64,000 nucleotides of DNA from an uncultured Acidimicrobiales bacterium. GTDB lineage: Bacteria > Actinomycetota > Acidimicrobiia > Acidimicrobiales > DATKAS01. Below are positions 1 to 64,000 of this stretch, one piece after another. The position numbers were made by a program, and so were the translations under genes. The number at the start of each line of letters is the position of its first letter. The stretch's first letter is position 1. The notes under the pieces are model-generated. The model saw only the letters and a program-made list of their open reading frames with translations. It ran no database searches and was not told the DNA's origin. The stretch is taken from positions 81,847 to 145,846 of the forward strand of contig CAVSCP010000007.1 in the NCBI GenBank assembly GCA_963726495.1, given 5' to 3'.

Positions 1-1147
1 CGTCGGCTTCGGTGCGCACAAGGGCGAGCCCGTGTGGCAGGACGTGCCCGGCGAGCACCGCGCCGACCTGCGTCGCCTCATCGTCGTGCAGGGCGACACC
101 GAGCCCGCATCGGTCGAGCAGCAACGTCACCTCTGCGCGACCGCGCCCAGCCAGTACGACCTGCGCAACCTCTTCCAAGTGAACGTGGAGGAGGGCCGGC
201 ACCTCTGGGCGATGGTGTACCTGCTGCACCGCTTCTTCGGTCGCGACGGACGCGACGAAGCCGATGCGATGCTCGAACGTCACTCGGGAGATCCCGACAA
301 CCCGCGCATCCTCGGTGCCTTCAACGAGGCGACACCCGACTGGCTGTCGTTCTTCCTCTTCACCTACTTCACCGACCGTGACGGGAAGTACCAGCTCGCC
401 TCTCTGCGGGAGAGCGCGTTCGACCCGCTGTCACGCACATGCGACTTCATGCTCAAGGAAGAGGCGCACCACATGTTCGTGGGCGCCACCGGCATCGGGC
501 GCGTCGTCCAACGCGCGGTCGAGCTCATGAAGGAGCACGACACCGACGACATCCGGCCGTATGGCGGCATCGACCTCGCCACGTTGCAGAAGTACCTGAA
601 CTTCCACTTCAGCGTGTCGCTCGACCTGTTCGGCGCGGAGACCTCGACGAACGCGGCGAACTACTACACCCAGGGGTTGAAGGGCCGCTTCCAAGAAGGG
701 TCGCACGATGACGACCACGTGCTCGCGGACCTGACCTCGACGGTGCCCGAGCTGCGTGACGGCGTCATCGCCGAGGTCGAGCACTCCGCGCTCACTGCGG
801 TGAACAAGACCCTGCGCGACGACTACGCCGTCGACTGCCAGAAGGGGGTCGATCGGTGGAACCGCCTCGCGTCTGACGTGGGCTTCGAGCTGCGGTTGCC
901 GCACGCGGCCTTTCACCGTCAGGTCGGCGCCTTCGCCGGCGCCCACGTGTCGCCCTCGGGCGAGGTCATGACTGCCGACGCCTGGAGTGCCCGTGCCGAC
1001 GACTGGCTGCCGACCTCGGCCGATCAGGCCTATGTCGGATCGCTCATGCACGCGGTCACCGAGCCGGGCAAGTTCGCCGCGTGGATCGCCGCTCCGGCGA
1101 ACGGCATCCATGCGAAGCCGGTCGACTACGAGTACGTCCGGCTCTGA
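1..1147 (+). CDS. boxB: benzoyl-CoA oxygenase/epoxidase component B-like di-iron protein (5' end outside the window)
   Basis: The frame is open from the window edge to the stop at 1147. The peptide FTYFTDRDGKYQLASLRESAFDPLSRTCDFMLKEEAHHMFVG matches my recollection of BoxB-type di-iron (ExxH) proteins. Confidence 0.65.
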   Translation, partial: VGFGAHKGEPVWQDVPGEHRADLRRLIVVQGDTEPASVEQQRHLCATAPSQYDLRNLFQVNVEEGRHLWAMVYLLHRFFGRDGRDEADAMLERHSGDPDNPRILGAFNEATPDWLSFFLFTYFTDRDGKYQLASLRESAFDPLSRTCDFMLKEEAHHMFVGATGIGRVVQRAVELMKEHDTDDIRPYGGIDLATLQKYLNFHFSVSLDLFGAETSTNAANYYTQGLKGRFQEGSHDDDHVLADLTSTVPELRDGVIAEVEHSALTAVNKTLRDDYAVDCQKGVDRWNRLASDVGFELRLPHAAFHRQVGAFAGAHVSPSGEVMTADAWSARADDWLPTSADQAYVGSLMHAVTEPGKFAAWIAAPANGIHAKPVDYEYVRL

Positions 1148-1150
1148 CGC

Positions 1151-1900
1151 GTGCGCGTCACGCTGCGCGGCGGAGAGGTCGACGTCGTTCGCATCGGAGG
1201 GGACGAGGCCCTCGCGCCGCTGGTCTTCTTGCACGAAGGGCTGGGGTCGATCGGTCTTTGGCGCGACTTCCCGCAATCGGTGGCCGATGCCACGCGCCGT
1301 GCCGCGACGGTCTACTCACGCTTCGGCTACGGCCGGTCCGACCCGTTCCCCTGGCCGCGCGGTCCCGACTACATGCACCGCGAGGCGCTCGAGGCGCTGC
1401 CTGAGCTGCTCGACGCGCTCGACATCGACGAGCCCGTGCTCGTGGGTCACAGCGACGGCGCGTCGATCGCCCTCATCTACGCGGGCCAGAGCGGTCGTCG
1501 GGTCGCCGCGCTCGTGCTGCTGGCTCCGCACGTCTTCGTCGAGGAGGAGTCGATCGCGGGGATCGAAGCGGCGCGCGAGACGTTCTCGACCACCGACCTG
1601 CGCGATCGGATGGCGAAGCATCATGACGACGCCGAGGCGACGTTCCGGCACTGGAACGACACCTGGCGTTCGCCGGAGTTCCGGGACTGGAACATCGAGG
1701 ACGTGTTGCCGAGGATCGCGGTGCCGATCCTCGTCGTGCAGGGCTCGGCCGACCGGTACGGCACCGTTGCTCAGGTGGATGCGATCGAGCGGGGCGCGTC
1801 GGGACCGGTCGAGACGGTCGTCCTCGAGGGGTGCGGCCACTCGCCTCATCTCGAGCGCGGTCCTGAGACGCTGCGGGCGGTGACACACTTCCTCGCGTGA
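1151..1900 (+). CDS. alpha/beta-fold hydrolase
   Basis: Intact 249-aa ORF starting 4 nt after the previous stop. It has an HEGLGS region and a GHSDGA nucleophile elbow (GxSxG). Confidence 0.8.
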   Translation: MRVTLRGGEVDVVRIGGDEALAPLVFLHEGLGSIGLWRDFPQSVADATRRAATVYSRFGYGRSDPFPWPRGPDYMHREALEALPELLDALDIDEPVLVGHSDGASIALIYAGQSGRRVAALVLLAPHVFVEEESIAGIEAARETFSTTDLRDRMAKHHDDAEATFRHWNDTWRSPEFRDWNIEDVLPRIAVPILVVQGSADRYGTVAQVDAIERGASGPVETVVLEGCGHSPHLERGPETLRAVTHFLA

Positions 1901-3416
1901 ATGTCGCTGCCCCGACGATCGCGACCGCGCTCGAACGAACTCGCCACACTCACGCCCAGCGCACCGCGCTCGTGTGTGAGGACCGGCACATCACCTACTC
2001 CCAGCTCGCATCTCGGTGTGAGCGCGTGGGCCCGGCGCTCGCGTCGCTCGGCCTGGCGCCGGGCGACCGCGTCGCGATCCTCGCCGCGAACTGCCACCGG
2101 TACGTCGAGGCGTACATGGGCGTGCCCGCGGCCGGCATGGTGCTGCTTCCGCTCAACACGCGGCTGGCTGCGCCCGAGCTGGTCGCGATCGTCCAGGCGG
2201 CCCGGCCGAAGGTGCTCGTGACCGACCGCGACCCGGGGCCTCTGGCTGACGTGGTCGCGCGCGTGGTCACCTTCGAGGAGTGGGACGTGCTGCTCGACCA
2301 CGCGTCGCCATCGTCGCGAACGCCCGAGGTGTCCGAGGACGACCTCGCGTTGCTGTACTTCACCGGCGGCACGACCGGCCGGCCGAAGGGCGTGATGCTC
2401 ACCCATCGCAACCTGGTCGCGAACTCGTTCCACAAGACGCTGGCCTGCCGCTTCGAGCCCGACGACGTCTACCTCGCGGTCGCGCCGTTCTTCCACGTCG
2501 CGGGCACTGCCGCTCTCGTCGGGCTGCTGTGGATGGGCGGTTCGTTCGTGATCCTCCCGGCGTTCGACCCGGCGACGAGCCTCGACGCGATCGAACGGCA
2601 CCGCGTGTCGGTCGCGATCCCCGTGCCGACGATGGTCGGCGCGCTGGTAGCCGAGCAATCGGCCCGGCCGCGTCGACGTGTCGTCGCTCAGGCTCCTCGG
2701 TCATGCAGGCTCGCCGATCACCACGGACCTGCTGCGACGAGCGCACGACGCGTTCCCGACCGCAGAGCTCGCGCAGTACTACGGCGCGACCGAGACCTCG
2801 TCGATCGTCACGTGCCATGCCGCACGAGGAGCGGCATCTCGAGGGCGGCCGGCTCGGGCTCGGTGGGCCAGCAGGTCGTCGGCGTCGAGATGCGCATCGT
2901 CGACGCGCGACGGCAACCCGTGCCCGCCGGGCGTCGCCGGCGAGGTCATCGTCCGAGGGCCCAACGTGATGGTGGGTTACTGGGAGAACGCCGAGCGCGA
3001 CCGAGGCCGCGTTCGTCGACGGCTGGTACCGCACGGGTGACGTCGGCGTCGTCGACGACGAGCACTACCTCTCCCTGCTCGATCGAGCCAAGGACATGAT
3101 CGTCACCGGCGGTGAGAACGTGTACTCGCTCGAGGTCGAGGACGCGCTCGGGTCGCACCCCGCCGTGCTCGAGGTCGCCGTCTTCGGAGTGCCCGACGAG
3201 CGCTGGGTCGAGGCGGTGCACGCGGTCGTCGTGGTGCGCGACCCGGCGTTGCTCACCGACACGCTCGAGGACGAGCTGCGCGACCACTGCCGCCGAGCGA
3301 TCGCAGGGTTCAAGGTGCCGAAGGCGATCTCGATCCAGGCCGACCCGTTGCCCAAGTCGGGGCCGGGCAAGATCCTCAAGCGCGAGCTCCGCGCCCCCTA
3401 CTGGGACCGTGGCTAG
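1897..3416 (+). pseudogene. AMP-forming acyl-CoA synthetase/ligase, reading frame interrupted at least 5 times
   Basis: The motifs YFTGGTTGRPKGV, YGATETS, WYRTGD and GKILKRELR are all present. They lie in frames 1>2>3>1>2>3, with switches near 2665, 2815, 2860, 2915 and 3005. Confidence 0.8.
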
Positions 3417-4349
3417 CGGAGGTTGATCAGGAGCTCGACCGTGCGACGGCGGGTCTCGTCGTCGCCGAACGGGGTGATCTGCAGGTCGGTGACGCCCGCA
3501 TCGCGCACCCTGTCGACCGCCTTGCGCAACGTGCTCTCGTCGCCGTAGACGGCGATGCCGGCAGCGGAGTCGAGCCCCTCACGTTCGAGCACTGCCTTGT
3601 ATGCGGGAAGCCGGCCGTACATGCCGAACTCGTCCGCTGCCCATGCCGCTGCGGTCTCGTCGTCGTTCGTGAGCGCGATCGGGAGGCTGGCGAGGATGCG
3701 AGGTTCCGGCCGGCCTGCCCGTTCCGCAGCGGCGCGCACGAGGGGAACCGTCTGCTCCGCCAAGGTCCGGAGACCGACCATCCACGTCGCCGCACCGGCG
3801 GTGTAGGTGCCCGCGACGTCGAGCATCTTCGGTCCGACCGCGGCGATGAACACCGAGGGCGGCACCGGCAGGCGTCGCGACGTCGAGTCGGAAGCTCGTA
3901 CGCACGTGCTGGCCGGCGTAGTCGGCCTTCTCGCCACGGAGCAGGGGGAGGAGCACCTGCAGGTACTCGGTCATGTAGCGAGCGGGATGCGAGTAGTCGA
4001 GACCGAGGAAGTCTTCGACGATCCGCTGATGGGAGACGCCGATCCCGAGCGTCAACCTGCCGCCGACCGCGTCGTTCGTGGTGAGGGCCTGGCTCGCGAG
4101 AGCCACCGGATGGCGGCCATGCGCCGACACGATCGCCGGACCCACCTCGATGCGTCGCGTGCGGTGCGCGGTCGCGGCGAACAGCGTGAGCACATCGGGC
4201 CCGTTCGGGATGCCGGGCATCCATGCGCTGTCGTAGCCGAGCGCTTCGACCCGGTCGAGCTCGTCGCCGACGCGGTCGACGGTGGCACGCTGGTTCGCGA
4301 TGACCACCCCGAACTTCACCGCGGCGGACGGTATCAGGAAGGCTGACAA
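3413..4349 (-). pseudogene. LLM-class (luciferase-like) F420-dependent oxidoreductase, one frame switch
   Basis: The N-terminal part is in ORF 3579-4349 and the C-terminal part in ORF 3413-3937, joining near 3880. Family peptides include GYDSAWMPG, LTLGIGVSH and FIAAVGPKML. Confidence 0.75.
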
Positions 4350-5147
4350 TGCTGACAGGTGACCCAGGCTCGACAGAGCCGCTCGTCGTGACCCACGACG
4401 GGCCGATCGCGACCTTGTGGCTCAATCGACCCGAGAAGCGCAACGCGGTGACGAAGGCGATGTGGGAGGGGATCGCGGCGATCTGCGCCGACCTCGCCAC
4501 CGACCGCAACGTGCGCGTGCTCGTCGTGCGCGGCGCCGGTGACCACTTCTGCGCCGGGGCAGACATCGGAGAGCTCGCGGTGAGCGAGGCGAGCTACGCC
4601 GCCGCGAACGCGGGCGCGGACCACGCGCTCGGCTCGTTCCCGAAGCCAACCGTCGCGTTCATAAGAGGCTCGTGCGTCGGTGGAGGCACGCAGATCGCGA
4701 TCGCGTGCGACGTCCGCATCGCCGACACGTCGGCCGTGTTCGGCATCACGCCCGCGCGGCTCGGCATCGTCTACCCGGCCTTCGGCGTGGATCGAGCGGT
4801 GCGGCTGCTCGGGCCGTCGGCGACGAAGCACCTCCTCTTCTCGGCCGAGCTGATCGGCTGGGAGCGCGCGCTGCGCATCGGGCTCGTCGACGAGGTGCAC
4901 GAGGCCGGCCGCCGCCGACGAGCGGATCGACGTGTTCGCGACGTTGCTCGCGACCGAGCGGTCGCTGCTCACCCAAGAGTCGAGCAAGGCGATGGTCGAC
5001 GAGTGCGTGCGGACCGGCGAGATCTCGCGGGCGACGCAGGCGCGGTGGGGGGCCGAGCTCGCGGCGAGCGCCGATGCCGCGGAGGGCGTCGCCGCGTTCC
5101 TCGAACGGAGATCGCCGCGGTTCACGTGGGCCGGGACGTCGGACTGA
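4349..5147 (+). pseudogene. enoyl-CoA hydratase/isomerase (crotonase) family, one frame switch
   Basis: Contains LNRPEKRNA, FCAGADIGE and GSCVGGG. The last ~70 aa continue in ORF 4932-5147, with the switch near 4915. Confidence 0.8.
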
Positions 5148-5167
5148 GTGCCTGAGTACCGTGGCGC

Positions 5168-5629
5168 ATGCCCAACATCGCACAGCGAATCGCAGAGCTG
5201 GGGATCACGCTTCCTCCCGTGACGGCGGCGGCCGGCAACTACATCGGCGCGAGCAGGGTCGGGAACCTGCTCTTCGTCAGCGGCCACGGGCCTGATCTCG
5301 GCGACGGCAAGTACATCCGCGGCAAGGTCGGACGCGATCTGACGGTCGACGAGGGCATCGCCGCCGCCCGAGCGACCGCGCTGTGCATCCTCGCGACGAT
5401 GGACGCGACCGTCGGGCTCGACCACGTGACGCGCATCGTGAAGGTCTTGGGGATGGTCAACACCGGCCCCGGCTTCAACAACACGCCCGCGATCATCAAC
5501 GGCGCCTCAGACCTGTTCGTCGAGATCTGGGGCGAGGCCGCGGGCAAGCACGCGCGGTCCGCTGTCGGCCTGGCCGAGCTGCCGTTCGACATCGCGGTCG
5601 AGATCGAGCTCGTCGCCGAGGTCGACTGA
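5168..5629 (+). CDS. RidA/YjgF family protein
   Basis: Intact 153-aa ORF. The peptides LFVSGHGP...GKVG and RSAVGLAELPFDIAVEIE are typical of RidA-like proteins. Confidence 0.8.
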   Translation: MPNIAQRIAELGITLPPVTAAAGNYIGASRVGNLLFVSGHGPDLGDGKYIRGKVGRDLTVDEGIAAARATALCILATMDATVGLDHVTRIVKVLGMVNTGPGFNNTPAIINGASDLFVEIWGEAAGKHARSAVGLAELPFDIAVEIELVAEVD

Positions 5630-5642
5630 CCCTGGGCGGACC

Positions 5643-6798
5643 TCAGGGCCAGAGCTGCTTGGTGGCGAGGGCGGCGCCTTCGCTGAGCGCGCGGAACTTC
5701 GGCCACACGACGGTCGGGTGCACCTCGGGCGCGTACGACGCACGCGACGAGAAGCCGCAGTCCGCGCCGGCGATCACGTTCTCGCGGCCGACGAGCCCCG
5801 CGTACTTCACGATGTAGTCCGCGATGAGCTCAGGGTGCTCGACGTAGTTCGTCGCGTGACCGATCAGGCCCGGGGATGAGGATCTTGTCGTCGGGCAGCT
5901 TGATGTCCTCCCAGATGCGCCACTCGTGGTAGTGCCTCGGGTTGGCGACCTCGAAGCTGTGTGCGCCGGCGTTGATCTTCAGCATGAACGGCACTGCGTC
6001 GGTGAGCGGGATGTCGTTCATGCGCGGGCCGTGGTTGAGGCCGTAGCAGGTGTGGTGCCGCACCGACTCCGGCGGGATGTCGCGCAGCGCGTGGTTCAAC
6101 GCCTCGACGTGGATCCACGCGAGCCGCTCGCGCTCCTTCTTGTCCATCGTCGGGTCGCTCAGCATGTCGATCAGGAACGGGTCGTCGACCTGCAGGATGA
6201 ACCCGGCCGCGACGATCGCCAGGTACTCCTGGCGCATGGCCTCGGCGACCTCGTGGAGGTACTCCTCGTGTGACGAGTAGTACTCGTTGCGCCCGAAGCC
6301 GCTGGGGCCCGTCGAGGGCATGAAGACGTCGGCGACGTCGTAGTCGGCGGTCGCTGCCTTGAGGTTGTCGATGTCGGTCTGCAGGAGCTCTTGCCCGACG
6401 TAGGTGATCGGCCCGCGGCAGATGATGCGACGCAGCGGAGCGACGGTCGACGAGTACTTCTTGAAGTAGTCCGCGTAGTACTCGGGGAAGTCGTCGACCT
6501 CGACCTGCCACGACGGCGCCATGCGCGACTGGCCCATCTCGACCTCGAAGCCACCGAGTCGGTCCTTCACGTAGCCGAGGAAGCTGACCTTGCTCATCTC
6601 GCCGTCGGTCACGATGTCGATGCCGCACTCGACCTGCTGCCGCACCCGGTCCTTGACCGCTTCAGTGACCTGGAAGTCGAACAGCTCGTGGTCGTAGGGC
6701 TGGTCGTTCTCCTTGAGCTTCATCGTGTCGAGGAGCTCGACCGGTCGGGCCAGGCTGCCCACGTGGGTCGTGAGGATGCGGTCGGTGCTTCGCTTCAT
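5643..6798 (-). pseudogene. cobalamin-independent methionine synthase-like (MetE C-terminal/Meth_synt_2 family) protein, one frame switch
   Basis: ORF 5830-6798 plus about 60 further aa (GHATNYVEHPELIADYIVKYAGLVGRENVIAGADCGF...) in another frame down to the stop at 5643-5645. The switch is near 5870. Confidence 0.7.
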
Positions 6799-6822
6799 TT
6801 CTGGCTCCCGGGGACGTGGTCT

Positions 6823-7830
6823 CTAGCGGCCGTTGACACAGGTGATGTAGGTCCAGCATGCCTGGAACGTCGGGCGGCCGTGGAAGAGCACGTCCATCGC
6901 GTGGCGCATGAGCGCCAAGCGATCGGCCACGGCCTGCTCAGACGGCTTCGCGCCGTCGACCTTGTCGGTGCCGCCCACCCAGCCGAGCACCGCGTCGTTG
7001 TACGCGCACAGGAACTCGTACCAGTCCTGGACGCCGGCTTGCACGCTCGCCTCTCTGCACGGACTCGACCTTCAGGCCCCCGAGCTCGAGCGTCTCGAGG
7101 TAGAAGTCGAGTGGTCGCGGCAGCAAGAAGACCTTGTCTCGATACGCGGCATGGGCCTTCATCCGCTCGGGGTTGTCGAGGTCGGCGGCGTACTGCCGCG
7201 TACGCCGGATCGGTGCGGACGAGGCCTTCGGCGATCTCGCCCACGACCCAGACCGTCTCGTCGAGGATCCACTCGCTGCGACGTGCGCGCGGGTTGCGGA
7301 TGTTCCCCGAGTTGATGAGCACGTGGCCGTCGGGGCGGAGTGCCCTGAGCCACGACGCGACGGTGTCGGGGAGGTCTGGATAGAGGTGCACGGCGTTCGT
7401 CGACGCGATGAGGTCGACGCCGCGTTCGAGCATCTCGGGACCGAGCACCTCTTCGAGCCGTTCGAGCCGCTTCTCGTCCTTCAGGAAGCGCAGCAGCCTG
7501 AACCCGACCTTCGGGTCGTCGCGGAACTTCTCGACGCGCGACGCGGAGGAACTTGGGCGAGCTGTCGACGATGATCGCGCCGACCTGGGTGTCGAACATC
7601 CGCAGCTTCAGCCGGTCGAGCAGGATGCCGGTGCCGCCCGAGTAGTCGATCATGATGTCGCCGTCGCCCAAGCAGGTGAGCGAGCTCCTCGACGGTCGGA
7701 TCGAGGTTGCGGTACCAGCCGTGGCGATCGACGTTGTCGTACGCCGTGCCGAAGTCGTCGACCGGCTCTTGCGTCCACGTCTCGTCGGGCACGCGGTCCC
7801 AGCCGGGGGGCCACGCGAACGACGCGGGCC
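6823..7830 (-). pseudogene. class I SAM-dependent methyltransferase, several frame switches, N-terminal boundary unresolved
   Basis: DYSGGTGILLDRL (motif I-like), STNAVHLYPDLP and LRPDGHVLINSG are spread over at least four frames. Confidence 0.5.
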
Positions 7831-8895
7831 GCGTGGCGGCCGTCCAGCGGCGCGCTCGACCGCGCGGTGCAGCTCGACCAACGCCGCGACGTCCTGGGAG
7901 CGATGGCGGCCCCACCCGCAGTCGGTCGCGGCGCCGAAGTCGTGCACGAACCGCTGCGCGGCGACGATGCGCGCCTTCGCGCCGGCGACGCCGTCCTCGA
8001 GGTGCAGCACGCCGAGGAAGAGCTGCGTCTCGGGACGCAGCTGCAGCTGCCCGAGCGTCTCGAAGAAGCGCACGTCGACGCGGTCGCCCTGCACGGGAAG
8101 GTGGATCCAGTCGAGCGAGCGACCGAGGCTCAGCGTCAGCGCGTTCGCGATGTCGACGAGCGGCTGCGCGTTGTAGGGGCCGCTCGGTGTGATGGCGCTC
8201 GTGGCCGTGGCAGAAGTGGTAGCCGAGCTGCACGTCGCCGGGCACGCTGCGACCGAGCCGCACGAGGCGCTCGACGATGCTCGACCGGGGGTCGGTGAAC
8301 CACGTCGGCATGACGCCGTCGAGCATGGCGAACTCGAAGTTGGTGTCCCACTGCACGGCGAGCTGATCGTGCGGGATCGAGTCGAAGATCGTCGCGAGCT
8401 CGGTCAGCATCGCCGCCTCGTAGAGCGGTTCGATGCGAGCCTGGTCTTCGGGAGCGACGAACGCGGCGATCGGCGCGAGCGGGGTCGGCAGTGACACCTG
8501 GAAGCGGCACTGCGAGGGGATCAGGCCGTCGCGCTTGCGGCGGGCGAAGATGCGGTACGAGCTGAGTGGCCGCCTGCGCGTAGCCGAGCTGCTCGAAGCG
8601 CAGGGTGTCGATCGACTCGTCGTCGCTGACGCGCAGCCGCGGCAGGGCACGGTGCGAGTCGGCGCCGGGTGGGCACACCTCGAACTCGGGCCGGGAGCTG
8701 AGCACCGGGTACTGCCACACGATCCAGTCGGACCGGGGGCCGGTCTCGCCGTCCGGGATCCGGTCGAGTCGGTCGCCGAGCTCGGACGCCGCCAGCTGGA
8801 ACACCTCGTCGGCGCTCCGAAGGGGGACGCTTCCGACGAGCAGCACCCCGCCTGTGACGCAGGCCGTTCGTGTCGCCTGTCGCTTCCGCGGTCAT
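7830..8895 (-). pseudogene. conserved hypothetical protein (family not assigned), several frame switches
   Basis: Coherent peptides LLVGSVPLRSADEVFQLA, QVSLPTPLAPIAAFV, QLGYHFCHGH and DWIHLPVQGDRVD lie in three frames. In the open frame, no stop separates this gene from the methyltransferase downstream. Confidence 0.35.
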
Positions 8896-9215
8896 GCGCG
8901 CACCTCCGTGCTCGGGCCCCGTGACTCGGGAAGAACAGTGTCCGGCGCGGCGCGAGGGCGGGCCAAGGCCAGCGTTCGCCGCTCACGAACGACCGGGTGA
9001 ACAGTGCGCTATGCGAATCGGTGTCGCGCAGCGTGTGCGCATTGCGTTCACGTTGCGAGCACATCTCAGGAAGGCTGACACCGTTGCTCAATTGCGTCGC
9101 GCCGTTGTACGGTGCGCCCGCCACACCCGACAGGGGGAGGTGTGGGGGGAGCGGTGGCGGGTGAGTCGAACTTCCCGACTCGCATCGTCACCCGCGACAT
9201 CGGGAGGGTACATTC

Positions 9216-10619
9216 ATGAAGCGTCTACTGCCGGTCCTACTTGCGACCGGCGCGCTCTTGTTCGCCGCGTGCGGAGATGACTCAGGGTCTTCGACCGCCA
9301 CGACGGCGAGCTGGAGGAGCAGCGACCACTGCCGGCGGCACGGCGCGGCAACGACGGCAGCCGCGGGTGGCGCGGCGACGACCGCAGCGGGCGCCGCCGC
9401 CGCGAGCACCAACATCCAGAAGCCCGGCGAGTGCGGCCTGGGCACCGGTCAGAAGGCCACCGGCGACCCGATCAAGATCGGTGTCGATCGACACCAACGT
9501 GCCCGGCATCGACTTCACCTGGATCTCGAGCATGACGAAGGCCTACTTCGACTGCGTGAACGACAACGGTGGCATCAACGGCCGTCCGATCCAGTACATC
9601 GACGAGGACCGAGCACATCGACCCGCAGAGATCGCCGGCGCTCGCGAAGAAGCTCATCGAGGAGGACGGCGTGCTCGGTCTCGTGGGCAACACGAGCATC
9701 ATCGACTGCAGCGTCAACGGCGACGTACTACGCGTCGCAAGGGCTTCTTCCCGATCATCGCCGGCGTCGACCAGGCCTGCTTCGAGAACCCCAACTTCTC
9801 GGCCGTGAACATGGGCCCGTACTACTCGAGCCTCGGCGGGGCGCAGGCCGCGCTGCGCGCCGGGGCGAAGGGCACGATGGTCATCGTCACGCCGAACCAG
9901 CCCGGCGTCGACATCATCAACAGCGGCGTCGTCGACTTCGCCGAAGCAGAACGGCCTCAAGGGCGTCAGCCTGAACGAGGACGTGCCGATCGCCGACCCC
10001 GCCGGTCCTCGCGCAGAAGCTGGTGCAGACCGCCGGCGACGGCGGCGCCGTCGTGCTCGACTTCACCGGCCCCACCGTCGTTCCGCTGCTCCAGGCGATC
10101 GACTCCGCCGGGCCTCGTCGACAAGGTCATCTGGGCGAGCTCGACTCCGCCGAACGACCCGTCGGTGGCCAAGGCGCTCAGCCCGGCATGGAACGGCAAG
10201 TTCCTCATCAACGCCGAGTTCAACACGCTCGACTCGGGCAAGCCCGACCAGAACCAGATGAACGAGATCCACGACAAGTACGCACCGAGCACTGCCGATC
10301 TCGAGCTTCGCCCAGATGGGCTACCTCGCCGGCCGGGTGGCCACTGACGCGCTCTTGAGCATCAAGGGCGACATCACCGTCGAGAGCGTCAACGCAGGCG
10401 TTCAAGAACATGAAGAACTTCTCCAGCGACCTGTGGTGCAAGCCCTGGTACTTCGACAGCACGATCGGCAAGAACGTGTCGAACAACACCGACATCACCG
10501 TCACCCCGCAGGACGGGAAGATGGTGCAGAGTGAGGATTGCTTCGAAATCGCCGCAATGGACGCCAACCCGCTCGCCCAGATCCGGGCCAAGGAGCAGGA
10601 GCTCGGCCTGAACTCCTGA
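9216..10619 (+). pseudogene. ABC transporter substrate-binding lipoprotein (branched-chain amino acid/LivJ-like), at least 6 frame switches
   Basis: Lipoprotein signal MKRLLPVLLATGALLFAAC followed by a Thr/Ala-rich linker. Family peptides include GINGRPIQYIDED, GVLGLVGNTS and VIWASSTPPNDPS. Confidence 0.7.
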
Positions 10620-10665
10620 TCCCCGATCACAACTCTCGACCAGGAGCAGGGAGCCTGCAGCCTCG

Positions 10666-11564
10666 ATGCCGAGCTTCGACGATCTCAAGCCGTTCATCGT
10701 GCTGGGCTTCGCGCTCGGGCGGGGTGTTCGCCATGCAGGGAGTGGGCCTCGTGGTCCTCTACCAGGCAACCGGCGTGCTCAACCTCGCCTACGGCGCGAT
10801 CGGGGCTGCGGGTGCCTTCCTCACTTGGGAGCTGATCGACAACGACCTCGGGCCGCAGTTGGCTCGCTTACACCGCGTGCATCGCCTTCGGCGGTGTGGT
10901 CACGCTCGTCGTACGGGTGGCTCTTCGGGCCCCCGTTCGCGGCTCGTGACCCGCTGGTGAAGGCGACGGCGACGCTCGGCCTGCTGCTCATCCTCGTCGG
11001 CTGGATGCAGTGGCACTACGGCGCGAACGCCCACTCGTTCAAGCTGCCGAGCGAGAACCACTACTTCACGATCAGCGGGGTGCGGGTCACGCTGACACGC
11101 AGATGATCGGCATCGTGTTCCCGATCATCGTCACTGCGGGCACGGCGCTGTTCTTGCGCAAGTAGCAAGCTCGGCACGGCGATGCGGGCGCTCGCCAACG
11201 ATCGCGAGATCACCTCGATGCTCGGCGTGCCGGTCCGGCGGGTCGAGGCGGTCGCCTGGTTCGGGTCCGGCATCATCTGCGGCATCGCCGGCCTGCTGCT
11301 CTCCCAGCTGGTCGGCCTCGACATCGTGAACCTCACCTTCTTCGTGATCGCTGCCCTCGCGGCTGCGCTCATCGGTCAGCTCAGGTCGCTGTGGGTCACG
11401 TTGATCGGCGGCTTCGTCATCGGCATCGTCCAGTCGTGCCTCGCGACGCCGTAACACGATCTGGGCGAACTCGGCGGCGTACCGCACCATGACGCCGTTC
11501 GTGCTCGCGATCGTCGCCATGCTCTGGTTCGCGCCGGAAGCGCCAGGTCGTGGTGCAGACCTGA
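10666..11564 (+). pseudogene. branched-chain amino acid ABC transporter permease (LivH-like), frame switches
   Basis: Hydrophobic pieces VFAMQGVGLVVLYQATGVLNLAYG and RALANDREITSMLGVPV. The inferred end ...LWFARKRQVVVQT runs to TGA 11562-11564. Confidence 0.65.
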
Positions 11565-11566
11565 CG

Positions 11567-12682
11567 ATGAGCGCGGTCCGCACCGTCGAGCAGCCCGACG
11601 CCGTGCCGACGCCGTCGCGCCGACTGCGCATCTCCCCGAAGCGGATGCGTCAGATCGCGTGGGTGGTCGCCTTCATCCTCGTTCGCGCTGTTCGGGCTCC
11701 CGTTCCTTCTGCAGAAGGGCTGGGTGCCGCTCCCGTCCCACAGCGCGGCCTCGTACTGGATCGGCATCTTCACGTACGTCGTCATCTACAGCCTTGTCAC
11801 GCTCGGCCTCGGCCTGCTGATCGGCCGGGTCGGCCTGGTGTCGCTGTGCCAGTTCATGTTGCTGTTGGTGGGCTCATGGGTCGCGGTGCGCTTCGACCAG
11901 CTGTGGCCCTGGCTTCCCTATCCCGCGGTGTTGCTCGTCGCGGGCATCGTCACGGGCGCGATCGGCACGCTCATCGGCCTTCCCGCGCTGCGGCTGTCAG
12001 GTCTGTACCTCGCGCTCATCACGCTGATGGCGGCCGCGGCCATCACCGTGCTGCTCAAGGTGCAGCAGTTCCCGAACGGCGGCGGTGGGTTCTGGGGCGG
12101 TCAAGCAGGGCAGCCCCATCTCGCAGATCAGTCGGCCGTCGATCGCGCTCGGCGACACCGCGTTCTACCGCTACTGCGTCTGCGTCGCGATCGTCATGTT
12201 CCTCATCGCGTTCTGGCACGTGAAGACCAAGCCGGGCCGCGCGTGGGCCGCGATCCGCCAGAGCGAGGCCACCGCGCTCTCGGCCGGGGTGCGGACGACC
12301 GTGTACAAGCTGTGGGCCTTCGCCCTCGCGGCGTTCTTCGCGGGCGTCGCCGGCGGCATGCTCGCCTCGCCGCCGGGCGTGAACATCAACCAGCTCAGGA
12401 CGCAGGACTCGATCGCGATCTACGCGGTCACTCTCGTCGGTGGCGTGTACACCTTGGCGGGCGCGGTTGTTGGTGGCGCTCGTGTTCCGGCTCGTGCCCG
12501 CACTCTTCGAGCAGTGGGGCATCGGCGTCGAGTGGTTCACGATCCTGTCGGGCGTCGGCATCTTGCAGGTGCTCCTCACCGCTCCCGGCGGCATCGCGCA
12601 GCAGGTGCCCCACGACTTCGGCAACCTCGGCAAGAAGCTGTTCGGCGCGGTCGACCGGGAAGAACAGGGCGGCGAAGGCTGA
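11567..12682 (+). pseudogene. branched-chain amino acid ABC transporter permease (LivM-like), frame switches
   Basis: ATG at 11567, 3 nt after the LivH-like stop. Peptides include GRVGLVSLCQ, GRAWAAIRQSEATALSAGV and LFEQWGIGVEWFTILSG. Confidence 0.65.
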
Positions 12683-12745
12683 TGCAGCCGCACCGGCACC
12701 TGCACCAGCGGTCGTGCCGAGCATCGAGGCAGTGGAGCCGACGTC

Positions 12746-13461
12746 GTGATCGAGGTCGACGGCCTGACCGTCCGATTCGGCGGCGTCGTGCCGCTCGATC
12801 AGATGACGATCACGTTCTCCGCGGGCACGTGCGGGCTCATCGGGCCCAACGGCGCCGGCAAGACCACGTTCTTCAACGTCCTCAGTGGGTTCGTGCGGCC
12901 GGTCGCCGGCGTCGTCCGTGCGTTCGGCGAGGACCTGCTCTCGATGGCCGACTTCCGCCGGGCGCGCTGGGGCGTGCGCCGCACGTTCCAGACCGAGCAG
13001 GCGATCGCGAACCTGCCGGTCTACGAGAACGTGCTGCTGGTCCTCGAGCACACGAAGGGTGAGCGCTCCAGCCGCCGCCAGCAGGTGAACAAGGCGATCG
13101 AGTTCGTGGGCCTCGGCGATGTCGCGCAGAGCGAGGTCGGCACGCTTGGGCGCCGCGCAGCGCCGGCTCGTCGAGGTCGCGCGGGCCGTCGTCGGCACGC
13201 CTCGCTTGGTGCTTGCTCGACGAGCCTGCGGCGGGCCTTCCCGAGGAGGAGACGCTGCGACTGGGCGACGTCATCCGCAGCATCCCGGGCGAGATCGGCG
13301 CGCAGGTGATCCTCGTCGACCACGACATGAGCCTCGTGTCGGGATGTTGCGAGACGACCGCGGTGCTCGACTTCGGTCGTCTCATCGCCTCGGGGTCGAC
13401 GGCAGAGGTGCTGCGCAACGAGCACGTGATCCGGGCGTACCTCGGCACCGAGGAGGAGCGT
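12746..13461 (+). pseudogene. ABC transporter ATP-binding protein (LivG-like), two frame switches
   Basis: Walker A GPNGAGKTT, Walker B LDEPAAGL, C-terminal IRAYLG. No stop codon precedes the next ATPase in the frame that is open. Confidence 0.7.
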
Positions 13462-14210
13462 GTGAGCGCGGTCTCGACGGCGCCCGAGCGCACCGCCGCG
13501 ACGTTGTCCATCGTCGACCTCTGCGTGCCGCGCGGCGGTCGCGAGGTCCTCCACGACGTCTCGATCGACATCGCGCCCGGTGAGGTCACCGCGCTGCTCG
13601 GCCCGAACGGCGCGGGCAAGTCGACCCTCGTCCTCACGGTCGCCGGCGCGATCAAGCCGACGTCGGGCACGGTCAAGCTCGGCGACGAGGACCTCACGAA
13701 GCGCCGGCCCGAGAAGATCCGCCAGGCCGGTCTCGCGGTCGTGCCCGAGGGGCGGCGGCTCCTGCCCGCGCCTGACCGTCGCGGACAACCTCCGCGTCGC
13801 GACCTACGCGCTGACTCCCGATGAGGCGCGTCAGCGGCATCGACTACGCGCTCGAGCTGTTCCCCGAGCTTCGCGACCGCTGGGAGGCACCGGGTCGCTC
13901 GCTCTCGGGTGGCCAGCAGCAGATGGTCGTGCTCGCACAGGCGCTCGTGTCGCGCCCGACCGTGTTGCTCGTCGACGAGCTCTCGCTCGGCCTGGCGCCC
14001 TTGGTCGTGAAGCGTCTCGTGCCCACGCTCGGGGCGGTCGCGCAGTCCGGCGTCGCGGTGCTGCTCATCGAGCAGTTCGCGCATGTCGCGCTCGGGCTCG
14101 CCAACGCGGCGTACGTCCTCGAGGGCGGGCGCATCCGCTACAAGGGCACCGCGAGGGAGCTGAAGGAAAACCCCGAGCGGCTCCACTCGGCGTACCTCCT
14201 GCGCACCTGA
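13462..14210 (+). pseudogene. ABC transporter ATP-binding protein (LivF-like), two frame switches
   Basis: Candidate GTG start at 13462. Walker A GPNGAGKST, signature LSGGQQQM, Walker B LLVDELSLGL. Confidence 0.7.
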
Positions 14211-14212
14211 TC

Positions 14213-15063
14213 GTGGAAGACCTCGCCGGCAAGGTCGCCGTCGTCACCGGGGCCGCGTCGGGCATCGGGCGCGCGCTCGCCGAGCGGTTCGCCGCCGAGG
14301 GCATGCGGGTCGTGCTCGCCGACATCGAGCGGCCCGTGCTCGAACAGGCCGCGAACGAGCTCGCGGCGACGGGCGCCGACGTGGTCGCGATCCCGACTGA
14401 CGTCAGTCTCGAGGACGACGTCAACGCGCTCGCAGCGCAGACGTTCGAGCGGTTCGGCGACGTCCACCTGCTCTGCAACAACGCCGGTGTCGGGGTCACG
14501 CGGCCTCCCGATCGCGGAGCTGCCGTTGCGGGACTTCGAGTGGGTGATCAACGTCAACCTGTTCGGCGTGATCTACGGGCTGCGAGCGTTCTTGCCGCAG
14601 ATGCGCGCCAACGACGTCGGCCACATCGTGAACACCGCCTCGGTGTCGGGCCTCTACCACCTTCGGCGCATGGGCCCGTACAACGCGACCAAGGCCGCGA
14701 TCGTCGCGCTGAGCGAGACCCTGAAGTTCGAGCTCGACGCGGAAGGAAGTCACGTGGGGGTGTCGGTGCTGTGCCCGAGCTGGGTGCGCACGAACCTCTC
14801 GACCGCTGACCGCAACCTTCCCGAGCGGTTCGCCTACGAGCTCGAGACCGAGCAGATGGAGCAGCTCGAGCAGTACAAGGCGAAGCGACGCGAGCAGCGC
14901 GACACGCTCGCGATCGAGCCTTCAGCCGTGGCCGATCAGGTGTGCGCGGCGGTGAAGGAGAACCGCTTCTACGTCATCACGCACCCTGAGAGCGTCGGCC
15001 GTGTTCGCCGAGCGGGCCGCTCGCATCGTCGCGGGCGAGAACCCGATCGAGCCGCCTCAGTGA
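14213..15063 (+). pseudogene. short-chain dehydrogenase/reductase (SDR), two frame switches
   Basis: TGAASGIGRA, NNAG and YNATK (Tyr-x3-Lys). Switches near 14500 and 15000. Confidence 0.75.
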
Positions 15064-15500
15064 GCGCTCACGCGCACGACGGGGATCGTGCGACCCGCGC
15101 CGCTGGCCTTCACCTCGTAGTCCGCGTACGGCGGATAGATGCCGACCATCAGCTCCCACAGTCGGGCGCGCTCGGCGGCGTCTTCGACCGTCTCGGCGAT
15201 GCCCTGCACGACGAGCGCCTTCTCCTGGATCGTCACCTGCGGTTCGGCCACGAGGTTGAGGTACCAGAGCGGATGCTTCGGACGACCGCCGTACGACGCG
15301 ATGAGGATGAAGTCGTCGCCGTCATGGCCGTAGATCAGGGCGTTGCGACGAAGCTGGCCCGACTTCCGGCCCCGGGTCGTGAGCACGATCGTCGGGAACC
15401 CGCGCCACAGGTAGAACTCGCCGCCGTCGTTCTCGACGTACTGCCGGGTGTGGTCGGCGACCCAATCCGTTGCGCTGTCGAGGGGCTCGTCTGCTGCCAT
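15057..15500 (-). CDS. nitroreductase-family deazaflavin (F420H2)-dependent oxidoreductase (DDN-like)
   Basis: Intact 147-aa ORF. TTRGRKSGQLRRNALIY...GGRPKHPLWYLNL is typical of this family. Confidence 0.75.
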   Translation of the reverse strand: MAADEPLDSATDWVADHTRQYVENDGGEFYLWRGFPTIVLTTRGRKSGQLRRNALIYGHDGDDFILIASYGGRPKHPLWYLNLVAEPQVTIQEKALVVQGIAETVEDAAERARLWELMVGIYPPYADYEVKASGAGRTIPVVRVSAH

Positions 15501-15562
15501 TCGACCGACGCTACCGTCTTGTCCGCGTTCGACTCCGTGTCGTCGACCCCGAGGGGGACACC

Positions 15563-16397
15563 ATGACCGAGAAGGCCCAAGCCGAGCTCTCGAAGACGTG
15601 CTGTCGCGCTACGAGGGCTCGCCGAACCCCCGTCTGCGGCGAGATCTGCGAGGCCGCGATCCGTCACCTCCACGCGTTCGTGTCCGAGGTGAACCTCACC
15701 CGCGACGAGTGGTTCTCCGGCATCCAGTTCCTGACAGGGCCGGTCAGATGTGCGACGACACGCGCCAGGAGTTCATCTTGCTGTCCGACACGTTCGGCAT
15801 CTCGACGCTCGTCGAGATGATCAACTACGACGCGGGACGAGGGCTCGCACCGAGAACACAGTGCTCGGACCGTTCCACGTGCCCGGCTCACCGCACCGAG
15901 CGAGGGGCGAGACGATGCTCGTCGATCCCGACGAGGGCGACCGTGTCGTCATCCGCGGCACGATCACGAACGAGGACGGCAAGCCGATGGCTGGGGCCAC
16001 GCTCGACTGCTGGCAGAACGCGACCCACGGGTTCTACGCGGTGCAGCAGCCCGGCATCCAGTCCGAGTTCAACCTCCGCGGCATCTACACGACCGACGAC
16101 GACGGCACCTACGAGATCCGCACGGTGCGGCCGGTGCCCTACCCGATCCCCTCCGACGGGCCAGCCGGCGACATGCTCAAGGCGAACAACCGGCGCTGGA
16201 TGCGTCCCGGCCACACCCACATCTGGGCCCGCGCCGACGGCTACAAGGACTTGATCACGCACGTGTTCGACGTCGAGAGCGAGTTCCTCCGCGAAGACCC
16301 GGTGTTCGGCGTCCGCGACAGCCTCATCCGCTCGTTCAAGCCCGACGACGACGGCGAGCTCGCGACGACGTTCGACATCGTGCTCGAGCGCGCGTGA
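15563..16397 (+). pseudogene. intradiol ring-cleavage dioxygenase (hydroxyquinol/catechol 1,2-dioxygenase-like), at least 4 frame switches
   Basis: GPFHVPGSP, LDCWQNATHGFY and RPGHTHIW in the intact C-terminal ORF (15750-16397). The N-terminal helical domain is split over frames. Confidence 0.75.
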
Positions 16398-16862
16398 GCG
16401 TCGCCCAGCCCCACGACGACAGCGGCACCGACAGCCCCACGATGCTCTACCTCGTCGGAAGAGCCGATCGGGTCGTGCGGCGGGCGATGAACGAGGTGCT
16501 CGCCGCCCACGGCGTGTCGTTGAACCAGTACACGACGCTGAGCGTGCTCGCTGGCCGCGGAGGCCTGTCGAACGCCCAGCTCGCCCGTCGCTCGCTGGTG
16601 TCACCGCAGTCCATGAACGAGGTGCTGCTCGCGCTCGAGCAGCGCGGGCTCGTGCAGGCGGCGCGCGCATCCCGATCACGGTCGCATCCTCCAAGCCCAA
16701 GTGACGCCGAAGGGACGCAGGCTCCTCGAGGCATGCGAGGCCGAGGTTGCCGGGCTCGAGGAGCGCATGATGAAGGGCTTGAGCGCGCAGGAGCGGCGGT
16801 CGCTGCGGAGCGCGTTGCTCGAATGCGTCCACTCCCTCGACGGGGGCCTCATCGGCCGCTGA
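16394..16862 (+). pseudogene. MarR family transcriptional regulator, one frame switch
   Basis: GVSLNQYTTLSVLAGRGGLSNAQLARRSLVSPQSMNEVLLALEQRGLV, then QVTPKGRRLL... in another frame (switch near 16670). A 4-nt overlap with the dioxygenase stop. Confidence 0.75.
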
Positions 16863-16874
16863 TGGCCGTGACTA

Positions 16875-17679
16875 ATGCCTGCGACCCGCCCTCCCGCGCA
16901 GACGAGCCGGCCGACGCTGCAGTCGGTCTCGATCGCGCTCGACATCATCGATGCACTCTCCGATGCTCCCGAGCTCAGCCTGAGTGAGCTCGCCCGTCGC
17001 GTCGGTGTCGCGAAGAGCACGGCCCATCGCACCTGCGCAGTGCTCGCAGAGCGCGGGTTGCTCGATCGCACCGAGACCGGCGGCTACCGGCTAGGGCTGC
17101 GGTTCGTCGAGTACGGCCACATCGCCACCGAGCGCACCGCGGTGAAGGATCGCGGGCTCCCGTTGCTCGTCGAGCTGCGCAACGCGCTGGGCGAGACCGT
17201 GCAGATCGGTGTGCCGGCCGGAGCCGACGTCGTGTACGTCGAGCGCGTCGAGGGCCAGCGCGCGCTGCGGTACACGACGAACTCGCGGCGGTCACCGGTC
17301 CACCGATCGAGCGCCGGCAAGGTGCTGGCCGCCTACCACCCCGACATGGTCGAGGCACGGGTGCAAGGCGGGGCTCACGCCGAGCACCGGGTACACGATC
17401 GTCGTGCCCAAGCTGCTGGTCGCCGAGCTCAGGCAGGTGCGGGCCCAGGGGTTCGCCCGGAGCGTCGACGAGACCGAGCTCGGCTTGTCCTCACTCGCGG
17501 TGCCGGTCACGACCGCCATGGACGGTCCGGTGATCGCTGCCATCTCGATGGTGGGACCGACGGCGCGCGTCATCGGGGAGCACGAGGCGCATCACGTCGC
17601 GACGCTGCAGGCGGGAGCGAAGAAGCTCGGCGACGCGATCGGCAAGGGCGAGTACGCGCTGCGTCGGCGGTCACGCTGA
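16875..17679 (+). pseudogene. IclR family transcriptional regulator, one frame switch
   Basis: The wHTH peptide LSLSELARRVGVAKSTAHR and the effector domain GLSSLAVPV...AISMVGP. Switch near 17370. Confidence 0.8.
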
Positions 17680-17733
17680 CCGGGCGCGCCCCCAGCGAAC
17701 TCGCGCGAATAACCCGCCAGTTTTGGCCGGTTC

Positions 17734-18823
17734 TCAGAACGAGATCACGGCGCGGGCGACCTCGCCTCGCTTCATCGCCGCGAAGCCGTCGTTCGCCTGG
17801 TCGAGGGAGATGACGTCGGACACCATCGACTCGAGGTCGAGCAGGCCGCGCTCCCAGAGGCCGATGTAGCGCGGGATGTCGACGCCTGGGCCGGGTGCCG
17901 CCCATGAACACGCCGACGAGTGACTTCGCGCGACGCAGGGGAAGTGCGGGCAGCTGCAGCTCGGCGTCGTCTGCGAAGACACCGACGATGTAGGCGTTTC
18001 GGCCGGGGGCGGCCATCTCGAATGCCTGCCGCGCGGTGTCGGCGCGGCCGATCACCTCGAAGGCGTGGTCGACGCCTTCGCCCGTGAGCGCTCGCACCGC
18101 CTCGACGGGGTCGACCTGCGAGGCATCGACGGTGTCGGATGCCCCGAGCTTCTGCGCGAGCTCGAGCTTCGACGGCGACACGTCGACCGCGACGATCCGC
18201 GACGCACCCGCGATGCGGGCGCCCTGGATGACGTTCAAGCCGACTCCGCCGCACCCGATCACCGCGACCGTGTCGGTGGGGCGCACGCGAGCGACGTTGA
18301 ACACCGACCCGAGGCCAGTGACGACCGCGCAGCCGACGATCGCGGCGAGCGTCGGTGGCATCGACGCCGGCACCCGCACGAGCGCCCGTTCGTCGACCAG
18401 CATGCGGTCGCTGAACGATCCGATGTTCGCCATCGTCCCGATGGCGCGCCCGTCGGTGGTGAGGAGCCGTGCCCGCTCGCCGCGGGGCCGCCTCGTCGCG
18501 TTCGGGTTCGAGCACACGAACGGCTCACCCTGCTCGCAACGTGCGCACGTGCCGCAGCCGACGACGAGGCAGGTGACGACGTGGTCGCCGACGGCCACCG
18601 ACTCGACTCCGGGGCCGACCGCTTCGACCACGCCGACCGCCTCGTGGCCGAGCAGCACTGGCCTCGGCCGGGTGAGCACTCCGTCGAGGTAGTGGAGGTC
18701 GCTGTGGCACAACCCGGTCGCCAGTGTGCGGACTGCGACCTCGCGAGGCCCCGGCGAGTCGACGTCGATCTCGGTGACGACGAGGAGGTCGGATCCGTCA
18801 TCGAGCACTGCTCCCACGGTCAT
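17734..18823 (-). pseudogene. zinc-dependent alcohol dehydrogenase family, one frame switch
   Basis: GLCHSDLH, GHEAVGVVEAVG, CGTCARCEQG and VIGCGGVGLN. The C-terminal 60 aa are in ORF 17734-17982. Confidence 0.8.
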
Positions 18824-18897
18824 GCGTCGGACCGTACCCCCGGGGCGACCGGGCGGGCCCAAGCTGCCACCCACACAGACACACAGAATTCTTCGGT

Positions 18898-18941
18898 GCC
18901 ACATCGGCGCCGATTCGATATCGATTCGGTGCCGACGTGGC
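18898..18941. promoter_or_regulatory. 44-bp imperfect palindrome with an AT-rich core (candidate operator) in a divergent promoter region
   Basis: GCCACATCGGCGCCGATTCGA TA TCGATTCGGTGCCGACGTGGC. The 21-nt arms have 3 mismatches and the perfect core is TCGATATCGA. It lies between the ADH start (18823) and the PEP-utilising gene (19076). Confidence 0.35.
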
Positions 18942-19075
18942 AGTCGGAAAACGGGGAGGTGCGCGGCGGGAGCCAGGGGAGACGGCGGGCTGGCGCAGAC
19001 GGTGCTCCGTCGGATGGGCGCGCGGCGAACCTCACGAGCGCACAGGCGCGTGGATAGCATCCGGCCGCACGCCGG

Positions 19076-20812
19076 ATGCTTGGGGGAGTTGCCGTGGCTG
19101 AGATCGTTCCCGTCGACCAGTTCCTCGACTGGTACCCGGGTTGGACACCCGAGCTCACAGACAGCCCGTGGGTGTCCGAACGCAGCGGCCCCTTCCGGAA
19201 GGAAGACGAGAGCCGCTTCTGGTTCGTCGACTTCCACTGGCCTCGCGGCTTCTCGCCGATCGGCTACCTGTACGTCACCGACTGTGCGTCATGGGGCACG
19301 CAGACCGCCGCGCACTTCCTGCCCCTCCCGCCGGCGAAGGGCTTGGTGCAGCGCATGGGCGGCCCCTTCCCGTACGAGGGAGAGGTCACCACGACATCCG
19401 AGTGGGAGCTCGGCTTCCGCGCGCAGCGCATCGAGCGCAACATCCCTCCGTTCCTGCAGAACTTCGACGCGATCTGGGAGGCGCGGAAGTGGGAGCTCGA
19501 GCTCGGGTTGGGCTACTTCGAGGGCTACGACTTCGCGGGCAAGTCCCTCGCCGAGATCGGCCAGTTCATGGTCGATGCGCGCACGTTCCACAAGCGCGCG
19601 TGGGAGATCCACTTCGAGCTGATGTACCCCTTGCTCGGGATCTACCTCCAGATCTACGGGCTGTGCGCATCGAACGGGATCGACCCGGGGCAGGTGGCGA
19701 AGTTCTTCCAGGGCCGTGACTCGCGGATCATGGAGAACGACCGAGCGATGTGGCAGCTCGTGGGCGAGGCTCGGCGGCTCGGCGTCGCCGACCACTTCGC
19801 GACCGAGCCCGACAAGATCCGCGACCGCCTCGCGACCGCGGGCGGCAACGCGTCGGTGTGGCTCACGCAGTTCGACGACTTCCTGAAGGTGCACGGCTGG
19901 CGCACCGAGGGCATCGCCGACACGAACATCCCGTCGTGGATCGAGAACCCGGCCTCACCGCTCGGCCAGATCCGCAACTTCCTCGAGATGGACGAGCCGC
20001 ACGACTTCGAGAAGGCGGCGACCGCGGCGCGTGCCGAGCGCGACGAGGCGGTCGACTCCGCGCGCTCGCAGCTGAGCGGCGAGATGCTCGGCGCGTTCAA
20101 CGAGCTGCTCGCGATCAACCAGGTCGCGAACTTCGCGTGGTGGAACGAGGACCACAACCACTACATCGACCTGCGGGCATCGATCCCGCTGCGGAGAGGA
20201 GCGCTGGCGCTCGGCGCAGCTGCCGGCGCGGAGCAGTACGACGACGCGCTGTTCCTCTTCTTCCCGGAGTTCGTCGATGTGTGCTCGGGCCGCAAGCAGT
20301 GGAAGGACCTGCAGTCGATCGCGACCGCTCGCCACGAGTACTACGACCACTACAACGCGATCCGCGACACCATCCCCAAGGTCGTCGGCACGCTGCCCGA
20401 CAAGATCGAAGATCCGGTCCTCATCGAGATCTTCGGGATGCACGACCACTACTTCGAGCGGATGAAGAGCGACCCATCCTCGACTCAGATGTCGGGCTTC
20501 CCGGCATCGGCGGGCACGGTCAGGGGGAAGGCCCGGGTGATGCTGTCGGCGACCGAGCTGTTCGATCTCGAGGAGGGCGAGATCCTCGTGTGCGAGGCGA
20601 CGTCGCCGAACTGGACTCCCGCGTTCGCCCTCATCGCCGCGTGTGTCTGCGATGGCGGCGGCTCGCTCACCCACGCGGCGATCGTGAGCCGCGAGTACGG
20701 CATCCCGTGCGTCGTGGGCTGCTCGGTCGCGACCTCGCGGATCAAGACCGGTGATCTCATCGAGGTCGACGGGTCGAAGGGGACCGTGACGATCCTCGAG
20801 CGCGCCGGCTGA
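19076..20812 (+). CDS. PEP-utilising-enzyme family protein with a C-terminal swivelling phosphohistidine domain
   Basis: Intact 578-aa ORF. The C-terminus GGSLTHAAIVSREYGIPCVVG is the PEP-utilisers mobile-domain signature. I do not recognise the N-terminal ~450 aa as an ATP-grasp domain. Confidence 0.65.
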   Translation: MLGGVAVAEIVPVDQFLDWYPGWTPELTDSPWVSERSGPFRKEDESRFWFVDFHWPRGFSPIGYLYVTDCASWGTQTAAHFLPLPPAKGLVQRMGGPFPYEGEVTTTSEWELGFRAQRIERNIPPFLQNFDAIWEARKWELELGLGYFEGYDFAGKSLAEIGQFMVDARTFHKRAWEIHFELMYPLLGIYLQIYGLCASNGIDPGQVAKFFQGRDSRIMENDRAMWQLVGEARRLGVADHFATEPDKIRDRLATAGGNASVWLTQFDDFLKVHGWRTEGIADTNIPSWIENPASPLGQIRNFLEMDEPHDFEKAATAARAERDEAVDSARSQLSGEMLGAFNELLAINQVANFAWWNEDHNHYIDLRASIPLRRGALALGAAAGAEQYDDALFLFFPEFVDVCSGRKQWKDLQSIATARHEYYDHYNAIRDTIPKVVGTLPDKIEDPVLIEIFGMHDHYFERMKSDPSSTQMSGFPASAGTVRGKARVMLSATELFDLEEGEILVCEATSPNWTPAFALIAACVCDGGGSLTHAAIVSREYGIPCVVGCSVATSRIKTGDLIEVDGSKGTVTILERAG

Positions 20813-20815
20813 GAG

Positions 20816-21878
20816 CTAGACGGCGACCTGCTCGTGCCTCGGCGCGGCCTCGTCGATGAGGTGCTGCAGCATGCGCCGTGCGCGCAGCGGCCCTGCGTCG
20901 ATGCTGAGCATCACGGGCCGCAGAGCGTCGGGGCCACCCGCGCGGTCGTACGCGCGCTGCTGGGCCTCGACCATGGGGCGGTCTTGCTCTTCGAACGCGA
21001 AGCGGCGGAGGCGGGTGAGCTGCTCGGCGACTCCGGCCTCGGTCTCCTCGGGCGGCAGGCCACCGAGCTGCACCGCGGCGATGTGGTACATGCAGCTGGT
21101 GCGAGTCGATCGGCGTGAGGATGTGGGTGCCGATCACCGTCATGCCCTCCTCTCGCTCGGCGCCCGGAGGGCACACACCGGCGTGGTTGCGCAGTGAGGC
21201 CGGAGCGTCCCAGCGCATCTCGGCCCAAGTGTCGACCGGCTCGCCGTCGTTGCGGTACATGAGGTCGAACAGCTTCGACGGCGCGACGTCGCATGAGGTG
21301 CGGGTGACGAAGAGCGTCGTGCCCTCTTCGCGGATCTCGGTCTCGGCGTCGACCATGCCGCTGTGGCCGAGCAGGCCCTCGTGGAGGAAGTTCACGTGGC
21401 TCAGGTCGAGGAGGTTGTCGACCATGAGCCGGTAGTCGACGTCGAGCACCATGTGATCGCGCTTGCTCACCACTCCGGGAGCGCCTTCGTCGAGGTAGGA
21501 GAAGTCGGGGATGAGCGACGCGTCAGCGGGCTCGCTGCCGATCCAGACCCAGACGAGCGTGTGGCGAACCTCGACGGTGAACGAGCTGAGGTGCAGCGCG
21601 GGCGTGATGCGTCCCGTGCCATGCGGGTTCACCACACACATGCCGTTCGAGTCGTAGCGCAGGCCGTGGTACGGGCACTGCACCTCGTCGCCGCACAGCC
21701 GGCCCTGGCTGAGGGGAGCGAAGCGATGCGCGCACTGATCCTCGATCGCCGCGACGCTGCCGTCGAGCTTTCGATAGAAGACGATCGGCTGCTCGCAGAT
21801 CGTGCGGGAGACGAGCTGATCAGTGGAGAGGTCGTCGTCCCACATCGCGACGTACCACGTGTTGCGCAGGTGCTCCAT
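20816..21878 (-). pseudogene. Rieske (2Fe-2S) oxygenase, alpha-subunit/VanA-like, one frame switch
   Basis: Rieske motif CAHRFAPL...CPYHGL. The C-terminal 90 aa are in ORF 20816-21091. Confidence 0.75.
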
Positions 21879-21961
21879 GAGTCGAGTGTGCAGGCAAGCG
21901 ACGCCGGACACTGAGCCGAGCGTCCCTCCCTGGCGAACGGCTCGGCTCGCGGCCGGCCGCA

Positions 21962-22663
21962 CTACCAGGGGTGGACGGAGCCGTCCCAGCGCCGGAACGT
22001 GCCGGAGTCGTCGAGAGTGAGGCCGTCGACCATCGCGACGATGCCGGCGGCGCCCTCCTCGACGGGCATGTCGGCGCGCGAGCCGCCCATGTCGGTCTTG
22101 AGGAAGCCGGGATGGATGCAGACGACCGTGATGCCGGCATCGCACAGGTGCACCGACTGCCGCACGCTGATCATGTTGAGCGCCGCCTTCGACGCCGTGT
22201 AGCTGACGTCGCGACCGAGCGTGTGCGCCACCTCCATCGAGCCCGCCTGCGACGACACGTTCACGACTCGCGGCCGCGCCGATGCACCGAGGCGATCGAC
22301 CACCGCGCGGGTGAGCAGCATCGGACCGACCGCGTTCACGCGCATGACCTCGAGGAAGTCGTCGCCGCTGATCTGCAGCACGTCTCGTGCGCCGTCGTCG
22401 ACACCAAGTGCGCGGGCGTCGATGCCGGCGTTGTTGTAGAGGACATCGATCGGCGCAGGCCCGAGCGCGTCCACGAACGTTGCGATTGAGTCCTCCGACG
22501 CAATGTCGACCGCCTCGACGTGCGGCGTCAGCGATCGGAGCCCGCGTGCGTCGGCCGGTCGGCGGCAGCCGCCCCACACCTCGTCCCCGCGGCTTGCGTA
22601 GATCCGAGCGAGCTCGAGGCCGAGTCCACGGTTCGCTCCGGTGATCACGACCCGCTCGCTCAC
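21962..22663 (-). CDS. short-chain dehydrogenase/reductase (SDR)
   Basis: Intact from GTG 22663. Contains TGANRGLGLE, NNAG and YTASK. Confidence 0.8.
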   Translation of the reverse strand: MSERVVITGANRGLGLELARIYASRGDEVWGGCRRPADARGLRSLTPHVEAVDIASEDSIATFVDALGPAPIDVLYNNAGIDARALGVDDGARDVLQISGDDFLEVMRVNAVGPMLLTRAVVDRLGASARPRVVNVSSQAGSMEVAHTLGRDVSYTASKAALNMISVRQSVHLCDAGITVVCIHPGFLKTDMGGSRADMPVEEGAAGIVAMVDGLTLDDSGTFRRWDGSVHPW

Positions 22664-23589
22664 GGCCGTAGTCCCGCGGTCAGCTCGGCCACGATCTCCG
22701 CTGCTGGCATCCGGCCCTGCACGGCGTCGACGCCGGTGCCGGCGTAGAGCGCCATCGCGGCGATGGCACCCGTCATCGCGTCGGTCGGCGGTGCCGTGCC
22801 GAGACGAGGCAACGCTGTCTTGACGCCGCTGGCGTCCGTCACCGTCGCGACTGGGTCTGGAGCGTCGAGCGCGGCGGTCGACCGAGGACGCGAGCACTCG
22901 GTGCGGCGCGTTGGGCCAGCCGGCCGAGAAGGTCTCGGTGACGACTGTGTCCGCCGCGGTTGCCGCGCTCAGGAGGTCGATGTACAGCGGGTGCGCGGCG
23001 GACTCGGTCGCCGCGACGAATCGGGTGCCGACTCGCACCGCGTCGGCTCCGAGAGACAAGGCGCGCTCTACATCGGCGCGCGTGCCGATGCCGCCGGCGG
23101 CGACGACGGGCACGTCGACCGCGTCCCGCACGGCGGGCACGAGCTCGAGCCAGCGGCATCGTGCCGCGCACATGCCCGCCCGCCTCGACGCCTTGTGCGA
23201 TGACGTACCGACACCCGGCGTCGACGGCAGCTCTCGCCTCATCAACAGAGCCGATCTGCCACCCGACGATGGACCCGGGTCGCACCAGAGCGGCGTCAGG
23301 CCACCCCCAGAAGAGCTCGACGACGGGGACGCGCTCGACCACACACTCCAGCAGCTCGGTCTGGAGGAATTCGACGATCAGCGTCACGCCGACAGGAAGC
23401 TTCGTATGCGACTGAAACCGCATCGAGGTCCCGCGTCGCGGCCACGGGCGAATGCCGACTGAGCGCCAACATGCCGAGCCCTCCAGCCTCGGACACGGCG
23501 GCAGCAAGCGCGGGCGTCGCGACGCGCCCCATCCCCGCTTGCTGCAACGGCAGACGGCAGCCGACGAGCGTGCAGAAGCGGTTGCTCAC
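22660..23589 (-). pseudogene. nitronate monooxygenase (NMO/2-nitropropane dioxygenase) family, at least 3 frame switches
   Basis: LQQAGMGRVATPALAAAVSEAGGLGML, VIAQGVEAGGH and VVAAGGIG. The GTG start overlaps the upstream stop (GTGA). Confidence 0.7.
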
Positions 23590-24594
23590 GTGTCTCCCCT
23601 CTCGATCCGGTGGTAGTAGGCGTGCCACTCCACGAGCTGGTCACCGCGCAGCGTCCACACCTCGGCCGCGCGGGCGGCGCGCAGCGACCCGTCGGTCGCG
23701 CGGTAGCGCGACTGCCATTCGACGGCGATGGTGTCTCCGTGAGCAGCGCGCAGCGTCTTCGTCAGCTCGTAGTCGCGGCGAGAGACCTCGCCGAAGCCCA
23801 ATCGCTCGACGTGGAACCGGCGCACCTCGTCGAGGCCGCTCGCCACCCTCTCGCCGTCCCAGTAGACGATCGCGTCGGGGTGGAAGAGGCGCATGATCGC
23901 GTCGAGGTCCTGCGCGCCGTATGCCTCCTCGGCCATGCGGACGAGTCGCCGCGCTCGCGACTCGGGCACGAGTCCCAGCAGCTCACTCGCGAGCTCGACG
24001 GCGGGTCGCACGTCCATCGGATCGACATGGATGCCGAACATGCCGACCGCGCGAGCGCCTTCCACGCACTCGGGTGTGTCGTCCAGGAAGACGACGACGC
24101 TCGGATCGACGCCCATCGCCTTGGCGGCGGCGAGATAGGGCTCGGGTGCGGGCTTGCGCACGCCGACGTCCGTCGAGTCGACGAAGGCGTCGAGATCGCG
24201 GAACTCGGGCCTGCTCTCGAAGTACTCGGGACCGTTCACCGAGTAGGCATCGTTCGAGAGGACACCGACGCGCTTTCCCGCACGCTTCGCGGCGCTGCAT
24301 GAGCGCGACTGATTCCTGCACGACGAGGGTGTCGGGCACGACGCCGGAGACCTCCCGGTAGAAGGCACGCCAGTCGTCGAATCCGGCACGCCGGGCGACG
24401 ATGTCCCAGTAGTCGTAGAACCCGATCTCTCCGGCGAGTCGCTGTTGCCACAGCGGGTCGTTGTCGGGGTCGTACGGGCCGCGCTCGGGGACGACGATGC
24501 CGGTCGCGGCTTCGAAGGCGTCGAGCCCGCGCCAGATCGAGCTCATGATGACGTCGCCGATGTCGAGCAGCAGCGCCTCGTACGTCGGCGTCAC
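23586..24594 (-). pseudogene. HAD-family hydrolase fused to a SnoaL/NTF2-like domain, one frame switch
   Basis: HAD-like LLLDIGDVI, VGVLSND, VRKPAPEPY and VFLDDTPE. The C-terminal ~120 aa (IVYWDGERV...VEWHAYY) looks NTF2-like. Confidence 0.55.
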
Positions 24595-25379
24595 GGTGCG
24601 CAGAAGCGCGCCACGGCCTCGCGTGCGTCCTTCGACTCGTCGAGCACGAGGTGCCCCGCGTTCGGGAACGTCTCGACCCGCGCGTTCGGAAGCTTCGCTG
24701 CCCAGCCGGGTGCGAGCGCGGGCGGCACGAGCCTGTCTTCGTCTCCCCACACGATGAGCGTCGGGATGTCGACCGCGGCCGAGCCACTTCGCGAGCACCC
24801 GGTCGTACGGCTGCTCCCAGGTGATGATCGCCGTCGTGCGCGTCTCGCGGTAGCGGTCGACGGTGAAGTCGACGTCGTGCGGATCCTCGGGCAGGAACGG
24901 GAGGATCGTGTTCATGTCGTGGACGAGCCGCGGCGCGAGCTCTTCGGGCGGGATCGTGAAGAAGTCCTGCACCTCGACGCCGGGGACGCGGAGCCCGGCC
25001 GGCGCGACGAGCACGAGGCGACGCAAGCGGTGCTTCTGGTCGATCGCGAACCGCGCGCCGATGCGTCCGCCGAGCGAGAACCCGACGAGGTTCACGCCCT
25101 CGTGCAAGCCGAGCTGGTCGAAGAGCTCGACGTAGTGGAGGACGACGTCGCCGATGTCGCGCAGGCCCTCCATGTCGGCCGACTCGCCGAAGCCCGGGGT
25201 GGTACGGGATGAGGACGCGGAACGAGGAGGTCCACGGCTCGGCAAACGCCCATCCGTGGAACGTGCCTCCGCCGTGGAAGAAGACGAGCGGCGGCGCGTC
25301 GGGGTTGCCGGCAGCGAGCACGACGGTCTCGGTGCCCTTGCACGTCGAACGTGAGCTTGTCGAAGGTCACGGTGCTCAC
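24591..25379 (-). pseudogene. alpha/beta-fold hydrolase, frame switches
   Basis: PLVFFHGGG, nucleophile elbow GFSLGG, and C-terminal NAGHLVLDE. GTGA overlaps at both ends. Confidence 0.7.
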
Positions 25380-26533
25380 GCTGCGGCCACCTTCTTCGTG
25401 CGCAGGCGGGGGATGACCTCTTCGGCGAACAGCGTCGTGTTCTTCACGACCTTCCAGTTCGGCATGTCGCCGATCGTGAGGTTCAGGTTCACTCGGTTCG
25501 TGCCCGCGGCCTCGATCCAGCCGCCCACCGCGTCGGCCACCTGCTCGGGCGTGCCCGCCACGATGCGGTTGATCGCGACGAGGTCGTCCCAGTTGGCCGA
25601 CCCGTGCACGTCGGGTGCCTGCACGCGCTTGCGGAACTCGGGCACCGTCACGTAGCCGGGGGGCACGAGGTAGCGCGGCGTGGTGCGCAGGGCGTCCTCG
25701 AAGAAGTACATGAGGTGCGGCATGAACTCCGCGCTGCGCGAGCTCTTCGTTCTCGGCGACGTAGGCGAAGATCCCGATCGTCACCTTGTCGGGCGTCACG
25801 TCGTGGCCGTGCGCCGCGAGCCGCTCGCGGTACTGGTCGAACACCCGCAGCTGCACCTCGGTCGGGATGAACACGACCGAGTAGCCGAAGCCGAGCTCGG
25901 CGGCGAGCTCGATCGTCTCGGGTGAGCCGGTGCCGACGATGTAGCACTCGGGATAGGGCTGCTGCACCGGCTTCGGCCACGGGTTCAGGTACCGGTAGCT
26001 GTAGAAGTCGCCCGCGTAGCTCTGCGGCCCGTCGTCGGTCCAGCACTTGCAGGATGATGTCGAGCGACTCGCGGAAGCGGGCGCGCGCCGTCGCGGGGTT
26101 CACCGCGTTCGCCCAGTACTCCATGCCCGTGCCGAGCGGGAACGCGACGCGCAGCCGCCCGCCCGACATGACGTCGAGCATGGCGTACTCCTCGGCGAGC
26201 CGGTTCGGGTACTCGAAGTTCGGGGGAGTGCCGAACACGCTGACCCAGCCCTTCGTCTGGGGGATGAGCGCCGCAGCCGTGAGGTTCGGCGCCGGGTTCA
26301 TCGTGTACTGCGTGTTGTGGTGCTCGTTGAGCACGATGCCGTCGTAGCCGAGCTTGTCGGCCAGCACCATCTCGTCGAGGTACCGGTTGTAGAGCTCGCT
26401 GACCGAGCTTCGGGTCGTAGTTGCTGTTCGGGAAGTCGACCCAGAGCGACGCGCGCTCTTTGTGGTTCGCGGGCAGGTTCGTGTACGGGAAGAAGTGGAA
26501 GTAGTGGAACTCAGTCTCGTCGACGAGACCCAT
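25376..26533 (-). pseudogene. LLM-class flavin-dependent (luciferase-like) monooxygenase, at least 3 frame switches
   Basis: FHFFPYTNLP, GIVLNEHHNT, GRLRVAFPLG and C-terminal NLNLTIGDMP. Paralogous to 27290-28498. Confidence 0.75.
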
Positions 26534-26566
26534 GACACCCCCGGTGCGGTCGTGGACGGATGTGGT

Positions 26567-27290
26567 CTACTGCGCGTCGCGGAGGAACGCCACGACGCGG
26601 GCACCGACCTCGTCGGGCGCGTCCCACTCGAGCAGATGCCCGGCGCCGTCGATCACCTCGGCGGGGACGCCGCCCTCGGCCCAACGCGCGGACACGCCGG
26701 GCGGCAGCAGCTCGTCCTGCTCGCCCCACAGCGACAGCCGCGGGCAGCGGATGCGGTGCAGGCGTGAGGCCTGGCCGCGATCGCCGAGCGGCCACAGCAG
26801 GTTCGCTGCCGCGACGTCGCTCAGGTAGCGCGCGACGGGACCGTCGTCCGGGCCGAGCTCGCTGAACCGATCGACGAACGGCTCGGGCACGCCCTTCGCG
26901 AACAGATGCTCCATGCGATCGGGCGTCGGCACGGCGTAGAGGTCGATGCCTTGGTTCGCGTCGTCGAAGATGCCGAAGGGGGCGAGCAGCGCGAGCGCGC
27001 TGACGGCCTCGGGGCGATACGCGGCGAGGTCGACGGCGAGCATGCCGCCGACCGACGCGCCGACGACCGGGCACGGAAGCCGCACTGCCGCTCGCGTCGA
27101 TCGCGTCCCACAGGACCGTGAGCCAGCCGAGGTAGTCGTCGGGTGCGACGAAGTCCCAGCTCGCGTCGAAGCCCTTGATGCGAGGGACGACGACGTTGAA
27201 CCCTGCGGCTTCGAGCTGTCCGAGCAACGGGGAGGGGGCGGGATGGCCCGCGATGCCGAACAGGTAGAGGAGGTCGCGCTCGCCCGCCAT
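26567..27290 (-). pseudogene. alpha/beta-fold hydrolase, one frame switch
   Basis: LYLFGIAGHP, nucleophile elbow GASVGG, and C-terminal GAGHLLEWD. Confidence 0.65.
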
Positions 27291-28498
27291 CAGACGGCCG
27301 TCGCGTTCGCGGGCCACCATGGGTCGTCCACGTCGGCGAAGATCGTGCGCAGTGCAGGCGCGACCTTGTCGCCGAAGAGCTTGGTGTTGTAGCGAGTGAG
27401 CTCGTCGCTCATGTTCCCGAAGTGCAGCGCGGTGAGCAGGTGCCCGCAGTTGAACGTCTTCGCGACCTCTTCGAGGGTCTCGCGCACCGTGTCGGGGCTC
27501 CCGATCACGACGTAGCCCTTCTCGACCATCTCGTCCCACGTGAGGTCGTGCTTCTGCTGCTTCGTGCGTGCGATCTGGCGCACCGCGGACTTGTACCTCG
27601 CTCGCACCGATGCCTCGGTCACGTAGCCGGGCGGGTCGGCGTAGCCGGCGTAGACGTGCAGCGACCGGTTGAAGAAGTACTCGGCCGGCTCCTTGTAGAG
27701 CTTGTAGGCCTCGGCGTCGGTGTCGCCCACGCCGATGAACTGCACGAAGGCGAGTCGGTGCGGGTTCGGGTCCTTGCCGTTCGCCTCGACGCTGCGCCAG
27801 TAGTTCCCGACGTTCTCCTGCGCGAGCAGGTGGCCGTAGTACGACAACGCGCCGTACACGTAGTCGTTCCTCGCGCAGAAGTCGTACGTCTCGACCGAGC
27901 CGCCGCCGGGGATCCAGATCGGCGGGTGCGGCTTCTGCAGCGGCCGCGGGATCGCGTTCACGGTGCGCATCTGCGTGAACCGTCCGTTGAACGCGAACGG
28001 CTCGGGCTCTGTCCACGCCCGCGTGATGAGGTCGATCGCCTCGGCGTACTTGGCGCGCAGCGTGCCCGGGTTCGCGCTGTAGGCGTAGGCCGTGTCCATC
28101 GACGTGCCCACCGGAAAGCCTGCGATCAGCCGGCCGCGCGACATGAGGTCGATCACCGCCATCTCCTCGGCGACGCGCACCGGCGGGTTGTACAGCGCCA
28201 CCGAGTTGCCGAGGATCGTGATCGCGGCGCGCGACGTGCGTGAGGCGAGGACCGAAGCGAAGAGGTTCGGCGACGGCATCAGCCCGTAGCCGTTGGCATG
28301 GTGCTCGTTGATGCCGATGCCGTCGAACCCGCACTCCTCGGCGTACACGAGCTGGTCGATGTACTCGTCGTAGGCCTCCGCGATCACTTCCGGATCGAAC
28401 AGGGCGGGATCGATGTCGACCCAGACGCTGCGGTGGTTCTTGTTGAACTCCTCCGGCAGCTTCGGGTACGGCATGAGGTGGAACCACAAGAGCTTCAC
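27290..28498 (-). CDS. LLM-class flavin-dependent (luciferase-like) monooxygenase
   Basis: Intact. The likely GTG start at 28498 gives VKLLWFHLMPYP. Also contains GIGINEHHANG and GRLIAGFPVG. Confidence 0.8.
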   Translation of the reverse strand: MKLLWFHLMPYPKLPEEFNKNHRSVWVDIDPALFDPEVIAEAYDEYIDQLVYAEECGFDGIGINEHHANGYGLMPSPNLFASVLASRTSRAAITILGNSVALYNPPVRVAEEMAVIDLMSRGRLIAGFPVGTSMDTAYAYSANPGTLRAKYAEAIDLITRAWTEPEPFAFNGRFTQMRTVNAIPRPLQKPHPPIWIPGGGSVETYDFCARNDYVYGALSYYGHLLAQENVGNYWRSVEANGKDPNPHRLAFVQFIGVGDTDAEAYKLYKEPAEYFFNRSLHVYAGYADPPGYVTEASVRARYKSAVRQIARTKQQKHDLTWDEMVEKGYVVIGSPDTVRETLEEVAKTFNCGHLLTALHFGNMSDELTRYNTKLFGDKVAPALRTIFADVDDPWWPANATAV

Positions 28499-28556
28499 GT
28501 GCCCCACCGTGCCGGGTCGGGCGTCGAAAAGTCCACGACCGACTCGGACACGGATC

Positions 28557-29489
28557 ATGTCTGAACCGATAACGTTCGCGGTGATGCCCAAGGCCGACGT
28601 CCGGCACCTGCGCTACTTCGTGGCGGTGGCCGAAGAGCGCCACTTCGGGCGGGCGGCCGCTCGGCTCCACGTCACGACGCCGCCGCTCTCGCAGCGCATC
28701 CGCGAGCTCGAGGAAGACCTCGGCGTGCGGCTCTTCGAGCGGACGAGTCGTCGCGTCGAGCTCACTCCGGCGGGCGAGCGGCTCCTCGTCGAGGCGCGCG
28801 ACGTGCTGCGCGCGATGGAGCGGTTCGACGCCGTCGGCGCCGAGCTCGCGACCGCGGCCACGGCCCCGCTGCGAGTCGGCTACTGCCACGGCAGCGAGGG
28901 TGGCGTCATGCGGGCCATCGGCGCGCTGCTCGCCGAGCAGCCCGAGGCGGCGGTGCGCCCGGACGGCCTCACCTCGCTCACGATCCTCGACGGTCTCCGC
29001 TCCGGCACGCTCGCCGTCGGCATCGTGCGGGCGCCCGTCGGTGAGCCCGAGCGCATCGCGTCGGTGCCTCTCGCTCGAGTCCCGGTCGACCATGTGGCGG
29101 TGCCCGCCGGCCACCGGCTGGCGGCCTCCTCGTTCGTCGACGTGCGCGACCTCGACGGCGAGCCCGTGTTCGTCGTGGACCGGCTCGACGCCCCGACCGC
29201 CCACGACGAGATCGAGACCTACTGCACGACGCACGGGTCGCGGCCCGTCTGGGTGAACCATGCGGCGGTGCAAGTCGAGCGTGTGCTCGACATGGTCGCC
29301 GTCGGCTCCGGCATCGGCTGGCTGAACTCCTGGCAGGCCGCGCGTGAGGACATCCGGCGCGAGGTCGCCGTCAAGCCTCTGCGCCCGATTGCCCTCTACG
29401 ACGAGTTCCGAGTCGCGTGGAGGGTCGGCGACACAGCGCCGTCGACCTCCACCTTCGTGCGCGTCATGCTCGAGACCTGTGGCTCCTGA
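28557..29489 (+). CDS. LysR family transcriptional regulator
   Basis: Intact. The HTH reads LRYFVAVAEERHFGRAAARLHVTTPPLSQRIRELE. Divergent from the LLM operon. An alternative ATG lies at 28584. Confidence 0.85.
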   Translation: MSEPITFAVMPKADVRHLRYFVAVAEERHFGRAAARLHVTTPPLSQRIRELEEDLGVRLFERTSRRVELTPAGERLLVEARDVLRAMERFDAVGAELATAATAPLRVGYCHGSEGGVMRAIGALLAEQPEAAVRPDGLTSLTILDGLRSGTLAVGIVRAPVGEPERIASVPLARVPVDHVAVPAGHRLAASSFVDVRDLDGEPVFVVDRLDAPTAHDEIETYCTTHGSRPVWVNHAAVQVERVLDMVAVGSGIGWLNSWQAAREDIRREVAVKPLRPIALYDEFRVAWRVGDTAPSTSTFVRVMLETCGS

Positions 29490-30030
29490 GTACGGGCTCG
29501 GTCGCGGGAAGGTCTTCCCCGCGGAGAAGGCGAGCTCGCTGCTCAACCCGTTGCGACGGCTCGTCCAATCGCCCGATCGCACCGTCGCCCGCATGAAGCT
29601 GCAGGAGGACGCGCGCGTCCTCGAGGTGGGATGCGGACCGGGCTTCTTCAGTCCCTCGATCGCTCGAGCCGTGCCGCACGGGAAGCTCGCGGTGCTCGAC
29701 CTCCAGATCGAGATGCTGCGGCTGGTCGGTGAGCGGGCCGACGCGGCTCGAGTGCAGGCCGACGCGTCGAAGCTGCCGTTCGCCTCCGGTTCGTTCGACG
29801 CGGTGTTCGTGAGCGCGATGCTCGGCGAGGTGCCCGATCGCGAGGGCTGCATCGCCGAGGTCAGGCGAGTGCTTCGCACGGGTGGCCATGCGACGTTCGC
29901 GGAGACGCGTCGCGACAGCGACTTCATCTCGCTCGAGGCGCTGCGCGGCCAGCTCGCGCCGCACGGGCTGAGGCTTGCGGACCGGTCGGGCATCGGATGG
30001 CAGTACGTCGCGAGGTTCCGCGCCGACTGA
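29479..30030 (+). CDS. class I SAM-dependent methyltransferase
   Basis: Motif I VLEVGCGPGFF. The start is uncertain: GTG 29479 overlaps the lysR stop, and the next ATG is at 29593. Confidence 0.6.
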   Translation: MAPEYGLGRGKVFPAEKASSLLNPLRRLVQSPDRTVARMKLQEDARVLEVGCGPGFFSPSIARAVPHGKLAVLDLQIEMLRLVGERADAARVQADASKLPFASGSFDAVFVSAMLGEVPDREGCIAEVRRVLRTGGHATFAETRRDSDFISLEALRGQLAPHGLRLADRSGIGWQYVARFRAD

Positions 30031-30275
30031 CGGGGTGGCCCATGTCACCGATGACATCGGTGGTTCGGCGCCACGATGGGGCCAACACATCGGGGGAGTG
30101 GATCAGACGTCCTCAACTGGAGGTTTCCCGATGTCAGCCGAGTCACCCTGGCCGTTCGAGCCGTGGGGAACGCGCGAAGACCGCTTCTCGCCGACCCTGT
30201 TCCGAGGTCCCGAGCTCCCGAGGTTTCCGCGCCGTCGCCGCTCGCGCCGCCGGTTCTTCCGGCGAGGCCGCTAGC

Positions 30276-31387
30276 TCAGCCCCACACCTCGTTCGCCACG
30301 TCCACGATGAGCCGCAGCTTGGCGACCTCGTCGTCGTAGGTGAGCACGTTGCCCTCGACGGTCGAAGAGAAGCCGCATTGCGGCGAGAGGCAGAGCTGAT
30401 CGAGAGGCACGAACTTCGCGGCCTCGTCGATGCGCCGCTTGAGGTCGTCTTTGCTCTCGAGCTCGGGCCGCTTCGACGTCACCAGGCCGAGCACGACCAT
30501 CTTGCCCTTGGGCACGAACCGCAGCGGCTCGAAGCCGCCCGAGCGCGCGATCGTCGTACTCGAGGAAGAAGCCGTCGACCGCGAGGTCGTTGAAGAGCGC
30601 CTCGGCGACGAAGTCGTAGCTGCCCTCGGCCGCCCACGACGAGCGGAAGTTGCCGCGGCACATGTGGGTCGTGACCCGCATCGTCGCTGGCCGACCGGCG
30701 AGCGACGCGTTGATCTGCTTGATGTAGCGGAGGTGCTGGTGCTCGGCGTCGTCACCGCGTGCGTCGAGCTTCGCCCTCTCGGCAGGGTCGTTGAGGTAGG
30801 CGAGGCTCGTGTCGTCGAACTGCAGGTAGGTGCACCCGAGCTCGGCGAGGCCGGCGATCTCCTTCGCGTACGCCGCGCTCGAGGTCGTCCCAGAAGTCGT
30901 CCATCGTCGGGTACACCGACTTGTCGATCGCCGCGGGCCCGCCCCGGTAGTGCACCATGCTCGGCGACGGCACGGTCAGCTTCGGGGTGAGGCTCGTCGC
31001 GTTCTTCAAGAACGTGAAGTCGTCGGCGAAGATCGTCTTCGGCAGCCCGAGCTTGCCGATCTTGAGCGCGGCTGTCTCGAACGCGATCTCCTCGGTGTCG
31101 TTGCGCATCTCGATGCGCAACGTCTCGTCGGACTTGCCGACGCCACCGAGCTGGTAGATGAAGTCCATGTGCCAGGAGCCGCGGCGGAACTCACCATCGG
31201 TCGCGGCCTGGAGCCCGACGTCCTCCTGCATCTTCACCACGTCGCGGATCGCATCGTCCTCGATCGCGCGCAGCGCTTCGGCCGTGATCCGCCCCGCGGC
31301 AGCGTCGTCGCGAGCCTTCAGCACTGACTGCGGGCGGAGCAGGCTGCCGACGTGATCGGCTCGGTAGGGCGGAAGCGGTGCGGGCAT
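30276..31387 (-). pseudogene. cobalamin-independent methionine synthase II-like (MetE C-terminal family) protein, at least 2 frame switches
   Basis: YRADHVGSLLRP, DGEFRR, HMCRGN and SPQCGF. Pieces are in ORFs 30752-31387, 30271-30681 and 30276-30755. Confidence 0.7.
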
Positions 31388-31404
31388 GGCCGCACGATAT
31401 GCCG

Positions 31405-31605
31405 TCAGCCCGCGGTGCTCTCCACGAGCCGACGCCAGGGAACGACCATCGCCGACGCGAGGGCGACGAAGGGGAACGCGAGCGAGTCGCCCGAGTGCAC
31501 GCCGTGGGTGCGGGTCAGGAGCAGCACGACCGGGCCGATGCGCGTGACGAACACGATGTAGTAGGCGATCGCCAACGCCAGGGCGGCCACGAGACTCCGA
31601 ATCAC
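31405..31605 (-). CDS. small hydrophobic hypothetical protein
   Basis: 66-aa ORF with two hydrophobic stretches, immediately upstream of the MetE-like gene. I recognise no homology. Confidence 0.3.
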   Translation of the reverse strand: MIRSLVAALALAIAYYIVFVTRIGPVVLLLTRTHGVHSGDSLAFPFVALASAMVVPWRRLVESTAG

Positions 31606-31655
31606 GTCCGCACCTTAGGCCGCTGAGCGAGGAGCGGTCGCGCGGCCCGGAACAG

Positions 31656-31679
31656 TTGCATATTTGGCTGAATGTGCAA
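31656..31679. promoter_or_regulatory. AT-rich inverted repeat, candidate ArsR/SmtB-type operator
   Basis: TTGCATATT-TGGCTG-AATGTGCAA (9-6-9 with one mismatch), directly upstream of the ABM-like and ArsR gene pair. Confidence 0.35.
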
Positions 31680-31689
31680 ATGTACTCTC

Positions 31690-32034
31690 ATGCCGGACAC
31701 AGAGATGATCGACCACACCGTGATCTGTCAGTACCGACCGAGGCGTGACGCCGTCGACGACTTCATGGCGCTCGTCCGCGAGCATCGCCATGTGCTTCGC
31801 GAGCTCGACCTGGTCGCCGACACGCCTGAGGTCGTGTACGTGGGCGAGGACCAAGACGGCAGTGGCCCGCTCATCGTCTCGATCTTCCAGTGGCTCGAAG
31901 CCGAGGGCTCGCGTCGTGCCGCCCAGCACCCGCGGGTCGGTGTGATCTGGGAGCGCATGGAGACCCTGGTCGAACAGCGCGCGATGGGGCCGGGGATGAC
32001 CTTCCCCCACTTCACGACCAAGGAGCTCCTCTGA
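31690..32034 (+). CDS. small dimeric alpha/beta-barrel (ABM-like) protein
   Basis: Intact ORF. Its size and pattern (VICQYRP...FMALVREH...VSIFQWLEAEG) resemble antibiotic-biosynthesis-monooxygenase-like domains. The call is weak. Confidence 0.45.
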   Translation: MPDTEMIDHTVICQYRPRRDAVDDFMALVREHRHVLRELDLVADTPEVVYVGEDQDGSGPLIVSIFQWLEAEGSRRAAQHPRVGVIWERMETLVEQRAMGPGMTFPHFTTKELL

Positions 32035-32333
32035 GCCCACGATCGCGTGGCCTGCGCGAGCTCGACGAGCTCGAGGCCGTGTTCGGGGCGCTGGCCAACG
32101 AGCACCGCAGGCACATCCTCGTCACGCTCCACGCACGCGGGGGAGCGATGACTGCCGGCGAGCTCGCCGATCGCTTCAGTCACTCGTGGTCGACGACGAC
32201 GCGCCACCTGCAGCGGCTCGTGTCGGCAGGTCTCGTCCACGTCGAGCGCAGCGGACGGGAGCGGCGGTACACGCTCGACGCCACGCATCTCCGCACGGTC
32301 ACGTCGCGGTTCCTCACCGTGTTCGAGGCGTGA
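32031..32333 (+). CDS. ArsR/SmtB family transcriptional regulator (start uncertain)
   Basis: FGALANEHRRHILVTL...MTAGELADRFSHSWSTTTRHLQRLVSAGLV is a classic ArsR wHTH. No ATG or GTG lies close to the 5' end. Confidence 0.7.
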   Translation: MSPRSRGLRELDELEAVFGALANEHRRHILVTLHARGGAMTAGELADRFSHSWSTTTRHLQRLVSAGLVHVERSGRERRYTLDATHLRTVTSRFLTVFEA

Positions 32334-32339
32334 CGAGCG

Positions 32340-32704
32340 CTACGCCGCCTCGAACACGACGACCAGCTCCCAGTCGTGGCCCTCGGGCTCTTGGCACGCG
32401 AAGTTGAGCAGGCGGCAGCTCATCATCCCGCCGTGGTACGTGAGCGTGAACGGCCCCGCTTCCATCGCGGCGACGAGATCGACGACGTTCGGTCGGCCAC
32501 CGTGGGTGATGCTGAGCGCGCCGACGCCGCGGTCGCTCATCGCGACGAGCACGCGGTCGGCCTCGACGAGCAGGTGCTCGTTGTCCGCAAAGGTGAGCTC
32601 CGCCGTGCCGGTGAACGACACCGCGCTCAGCCCTTCGACATGCCGTTGGCCTTGAGGGCCTCGTACTGCTTCTCGTTCTTCACATGTGCTGACTTCCCCG
32701 GCAT
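32340..32704 (-). pseudogene. hypothetical protein; the N-terminal 25 aa are in a different frame from the remainder
   Basis: MPGKSAHVKNEKQYEALKANGMSKG then a stop (32627-32704). The following ~95 aa (LSAVSFTGTAELTF...WELVVVFEAA) are in another frame, ending at 32340. Confidence 0.3.
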
Positions 32705-32858
32705 GGGATCTCCTTTCGCTGGTGATCGCGAAGTACCCGTTCAGGCCCGAACGATTCGTGTGAGTGCCCTGTGAGGGGGGCACCCCCGCGTCTGCCACGT
32801 TCGCGCACTCCCGACGGCGTTGACGTATCGTCAGGCGCTCGCCGTCGGGAGGTCGTGC

Positions 32859-33804
32859 ATGAGTGAGGTGTCGTTCCGTCAGCTCGGATCGTCGGGCCTG
32901 AACGTCTCGGTCGTCGGGGTGGGCTGCAACAACTTCGGCTTCCGCATCGACGAGGACGCGACGAACGCCGTCGTCGCCGCTGCCCTCGACGCAGGGCTGA
33001 ACCTCTTCGACACGGCGGCGTCGTACGGGGCCAGCGAGGAGCGCCTGGGCAAGGCACTCGGCGCGCGGCGGGCCGAGGTCGTGATCGCGACGAAGTGGCC
33101 GTCGCCGTTCGAGACGACGAAGCATCAGCCCGGCTCTCGCCATCACATCATCGAGGCGTGCGAGGGCAGCCTGCGCCGGCTCGGCACCGACTACATCGAC
33201 CTCTATCAGATGCACCGGCCCGATCCGCTCACGCCGATCGACGAGACGCTGCGCGCGCTCGACGACCTCGTGCAGTCCGGGCAAGGTGCGCTACGTCGGC
33301 AGCTCGAACTTCGCCGGATGGCAGATCGCCGACGCCGACTGGACCTCGCGCACGAACGGCTGGGCTCGCATGGTCTCGGCGCAGAACCAGTACTCCCTGG
33401 TCGACCGGCGCGTCGAGAACGACGTCATCCCCGCGTGCCGCCGCTTCGGGGTCGGGATGCTGCCGTTCTTCCCGCTGGCGAGCGGGCTCCTCACCGGCAA
33501 GTACAAGCGCGGAGCCGATGGGCCCGAAGGCGCGCGGCTCAGCCCCGGCAGCCCGATGGCGGCGCGTGCGGCGACGTTCCTGAACGACCGCAACTTCGAC
33601 AAGGTCGAGGCGCTCGAGAAGGTCGCGGCCGAAGCAGGAGTGACGCTGCTCCATCTCGCGATGGGAGGCCTCGCCGCGCAGCCGGCCGTCGCGTCGGTCA
33701 TCGCTGGCGCCACATCGCCCGAGCAGATCAAGGCCAACGTCGAGGCGGGCTCGTGGGTGCCTCCTGCCGACGTGCTCGCCGCGATCGACGAAGCCACGAA
33801 GTGA
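32859..33804 (+). pseudogene. aldo/keto reductase, one frame switch
   Basis: LFDTAASYG, IDLYQMHRPD, YVGSSNF and QNQYSL. Switch near 33285. Confidence 0.8.
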
Positions 33805-34574
33805 GCGCGTCGCTCACGTTCGACGAGCACCTCGCGGCGGTCGAGGTCTCGGGCGGTCAGCTCGCCGGCGTTCGCTCGCCAGGCGGGGCTCGACGCTCGC
33901 GTGCCGACGTGCCCCGCGTGGACGGTCGACAAGCTCGTCGCGCACCAAGCGATGGTCCACCGGTGGGCGACCGCGCACGTGCGAGGCGACGAGCCCGACG
34001 CAGTGCTCACCCAGACCCAGGTGCTCGAAACAGTTCCAGATCCTCGTTCGCTACTACGACGAGGGTCTGGGCCGATCTCATCGCTGCCCTTCGCGATGCG
34101 CCCCCCGATCTCGAGGCGATGACGTTCCTGAAGGACGCGCCCGCACCGCGCGAGTTCTGGGCCCGCCGGCAAGCGCACGAGACGACGATCCACATGGTCG
34201 ACGCGCAATCGGCGTTGCTCGGTCGCGTGCCGTCGACGGACGAGGCGGGCATCTCGTCCGCGTTCGCGGCCGACGGGCTCGACGAGCTGCTGCGCGGCTT
34301 CTTCACGCGTGGCAAGTCGAAGCTCTTCGACGGAAAGCCGTTTGTCGTCGTGGTCGCTCGCGGATGACGTCGATCGGCGATGGGTGCTCCGGGTCGACGA
34401 ACGCCTCAGCGTCGATGCCGGCGACGACGACGTGGACGACGCTGACGCTCGTCTCTCGGATCGGCCGCGGCGCTGTACCTCGCGTTGTGGAACCGCGGCG
34501 ACGAGATCGATGTGCGAGGGCGACCCGATGTGCTCGATCGTTGGCACGAGACGCAACGCGTCACGTGGAGCTGA
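33801..34574 (+). pseudogene. maleylpyruvate isomerase-family mycothiol-dependent (DinB-like) protein, at least 4 frame switches
   Basis: VPTCPAWTVDKLVAHQAMVHRWA and RRQAHETTIHMVD, with C-terminal LALWNRGDEIDVRGDPDVLDRW. Confidence 0.6.
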
Positions 34575-34650
34575 GACGACCTTCACACCCTGTTCAGCAA
34601 GCGCAGGCTCGTCGATCTTCGAGCGAGCCTGCGCGAGATCATCGCCTCGG

Positions 34651-36808
34651 CTACTTGATCAGCGGATCGCGGGGCAGGCCGAGGATGCGCTCGCCGATCT
34701 GGTTGCGCTTGATCTCGGACGTGCCACCGGCGATCGACATGCCGCGGTGCATCAGCACGAGCAGGTTGCTCATGCCGCCCGCACCGTCCATGTAGGCCGC
34801 GTCGGGACCGCTCAGCTCGGTGAGCATCGCCGCCGCTTCGTGACCGATCTCGCTGAGGATGAGCTTGGTCATCGCGCCTTCGGGCCCGGGCCCGCTCCGG
34901 CCACGGCTCGGTGCGCGGCGCGGAGGTTCAGCAAGCCCATCGCCTGCTGCTCGCGCGACGTAGCGGCCGATGCGGCGCTTCGCCGCCGGCGAGACGCTCG
35001 GGGTGCTCGTCGAACGAGGTGACCATCATCGAGCCCGGCATCGACATGCCGCCCTGCCCGCCGCCGATGCTCACGCTCTCGTTGCCGAGCGTCGCGCGGG
35101 CAACGGTCCATCCGCCGTCGACGGGGCCGACCACGTCGTCATCCGGCACGAAGACGTCGTTGAAGAAGACCTCGTTGAACTCGGAGTTGCCGCTCGTCAT
35201 CTTCAGCGGCCGCACCTCGACGCCCTCCGCGTGCATGTCGATGACCATCATCGTGATGCCCTCGTGCTTGGGCACGTCGGGATTGGTGCGCACCGTCGCG
35301 AAGCCCATGCCCGCGTAGTGCGCGCCGCTCGTCCACACCTTCTGGCCGGTGACGAGCCAGCCGCCCTCGACGCGCGTGGCCTTGGTCTTGATGCCCGCAG
35401 CGTCGGAGCCCGGCGTCGGGCTCGGAGAAGAGCTGGCACCAGATCACTTCCTGGTCGAGCGCCGGGGTGACCCAGCGCGCCACCTGGTCGTCGGTGCCGT
35501 ACTCGATGAGCGTGAGGATCACCCACCCGGTGATGCCGTACTGCGGCCGCTTGACGCCTGCCGCGCCGAACTCCTGCTCGATCACGAGCTGCTCGACCGC
35601 GCCGGCCTCGCGCCCGTAGGGCTCGGGCCAGTGCGGCATCACGTAGCCGGTCTCGATGAGCTCGGCGCGCTGCTGCTCGGGCGAGAGGTCCTTGATGCGC
35701 GCGGCGAGCGTGCGCACCTCGTCGCGGAAGGCTTCGGCCTCGGGCGGGAGCTCGACGGTCTTCTCGCGCACGACGCCGCGCCGGGTGAGCTCGCGTGAGC
35801 TCTGTCGCTGCCGCCTCGGCGTCGAGGTACCCGAGCAGGACGCTCGCGCGTCGCATGAAGAGGTGCGCGTCGTGCTCCCAGGTGATCGCGATGCCGCCGT
35901 GGACCTGCGTGCTCAGGTTGGCGCACAGGCTCGGCCGCGGGAGCCGCCAGCGTCGCCGCGACTGCGGCCGCGTAGGTCAGCTGGTCGCCGCCGGTGCCGG
36001 CGGCCTTCGCGGCATCCCACACCGCGCTCGTCGCGAGCTCACTGGCGACAGCCATGTTTGCGCAGTGGTGCTTCACCGCTTGGAACATCGCGATCGGGCG
36101 TCCGAACTGGAGGCGCTCCTTCGCGTACGAAGCCGCCATCTCGGTCGCCTCACGCGCGAGGCCAACTGCCTCGGCGGACAGGATGCACGCGGGCGAGGTC
36201 GACGAGCACGCGCCGCGCGCCGGGGAGCACGGTGGCCGGCGCGCCGTCGAGGGTGACGCGCGCGGACCGGCGGGTCGGGTCCATGTTCGGCGGCACGTCG
36301 ACCTTCACGCCGTCGCCGCGCTTCACCACTGCGACGTCGTCGCCCACGGCGACGAGGAGCACGTCGGCGAGCCCGCCTCCGAGGACGTTGCCGGCGTTGC
36401 CCGACGCTGTGCCGGCGGAGACAGCGACTGACCCCGCGAGCGCGACCGCGCCCTTCACCGAGCCATCCGCGAGACCGGGCAGCAGCTCGTCCGCGACCGA
36501 ACCGCCGACCGCGGTGAGCACCGCGCTCGACGATCACCGTCGGCACGAACGGGCCCGGGCGCGACTGCACTGCCGAGCTGCTCGATCACGACGACGAGCT
36601 CCTCGAGCCCGTAGCCCGAACCGCCCTGCGCCTCGGGGACGTGCAGCCCGAGCCAGCCGAGCTCGACGAGCTCACCCCACCAGGACGGCAGCGCCTCGTC
36701 GTGCGCCTCGAGCAGTGCCCGAGCCGAGCCCCGCGCGTCGCGCCTGTGGAGGAAGTCGTCTGCCGTCTTGGCGAGCGACTGGTGGTCTTCGGTGATCGCG
36801 ATCGACAT
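34651..36808 (-). pseudogene. two-domain (fused) acyl-CoA dehydrogenase, many frame switches
   Basis: Two ACAD units. One has ...YAKERLQFGRPIAMFQAVKHHCANM. The other has ...WCQLFSEPDAG..., KVWTSGAHYA and SIAGGTSEIKRNQIGERILGLP. Pieces lie in at least 8 ORFs. Confidence 0.7.
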
Positions 36809-36825
36809 GCCGCGAGCCTGCCAGG

Positions 36826-37692
36826 ATGAGGCGCCTGACAGGAAATGGAGTCGCAGAGTTGGCCGAGCCGCGCCCTGATCTCACGTTCACCCATCCGATG
36901 GTCGAGAACGTGGTGTCCAAGATCGGCATCCATGCGACGGAGCCCGGCGACCCCTGCGGCTCCGGCATGCACCTCCATCTCTCGCCCGCGCTCCTCGACG
37001 ACGACGGGCACGTCGACTTCGGCGTGCTCGGGGTGTTCTTCGACATGGCCTGCTCACAGGCCGGCTTGAACTCGCCCTTCCTGCACCAAGACATCAGCGT
37101 GCACCGCATCGACAAGCCCACGGGCACGAAGCTCCTCGTCGACGCGCGGGTCGCCCGGCGCGGCGGTCGTTCCGCGGTCATCCAGATCGACGCGCACGAC
37201 GACCTCGGCACTCGCGTCGCCTACAGCTGCCAGCAGCTGCGGCTCGCGCCGAACGCGCAGGAGCACGACCTCGAGGCCATGCAGGTGTTCCGCGACGCGT
37301 TCTTCCGGCAGTTCGACGGCGTGTGCCGGCTGCCTGGTCGCCTGCACGACACGTTGGGTCTCAGTCGGGGCGAACGCGAGGGGAAGCAGGTGTGGTGGCT
37401 GCCCCTCGGCCCCACGAGCATCAACGGCTTCGGTGGTCTGCACGGTGGTGTCGCGTTCTCGCTCGTCGGCGACGCGGCCGCGGGTGCGGCAGCACACCAG
37501 TTCGGCGCGGCGAAGACGACCAGCGCGCTCGTGCGCTACCTCGCGCCCGGGCTCGGCGGGCCGTTCCGCGCGGAACCGCTCGTGATGCCGCAAGCCGACG
37601 GCGACGCGATCGTGCGCGTCGAGGTGTTCGACGAGGGCGCCGACGATCTGCTGATCATCATCGGCGAGTCGCACGTCGTCACCGAGCGCTGA
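36826..37692 (+). CDS. double hotdog-fold (PaaI/thioesterase-like) protein
   Basis: Intact 288-aa ORF. It has two halves of about 140 aa, and the second half carries GGLHGGVAFSLVGDAAAGAA, which is typical of PaaI-type hotdog domains. Confidence 0.55.
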   Translation: MRRLTGNGVAELAEPRPDLTFTHPMVENVVSKIGIHATEPGDPCGSGMHLHLSPALLDDDGHVDFGVLGVFFDMACSQAGLNSPFLHQDISVHRIDKPTGTKLLVDARVARRGGRSAVIQIDAHDDLGTRVAYSCQQLRLAPNAQEHDLEAMQVFRDAFFRQFDGVCRLPGRLHDTLGLSRGEREGKQVWWLPLGPTSINGFGGLHGGVAFSLVGDAAAGAAAHQFGAAKTTSALVRYLAPGLGGPFRAEPLVMPQADGDAIVRVEVFDEGADDLLIIIGESHVVTER

Positions 37693-38899
37693 CGGCCTCC
37701 GGTTCGACGAGGAAGTTGCCGGCCTGCAGACGCACGAGTGCGTCGTCGTCGGTGCGGGCCACGCACTGGGGGTCGTCACCGTCGGCTACGGCTTTGATGG
37801 CGCGCTTGAAGAGCGTGCGGAACATCACGACGCCGCGATCGCTCGCCGCGAGCTGCTCCTGTGAGTGCAGGGTGATGCGTCCTTGCCCGACTTGCGCTTC
37901 GTAGTCGCCGGGGTAGCGCTGGTGGCCTTCGTCGTCGAGCTGGTACCACGACTTGCCGCCGTACATCGGAGCGTCCTTCACCTTCGACAGCCACGACGTG
38001 TCGGCGTCCGGTCCCATTCGAAACGCCGTGAAGATGCGCGTCGTGGTGTCGTCGATCGGCAGCGTCCACGCGACGTTGTCGGTCCTGGTGAACGACGAGA
38101 CGCGTGGATCGGCGACGACTCTGATGTTCGGCATGACGAGCTCGGTGACGCGGTGGTGGATCGAGCCGTCGTCGAGCTTGCGATCCTGGAACGACCGGAC
38201 TCCGTAGTCGGTGAAGTCCCAAGAGATCTCGGGGAAGATGTTCATGATCTCGGTGAACTGCGTGCCCGAGAACGTGCCGTGGAGGATGAACACGTGGTAC
38301 GGGTCCATCACGTTCTCGTGCGTCTGGAACCAGTTGCAGTGCATGAGCGGCGGTCCGCCTGATCCGATGCTTGCGCCGTTGGCCACCACACGCTCACCCG
38401 GACCCAGGTCTTCGAAGATGTCGTAGCGGGGGAGCACCGGTTGCTTGTCGGCAGGGCCGAGGTACGCGAAGACCATGCCGTAGCGCTCCTGCACCGGGTA
38501 CCAGGGCTGGCGGTACCGGTCGCGGTGCAAGCCGTGCTCGGGCTCGCACGGCTGGTCGAGGCAGCGACCCTCCGAGTCGAAGAGCCAGCCGTGGTAGCAG
38601 CAGCGGATGCCGACGTCTTCGACCCTGCCGAAGAGGAGCGTCGTGCCGCGGTGCACGCAGCGCGGGTAGACGAGCCCGGGGTTGCCACTGCGGTCGCGGA
38701 ACAAGACGAGGTCTTCGCCGAGGACGCGGATCGCGCGTGGAAGGTCAGTGGCTTCCTCGGACAGCGCCACGGGATGCCAGTACCGCCTGAGGAGCTCACC
38801 TCCCGGTGTGCCCGCGTCCACCGACGTGAGGTCGTGGTCGATCGTCCCGGCGGGCAGGCCGTACGCGCGGCCATCGCCGTTTCCAGCGTCAGCGCTCAT
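37679..38899 (-). CDS. Rieske (2Fe-2S) aromatic-ring-hydroxylating oxygenase alpha subunit-like protein
   Basis: Intact 406-aa ORF. Rieske motif CVHRGT...CCYHGW, and the catalytic-domain peptide NWFQTHENVMDPYHVFILH. Confidence 0.8.
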   Translation of the reverse strand: MSADAGNGDGRAYGLPAGTIDHDLTSVDAGTPGGELLRRYWHPVALSEEATDLPRAIRVLGEDLVLFRDRSGNPGLVYPRCVHRGTTLLFGRVEDVGIRCCYHGWLFDSEGRCLDQPCEPEHGLHRDRYRQPWYPVQERYGMVFAYLGPADKQPVLPRYDIFEDLGPGERVVANGASIGSGGPPLMHCNWFQTHENVMDPYHVFILHGTFSGTQFTEIMNIFPEISWDFTDYGVRSFQDRKLDDGSIHHRVTELVMPNIRVVADPRVSSFTRTDNVAWTLPIDDTTTRIFTAFRMGPDADTSWLSKVKDAPMYGGKSWYQLDDEGHQRYPGDYEAQVGQGRITLHSQEQLAASDRGVVMFRTLFKRAIKAVADGDDPQCVARTDDDALVRLQAGNFLVEPEAVSAR

Positions 38900-38986
38900 G
38901 CGCTCATCGTAAGCACGCGGCGCGTCGAGCCGTCAGGATCTCGTCAGGAGCCTTGACCCGCCGGTCGCGCGCTCGTACATCGTGGA

Positions 38987-39697
38987 GTGATGGTCCGTGT
39001 CGGATGCGCGGCGTTGGTCTCGGTCGCCGCCGTCTGCGCGCTCGTGCCGCTGCGCAGCCATGTCGCGTCGGCGAACCTCGCCCTGATCCTGGTGCTCGTC
39101 GTGCTCGGGATCGCGGTCGTCGGCGGCCGGGCGGCGGGCGTCGCCGCGGGCATCGTCACCGCGATCGCGTTCGACTTCTTCCTCACCGTCCCGTACGGCG
39201 CGCTCACGATCGACCGAAGCGACGACGTGCAGACGACGGTGCTGCTCGCCGCCGTCGGGCTGGTTGGCGGTGAGCTGGTCGAGCGGGCTCGTCGCAGTCA
39301 TGCCCACGCGCTCGACCGTGACCGTGAGATCGAGCGCTTCCAGCGCCGGGCCGAGCTCGCTGCGGCCGGCGAGCCGCCTGGCCGGCTGATCGCGCGCTCC
39401 GCCGAGGAGCTGGCCGACCTCCTCGACGCCGTCGACGTCGAGTACCGAGTCGGGTCGCCGCCGAGTGAGGTGTCGGTGCTCACGCACGACGGCGCGCGGG
39501 TGCCGAGTGGCCCCAGCGCGGTTGGCGCCGACGTCGCCGCGCTGCCGGTTCGGGCTCATGGCCGCGACCTCGGCTACTTCCTCCTCCTCTTCCCGAGGAG
39601 CAACGCCGGGATGTCGATCGACATCGATCGCCGTCACGCCGCCGCTGCGGTCGCGGACCAGCTCGGCGTCGCGCTCCTCCGCCATCGGAGGTCGTGA
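38987..39697 (+). CDS. DUF4118 (KdpD-type membrane domain)-containing protein without a kinase domain
   Basis: Intact 236-aa ORF. Membrane helices plus FDFFLTVPYGALTIDRSDDVQTTVLL, which is typical of DUF4118. Confidence 0.55.
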   Translation: MMVRVGCAALVSVAAVCALVPLRSHVASANLALILVLVVLGIAVVGGRAAGVAAGIVTAIAFDFFLTVPYGALTIDRSDDVQTTVLLAAVGLVGGELVERARRSHAHALDRDREIERFQRRAELAAAGEPPGRLIARSAEELADLLDAVDVEYRVGSPPSEVSVLTHDGARVPSGPSAVGADVAALPVRAHGRDLGYFLLLFPRSNAGMSIDIDRRHAAAAVADQLGVALLRHRRS

Positions 39698-39710
39698 AGC
39701 GCCTACGCCG

Positions 39711-42090
39711 TCAGTGCTGCTTCGGCGGCGCGTGGGGGACCGAGAGCAACCGGTACTCGGGGTTCAGCATCGAGACACGGCTCTTGTGGAGGCCGATGAC
39801 GCCGTTCGCGGTGAGCATCGTCCCCGGGATGATGCCGCCGATCTGGCGGCGTCCGAGGAACACGAGCGTGAGCTCACCACTGGCGTCACGCAGCGTCGCC
39901 TCGAGCGTCGGCGCGCCACCCCACGGCTGCACGCGCACCGCGACGATCCTCCCGCTGACCGCGACACGCTCGTGTGAGGGCGCCGCGTCGATCGCCAGTG
40001 ATCCGGCCACCGGGGCGATCGTGGGGTCGTGGGTCACTCGCGGCTGTCGCGGGCCCGATCCGTTCGTGCGCTCGTGCGGCTGCTCGTACATCGCCTCGAG
40101 GTCGACCGAGTGCTTCGGCGCGCCCGACCTCAGGTGGTACGGCACGATCGTCACGTTGCAGTGCGGTAGGTCGGCCAGTGCCTCGGCGATCGATCCCGCG
40201 GTGCGATCGTGCAGCAGGCGATGCCACACCCGGGTGTGCTGGATGCGGGGGATCAGCACGGTGACTTCGGTGTCGAGGTCGCCGAGCTCGGCGGCGACCA
40301 GCTCGAGCGCGGCGCGGTTCAGGCGTCGATCGGGCAGCTCGTGGATCTCGAGCGAGACCCGTGCGAGGCCGAGGCGGGTCCAGGCCGCGGTGAGGTCCTC
40401 GGTGCGCACGGGGTCGAGATCGAAGTGGATGACGCGCAGCTCGTCGGGCGTCAGCGTGCGCGCGTACTGGAGCGCTCGAGCGGCGGCGAGGTTCACGTCG
40501 TCGATGAACACGAACACGACGTGCCGGCGCAGGATCGGCGCGGCGACTGCCTTCGGCGCGTCGTGCTCGAGCTCGCGTGCCTCGCCCTCGTACTGGCGGT
40601 TGAGCCTCACGAGCACGGACACCATGATCGGGACGAGCACCAGGATCACCCACGCGCCGTGCGTGAACTTCGTGATCGCGACGATCACGAGGACGAGGAG
40701 CGAGAGCAGGGCGCCCGTCGCGTTGACGAACAGCCCCCACCGCCAGCCGTCCTCCTTGAGCCGGATGTGGTGCTTCGCCATGCCGGCCTGCGAGAGCGTG
40801 AAGCTCGTGAACACACCGATCGCGTAGAGCGGGATGAGCCGGTCGACCTTCGCGTCGGTGACGATCAGCAGCACGATCGCCGCGATCGCGAGCGAGATGA
40901 TCCCGTTCGAGAACACGAGCCGGTGCCCGCGCTTCGTGAGCTGGCGGGGCATGAAGTTGTCGCCGGCGTGGAAGCTCGCGAGACGAGGGAAGTCGGCGAA
41001 GCTGGTGTTCGCCGCGAGCACCAGGATCAGCATCGTGCCGACCTGCAGCAGGTAATAGAGCACGCGGCCCGTGGTGGTCGGACCGAAGACGAGGTCGCCG
41101 ACCTGCGAGATGACCGTCGGGGTGCCCGAGATGTACGGCGCGGCGTGCACCTTCGCCGCCAGCACCGACAGGCCGAGGAACATCACGCCGAGCAGGGAGC
41201 CCATGATCACGAGCGTCGTCCGCGCGTTCTTCCACGCGGGCTCTTTGAACGCGGGCACGCCGTTCGAGATCGCCTCGACACCCGTGACCGCCGCACCGCC
41301 GGACGCGAACGCGTGGAGGATCACGTAGAGCGTGGCGCCATAGAAGAGGCCGGCGCTCGGACTGCCGACTGGCACGAGGCCCGGATGATCGAGGCTCTGG
41401 ACCGGGCAGGTTGCCGAAGAACATCTTCACGGTGCCGACGACGATCAGCACGGCCATGCAGCCGATGAAGAAGTAGGTGGGCACCGCGAAGATGCGGCCT
41501 GACTCGCGGACACCCTTCAGGTTCATCCCCGCGATGAGCACGACGCACGCGATCGAAAGCCACAGCTGGAAGGGAACGATCGCAGGGATCGCCGAAGCGA
41601 CTGCGGCCATGCCTGCCGCCACCGACACCGACACGGTGAGCACGTAGTCGGTGAGCAATGCGACACCCGCGACCTGAGCCGGCAGGAGACCGAAGTTGTC
41701 GCGGGTGACGATGTACGCGCCGCCTGCGCTCGGATAGGCCTTGATCGTCTGGCGGTACGAGAGGATCAGGAAGCCGAGCACCACCAACAGCGCGGTGGTG
41801 ATGGGCACCACGAGGCTGAACGCAGCCACGCCGACGGCGGGCACCGCGACACGGAGGATCTCCTCGGTCGCGTACGCGGACGACGAGAGGTTGTCGCTGG
41901 CGAACACCGCGAGCGCGGTGGGCTTGCCGAGCCGTTCGTGCGCGAGCCGCTCGGTGTGCAGCGGCGGCCCCAGGAGGCCCTTCTTGATCCGGTAGCCCCG
42001 CGATTCGGGGAGGTCGATCGAGGGCGCGGAGCCGTTCGTCGAGGTCTCGTCAGGCGCACTGGGAGGCGCGAGTTCCTCTTCAACCTTCAC
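39711..42090 (-). pseudogene. APC-superfamily permease with a long cytoplasmic tail and a C-terminal OB-fold-like domain, one frame switch
   Basis: N-terminus AVFASDNLSSSAYATEEIL... The switch is near 41380-41400. ORF 39711-41375 then runs through the tail into VSGRIVAVRVQPWGGAPTLEATLRDASGELTLVFLGRR..., which looks like an OB fold. Confidence 0.65.
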
Positions 42091-42398
42091 TGATCACAGT
42101 TGAACGGTTGCCCCCTCGTGAAGACAGCGTCCTCGCGTCAAGATCGCGCCAGTAGTGGACGGCGCGCCGTAAGGGGTCCGTTAGGGCGGGTCTGGGCGAC
42201 CGGCGAGGGGTTCCGAAATTGCTTCCCGGCCGTGTAACGCGAGCGTCACCTCGGACGCTGTAGGCGATGCGAAGCGGCCCGCCCGCGCTACGCCAAGCTG
42301 TCGGCTCGATCGACGGCGGGCGGGTCGCCTCGCGCGGTTCCCGCCGAAGGCCCAGGGCGTTCCCATGCGAGGGTGAGCGCCCGGGGCCCTCGGTCTCC

Positions 42399-43295
42399 TC
42401 AGCCGCCCAGCTTCCGGAGCACGACGTCGAGACTCGGCCAGGGTGTCCAGTCGCCGAGGCTCTCCTGGACGCATCGCGCGAAGAGCCACTGCCTCACGCG
42501 GTCGGCATCAAGCCCCGCCAGATCCGCGACCGCGGTCAGCAGCCCGATCGGGTCGGCCTGCAGGGAGACGTCGCAGTTCAACAGGTGCTGCAGGACGTCG
42601 TAGTGGGGGTCGCCGACATACGGCTTGGGGTCGATGAGCAGCCACGGGCGGCGCTGGCCGGACAGCACGTTGCCGGCGTGGAGGTCGGTGAACAGCAGGA
42701 CCTCGGTGGGTCCGGTGCGCGCGAGCTCGCGGAACAGCGCGAGCCCCTCGCGAGCCAGCCCGGCGTCGAGTCGTGCCGGGTCGGCAGCGAGCCGCGCCTC
42801 GGCTCGCGCCGCCCAGTCGTCGGCCATCACCGAGAGCGGACGGAACGGATGGTCGGCCGGCAGGTCCACGGCCCACACCGAGCGGAGCAGGTCGGTCACG
42901 ACGACGTGCTGCTCGGCCTCGGGGCGTCCGCGCAGCTCGGTGCCAGGGCGGCACCGCTCGAGCAGCAGCGCGGTGGTGTCGTCGGCAAGGTGGTCGAACG
43001 CGTACACCTCGGCCGCGCCTTGGCCTCCGAGCGCGGCGAGCCCCTCGGCCTCGTGCAACGACTCGGTGTGCTGCCACGCGACCTTGAGCACTACGTCGCG
43101 TCCGTCGACGTCGACTCCCGGCGCGACCCACGAGCAGTTGCCGCCGGGCTCGAACGGTTCGTCGAGGATGAGCTGCCAGCGCGCTGAGAGCTCGTCGACC
43201 CGGGCCGGCAGCGCGGCCAACCACGCCACCCGCGCCGGTCCACCAGCGTCGGTGGAGGCCTGCAGGTACTTCGGCACGCGCAGACTCGAGGTCAT
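42399..43295 (-). CDS. aminoglycoside phosphotransferase family protein (APH(6)/streptomycin kinase-like)
   Basis: Intact 298-aa ORF. LFTDLHAGNVL...LLIDPKPYVGDPHYD matches the catalytic and activation-loop motifs of the family. Confidence 0.7.
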   Translation of the reverse strand: MTSSLRVPKYLQASTDAGGPARVAWLAALPARVDELSARWQLILDEPFEPGGNCSWVAPGVDVDGRDVVLKVAWQHTESLHEAEGLAALGGQGAAEVYAFDHLADDTTALLLERCRPGTELRGRPEAEQHVVVTDLLRSVWAVDLPADHPFRPLSVMADDWAARAEARLAADPARLDAGLAREGLALFRELARTGPTEVLLFTDLHAGNVLSGQRRPWLLIDPKPYVGDPHYDVLQHLLNCDVSLQADPIGLLTAVADLAGLDADRVRQWLFARCVQESLGDWTPWPSLDVVLRKLGG

Positions 43296-43351
43296 GCGGG
43301 CACCGTAAAGGTCCGAGGCGGTGCGAGAGCGCGTCGGCTCGCGGGCTCCGG

Positions 43352-43608
43352 TCAGGCGACCCAGAACGTCGGGGGAGCCGTCACGCCGGCCTCTTGCATC
43401 ACCTTGGCGAGGTCGGGATCGGAGAGCAGCGCCTCGACGTTGTCGGTGTCGGCCTCGCCGACGATCCAGACGGAGTTGGGGTCATCCGCGTCGCGCAGAA
43501 CGGCGATGTCGGTGATGCCGAGCCCCGCGTGCCGCTCTTGTCCGCGTCGTAGAACGGCCGCCACTTGTCGTAGTCGGCGACGGGATGATTGATGAACGCA
43601 CGGGCCAT
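43352..43608 (-). pseudogene. small conserved hypothetical protein, one frame switch
   Basis: MARAFINHPVADYDKWRPFYDADK... then ...LRDADDPNSVWIVGEADTDNVEALLSDPDLAKVMQEAGV in a second frame. Confidence 0.35.
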
Positions 43609-43697
43609 GTGAACCTCGGTTCGAAGACCGGTGCTCGGACCACAACCCGCATCCGCCAACGTGACGTGCGGCGCCGAGTACGCACACGGGAAGCGAC

Positions 43698-43728
43698 GAA
43701 GTCCCACCAATTGTGGGTGGGGGACTTC
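43698..43728 (-). terminator. stable GC-rich hairpin (candidate intrinsic terminator, no U-tract)
   Basis: GAAGTCCCACC-AATTGT-GGGTGGGGGACTTC, 35 nt downstream of the GYD-like gene stop. Confidence 0.3.
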
Positions 43729-43762
43729 AGTCTGTTCAGGGCTCTGCGAACAAGACCGCGGG

Positions 43763-44074
43763 TCAGCGCCCGGCGATGATCTTGACCTCGTCCGCCCACG
43801 AGAGCACGTCCTCGAGCGGGATCGCTCGTGGCGCAACGAGCACAACGTGCGCGCCGTGTGATCGCCTGTTGCGACTTCATCGCGAGACCTCATCCGGGTA
43901 GTCGGTGATCGTGAACAAGCTGTTGTCGCTCCACAGCACGTATTGCGCCTTGATCTCGCCACCGCACTTCGAGACGATGTCGTAGGCCGCGACCTGCTCG
44001 GTGGTCCGCTCGTCGTCGTCCATGGTGGCCCACTTGGGTGAGAACGTCAGTTTCGTTGCACTCAGATGGCTCAT
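43763..44074 (-). pseudogene. GYD-domain-like small protein, two compensating frame switches
   Basis: MSHLSATKLTF...YVLWSDNSLFTITDYPDEVS, then AMKSQQAITRR in a second frame, then VVLVAPRAIPLEDVLSWADEVKIIAGR in the first frame. Confidence 0.45.
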
Positions 44075-44608
44075 GCCATCCTCTGGTTGTTTGGCACCGT
44101 AGCCCGCCTGCCACATCGGCGCGAGGGTGGCGGAGGCAGGCCGCAGCGGTGCACGGGAGCGGCGGCACGATTCGCTCGGCTCACCGACACGATCATCGCA
44201 CCGCGAGGACCAGCTCCCCGTGCGCGTACCGCCTACGGAGACTGCCCGACCAGGCGGGGTACGGGACGGTCGAGGCTGCTCGCCGCGGTCAGCGGCGCCG
44301 GATGAGTGCTGAGCCCGGCCTCTTCCGAGGGTGCGCAGAGTGGTCCCCCAAATGCTGAGAGTGGTCTCCTACCGTTTGCTGGGTGCCGAGCAACTTCGTC
44401 ACCCGGAGCGAACGTTGTCCTCGACTGCAATCGCAGGAGCATTGTCGCCGCCGTCGAGCAGCTGCTGACTCAGCGCGGCGAGGTCATTGCGTCGACGGTG
44501 GTCGCAAAGGCCCGGTGTACGACCGAGGGGTGCGTCGGCGCACGGACGAAGCCGCGTTGGTCCGGAGCGACGTGTGGCAGAGCCCCCCACCTTCCTCCGG
44601 CCGAGTGC

Positions 44609-45522
44609 TCAGGCGAACGGCACGGCGAAGTCGCAGTAGGGGGCGCTCGTCTCAGTGACCGGCTCGCTCGCAAGGTAGGTGATTCGTACGCCGAGATCCT
44701 CAGGCTTGAGGGCGAGACTCTCAGGTTCGATCCCCTGCTCGACCGCCCAGGCGCGCAAAGCCTCCGACGTGCAGCTGCCATTGCGCGCCCGGGTTCCCAC
44801 TCGAGCCACCCGGTAGCGCGTCGTTCGGTAACGCGACGTACGACTCGCGATGTGCGGGTTCAGTCCGCAAGCTGAGTTCCGGGTAGTGCGATGAAAGTGC
44901 CTTCGCCCCTTCCTCAGGGACCGGCTTGCACCATTCAACGGGGCCGTCGCTGTCGGCGCTCACTTCACCCCAGTAGATGGAGAACATCGCGCCTTCTCGC
45001 CCGCTCATCTTCGGTAGCGGACGCTCGCGGAGGATCGCGATGAACTCCTTGCCGAGCGCCCAGGCGCCGTCTTCGTCGACGTTGCGCTTCAGGCAGAGCA
45101 AGCTCCGCTCCGGCATCTCTCGTGTGGCGACTTCGTACATGACGAACCTCTTTCCACTCAGTCGGTTGACGAGGTAGTCCGCGAGCTCTCGGCGCGCGTC
45201 GTGTGCGGAGTCGACCTCCCGCCAGTGCGCCGCGATCCGCGCCTGCGGCATCAACCGGATCGCGAACGAGCAGTTCCTTGATCGTGGCAAGCGGCAATTC
45301 GAGTTGACGCAACATCGCGACAAGGCGGGCTGCTTCGAGCTGAGTGACGTCGTAGTACCGATAGCCCGAGGCTTCGTCGACCCGCGCGGGAACCAGCACG
45401 CCGAGCTCGTCGTAGAGGCGGAGTGCCTTGACCGACAGACGCGACCGTCGTGCGAACTCGCCGATGCTGAGTTCTTCCACGTCTGACACTCCCTCGTCGT
45501 CGAGCTGGACAACCCGACGCAT
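44609..45522 (-). pseudogene. MerR family transcriptional regulator with a GyrI-like effector domain, several frame switches
   Basis: HTH LSIGEFARRSRLSVKALRLYDELGVL...YRYY, followed by GyrI-like pieces (FVMYEVATREMPE..., FSIYWGEVS...). The likely true start is GTG 45480. Confidence 0.7.
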
Positions 45523-45524
45523 CG

Positions 45525-45555
45525 AGTGTGCGGCCTCCCCACGGGGGAGAGTCAA
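45525..45555 (-). promoter_or_regulatory. MerR-type promoter: -35 TTGACT, 19-nt spacer containing a dyad, -10 CACACT
   Basis: The minus strand reads TTGACT-CTCCCCCGTGGGGAGGCCG-CACACT. The dyad CTCCCC-CGT-GGGGAG sits inside a 19-bp spacer, directly upstream of the merR-like gene. Confidence 0.5.
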
Positions 45556-45667
45556 GGCTCCCCGAGTGGCGAACGTTGCCTGACACGGCACGAGAACCCG
45601 CGGTGAGCACTCTGTGACCAATGGGGCCACCAGGCCCGATCCGACCGCATCGCTTCAGGTCAATCGC

Positions 45668-45689
45668 GTGCGCCCCCTGGGATTCGAAC
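45668..45689 (-). repeat. 22-nt exact copy of the 3' end of tRNA-Lys (att-like direct repeat)
   Basis: GTGCGCCCCCTGGGATTCGAAC is identical to 47370-47391 in the same orientation. The flanking sequence cannot form a T-stem or acceptor stem, so this is not a tRNA. Confidence 0.8.
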
Positions 45690-46134
45690 TCTACGGGAGC
45701 TGTCTCAAGCCATAGCGACAAGTGCTCGTTCGGCACGTCTGATCTGCTCGATCTGACTCGTTGGGTACGGCCTGTGTCAGAGCGTGCGGTCGAATGATGA
45801 AGGGTCTTGTGACCACTGTGTGACCACGCAGGCTCTCGGCTCAGCGGCTCACCCTGTCGTCCTCGCCTCGTGTCGGGCGTGTCGCCGGTCGGTCACCTCA
45901 CGGATCGGCCGGTGGCCGTGCGGCGGAGCAGCCGATAGTGCTCGAAACGGATGCGACACAGCTCGCCGTCGGGCCATTTGGTGTTTCAAGTGGGTGGCGG
46001 ACCGCTGTGGGGCGGTCGCTGAAAGGGCGGGCCGGATGCCTCGACACCGTCTCCCACCGATCGAGTTCGAGCCCGCCGACGACGGCCCGTGGAATGATCG
46101 ACCGTGTGCAGCCGAGACCGACGGAGAGGAGCTC

Positions 46135-47332
46135 ATGAGCGAGCTCCCTGTCGGGATCGTCGGCGGCGGCATCCTCGGACTCGCCATCGGGCGTGAGCTC
46201 ACCCGACGCTTTCCGGGCATGCAGGTGCAGGTCTTCGAGAAGGAACAGCATCTCGCCGCTCACCAGACGGGCCACAACTCTGGCGTCGTGCACGCCGGGA
46301 TCTACTACAAGCCCGGCAGCCTCAAGGCCCAGCTGTGCACCCGTGGCCGCCAACTGATGCGCGACTTCTGCCGTGCCCGCGGGTTGCCGTACGAGGAGTG
46401 CGGCAAGCTGGTCGTAGCCCTCGACGAAACGGAGGTCAGCCGACTCGACGCCCTCGAGGTGACCGCGCGAGAACGGAGTCCCCGGGCTCGCCCGCGTCGA
46501 GCGATCCGACATCACTGACATCGAGCCGAACGCTGTTGGTTTGGTGGCACTGCACTCGCCCGCCACGGCCATCACCGACTACGTCGCGATCGCCCACGCG
46601 TTCGCTGCCGACATCGAGGCGGCCGGCGGCACGATCATGCGCTCTGCCGCGGTCACCTCGATCGATCGGCGCAGCGACGCTATCCATGTGACCGCATCCA
46701 CCGGCGTCCATCGTGTCCACCGACTCGTCGTGTGCGCCGGGCTCCACGCCGATCGCGTCTCGCGCCCGGCCGACGGGGAGTCCGGGCCGCGGATCGTGCC
46801 CTTTCGTGGCGAGTACCTGACTGTGAAGCCGGAGAAGCGCGACCTCGTCCGCGGGCTCATCTATCCGGTACCCGATCCGCGCTACCCGTTCCTGGGCGTG
46901 CACTTCACGTGCCGGGTGTCCGGCCACGTCGAGGTTGGTCCCAACGCGGTGCTCGCGTTTCGGCGAGAGGGCTACCGGCGTTCCGACATCCGGATCGGAG
47001 ACATGCGCGACATCGTGACGTGGCCGGGGTTCTGGCGTATGGCGCGTCGGCACTGGCGCACAGGCATCACGGAGATGCACTCCTCACTCTCGATCAAGGC
47101 CTACATGCGGACTGCGAGCCGCTATGTGCCCGAGATCGGTGCGGAGGACGTCGTCCGCTCTGGCTCCGGCGTGCGGGCCCAGGCGGTCGATCGAGACGGT
47201 TCGCTCGTCGACGACTTCCGCATCAACGACAACGACCGCATCGTCACGATTCGAAACGCCCCATCGCCCGCGGCGACGTCCAGCTTGGCCATCGCGGAAT
47301 TCGTGCTCGACCGTATTGGATTCGTTCGTTGA
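46135..47332 (+). pseudogene. lhgO: L-2-hydroxyglutarate oxidase/dehydrogenase (FAD-dependent), one frame switch
   Basis: GIVGGGILGLA FAD motif, AAHQTGHNSGVVHAGIYYKPGS, and C-terminal IRNAPSPAATSSLAIAE. Switch near 46480. Confidence 0.7.
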
Positions 47333-47370
47333 CGCCCGCCGGCGTCACCGGCGACGGATCTGACCCAGTG

Positions 47371-47442
47371 TGCGCCCCCTGGGATTCGAACCCAGAACCT
47401 GCGGATTAAGAGTCCGTTGCTCTGCCATTGAGCTAGAGGCGC
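47371..47442 (-). tRNA. tRNA-Lys (anticodon CTT)
   Basis: Cloverleaf folded by hand: acceptor GCGCCTC/GGGGCGC, D arm GCTC/GAGC, anticodon loop CTCTTAA, T arm CTGGG-TTCGAAT-CCCAG. Confidence 0.9.
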
Positions 47443-47448
47443 GTGCCG

Positions 47449-48147
47449 CTACGCGGCCGGGAGATCGTAGGCGATCGTCGACTTCACTTCGGGGGCGTTG
47501 GCGGCGCGGGCACCACCGGCGCGGGGACGACGACCTGCGGCACGGTGACCGGAGGGACGTTCACATCGATCTTCGGCGCGGTCACCGGGGAGACGTTCAC
47601 GTCGATCTTCGGCACCGTGACCCGCGTGACCGAGGGCGCGGTGGTCGGCGCGAGCGTCGTCGGGGGCGCGGTGGTCGTGGGAGCAGCAGTGGTCGTCGGC
47701 GCGAGCGTGGTGGCCGGGCTCGTCTGCGGCGCGCTGTCGACGATGGGATCGTCCGGCTGCGAGCGCGTCGCCCGTCGCGCACCTCGACCGTCGACGCGGC
47801 TGAGTCCTGGCGGTTCTCGGCCGCGGGCGTCGACATGGTGTCGCCGGGCACCGCCGCGGGGTCTCCGGTGCTCGAGCTCCATCGTCGTCGACCGCGCCCG
47901 CACTCGCCGCGCCCGCACTCGCCGCGGCTGCGCCTGCATCGATGCCAGCCTCGACGTGCTCGGCAAGGACGCGAGTCTCAGGGTCCGTCGTCGTGGCGTT
48001 GGTCGTCGTCGTGTCTTCGATCGCGTCGGTGACGATTGGCGCGGTCGTCTCGACCGCCGTCTCGGTGTGCGGATGACCGACCGACGTGAGGGCCGCGATG
48101 GCCGCGATCACGCCGGCTCCGATCAAGAAGCCGCGCGGGGTTTGCAC
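47449..48147 (-). pseudogene. membrane-anchored Thr/Pro/Ala-rich low-complexity protein, frame switches
   Basis: N-terminal anchor MQTPRGFLIGAGVIAAIAALTS. The C-terminal part, in a second frame, has TTAAPTTTAPPTT and repeated V(T)xPKIDVNVxPVT units. Confidence 0.35.
47544..47615. repeat. 2 x 36-nt tandem repeat inside the low-complexity gene
   Basis: GGTGACCGGAGGGACGTTCACATCGATCTTCGGCGC and GGTCACCGGGGAGACGTTCACGTCGATCTTCGGCAC. Confidence 0.7.
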
Positions 48148-48212
48148 TACTCGTCCTCCAGACGCATCGCCAAGCCGTTGGACGTCGCCGCCCGGGCCCG
48201 CGGTTCCCGAGG

Positions 48213-49118
48213 TCAGCTGGCTCGGGACCGTCCCGTGATCCAGGCGCCCGACAGCACGACTGCGGTGCCGGCGATCGCCAACGGGGCAATGTGATCATTG
48301 CGGAAGACCGCCCCCAGAATGATCGCGACCACGGGAATTACATAGGTCGTGATCGAGGCTCGAGTGCTGCCGACCCTCCCGACCAGGGTGCCCATTGCGA
48401 CATATGCCACACCCGTGCCGAGCGCACCGAGCGCCATGCACGCCAGCAGCGGGCGCCACGCAAACGACGAGTCATCCAAGCCCGCGAGGCCGAGCGGCAA
48501 TGTGAGCACCCATCCCACCGCGAGCGCTCTCCAGATCACGGGAAGCGAGCCGTATCGCTGCTGGAGGGGGACCTGCACGTTGTAGGCGACGCCGTAAGAG
48601 CACAGGGCGATGAGGATCAAGACGATCCCGCCGAGTGAGCTCGACGCCTCATCGACCGAGGCGAGGCCGATCAAGAGCACGCCGACGAACCCGACTCCGA
48701 GGCCGATGAGCTGCTGGCGCGGCGGGAGCTTTTGGAGCATCAACGTCGCAACCGCGGCCGCGAAGAGCGGCGTCGCGCCGTTGAGCATCCCTGTCACCGC
48801 GGACGACACGTGGCGCTCGGCCAACGGGAACATCGACAAGGGGATCGCGACCCACGTGATGCCGACGAGCACGAGCCGCGGCCAATCGGCGCGCGCGATC
48901 GATCGCCGAGTCGCGGGCAGGAAGGCGAGCAGCCCGAAGCCGAACGTGATCCGCAGCGTGGTGATCAACGACGGATCGAACGCGTCGAGCCCGATCGCGA
49001 TGAAGAGGAACGACGCGCCCCAGATCCCGCCCGCCGTGCACAGCAGTCCCCAGTCGAGCGGTGCGAACGCACCGGTGTTCGTGCCCTCGGCTGTCGTCAG
49101 CAGTCGGGGCCGGGACAT
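48213..49118 (-). CDS. EamA/DMT-family transporter
   Basis: Intact from ATG 49118. About 10 hydrophobic segments in two EamA-like halves. Confidence 0.7.
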   Translation of the reverse strand: MSRPRLLTTAEGTNTGAFAPLDWGLLCTAGGIWGASFLFIAIGLDAFDPSLITTLRITFGFGLLAFLPATRRSIARADWPRLVLVGITWVAIPLSMFPLAERHVSSAVTGMLNGATPLFAAAVATLMLQKLPPRQQLIGLGVGFVGVLLIGLASVDEASSSLGGIVLILIALCSYGVAYNVQVPLQQRYGSLPVIWRALAVGWVLTLPLGLAGLDDSSFAWRPLLACMALGALGTGVAYVAMGTLVGRVGSTRASITTYVIPVVAIILGAVFRNDHIAPLAIAGTAVVLSGAWITGRSRAS

Positions 49119-49250
49119 CCGGACGACGGTATCGGCCGCAAGCGCGAGTTCTGGCGAGTTTCGGTCACCGCACTCGTCGGGTGGTGCGGTCACGATCGTC
49201 GTGCGCGGGCAGCTGGTGCGGCGGGGTGCAGTGGCCGACGCAGCGTGACT

Positions 49251-49328
49251 TGGGGTGACCGAGGGGACTTGAACCCCCGACCTCCAGGGCCACAACCTGG
49301 CGCTCTAACCAACTGAGCTACGGCCACC
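49251..49328 (-). tRNA. tRNA-His (anticodon GTG) with G-1 and encoded CCA
   Basis: G-GTGGCCG...CCAGG-TTGTGGC-CCTGG...GGGGG-TTCAAGT-CCCCT-CGGTCAC-C-CCA. Confidence 0.9.
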
Positions 49329-49337
49329 AAGGGGTTG

Positions 49338-49808
49338 TCAGTCTGGCATAGGCGGCGGTCGATGCTCGTCGAGAACAAAGGCCGTCTGCGTCGAGCGCAC
49401 CTCGGGCATGGCTTGGAGCCGCTCGAGCACCACGTCTCTGAGGGTCTGCATGTCGGGCACGCGGACCAGCAGGCAGAAGTCGAAGGTGCCGGTCGTGACG
49501 GCGAGATGCTCGAGTCCGGGGAGGTCGAGGAGCTTGTGCTGCAGCGCCTTCCAGCCGTGCTGGTCGGCGTTGACGAAGATCAGCGCGGCGATCTCGAGGC
49601 CCACCTTGCTCGGGTTCACTCGGGCGGTGAAGCCCTCGATCACACCCGCGGTGCGGAGGCGCTCGAGCCGGCTGTACGCGCTGGCGCGGGAGATGTTCAC
49701 TCGTCCGGCCAGCTCGTTCACCGACATGCGGCCGTCCGCCGTCAGCAGCCGGATGATCGTGCGGTCGGTCGCGTCGAGCGGCCGGCCCGGTGTCGCCTCG
49801 TCAGCCAC
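49338..49808 (-). CDS. Lrp/AsnC family transcriptional regulator
   Basis: Intact 156-aa ORF. LDATDRTIIRLLTADGRMSVNELAGRVNISRASAYSRLERL plus an AsnC-type ligand domain. Confidence 0.85.
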   Translation of the reverse strand: MADEATPGRPLDATDRTIIRLLTADGRMSVNELAGRVNISRASAYSRLERLRTAGVIEGFTARVNPSKVGLEIAALIFVNADQHGWKALQHKLLDLPGLEHLAVTTGTFDFCLLVRVPDMQTLRDVVLERLQAMPEVRSTQTAFVLDEHRPPPMPD

Positions 49809-50608
49809 GGGCCGCGTCGAAGTACCGCGTCAGCTCCTCGGAGACCTGGGCCATCGACTCGGCCGCGAAGAGCACCGGCTGGAACGTCGTGATGTCGTAG
49901 TCCTGCGTCTCCATCGCGCGGATGTCGAACGGGCGGACCTCCGCGTGCCGGTACGCGTCGAGCTCGCCGAACGACGAGAGGATGCCGGCGCCGTAGGTCT
50001 TGAGGTCGCCGCGCTCACGCACCAACCCGAACTCGAGCGTGAACCACCACACGCGGCTCAATCGATCGAGCGCCTCGTCAGACTCGACGCGGCGCACCGC
50101 ACGCCCCATCGCTTCGTAGAGGTTCGCGAACAGCGGGTGGCCCAGCTGGTTCGTGTGCCCGATGACTTCGTGGATGACGTCGGGCTCGGGCGTGTACAGA
50201 GGCACCGACGGGTGGCGCACGTACTGCGTGCTCAGGAAGCAGCGGTCCGCGAGCGATCCGTAGAAGCGGCGAGTCGGCACGAGGCCGGGCACGGGCTCGA
50301 CGCGAAAGCTCGTGAGCGCCGTGAGGCGCTTCGACACCCAGGCGAGCTGCGGGACGCGATCCGTGGGCAGCGAGACGCGCTGCCGCTCCTTCGAGGTACG
50401 CGTCGCACGCGTCACGACGGTGCTTGGCGGCGAGCTCGCTCGACACCAGACGCCAGACGCCGTCCTCCTCATCCGTGTAGCGGACGACGGGGATCGGCTC
50501 GCCGGTGTGGAACGTCTCACCGATGCGCGCGATCTCCTCGCGGCGAGCGCGGTACACGGGATCGGTGAGGCCCGGATGTTGTTCGGTGACCGAAGGGGCG
50601 AGAGCCAT
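49801..50608 (-). pseudogene. phhA: phenylalanine 4-monooxygenase, one frame switch
   Basis: PEPDVIHEVIGH, WWFTLEFGL and YGAGILSSFGE. The N-terminal ~70 aa are in the ORF 50078-52345 frame, with the switch near 50390. Confidence 0.8.
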
Positions 50609-50845
50609 GGCGGGGCCTCCTTTCGACGTCTTGCCCATGATGCCCTGGCGGCGGCGAATGCAGCCATCCGGCTTCAGAATCCGCGACAGAGCGGTCGTGT
50701 CGGCGGGCGCCGGGGGCAATACGTCCAAGGGCCGTGAGTCCTTCGCCCGGCCTCGCTGGACGGATCTGGACCTTCGACAGAGGGCCTCGCCGCGTAGGCT
50801 GAAGCCTCTCGGCGGCGCATCGGCCGGCGGGTCATCAGTTGGGAA

Positions 50846-52231
50846 GTGGTACCCATGTCCTCGCCCACCCGCGACCGGGCAGCCCTTGCTGCCCGTGCCC
50901 GCCAGATCACTGAGCGGGAGCTGGAGGCGTATTCGGCGAGAACGACGAAATCCCAGGCTGCGAACGCGCGTGCAGCCAAGGTGCTGCCCCTGGGAGTGCC
51001 CTCGTCGTTCCAGTTCTACGACCCCTATCCCGTGGTCGCCCGTCGAGCTCAGGGTTCCTGGCTCGAGGACGTCGACGGCAACCGCTACGTCGACTTCAAC
51101 ATGGGCTACGGCGCGCTGTTCGCGGGCCATGGCCATCCCGTCATGCGCAAGGCCATCGAGGAGCAGCTCGAGAACGGCACGCTCTACGTGACGCCGAACG
51201 AAGGCAACGCGGACGTCGCGGAGCTGCTCGTCGAGCGGTTCGGCTTCGACCTCGTGCGATTCACGAACAGCGGCACCGAGGCGACGATGGACGCGATCCG
51301 CGCCGCGCGTGGCTACACGGGTCGCTCGAAGATCATCAAGGTCGAAGGTGGCTATCACGGCCATCACGACGAGGTGATGGTCTCGATGAAGCCGTCGCTC
51401 GACGTCGCCGGTCCCGCGGATGCGCCGGTCGGCGTGCCTGCGACGAGCGGCCTCACGCCCGCGGTGCTGCACGACACGCTCGTCGTCCCGTTCAACAACA
51501 TCGCAGCGCTCGAGCGCGTGCTCGAGGCCAATCGGGGCGAGGTCGCCGCGTTCATCCTCGAGCCGGTGATGGAGAACATCGGCATCTGCCTGCCCGAGCC
51601 TGGCTACCTCGAAGCAGTGCGCGAGGTCACCGAGCGCCACGGCACGATGCTCATCTTCGACGAGGTCAAGACCGGCATCACCGCCGGGTATGGCGGCGCC
51701 ACGCGCAAGTTCGGCGTGCAACCCGACCTCGTGTGCCTCGCGAAGTCGATCGGTGGAGGTCTCCCGATCGGTGCGTTCGGTGGCCGCGCCGAGGTGATGG
51801 AGACCATCACGCAGGGCTCGGTGCTGCACCTCGGCACCTACAACGGCAACCCGCTCGTGATGGCCGCGGCCCGCGCGGTGCTGCGCGACATCTGCACGCC
51901 GGCGGCAGTGGCAGAGGTCGAGGCTCGGAACCACCGGATGGTCGAGTCGTTCGGGAAGATCGTCGCCGACGCCGGCCTTCCCGCGCACACCGTCGAGATG
52001 GGCGCGAAGGGTTGCGTCACCTACTCGCCCACCCCGGTGCGCAACTACCGCGACTACAAGGCCACCGACATGGACCTCGCCTACGCGAACTGGATCTGGG
52101 GCATCAACCGCGGCATCTTGCTGCCGCCCGGTCTGGACGAGCAGTGGCTGGTCTCGGTGCAGCACACCGACGCGGACATCGATCGCCACACGCAGGTCTA
52201 CGAGGACTTCGTGTCCGCGCTCGTCGCCTGA
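50846..52231 (+). CDS. class III (glutamate-1-semialdehyde aminomutase-like) pyridoxal-phosphate aminotransferase
   Basis: Intact 461-aa ORF. Contains FTNSGTEATMDAIR, IFDEVKTG and LAKSIGGGLP. Confidence 0.8.
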   Translation: MVPMSSPTRDRAALAARARQITERELEAYSARTTKSQAANARAAKVLPLGVPSSFQFYDPYPVVARRAQGSWLEDVDGNRYVDFNMGYGALFAGHGHPVMRKAIEEQLENGTLYVTPNEGNADVAELLVERFGFDLVRFTNSGTEATMDAIRAARGYTGRSKIIKVEGGYHGHHDEVMVSMKPSLDVAGPADAPVGVPATSGLTPAVLHDTLVVPFNNIAALERVLEANRGEVAAFILEPVMENIGICLPEPGYLEAVREVTERHGTMLIFDEVKTGITAGYGGATRKFGVQPDLVCLAKSIGGGLPIGAFGGRAEVMETITQGSVLHLGTYNGNPLVMAAARAVLRDICTPAAVAEVEARNHRMVESFGKIVADAGLPAHTVEMGAKGCVTYSPTPVRNYRDYKATDMDLAYANWIWGINRGILLPPGLDEQWLVSVQHTDADIDRHTQVYEDFVSALVA

Positions 52232-52259
52232 CGATGGCACGAAGGTCGCACGGCGAGCG

Positions 52260-53160
52260 ATGCGGCCCCGATCGGGCACGCGGTTCGGCGTGCTCGCGGT
52301 CCTCGCCGCGACGACGTGCTGGGGACTCGGCGGAGTCCTCGGCAAGGCGATCGGCGCGTCGGGCCTCGTCGTGAGCTTCTACCGACTGTGGATGGGCGGC
52401 GCGCTGCTCACGGCCGCGCTGCTCGTGACGAAGCGGCGCCTCTCGTGGGACGTGATCAAGCGCTCGTGGTTGGGCGGCGTGTGCTTCGGCCTCAACGTCG
52501 CGCTCTACTTCACGTCGGTGCGTATGACCTCGATCGCGAACGTCGCGATCATCGGGTCGCTGACGCCCGTCATCGTGTTCCCCGTCGCCGTGAAGTTCAT
52601 GGGGGAGAAGGTCACGCGCCGGGCGATCGTGCTGCTCGACGCTCGCGATCGTCGGCGTGGTGGTCGTCGTGCTCGCGGGCGGGAGCGGCGGCGATCGGTC
52701 GACGGCCGGCGACCTGCTCGCCGTCCTGAACCTCGCCTCGTGGGCCGCGTTCTTCCTCGTCACGAAGCACGCCCGAAAGGGCATCGGCACGCTCGAGTAC
52801 ATGTCGGCGATGACGCTCGTCGCCGCGCTCACCGTGACGCCGATCGCGCTGCTCACCCATCAGGACTTCGGTTCTGTGCACGGCGTCGGCTGGCTCTGGC
52901 TCGTGTTGCTCGTGCTCATCCCGGGCGCGGCGGGCCACGGGCTGATGACGTGGGCGCACGCACACGTCGACGTGTCGACGTCGTCGGTGCTCACGCTGGG
53001 CGAGCCGGTGCTCGCGACGATCGGAGCCGCGGTCTTCCTCGGCGAGTCGCTCAACGCGGTGCAGGCGCTCGGCATGGGCGTCGTGGTCGTCGCGCTCGCA
53101 GTGCTCGCGATGGCCGAGGCGCCGACGGTCGAGACCGAACCCGTCGCCGCCTCCACCTGA
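52260..53160 (+). pseudogene. EamA/DMT-family transporter, one frame switch
   Basis: Two EamA-like hydrophobic halves in ORFs 52260-... and 52657-53160. Switch near 52630. Confidence 0.65.
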
Positions 53161-53189
53161 GCTGGTTCTCTTGGCGCGAGCAGTGCGGT

Positions 53190-54796
53190 CTACGAGACGT
53201 ACGCCAGAATTTCGGCGGGGGGTTCGAGGTGGTCGGTCACCTTGCAGTCGTCGCCGAACACGAGGAAGCGGTCGAAGCCGCGCATGAACCAGCGGTCGTG
53301 GGTGACCGCGATGACCGTGCCCTCGAACTCGGAGAGGCCGTCTTCGAGCGCTTCGGCCGATGCGAGGTCGAGGTTGTCGGTCGGCTCGTCGAGCAGGAGG
53401 AGCGTGGCGCCGTCGAGCTCGAGCAGCAGCACTTGGAAGCGCGCTTGCTGTCCGCCCGACAGGGTCTCGAACGGCTGGTCCGCGCAACCCTGCAGCTCGT
53501 AGCGGCGGAGGCGGCTCATCGCGGGGCCGCGTGCTTGGTCGCGGCTCTGCAAGATCTCGGCGAGCGAGCGGCCGGCGAGCTCGGGATGGTCGTGGGTCTG
53601 GCTGAAGAAGCCCGGGCACGACGTTCGCGCCGAGGCGCCAGTCGCCGTGATGGCCGATCTCGCGGCCGGCGAGCAGGTGGAGGAAGTGGCTCTTGCCGGT
53701 GCCGTTCGGCCCGACGACCGCGACGCGCTCGCCGAACCAGAGCTCGGCGTCGAACGGATCGGTGAGCCCGTCGAGCTCGAGACCTTCGAGGACGACAGCG
53801 CGCTTGCCGGTGCGGGCTCCACCGAGCCGCATCGTGATCTTCTGATCCTTCACTCGCTCCGGCGGCGGACCGGCCTCGTCGAAGTGGCGCAGGCGGCTCT
53901 CTGCAGCCTTGGCCTTGGGCGCGAAGTTGTCGGCGAACGACGCGCGCCGCTTCATCTCCTTCATGATCGCCTCGAGGCGATCGCGCTCACGCTGGTGCCG
54001 CGTGTACTCGTCGTCGATGCGCGCCCGTCGAGCGTCACGCGCTTCGTAGTAGGTGGCGAACGACGCGCCGTGCGTCCACGCGCCGCTGGCCTCGAGCGTC
54101 ACGATCTTGGTCGCGGTGCCGGCGAGGAGCTCGCGGTCGTGGCTGACGTAGAGGATCGTCTTCGAAGTCGCTCGCAGCTGCTGCTCGAGCCGGCGCTTCG
54201 CGGGGATGTCGAGGAAGTTGTCGGGCTCGTCGAGCAGGAGCACGTCGTCGGAGCCGCGGAGCAGCACCTCGAGCGCGAGTCGCTTCTGCTCGCCGCCCGA
54301 GAGTGACGGCGACCGGACGCTCGCCGACCTGGCCGAGGTCGACGCCGAACGCCTCGGTGAGGCAGACGTCCCAGAAGACCTCGGCGTCGTATCCGCCGGC
54401 GTCGCCCCACGCGCCGAGCGCGTGCGCGTACTGCAGCGCGATGTCGTTGTCGTTCGGACGTTCGGCGACTGCGTGCTCAGCGGCGGCGAGCTTCGCCGCG
54501 GCGGCGCGCAACGGCGGCGCTGCAAGCGCCACGAGGAACGCGCGCACGGTCGTGTCGTCGCGGATCGATCCGACGAGCTGGCGCATGACGCCGGCCCGGC
54601 CGTCGATCCGCACGGTCCCTTCGGTCGCCTTCGTGTCGCCGGCGAGGACGCGCAGCACGGTCGACTTGCCGACGCCGTTCGCGCCGACGAGTGCAACTCG
54701 CTCGCCGTTGCCGACGCGGAACGAGACGTCGTGGAACAGGCGATGTCCGCTGCCCGGGCGCTTCCACGCCAGGCCCTGCACGTCGATCGCGCCCAC
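53190..54796 (-). pseudogene. ABC-F family ATPase (two ABC domains, no membrane domain), at least 2 frame switches
   Basis: Two Walker A motifs (GANGVGKST, GPNGTGKSH), two signatures (LSGGEQKR, LSGGQQAR), and a linker region. Confidence 0.8.
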
Positions 54797-54846
54797 GGGG
54801 AGGCAACGCTACGTGCTCGCCGAGCCGGCGCCGACCGCCGATTTGC

Positions 54847-55812
54847 CTACAGCCGGCGGAGGCGGACGCTGCGCACGCTGTGGTCAGGGCCCTTCTCGAG
54901 CACGAGCCGAGCGCGCTCCCGAGTCGGGAGGATGTTCTCCCGCAGGTTGCGACCGTTGATCTCCCGCCAGATGCCGTGCGCGAACTCGATCGCCTGCTCG
55001 TCGCTCATCGCCGAGAAGCGATGGAAGTACGAGTTCGGGTCGCGGAAGATCGTCGCCCGCAGCGCTTGGAACCGCTCGAGGAACCACTGCTCGACGTGCG
55101 CTTCCTCCGCGTCGACGTAGATCGAGAAGTCGAAGAAGTCGGACACGAAGATCGGCGGAGAGTCGCCGGTGCCGACTCGTGAGCTCGCGGACTGCAGCAC
55201 GTTCAGGCCCTCGACGATCACGATGTCGGGGCTGCGCACGACTTGGGTCTCGCCGGCGACGATGTCGTAGACGATGTGCGAGTAGATCGGCGCTTCGACG
55301 TCTTCCTTGCCCGACTTCACCTCGGCCATGAACTGGACGAGTCGCCGCACGTCGTAGCTCTCGGGGAAGCCCTTGCGGCTCATGATGCCGCGCTCTTCGA
55401 GCACCGCATTCGGGAAGAGGAACCCGTCGGTCGTGATCAGGTCGACCTTCGGGTGGTGCGGCCAGCGGGAGAGCAGCGTCTGGAGGATGCGGGCCGTCGT
55501 GCTCTTGCCCACGGCGACGCTGCCGGCGATGCCTATTACATAGGGAACGCGCGGGGCGAGGCTCCCGAGGAACGTGTCGGTGACCGCCGAGAGGTCCTGG
55601 CTCGCCGACACGTACAGGTTCAGCAGCCGGGACAGGGGCAGGTAGATGTCGGTCACTTCTTCGAGCGAGAGCCGCTCGTTGATGCCCCGCAGCGCATCGA
55701 GGTCTCGTTCGTCGAGGGTGAGTGGCGTTGCCGCGCGCAGCGCCGACCACGTGTCACGGTCGAACGAGAGGTAGGGCGACAGCGGGTTGCCGGCGGGCTG
55801 GACGGCGACCAT
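54847..55812 (-). CDS. coaA: type I pantothenate kinase
   Basis: Intact from ATG 55812. Contains [23 protein letters not shown] and IVEGLNVLQ. Confidence 0.9.
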
Positions 55813-55819
55813 CGGGTGC

Positions 55820-56485
55820 GAACGTAGCGTGCCGACTGTCAGCCGACGAACCTGGCCGGGAATCGTCACGATCCAGATGAAGGTTCCGAGGAACAGCAGC
55901 CCGCCGAGCACGAGCAGGACCTCCCGCTGACCGACGCGACCGGAGCTTGGTCGAGATGCCGGCGAAGAAGAGCGAGACCGCGAAGAGCACGACCGCCAGC
56001 ATGAAGTTGTCCGACGCGTCGAGCGAGTCGCTCGCTCGAGTGGACTCGGCTTGCGCGACGCCAGTTCAGGCGGGTCGCCTCCTTGTTGTCCGCGAGCTGG
56101 TACTCGGGCATCGACGAAGGGGGTGCCGGGGAGCGTCGGCGTTCGTCAGTGGCTTGGTCGCGAGCCACGCGTCGAACGCGGGCTTGAACTCGGCGCCGGA
56201 ACCGCTGCGCGGTAGAAGTCCGCGAGCTGGGTGTTGCCTGCTTCGGTCGCGTTGATCCACTGCGTGAACATCGCGACGTCGATCGTGGCGAGCTGCCCGC
56301 CCTGCGTCGACGCGGTCGAAGACTGGATGCGGGCCGCCGTCGACCTTGCTCGAGTGGGAGCGCCTGCTCACCTCTCCACTGGGCGGCTGGTACGAGGCGT
56401 CCACGCGGTCGCGACAGCGGCGACGGCGAGCAGGACCGTGGCGAACGTCTCGACCCGACTTCGACCGTCGTTCGGCATCGGCCAT
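55820..56485 (-). pseudogene. hypothetical membrane protein, many frame switches, 3' boundary unresolved
   Basis: MPNDGRSRVETFATVLLAVAAVATAW..., ...[20 protein letters not shown]... and ...[21 protein letters not shown]... are spread over three frames. Confidence 0.3.
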
Positions 56486-56488
56486 CGG

Positions 56489-57157
56489 TCAGGTGAACGC
56501 GTTCACGGCACGGGCGATGACGAGGCCGAGCACGGTCAGCGAGATCAGCGACTGCAGCGCCATCGTGAGCTTCGCCCAGTTCTTCATGGGCATCACATCA
56601 GTCGGGCTGAAGGCGGTGCTGGTCGTGATCCCGAGGACGAAGTAGTCGACGTAGTGCGGACGCCAGCCGGGAGGCGCAAGCTCAGGGTTCATGTGGTGCG
56701 GGAACGCGAAGTCGGGGTACTTGTGGGTGCCGCGGTAGCGAGCGAGCGGTCCGCCGCTGTCGAGCTCCCAGTAGAGGAGTCCGAAGACGAGCGCGTTGCC
56801 CGCCCATACGAGCGCACCCGACGCCAGGATCGATGTCGCCGATTTCGTGAACTTGCTCCCCGTGATGATGTCGGTGAGCAAGAGGGCATCGGAGACAAAG
56901 ACCATTCCCATCAGGAGCAGGATCAGCGTGATGGCGAGCGGACGGAGCCACCTGGTGCGGCGGGCGAGGTGCATCGGGTCGGCCGCGAGCAGGGCGACCA
57001 ACAGCCCGATCTCCACGGCAGGGACGAACCAGCGCGGGCCGAGATGCTCGCGCTCGGGCTCGACCACGCGCAGCACGATCGTCAAGGCGATGAAGCCGAA
57101 CAGCACAACGGCGAGGGGCCACCGCGGTTCGATCTTCGGCTGGGGTTCGTCGCCCAC
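56489..57157 (-). CDS. DUF1345-like integral membrane protein
   Basis: Intact from GTG 57157. LLYWELDSGGP...YPDFAFP...DYFVLGITTSTAFSPTD is typical of this family. Confidence 0.55.
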   Translation of the reverse strand: MGDEPQPKIEPRWPLAVVLFGFIALTIVLRVVEPEREHLGPRWFVPAVEIGLLVALLAADPMHLARRTRWLRPLAITLILLLMGMVFVSDALLLTDIITGSKFTKSATSILASGALVWAGNALVFGLLYWELDSGGPLARYRGTHKYPDFAFPHHMNPELAPPGWRPHYVDYFVLGITTSTAFSPTDVMPMKNWAKLTMALQSLISLTVLGLVIARAVNAFT

Positions 57158-57200
57158 GCCGCGACGGTAGTGCGGGGTGCCGCGTGCAAGGCTGATCCCG

Positions 57201-58224
57201 ATGAGCGACCTGGCGATCGACCGCGGCGACATCGAGGACGCCGCCGACCGCATCGGTCCGCACGTGCGGGTCACGCCCACGCTCGTCGTCGACGCTCGCG
57301 ACTTCGGTCTCGAGATCGATGCGACGATCACGTTGAAGCTCGAGTGCGTGCAGCACGCGGGGTCGTTCAAGACGCGCGGAGCGTTCAACCGCGTGCTGTC
57401 GAACGAGGTGCCGCCCGTCGGAGTCATCACGGCCTCGGGTGGCAACCACGGCGTTGCCGTGTCGCACGTCGCCGCCCGGCTCGGGTTGCGGGCCGAGGTG
57501 TTCGTCACCGAGACCACGCCCGAGGCGAAGATCGCCCGCATCCGTGCCAACGGCGCCGAGGTCGTCATCGCCGGGCGCTACTACGACGACGCGCAATCTG
57601 CGATGCACAGCCCGTGCCGAAGAGACGGGTGCGCTCTTCGTCCATCCGTTCAACCAGCCCGAGACGCTCGCGGGTCAGGGCACGCTCGGTCGCGAGCTCG
57701 AGCGTCAGGCGCCCGAGCTCGACTCGGTGCTCGTCGCGGTCGGCGGTGGCGGGCTCATCGCCGGTGTGTCGGCTTGGTACGAGGGACGGGCGCGCGTGAT
57801 CTCGGTCGAGCCCGAGAGCATCCCCGCGATGTCTCGCGCGTTGGCCGAGGGCAAGCCGGTCGAGGTCGAGGTGAGCGGCCTCGCGGCCGACTCGCTCGGC
57901 ACGAAGGAGATCGGCAGCCTCGCGTTCCCGATCGCGCAGCGCTACGTCGCCGACGCGGTGCTCGTGTCAGACGATGCGATCAGGCGCGCCCAGCGCGCGC
58001 TGTGGGATCGCGTGCGGGTGCTCGCCGAGCCCGGTGGTGCAGCCGCGATGGCCGCGCTGCTGTCGGGCGCGTATCGGCCTCGTCCCGGCGAGAACATCGG
58101 CGTGCTCGTGTGCGGCGCGAACACCGATCCCAGCGACGGCGCTGTCGTGAGCGCGCCGACCCCCAGCGTTCTCGCGCGGATAACCCGCCACCGTTGGCGG
58201 GAAAGTCGCGCAGGTTCGCCGTGA
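57201..58224 (+). pseudogene. PLP-dependent threonine/serine dehydratase family protein, one frame switch
   Basis: LKLECVQHAGSFKTRGA (PLP lysine), ASGGNHG and VAVGGGGLIAG. Switch near 57600. Confidence 0.75.
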
Positions 58225-58673
58225 TGGGCGCGCAAGGGCGGCCGTACTGGCTGCATCAGGTCGCCGAGTACATCGTCGGGCTCGTCATGCTCCTGATGAT
58301 CACGCGTGCGCACGGCGATGCTGCTCCGTTGCTCGCCGCCGGCGGTGTGCTCGTGCTGCTCAACGTCGCGATCAGCGGGCCGCCGGCGGGTTGCATGCAC
58401 GTCGTGAGCCGACCCGTGCACAAGTGGACCGACGTCGGTGTCGTCGCCGCACTCGTCGCGATCCCGGTCGTGCTGCGTGATCGGGCGACGAGCACGGTGT
58501 GGATCACGATGATCGGCTGCGCGGTGGTGCTGCTCGTCGTGCGGTTGACGACCAACTACACGGTGAAGCCGAAGCGAGAGCCGATGCCGCCGATCTCTGA
58601 CATCGCCAAGGCCTCGCCTCGCGCGCTCGGGCGCGCATTGGGGAAGGCGCAACGACGCCCGCAAGTACCCTGA
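58224..58673 (+). CDS. hypothetical membrane protein
   Basis: 149-aa ORF with 3-4 hydrophobic segments. Its ATG overlaps the previous stop. Confidence 0.4.
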   Translation: MGAQGRPYWLHQVAEYIVGLVMLLMITRAHGDAAPLLAAGGVLVLLNVAISGPPAGCMHVVSRPVHKWTDVGVVAALVAIPVVLRDRATSTVWITMIGCAVVLLVVRLTTNYTVKPKREPMPPISDIAKASPRALGRALGKAQRRPQVP

Positions 58674-58680
58674 ACCCGCT

Positions 58681-58755
58681 GCCCCTGTAGCTCAGTCCGG
58701 AAAGAGCGGCGGACTTCTAATCCGAAGGCCGGAGGTTCGAATCCTCCCAGGGGCG
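58681..58755 (+). tRNA. tRNA-Arg (anticodon TCT)
   Basis: GCCCCTG-TA-GCTC...GAGC-G-GCGGA-CTTCTAA-TCCGA-AGGCC-GGAGG-TTCGAAT-CCTCC-CAGGGGC-G. Confidence 0.9.
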
Positions 58756-58815
58756 CTGCCTGGGACTTCGTGCGAGGACAGCGCGCGCTGCGTTGAGCAC
58801 AGCGCTCGGACAACG
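58714..58815 (+). repeat. att-like repeat, copy 1 (tRNA-Arg anticodon loop to 3' end plus 60 nt of flank)
   Basis: This 102-nt segment recurs at 59930-60031 (2 mismatches) and at 62263-62364. Confidence 0.85.
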
Positions 58816-59069
58816 AGGTCCCCCACGCTCCACGAACCCGAAGTGAGCCGTCGTGGCCGGTCATCAGCGAGCACTGGGCTGTCATTCCGCTGCGTGCCGG
58901 GGCCCCGGGCTCACCGACGGCTGCGCCACCAGGCCGGCCGTGGCGGTCTTCGCTCGGTCCAGTCGACTCGACCGTTCCCACCGCCCCGTTTGACGGCCGG
59001 TCACCTGAGGGAGAGGATCGCCGCGCCCAGGGATGACCCCGGACCCAGGAGGACTTGCCAGGAGGACAC

Positions 59070-59672
59070 ATGTTCATCTTCATTCGCCGTCGGACGATAA
59101 AGCCGAGCAAGTTCGCGCAAGCGTTGGACTTCTCCATCGAGTCCGCCGCTCACGTGAGCAAGCTCATCGGAAAGAACATCACCGTGTCGCGACTCGCGTT
59201 CGGCCAGCCCGCGGGAGTCGTGCAGTTCAGCTACACCTTCGAGCACATGAGCGAGCTCGATGAATCAAACGAGAAGATCGGAAGCGACGCAGCGACTGCC
59301 GACTTCGGCATCCGGTCCGCGGAGCTCTTCGAAGGACCCCCCGAGGACAACATCGGCCGGCTGGTCGTGTCGAACGTTCGGGGAGCCCAAGGCGGTGATG
59401 AACATCGTGAGTGCGGTCGCGCACGCAGGCAGGGCTGCGGAAGTGACGGCCTTCGGCGTAGAGATGCAACAGGTCCTGACCTCGACCACGGGCAACCTGC
59501 CGCGTTCGTTGTCGGGATCTCCGGTGTGTTCGGCGGAACGCGGTTCGCCCTGGGTGCCGACTCGATGGCGAGCCTGGAAGACGCGAACGAGAAGCTCCAA
59601 GCCGACGCCACGTTCACCAAGCTCATGGAGAAGGCCGGCGACCTGTTCGTACCCGGGACCGGACATCCGTGA
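59070..59672 (+). pseudogene. hypothetical protein built from two ~100-aa repeats, frame switches
   Basis: AGGAGGA lies 6 nt before the ATG. Half 1 is MFIFIRRRTIKPSKFAQALDFSIESAAHVSKL... and half 2 is ...AVMNIVSAVAHAGRAAEVTAFGVEMQQVL.... Both halves end with ...ANEKxQADATF/SNEKIGSDAAT-like segments. Confidence 0.4.
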
Positions 59673-59847
59673 TCCTCCGCAAGATCAACTGGCACCCAAC
59701 CCCGGCTCGTGTTCCTCGAAGCGGGCCGCGACGCCACCGGAGACGCGATGGCGGTGTTGACGGACATCGCCGATGTGCAGAGCGGATAGTTGCGAGGGCT
59801 TCCTTCGATCCCCTGTATCGGGATCTCAATGCTTCCCACGCACGGTT

Positions 59848-60041
59848 CGAGACAACGGATAACTCGCGTCGTGTCGCTCGCGAGTGACCTGCGATCTTCC
59901 TGTTGAGCACAGCGCTCAGTGCTGTAGGCCTTCTAATCCGAAGGCCGGAGGTTCGAATCCTCCCAGGGGCGCTGCCTGGGACTTCGTGCGAGGACAGCGC
60001 GCGCCGCGTTGAGCACAGCGCTCGCACAACGGATAACTCGC
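59848..60041 (+). repeat. att-like repeat, copy 2 (about 194 nt: 82-nt left arm, 102-nt tRNA-Arg-derived core, 10 nt on the right)
   Basis: The core is identical to copy 1 except for 2 nt. It lacks the tRNA 5' half. Left arm and right edge are shared with copy 3. Confidence 0.85.
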
Positions 60042-60211
60042 TGCGGTCGTTGAAGAACGCAAGGGCAGAGGCTGAGCACGCCAGCGCGCGGTGTCAACAC
60101 CGACACGATCCTCCGCACGGCGTGCTTACGAGTCAGTCTCCGAGACGGCAGGTCTTTCGACCCTGGTGCTTTGAGGCTCGACGTCGCACGATTCGGCGAA
60201 GGAGGCGCACC

Positions 60212-61792
60212 ATGCCGGACGCTCGCGGTCGCAAGCTTGGTGTTCTCGTGACCGGTGCGACGGGTTACATCGGTGGGCGTCTCGTTCCGCGGCTGGTCGA
60301 GCGAGGCCACGCCGTTCGCTGCCTCGCTCGCGACGCTGGAGGGCTGGCCGGTCGGTCGTGGACCGGTGTCCAGATCCTCGAAGGCGATCTCGCCGACGGC
60401 GAGGCGACCGAGCGCGCGTTGTCCGGTATCGATGTCGCGTACTACCTCGTGCACTCGATGGAGAGCGGCGCGCACTATCGCGACCGGGATCGAGCGATCG
60501 CCAAGACGTTCGCCGAAGCCTCTGCCCGCCGGGGGGTATCGCGGATCGTGTACCTCGGGGGTCTTGGCGACTCCACCGACACGCGAGCGAGCATCTCGTG
60601 TCGCGGCGGGAGGTGGGAAGGATGCTCGCGTCCACGGGTGTCCCGGTCGTCGAGTTCAGGGCGGGCATGATCGTCGGCTCCGGTTCGATCAGCTTCGAGA
60701 TGATCCGCTATCTCACCGAGCGGCTTCCGATCATGGTGACGCCCCGCTGGGTCCACAGCCAGTGTCAACCGATTGGCGTGCGATCGGTGCTCGACTATCT
60801 CGTGGGGGCCCTCGACCATCCTGACGCTGCGGGGGTCTACGAGATTGGTGGACCAGAGGTCCTCACCTATAACGACATGATGGTGGAGTACGCGCACATA
60901 CGCGGCCTGCGCCGTCTCATCGTCGCGCTGCCCGTGCCGCACCCAGAGTGGAGCGCGCGGTTCGTCGACCTAGTCACGCCCATTCCTTACGCCATCGCGC
61001 AGCCACTCATCGAGGGCTTGCGGACCAACATGATCGTTCGAGACGACCGGGCGCGACGCGAATTCAATGTCCATCCAATGGGCTTCCACGAAGCAGTCGA
61101 ACTCGCGTTGCAGCGCGTTGCCGACGATCAGGTCGAGACAACGTGGGCGTCGAGCCTCGCGAGCCTGAGTGCGGACATTGAACCGCGCAAGCAGCTGTCG
61201 CTCCACGAAGGCATGCTCTTCGAACGTCATCGACGTCACGCCAACGCCGACGCACAACAGGTCTTCGATGTCATCTGCCGCGCTCGGTGGCGACGCCGGC
61301 TGGCCCGCCGGGAACTGGCTGTGGCAACTCCGGGGCCTGATCGACCGTGTCTTCGGCGGGGTCGGCATGCGCCAAGGGCGGCGCCACCCGCGTGAGTTGC
61401 GTCTTGGTGAGCCGCTCGACTTCTGGCGCGTCGAAGCCCTCGAGCCGCCGCACCTCCTGCGCCTGCGCGCCGAGATGCTCCTACCGGGCAGGGCGTGGCT
61501 TCAGTTCGAGGTGCTCCCGAGCGCACACGGTTCGAGGATCGAGCAAACCGCCTTCTTCGAGCCACACGGAGTGTTGGGTTACCTGTACTGGTACGCCGTC
61601 CGCCCGTTCCACCGGTTCATCTTCCCGGGCCTGATCCGCGCGATCCAACAGCGAGCCGACATCCCCGTCGCCTCGGCCACGCACGCCGAACATCGCAAGG
61701 AGACTGCGGCGCAATCGCATTCCTGCTCAACGGTCTCGATGCCGTCGCCGGCCATCATTGCACCACGAGTTCTCGAAACAGGGAAGTCCTGA
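60212..61792 (+). pseudogene. NAD(P)-binding SDR-family (NmrA/epimerase-like) protein with a C-terminal DUF2867-like domain, two frame switches
   Basis: VLVTGATGYIGGRLV Rossmann motif. The C-terminal peptide is LDFWRVEALEPPHLLRLRAEMLLPGRAWLQFEV. Switches near 60590 and 61270. Confidence 0.65.
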
Positions 61793-62180
61793 GCGCATCG
61801 CGCGAACCCCGGCCCTCGTCGAGGGGAGTCCCACGACATCGCTCGTCCACGCACTGCCTCGAAACGCCGGCTCGGCGGCAGCACGCGACGCTCATGTATC
61901 GCGCCGACGCTGCCTCCCCCGAACGCGCAGATCGACGGCGCTAGCTACGGAGGACCGCCGATGCTTCGCTCTCATGGCAACCACCGTGAGCCGATGGATA
62001 CCGATCTGCCGGTTCCCCGGGCTGTCCAGGCTGAAGGGCGGCGTCAAGAGCGTGTCGTACCGAGGCGAACCCGTGCCCGAGGTGATCGGCGTCGATCGCA
62101 CGCCGTAATGTCCAGACCACTCCGCCCGCCGGTGAATCGAAACGCAGCAAGGCTTCCGGAGCACCAAGGGTGCGAATGAG

Positions 62181-62374
62181 CGAGACAACGGATAACTCGC
62201 GTCGTGTCGCTCAGGAGTGAGCAGGGAACTTCCTGTTGAGCACAGCGCTCAGTGCTGTAGGCCTTCTAATCCGAAGGCCGGAGGTTCGAATCCTCCCAGG
62301 GGCGCTGCCTGGGATTTCGTGCGAGGTCAGCGCGCGCCGCGTCGAGCACAGCGCTCGCACAACGGATAAGTCGC
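62181..62374 (+). repeat. att-like repeat, copy 3
   Basis: Collinear with 59848-60041. The core has 3 mismatches to copy 2, and the left arm has a 17-nt variable patch. Confidence 0.85.
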
Positions 62375-62468
62375 CGTCATCGGCATTCGCTTCGGGCGAT
62401 GCGCTGGGCTGCGATGCCAGCCACGGGCGCCTTCGCCGGCACGCGGATCTGCGACCCGTGGGCTCCGG

Positions 62469-63116
62469 TCAGTCCGCCTCGGCAGCCTTGCGCCGCGTTG
62501 ACCAGGCGTCGAGGAAGCTCGTTGCCATGTCGCTCATCCGGATCGCTTCCTGCTGGTCGACGGGGTCCTGCAGACGTCCCGACAAACCGCGGACCCCGAA
62601 CCGAATGCCCCGGAAGTAGGGACCGAACGTCTCAGTCCGCAGCGCGCCGGGATCGTCGACGGGCTCGACGTCAGGCGTCCAGGTCGGCACCGAGATCGCG
62701 GGGAGCCTGAGCGCGCGCAGATCGGAGAGCACATCGTCGTCGTTCGGCGGACGGTCTGCGAAATCGCGGGAGCGGTACCGGCGCACCTCGCGACCCTCCG
62801 CGTCGAAGATGAGCATCGCCGGCCAGGCGATCCCGCCGCGATCGGCCGGGTTCCAGAGATCGAGCTGCTTCAACAGCCAGTCGCCGCCCGGATCGCTGCG
62901 AATCGGGAACGGCAGATGCCAACGCCGGGCAAGCGCGGCGTTGCGTTCCGGTGAGTCGACCGACAGCGCGCAGACATCGCTGCCGAGCGACTGGATCTCG
63001 CCGAACTCGTTCGCCAACCGCACCAGCTGGCCGCAGCAATACGGTCACCAATCGCCGCGGATGGTCACGAGGACCAGCGCGCCGCTCGCGCGCAGTAGCT
63101 CTGTGACGGCGGCCAT
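62469..63116 (-). CDS. PRX_like2/AhpC-TSA-type redoxin with an in-frame TGA at the first Cys of CxxC (candidate selenoprotein, or a pseudogene)
   Basis: ATG 63116 gives MAAVTELLRASGALVLVTIRGDW-TGA(63045-63047)-PYCCGQLVRLANEFGEIQSLG... in the same frame down to 62469. The N-terminus may extend to GTG 63174 through one frame switch. Confidence 0.55.
63013..63031 (-). promoter_or_regulatory. SECIS-like hairpin candidate downstream of the in-frame UGA
   Basis: The RNA GCCAGC-UGGUGCG-GUUGGC starts 14 nt after the UGA. It has 6 bp, one of them G.U, and a G-rich apical loop. Confidence 0.25.
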
Positions 63117-63170
63117 GCCTGCACACTACGTCCGCTTCGCGTGTGGGGACGGCGGCGCGAGGAGTCGCCG

Positions 63171-63656
63171 TCACGCTGTCGACGCGACGGGCAGGAGGGC
63201 GATCAGCGGCAGGGCGTGGATGACGGCTCGCCGACTCTCCTCGGATCCGTCGTACGGCTTCCCTGAGAGACGCCCGAGGACACGACGGACGACCGGCCTC
63301 ATCCATCGATTTCGCTCCTCGTACTGCCGCAACACCTCGACCGCTTCGTCCTCGCGGAGGTCGCGGTGAGTGACCGGACATGAGTGCCGCCGCGAATGTG
63401 ATCGCGGTCGGAGTGCCGGCGTGGATGTTGCGGTACCAGTCGGCAGTCGGACCCCATCCCGACATGATGATCACCTCGCCCGAGCCGCGGTCCCAGCTCA
63501 GAACTTCGACGACCGTGTCGTAGTGGGCTCCCGACCGTCGCCCCGTGTGCTCGATGCTGCACGAACCGATGTCCGAGCAACCAACCGACGTTGCCAGCGG
63601 TAAAGGAAGTTCGGCGCCTTCAGCACGATTCGCAGCACCGGACCAGGCGGCTTCAT
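63171..63656 (-). pseudogene. nitroreductase-family deazaflavin-dependent oxidoreductase (DDN-like), frame switches
   Basis: MKPPGPVLRIVLKAPNFLYRWQRRLV..., IEHTGRRSGAHYDTVVEVL..., WGPTADWYRNI... and ...RNRWMRPVVRRVL lie in different frames. Confidence 0.55.
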
Positions 63657-63714
63657 GTCGCCATGCTCGCGCCTCGTAGACGCTGCGACGCGTTGTACGC
63701 AGCTGGTTGATCGC

Positions 63715-63990
63715 TCACGCCTTCGGGCGACGGGTCGCGGTGAGGATGCCGAGGTTGGCGACAGTGAACGGGACGAGGTAGGTGACCGCGGCCTTCACCC
63801 AAGTCGCGGGTGTCGCCCGTCCCGTCACCACGACGTCGAGTTGGTTGATGGCGAAGAGGACGGTCCCGACAACGGCGGCAATGCGGGTAGTGGCGACCAG
63901 GTGTCGCCGGTCGAGGACGACCGTGAGCGCCTCCCGGGCGGTCGCCCAGGTCGTGAGTTCCGCCAGCGACGGGTCGGGTAACACGACCAC
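63715..63990 (-). CDS. NrtS-family small membrane protein (putative nitrate/nitrite transporter)
   Basis: Intact 91-aa ORF. IAAVVGTVLFAINQLDVVV...AAVTYLVPFTVANLGIL matches my recollection of the NrtS family. Confidence 0.55.
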   Translation of the reverse strand: MVVLPDPSLAELTTWATAREALTVVLDRRHLVATTRIAAVVGTVLFAINQLDVVVTGRATPATWVKAAVTYLVPFTVANLGILTATRRPKA

Positions 63991-64000
63991 TGGGTCTCGG

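Follow-up and report, generated by a model that had tools for sequence, protein, structure and literature searches.

The locus examined here raises the question of what an in-frame TGA means when it stands at the position of a catalytic cysteine. The stretch of DNA that was analysed (64 kb, referred to below as the window) carries on its minus strand a redoxin gene interrupted by one such codon, which the preliminary description of the sequence had interpreted as the mark of a candidate selenoprotein with a SECIS-like hairpin downstream. On the basis of a comparison of the gene with its relatives, we consider it very probable that the TGA at 63047-63045 is a genuine selenocysteine (Sec, U) codon served by a SECIS hairpin.

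Reading frame and position of the TGA codon

On the minus strand, one frame extends from the ATG at 63116-63114 to 62471-62469, and its sole interruption is the TGA at 63047-63045, in the context RGDW-TGA-PYCC (Table 1). Read in order, the strand encodes MAAVTELLRASGALVLVTIRGDW, then the TGA at 63047-63045, then PYCCGQLVRLANEF..., and stays open until the terminal TGA. The start at ATG 63116 is unambiguous, since an in-frame TAG (63128-63126) lies three codons 5ʹ of it and there are no alternative start codons in between. In every relative, including the forms with Cys in place of Sec, the start was found 19-27 codons ahead of the Sec/Cys column, and the full-length relatives are 211-222 residues long. 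The switch of frame that had earlier been thought necessary for the N-terminus is thus not needed.

The read-through protein matched the Pfam families AhpC-TSA (PF00578, 4.4e-14) and Redoxin (2.2e-07). In the alignment, the peroxidatic Cys of solved peroxiredoxin structures falls at the TGA column, and curated PRX_like2-type proteins have FYRGGWCPYC and FYRGVWCPYC at the aligned position, which indicates that the TGA occupies the position of the first redox Cys. The assignment of the in-frame TGA to the catalytic Cys of a redoxin was therefore borne out by the frame, by the Pfam matches and by the alignment to PRX_like2-type proteins. The two cysteines that follow, C27 and C28, have an amino-acid entropy of 0, and C28 is invariant within the close clade.

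Table 1. Positions of the features of the redoxin gene in the window.
Feature	Position	Strand	Basis or remark
Predicted complete selenoprotein gene	62469..63116	-	215 codons, M1...U24...D215, plus terminal TGA 62471-62469
True start codon, ATG	63114..63116	-	In-frame TAG upstream; start positions in relatives
UGA very probably read as selenocysteine (U24), U-P-Y-C(-C) redox centre	63045..63047	-	TGA column conservation; TGC/TGT in Cys forms
Codons of C27 (putative UxxC resolving Cys) and C28 (second Cys)	63033..63038	-	TGY TGY invariant in the alignment
SECIS-like hairpin	63013..63031	-	5ʹ arm 63031-63024, loop GUG 63023-63021, 3ʹ arm 63020-63013
GUG (Val32) of the hairpin loop, probable false start of gene callers	63021..63023	-	Gives a 184-aa truncated ORF, 62469-63023
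C-terminal region, about 85-90 aa, predicted linker and two long helices	62472..62729	-	AlphaFold2 model of P0029; no Pfam/PDB counterpart

Conservation of the TGA codon in relatives

DNA of relatives came from genomes representing species, from metagenomes and from long contigs. It was read for 30 Sec-form relatives (24 distinct gene sequences), and each of them has TGA in the same column and the same frame. These relatives, with protein identities of 47-96%, come from at least four phyla and are assigned by the titles of their records to Acidimicrobiales/Acidimicrobiia, Ilumatobacteraceae, Planctomycetota, Acidobacteriota and Candidatus Binatia. They form two subgroups, one with RGDW-U-PYCCGQLV[RQ]LAN and the other with LRGDF-U-P[YF]CCGQAVRLAN at the redox centre. 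In contigs of four independent metagenome assemblies, which represent near-identical strains, the codon at 63045-63047 is unchanged and there are no indels across 62469-63116. The preliminary description had pointed to TGC at this codon, in reads or close relatives, as the observation that would speak against Sec; the Sec-form relatives and the four assemblies show TGA.

Directly ahead of the TGA, the residues R-4, G-3 and D-2 have an amino-acid entropy of 0 and a third-position entropy of 0.94-1.49. Selection at the amino-acid level, in one frame, was observed on 11 codons ahead of the UGA as well as on the 7 that separate it from the GUG in the hairpin loop. The presence of invariant residues with variable third codon positions on either side of the TGA indicates that both halves are translated, in one frame. 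The terminal stop is TGA in 14 of 21 of these genes, suggesting that UGA is an ordinary stop there and that it has not been reassigned genome-wide.

Within the close clade, the Sec column is occupied by Cys in P0029 (codon TGT), L011 (TGC), P0107 and P0121, by Ser in P0123, P0125 and P0138, and by Arg in P0006 (CGA); among these non-Sec forms, the codon itself was read for P0029, L011 and P0006 only. Cys, Ser and Arg each have codons one substitution away from TGA. More distant relatives have RGDWCPYC, with a CxxC, at the active site, and distant full-length relatives (35-41% identical) that possess the same C-terminal region carry ...RGDWCPYCNGQL.... The alignment of homologues, which had been proposed as a check, placed the CxxC exactly at the TGA column and contains Sec/Cys pairs.

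The hairpin downstream of the TGA

In the window, the hairpin consists of an 8-bp stem and a 3-nt loop, GCCAGCUG-GUG-CGGUUGGC. It spans positions +14 to +32 from the UGA, after a spacer of 13 nt, and its apical G-U lies about 22-23 nt past the UGA. The pairing of GCCAGC with GUUGGC at 63031-63013, 14 nt after the UGA, had been recognised earlier and was confirmed, whereas the stem proposed then (6 bp, with a loop of 7 nt) had to be redrawn as 8 bp closed by a GUN loop.

When the window sequence was folded by itself, z-scores of -0.96 (29-nt element) and -0.81 (54 nt) were obtained and 35-36 of 200 shuffles reached an equally stable fold; in the 54-nt context the lowest-energy fold was an alternative, non-conserved one. 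Single-sequence z-scores lay in the range of -0.76 to -0.96, so that the hairpin is thermodynamically unexceptional. The earlier warning that GC-rich RNA folds easily was right for the window sequence taken alone, and since the shuffle-tested folding energy was not significant, we left it out as evidence.

The comparative analysis of the hairpin was based on 22 distinct Sec-form sequences. The RNAalifold consensus was a single helix, in which columns 17-24 pair with columns 28-35 (63031-63024 with 63020-63013 in the window) around a 3-nt loop. Standard pairs were found in 98.9% of the pair cells, in comparison to 17-41% when the partner was slid by 1-3 nt, and the covariation score was reached by none of 500 shuffles, a test that ignores the kinship of the sequences. 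Five of the eight pairs are variable, four of those are paired in every sequence, and two pairs show compensatory changes. The pairs observed were CG/UG at 18-34, GC/GU/AU at 21-31, CG/GU/AU at 22-30 and UG/UA/CG at 23-29; the loop-closing pair 24-28 is GC and is mismatched in 2 of the 22 sequences. In the GQA subgroup, the replacement of Leu by Ala in the 5ʹ arm is accompanied by a synonymous change of Arg, from CGG to CGU, in the 3ʹ arm. Of the three loop bases, G25 and U26 never change, and all four nucleotides occur at the third.

The codons used in the stem also differ from those used in the remainder of the same genes. All 22 sequences have NUG as the Leu codon of the 3ʹ arm, whereas CUC makes up 39% of the Leu codons elsewhere; the stem Arg codon is never CGC, which accounts for 39% elsewhere, and the stem Gly codon is GGY only. 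Third-position entropy is 0.49 bits for the stem codons, 1.73 for the loop codon and 1.36 elsewhere, with 1.2-1.6 bits for invariant Gly, Pro and Ala outside the stem. Judged from these synonymous positions, the selection acting on the RNA is located exactly on the stem.

We also considered whether the non-Sec forms break the hairpin, and this is partly true at most. The Cys form L011 keeps 5 of 8 pairs, as read by eye, and the distant L028 folds without such a hairpin, but all 8 pairs are present in the Cys form P0029 (3 as G-U) and 7 of 8 in the Arg form P0006. Since P0029 and P0006 retain these pairs, we draw no argument from a loss of the hairpin outside the Sec forms, and the conserved peptide GQLVRLA could explain part of the conservation of the hairpin. 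The synonymous-site data, however, argue against this peptide as the whole explanation.

Like the bacterial SECIS of the Escherichia coli fdhF type, the element is a stem-loop that lies inside the gene, shortly past the UGA, and whose small apical loop presents G and then U about 20 nt on; we take this G-U to be comparable to positions G23/U24 of the fdhF loop. Unlike the fdhF type, it has no bulged U, and its loop is of 3 nt, or of 5-7 nt with the top pairs opened. The hairpin agrees with the published description, in which a stem-loop directly follows the UGA and has G in a small apical loop (PMC1088965). When the entire window was scanned permissively with Rfam, there were no SECIS matches, and no Rfam model detects the hairpin.

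Decoding of the UGA

With E. coli SelA, SelB and SelD as queries, tblastn gave no matches to selA, selB or selD in the 64-kb window or in the loci of relatives, and a permissive Rfam scan of the window found no tRNA-Sec (selC). ARAGORN detected no tRNAs in any of the relatives' loci, and on the relatives' long contigs there were no sel genes within 10 kb on either side of the gene. The earlier remark that selA, selB, selC and selD are not visible thus holds for the 64 kb. A tRNA-like sequence just past the redoxin gene, at 62232-62300, was considered as tRNA-Sec and rejected: it matches the 3ʹ half of the tRNA-Arg(UCU) gene at 58681-58756 exactly and is a remnant of that tRNA. Complete Sec machinery has been described in Actinomarina, which belongs to another order of the class Acidimicrobiia (bioRxiv 10.64898/2026.04.03.716425), and an Acidobacteriota species is listed among Sec users (PMC12013277). 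These reports make the trait plausible for these lineages, and Sec decoding in the host lineages may be regarded as plausible by analogy.

We infer that the standard bacterial route would apply, with dependence on SelB and tRNA-Sec and with incorporation of selenium. The UGA at 63047-63045 would be decoded as selenocysteine, and the 8-bp hairpin within the coding sequence, with its G-U apical loop, 13 nt past the UGA, would serve as the SECIS element. It would bind SelB carrying Sec-tRNA(Sec), which would then be delivered to a ribosome whose A site is occupied by the UGA. The predicted product is a thioredoxin-fold selenoprotein of 215 residues, peroxiredoxin-like and of the PRX_like2 type (WCxxC).

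The UGA could instead be recoded to a residue other than Sec, either by a SelB-delivered, Sec-like tRNA charged with Cys or by near-cognate read-through (Trp/Cys/Arg), yielding a full-length protein free of selenium. Some bacteria have SelB-compatible tRNA-Cys species, and such a reading would be in line with the lack of selA, selB, selC and selD matches within the 64-kb window and with the Cys, Ser and Arg variants of the close clade, which indicate that the column tolerates other residues in some lineages. On the other hand, the same UGA and hairpin recur over at least four phyla, a distribution more readily explained by the universal SelB/SECIS system than by peculiarities of single lineages, and the position of the hairpin and its G-U loop agree with SECIS features. 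Moreover, if Cys were the product, the one-step change of TGA to TGY would be neutral and expected to be common, yet only 3 of 118 aligned homologues span the Sec column, 2 of them with Cys. We therefore regard recoding to a residue other than Sec as improbable.

Start codons called in public records

A search of a protein collection returned about 120 close homologues, 118 of which were aligned. Nearly all of them are 160-185 residues long and span just the C-terminal 85% of the query. The called start lies after the TGA/Sec column in 115 of the 118, and none begins between residues 6 and 27. In 56 homologues it is placed exactly at Val/Met32, that is, at the GUG or AUG of the hairpin loop; many members have no start codon at residue 32 and were called from later positions (residues 34-81). 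The records examined thus carry truncated calls, and because these database fragments begin past the TGA, the catalytic Sec-x-x-Cys centre is missing from them. The truncated ORF of the window itself had no exact counterpart in the assembly collection. Functional or structural inference drawn from such records would be wrong.

It could be argued that the public annotation is right, i.e. that translation stops at the UGA and that a separate protein of 184 residues, without a CxxC, is made from the GUG at 63023, the 23 upstream codons being a leader or untranslated. This is the model that the gene callers adopted for 115 of 118 homologues, and a GUG or AUG is usually present at residue 32. However, the selection observed on 11 codons ahead of the UGA and on 7 after it, up to the GUG, acts in the same frame, and the codons flanking the UGA, together with the downstream part, rebuild the exact PRX_like2 motif (F/Y)RGxW-[C/U]-PYC, while the Cys forms are translated as one protein. 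The supposed start is the Val/Met of a conserved helix, absent as a start codon from many members, and it sits in the loop of a stable hairpin. A separate 184-residue protein therefore seems very unlikely to us.

Neighbouring genes and assembly errors

On the relatives' long contigs (within 10 kb on either side), we found no conserved partner gene or neighbourhood. The gene often adjoins integrases, transposases and group II intron reverse transcriptases. In the window, the neighbouring gene is split across at least four frames; its intact orthologue in L002 gave a weak match to F420H2_quin_red (21.6 bits, with a cut-off of 22). Relative to independent contigs, the window has one extra base in this gene at each of 63391, 63555/6 and 63593/4; these are 1-nt insertions of the assembly type, and the redoxin gene is unaffected by them. 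The earlier impression that the window is full of indels was thus correct for the neighbouring gene and not for the redoxin gene, which has no indels across 62469-63116 against four assemblies. When GC3 was used to look for further in-frame TGAs in the window, two hits were obtained, both resembling adjacent ORFs; the thresholds missed the codon at 63045-63047 itself, and the outcome was set aside as uninformative.

A nonsense mutation, a pseudogene or an error in an indel-rich long-read assembly might be suspected from these assembly-specific insertions next door and from the frame-shifted gene copies present in other assemblies (P0004, P0041), but the TGA is common to 30 of 30 Sec-form relatives read at the DNA level and to four independent assemblies, the gene is free of indels relative to the latter and is under selection on either side of the codon, so that this explanation can be considered effectively refuted by the comparison.

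Protein architecture and predicted chemistry

The natural Cys form P0029, 52% identical to the protein of the window, was modelled with AlphaFold2 from a 118-sequence alignment (pLDDT 94.2). In the model, a linker connects a thioredoxin/peroxiredoxin core to two long C-terminal helices (residues 156-174 and 179-211). In a Foldseek search against the PDB, the alignment was limited to the core (PrxQ/BCP, Prx6 and AhpC; 110-135 columns, TM about 0.5), and the C-terminal region had no Pfam matches at E<=0.1.

The redox centre is thioredoxin-like, W-U-P-Y-C, with a second Cys directly after it. The protein also has a near-invariant Trp-Pro, the Pro of which (P99) is likely, by analogy, the thioredoxin-type cis-proline. 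The peroxiredoxin motif PxxxTxxC/U is absent: the sequence reads LVTIRGDW-U, with Gly at -3 and Val at -7, and the family consensus is similar (Val/Thr at -7). The absence of this motif suggests a thiol/selenol-disulfide oxidoreductase rather than a canonical peroxiredoxin. The chemistry is most likely that of a selenol/thiol-disulfide oxidoreductase with a U24-C27 selenenylsulfide. U24 would act as the attacking selenolate and C27 would resolve it as a selenenylsulfide (UxxC), the enzyme cycling as a thiol/selenol-disulfide oxidoreductase.

Relation to known Prx-like selenoproteins

Prx-like selenoproteins with UxxC have been known since 2004-2005. They are an established class (PMC1088965, PMC2398784, PMC13188914). 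The 'Prx-like protein' family of the Sargasso Sea is distantly homologous to Prx, and in it a thioredoxin-like UxxC replaces TxxU (PMC1088965). 'Prx-like 1' (pfam00578, UxxC), for which WP_010940744.1 is the reference member, ranked with the commonest selenoprotein families of the GOS data, where it numbered 225 Sec and 2,740 Cys sequences (PMC2398784), and a 2026 review lists Prx-like 1 among the families 'predicted with high confidence' (PMC13188914, Table 1). With its PF00578 match (4.4e-14) and U24-P-Y-C27, the window protein has both elements of the published definition of Prx-like 1, pfam00578 and UxxC (PMC2398784, PMC13188914). The clade of the window protein shares with Prx-like 1 the AhpC-TSA match, Sec as the first redox residue, a SECIS-like hairpin just downstream and the existence of Cys homologues. 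It differs in a short N-terminus (19-27 residues before U, without the Prx N-terminal beta-hairpin), in the UxxCC centre and in a private C-terminal helical region of about 85 residues that has no Pfam or PDB match. Furthermore, Sec forms far outnumber Cys forms in this clade, the opposite of Prx-like 1 in the GOS data.

Other groups are related more loosely. The PRX_like2-type proteins annotated by PGAP as 'peroxiredoxin-like family protein' (WP_180727700.1 and WP_058758872.1; 25-32% identity) have the same thioredoxin core and (F/Y)RGxW-C/U-PYC, but they have Cys, an N-terminal extension of about 65 residues and no C-terminal helical region. The window protein thus carries the PRX_like2-type signature (F/Y)RGxWCPYC, with U for the first Cys, on a thioredoxin core, with a different architecture at both termini; the Sec form reported for cd02970 is UxxS, not UxxC (PMC13188914). 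The SelL-related redox protein (NF040769) is alike in its Prx-like2-type fold and in having Sec in a CxxC-type centre, and SelL has been described as a Prx-like protein (PMC2398784). Among NCBIfam models, none of which recognises the window protein, NF040769 came closest, but the score of 20 bits lies far below its cut-off of 120 and excludes membership. The Sec-containing Prx of the Eubacterium acidaminophilum type (TxxU) shares the Pfam family and the fold, whereas the window protein has no PxxxTxxC/U and has its putative resolving Cys at Sec +3, as in thioredoxins.

When placed by the published definition (Pfam domain and UxxC), the protein is probably a new member, as a distinct subfamily, of the known Prx-like selenoprotein class. 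A more far-reaching interpretation, which we find possible but rather doubtful, is that of a distinct family beyond Prx-like 1, characterised by U-P-[YF]-C-C, a short N-terminus, private C-terminal helices and a near-invariant SECIS over Actinomycetota, Acidobacteriota, Planctomycetota and Binatia, with Sec as the rule and Cys, Ser or Arg as rare forms. If this were true, it would imply widespread, unreported Sec decoding in soil Acidimicrobiales, and the substrate may differ from those of known Prx-like proteins.

The main value of the finding lies in the correction of annotation and in a marker of Sec for soil lineages; it leaves the knowledge of Sec insertion unchanged and adds no new mechanism to it. 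The locus also provides an example of how synonymous-site constraint and covariation can validate a bacterial SECIS where the folding energy of GC-rich RNA is uninformative. As a convenient marker of Sec decoding in metagenome-assembled genomes of soil Acidimicrobiales, Acidobacteriota, Planctomycetota and Binatia, the gene would bear on the use of selenium in soil.

Substitutions at the Sec column

Among the homologues of the redoxin selenoprotein, the position of the in-frame TGA is occupied by other residues in some close relatives. The gene encoding the database homologue P0006, a form found on four contigs, has a CGA (Arg) codon in this column, one substitution away from TGA, and retains seven of the eight pairs of the SECIS-like hairpin. 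This form suggests a recent replacement of Sec by Arg, in which the catalytic nucleophile would have been lost. Serine was found in the same column in the homologues P0123, P0125 and P0138.

Frame breaks in related entries and in the upstream neighbour

Two further database entries, P0004 and P0041, come from contigs 69.6 kb and 37.1 kb long and share 83-88% identity with the window protein. Both represent the selenoprotein gene called with a shifted frame: a correct middle part was fused to sequence that is unrelated, at the N-terminal or the C-terminal end. Such calls indicate that further assemblies of the lineage of the window contain indel errors. The upstream neighbour of the selenoprotein gene is also broken in the window; its counterpart in L002, the closest long-contig relative, is a single intact ORF (2085-2945), which gave a weak match to F420H2_quin_red. 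Since this ORF is intact, and since single bases at window positions 63391, 63555/6 and 63593/4 are absent from independent short-read contigs, the breaks look like 1-nt insertion errors of the window assembly, which is probably long-read, and not like a real pseudogene.

Genomic surroundings of the selenoprotein gene

Coordinates of features at the selenoprotein locus and in its relatives
Feature	Sequence	Positions	Strand	Remark
Upstream neighbour gene	Window	63171-63660	-	At least four reading frames
P0006 gene	L029; L030	10001-10642; 526-1167		Arg form of selenoprotein gene
ORF with thioredoxin-like sequence	L002	4457-5209	-	…VVVDFWAAWCGPCR…; recognised by eye only
tRNA-Arg(TCT) gene	Window	58681-58756	+	Intact
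Repeat unit copy 1 (~194 nt)	Window	59848-60041	+	Downstream of tRNA-Arg gene
Repeat unit copy 2 (~194 nt)	Window	62181-62374	+	Downstream of tRNA-Arg gene
ORF without Pfam match	Window	60358-61395		Same repeat-bracketed segment as DUF2867 gene
DUF2867 gene	Window	61169-61792		In one repeat-bracketed segment

In L002, the ORF with the thioredoxin-like sequence lies on the strand opposite to the selenoprotein gene, about 1 kb downstream of it. This ORF is a possible redox partner of the selenoprotein, but has no conserved counterpart in the other selenoprotein-gene neighbourhoods examined.

The two repeat units in the window are 95% identical to one another, and each reproduces the 3' half of tRNA-Arg(TCT) exactly. 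These units are att-like direct repeats flanking segments of ~1.2 and 2.3 kb, and no integrase was seen between them. Copy 2 ends ~95 nt from the stop of the selenoprotein gene. Synteny with L002 is lost at 62466.

In the relatives, the gene often lies amid abundant mobile elements and close to contig ends, as in L034 (contig_27437, 1.63 Mb, around 8757-9239), L035 and L029. Within 10 kb of the gene in these three loci there are two group II intron reverse transcriptases, IS21/ISL3/DDE transposases, a resolvase and phage-type integrases. Such mobile-element-rich surroundings hint at horizontal spread of the selenoprotein gene.
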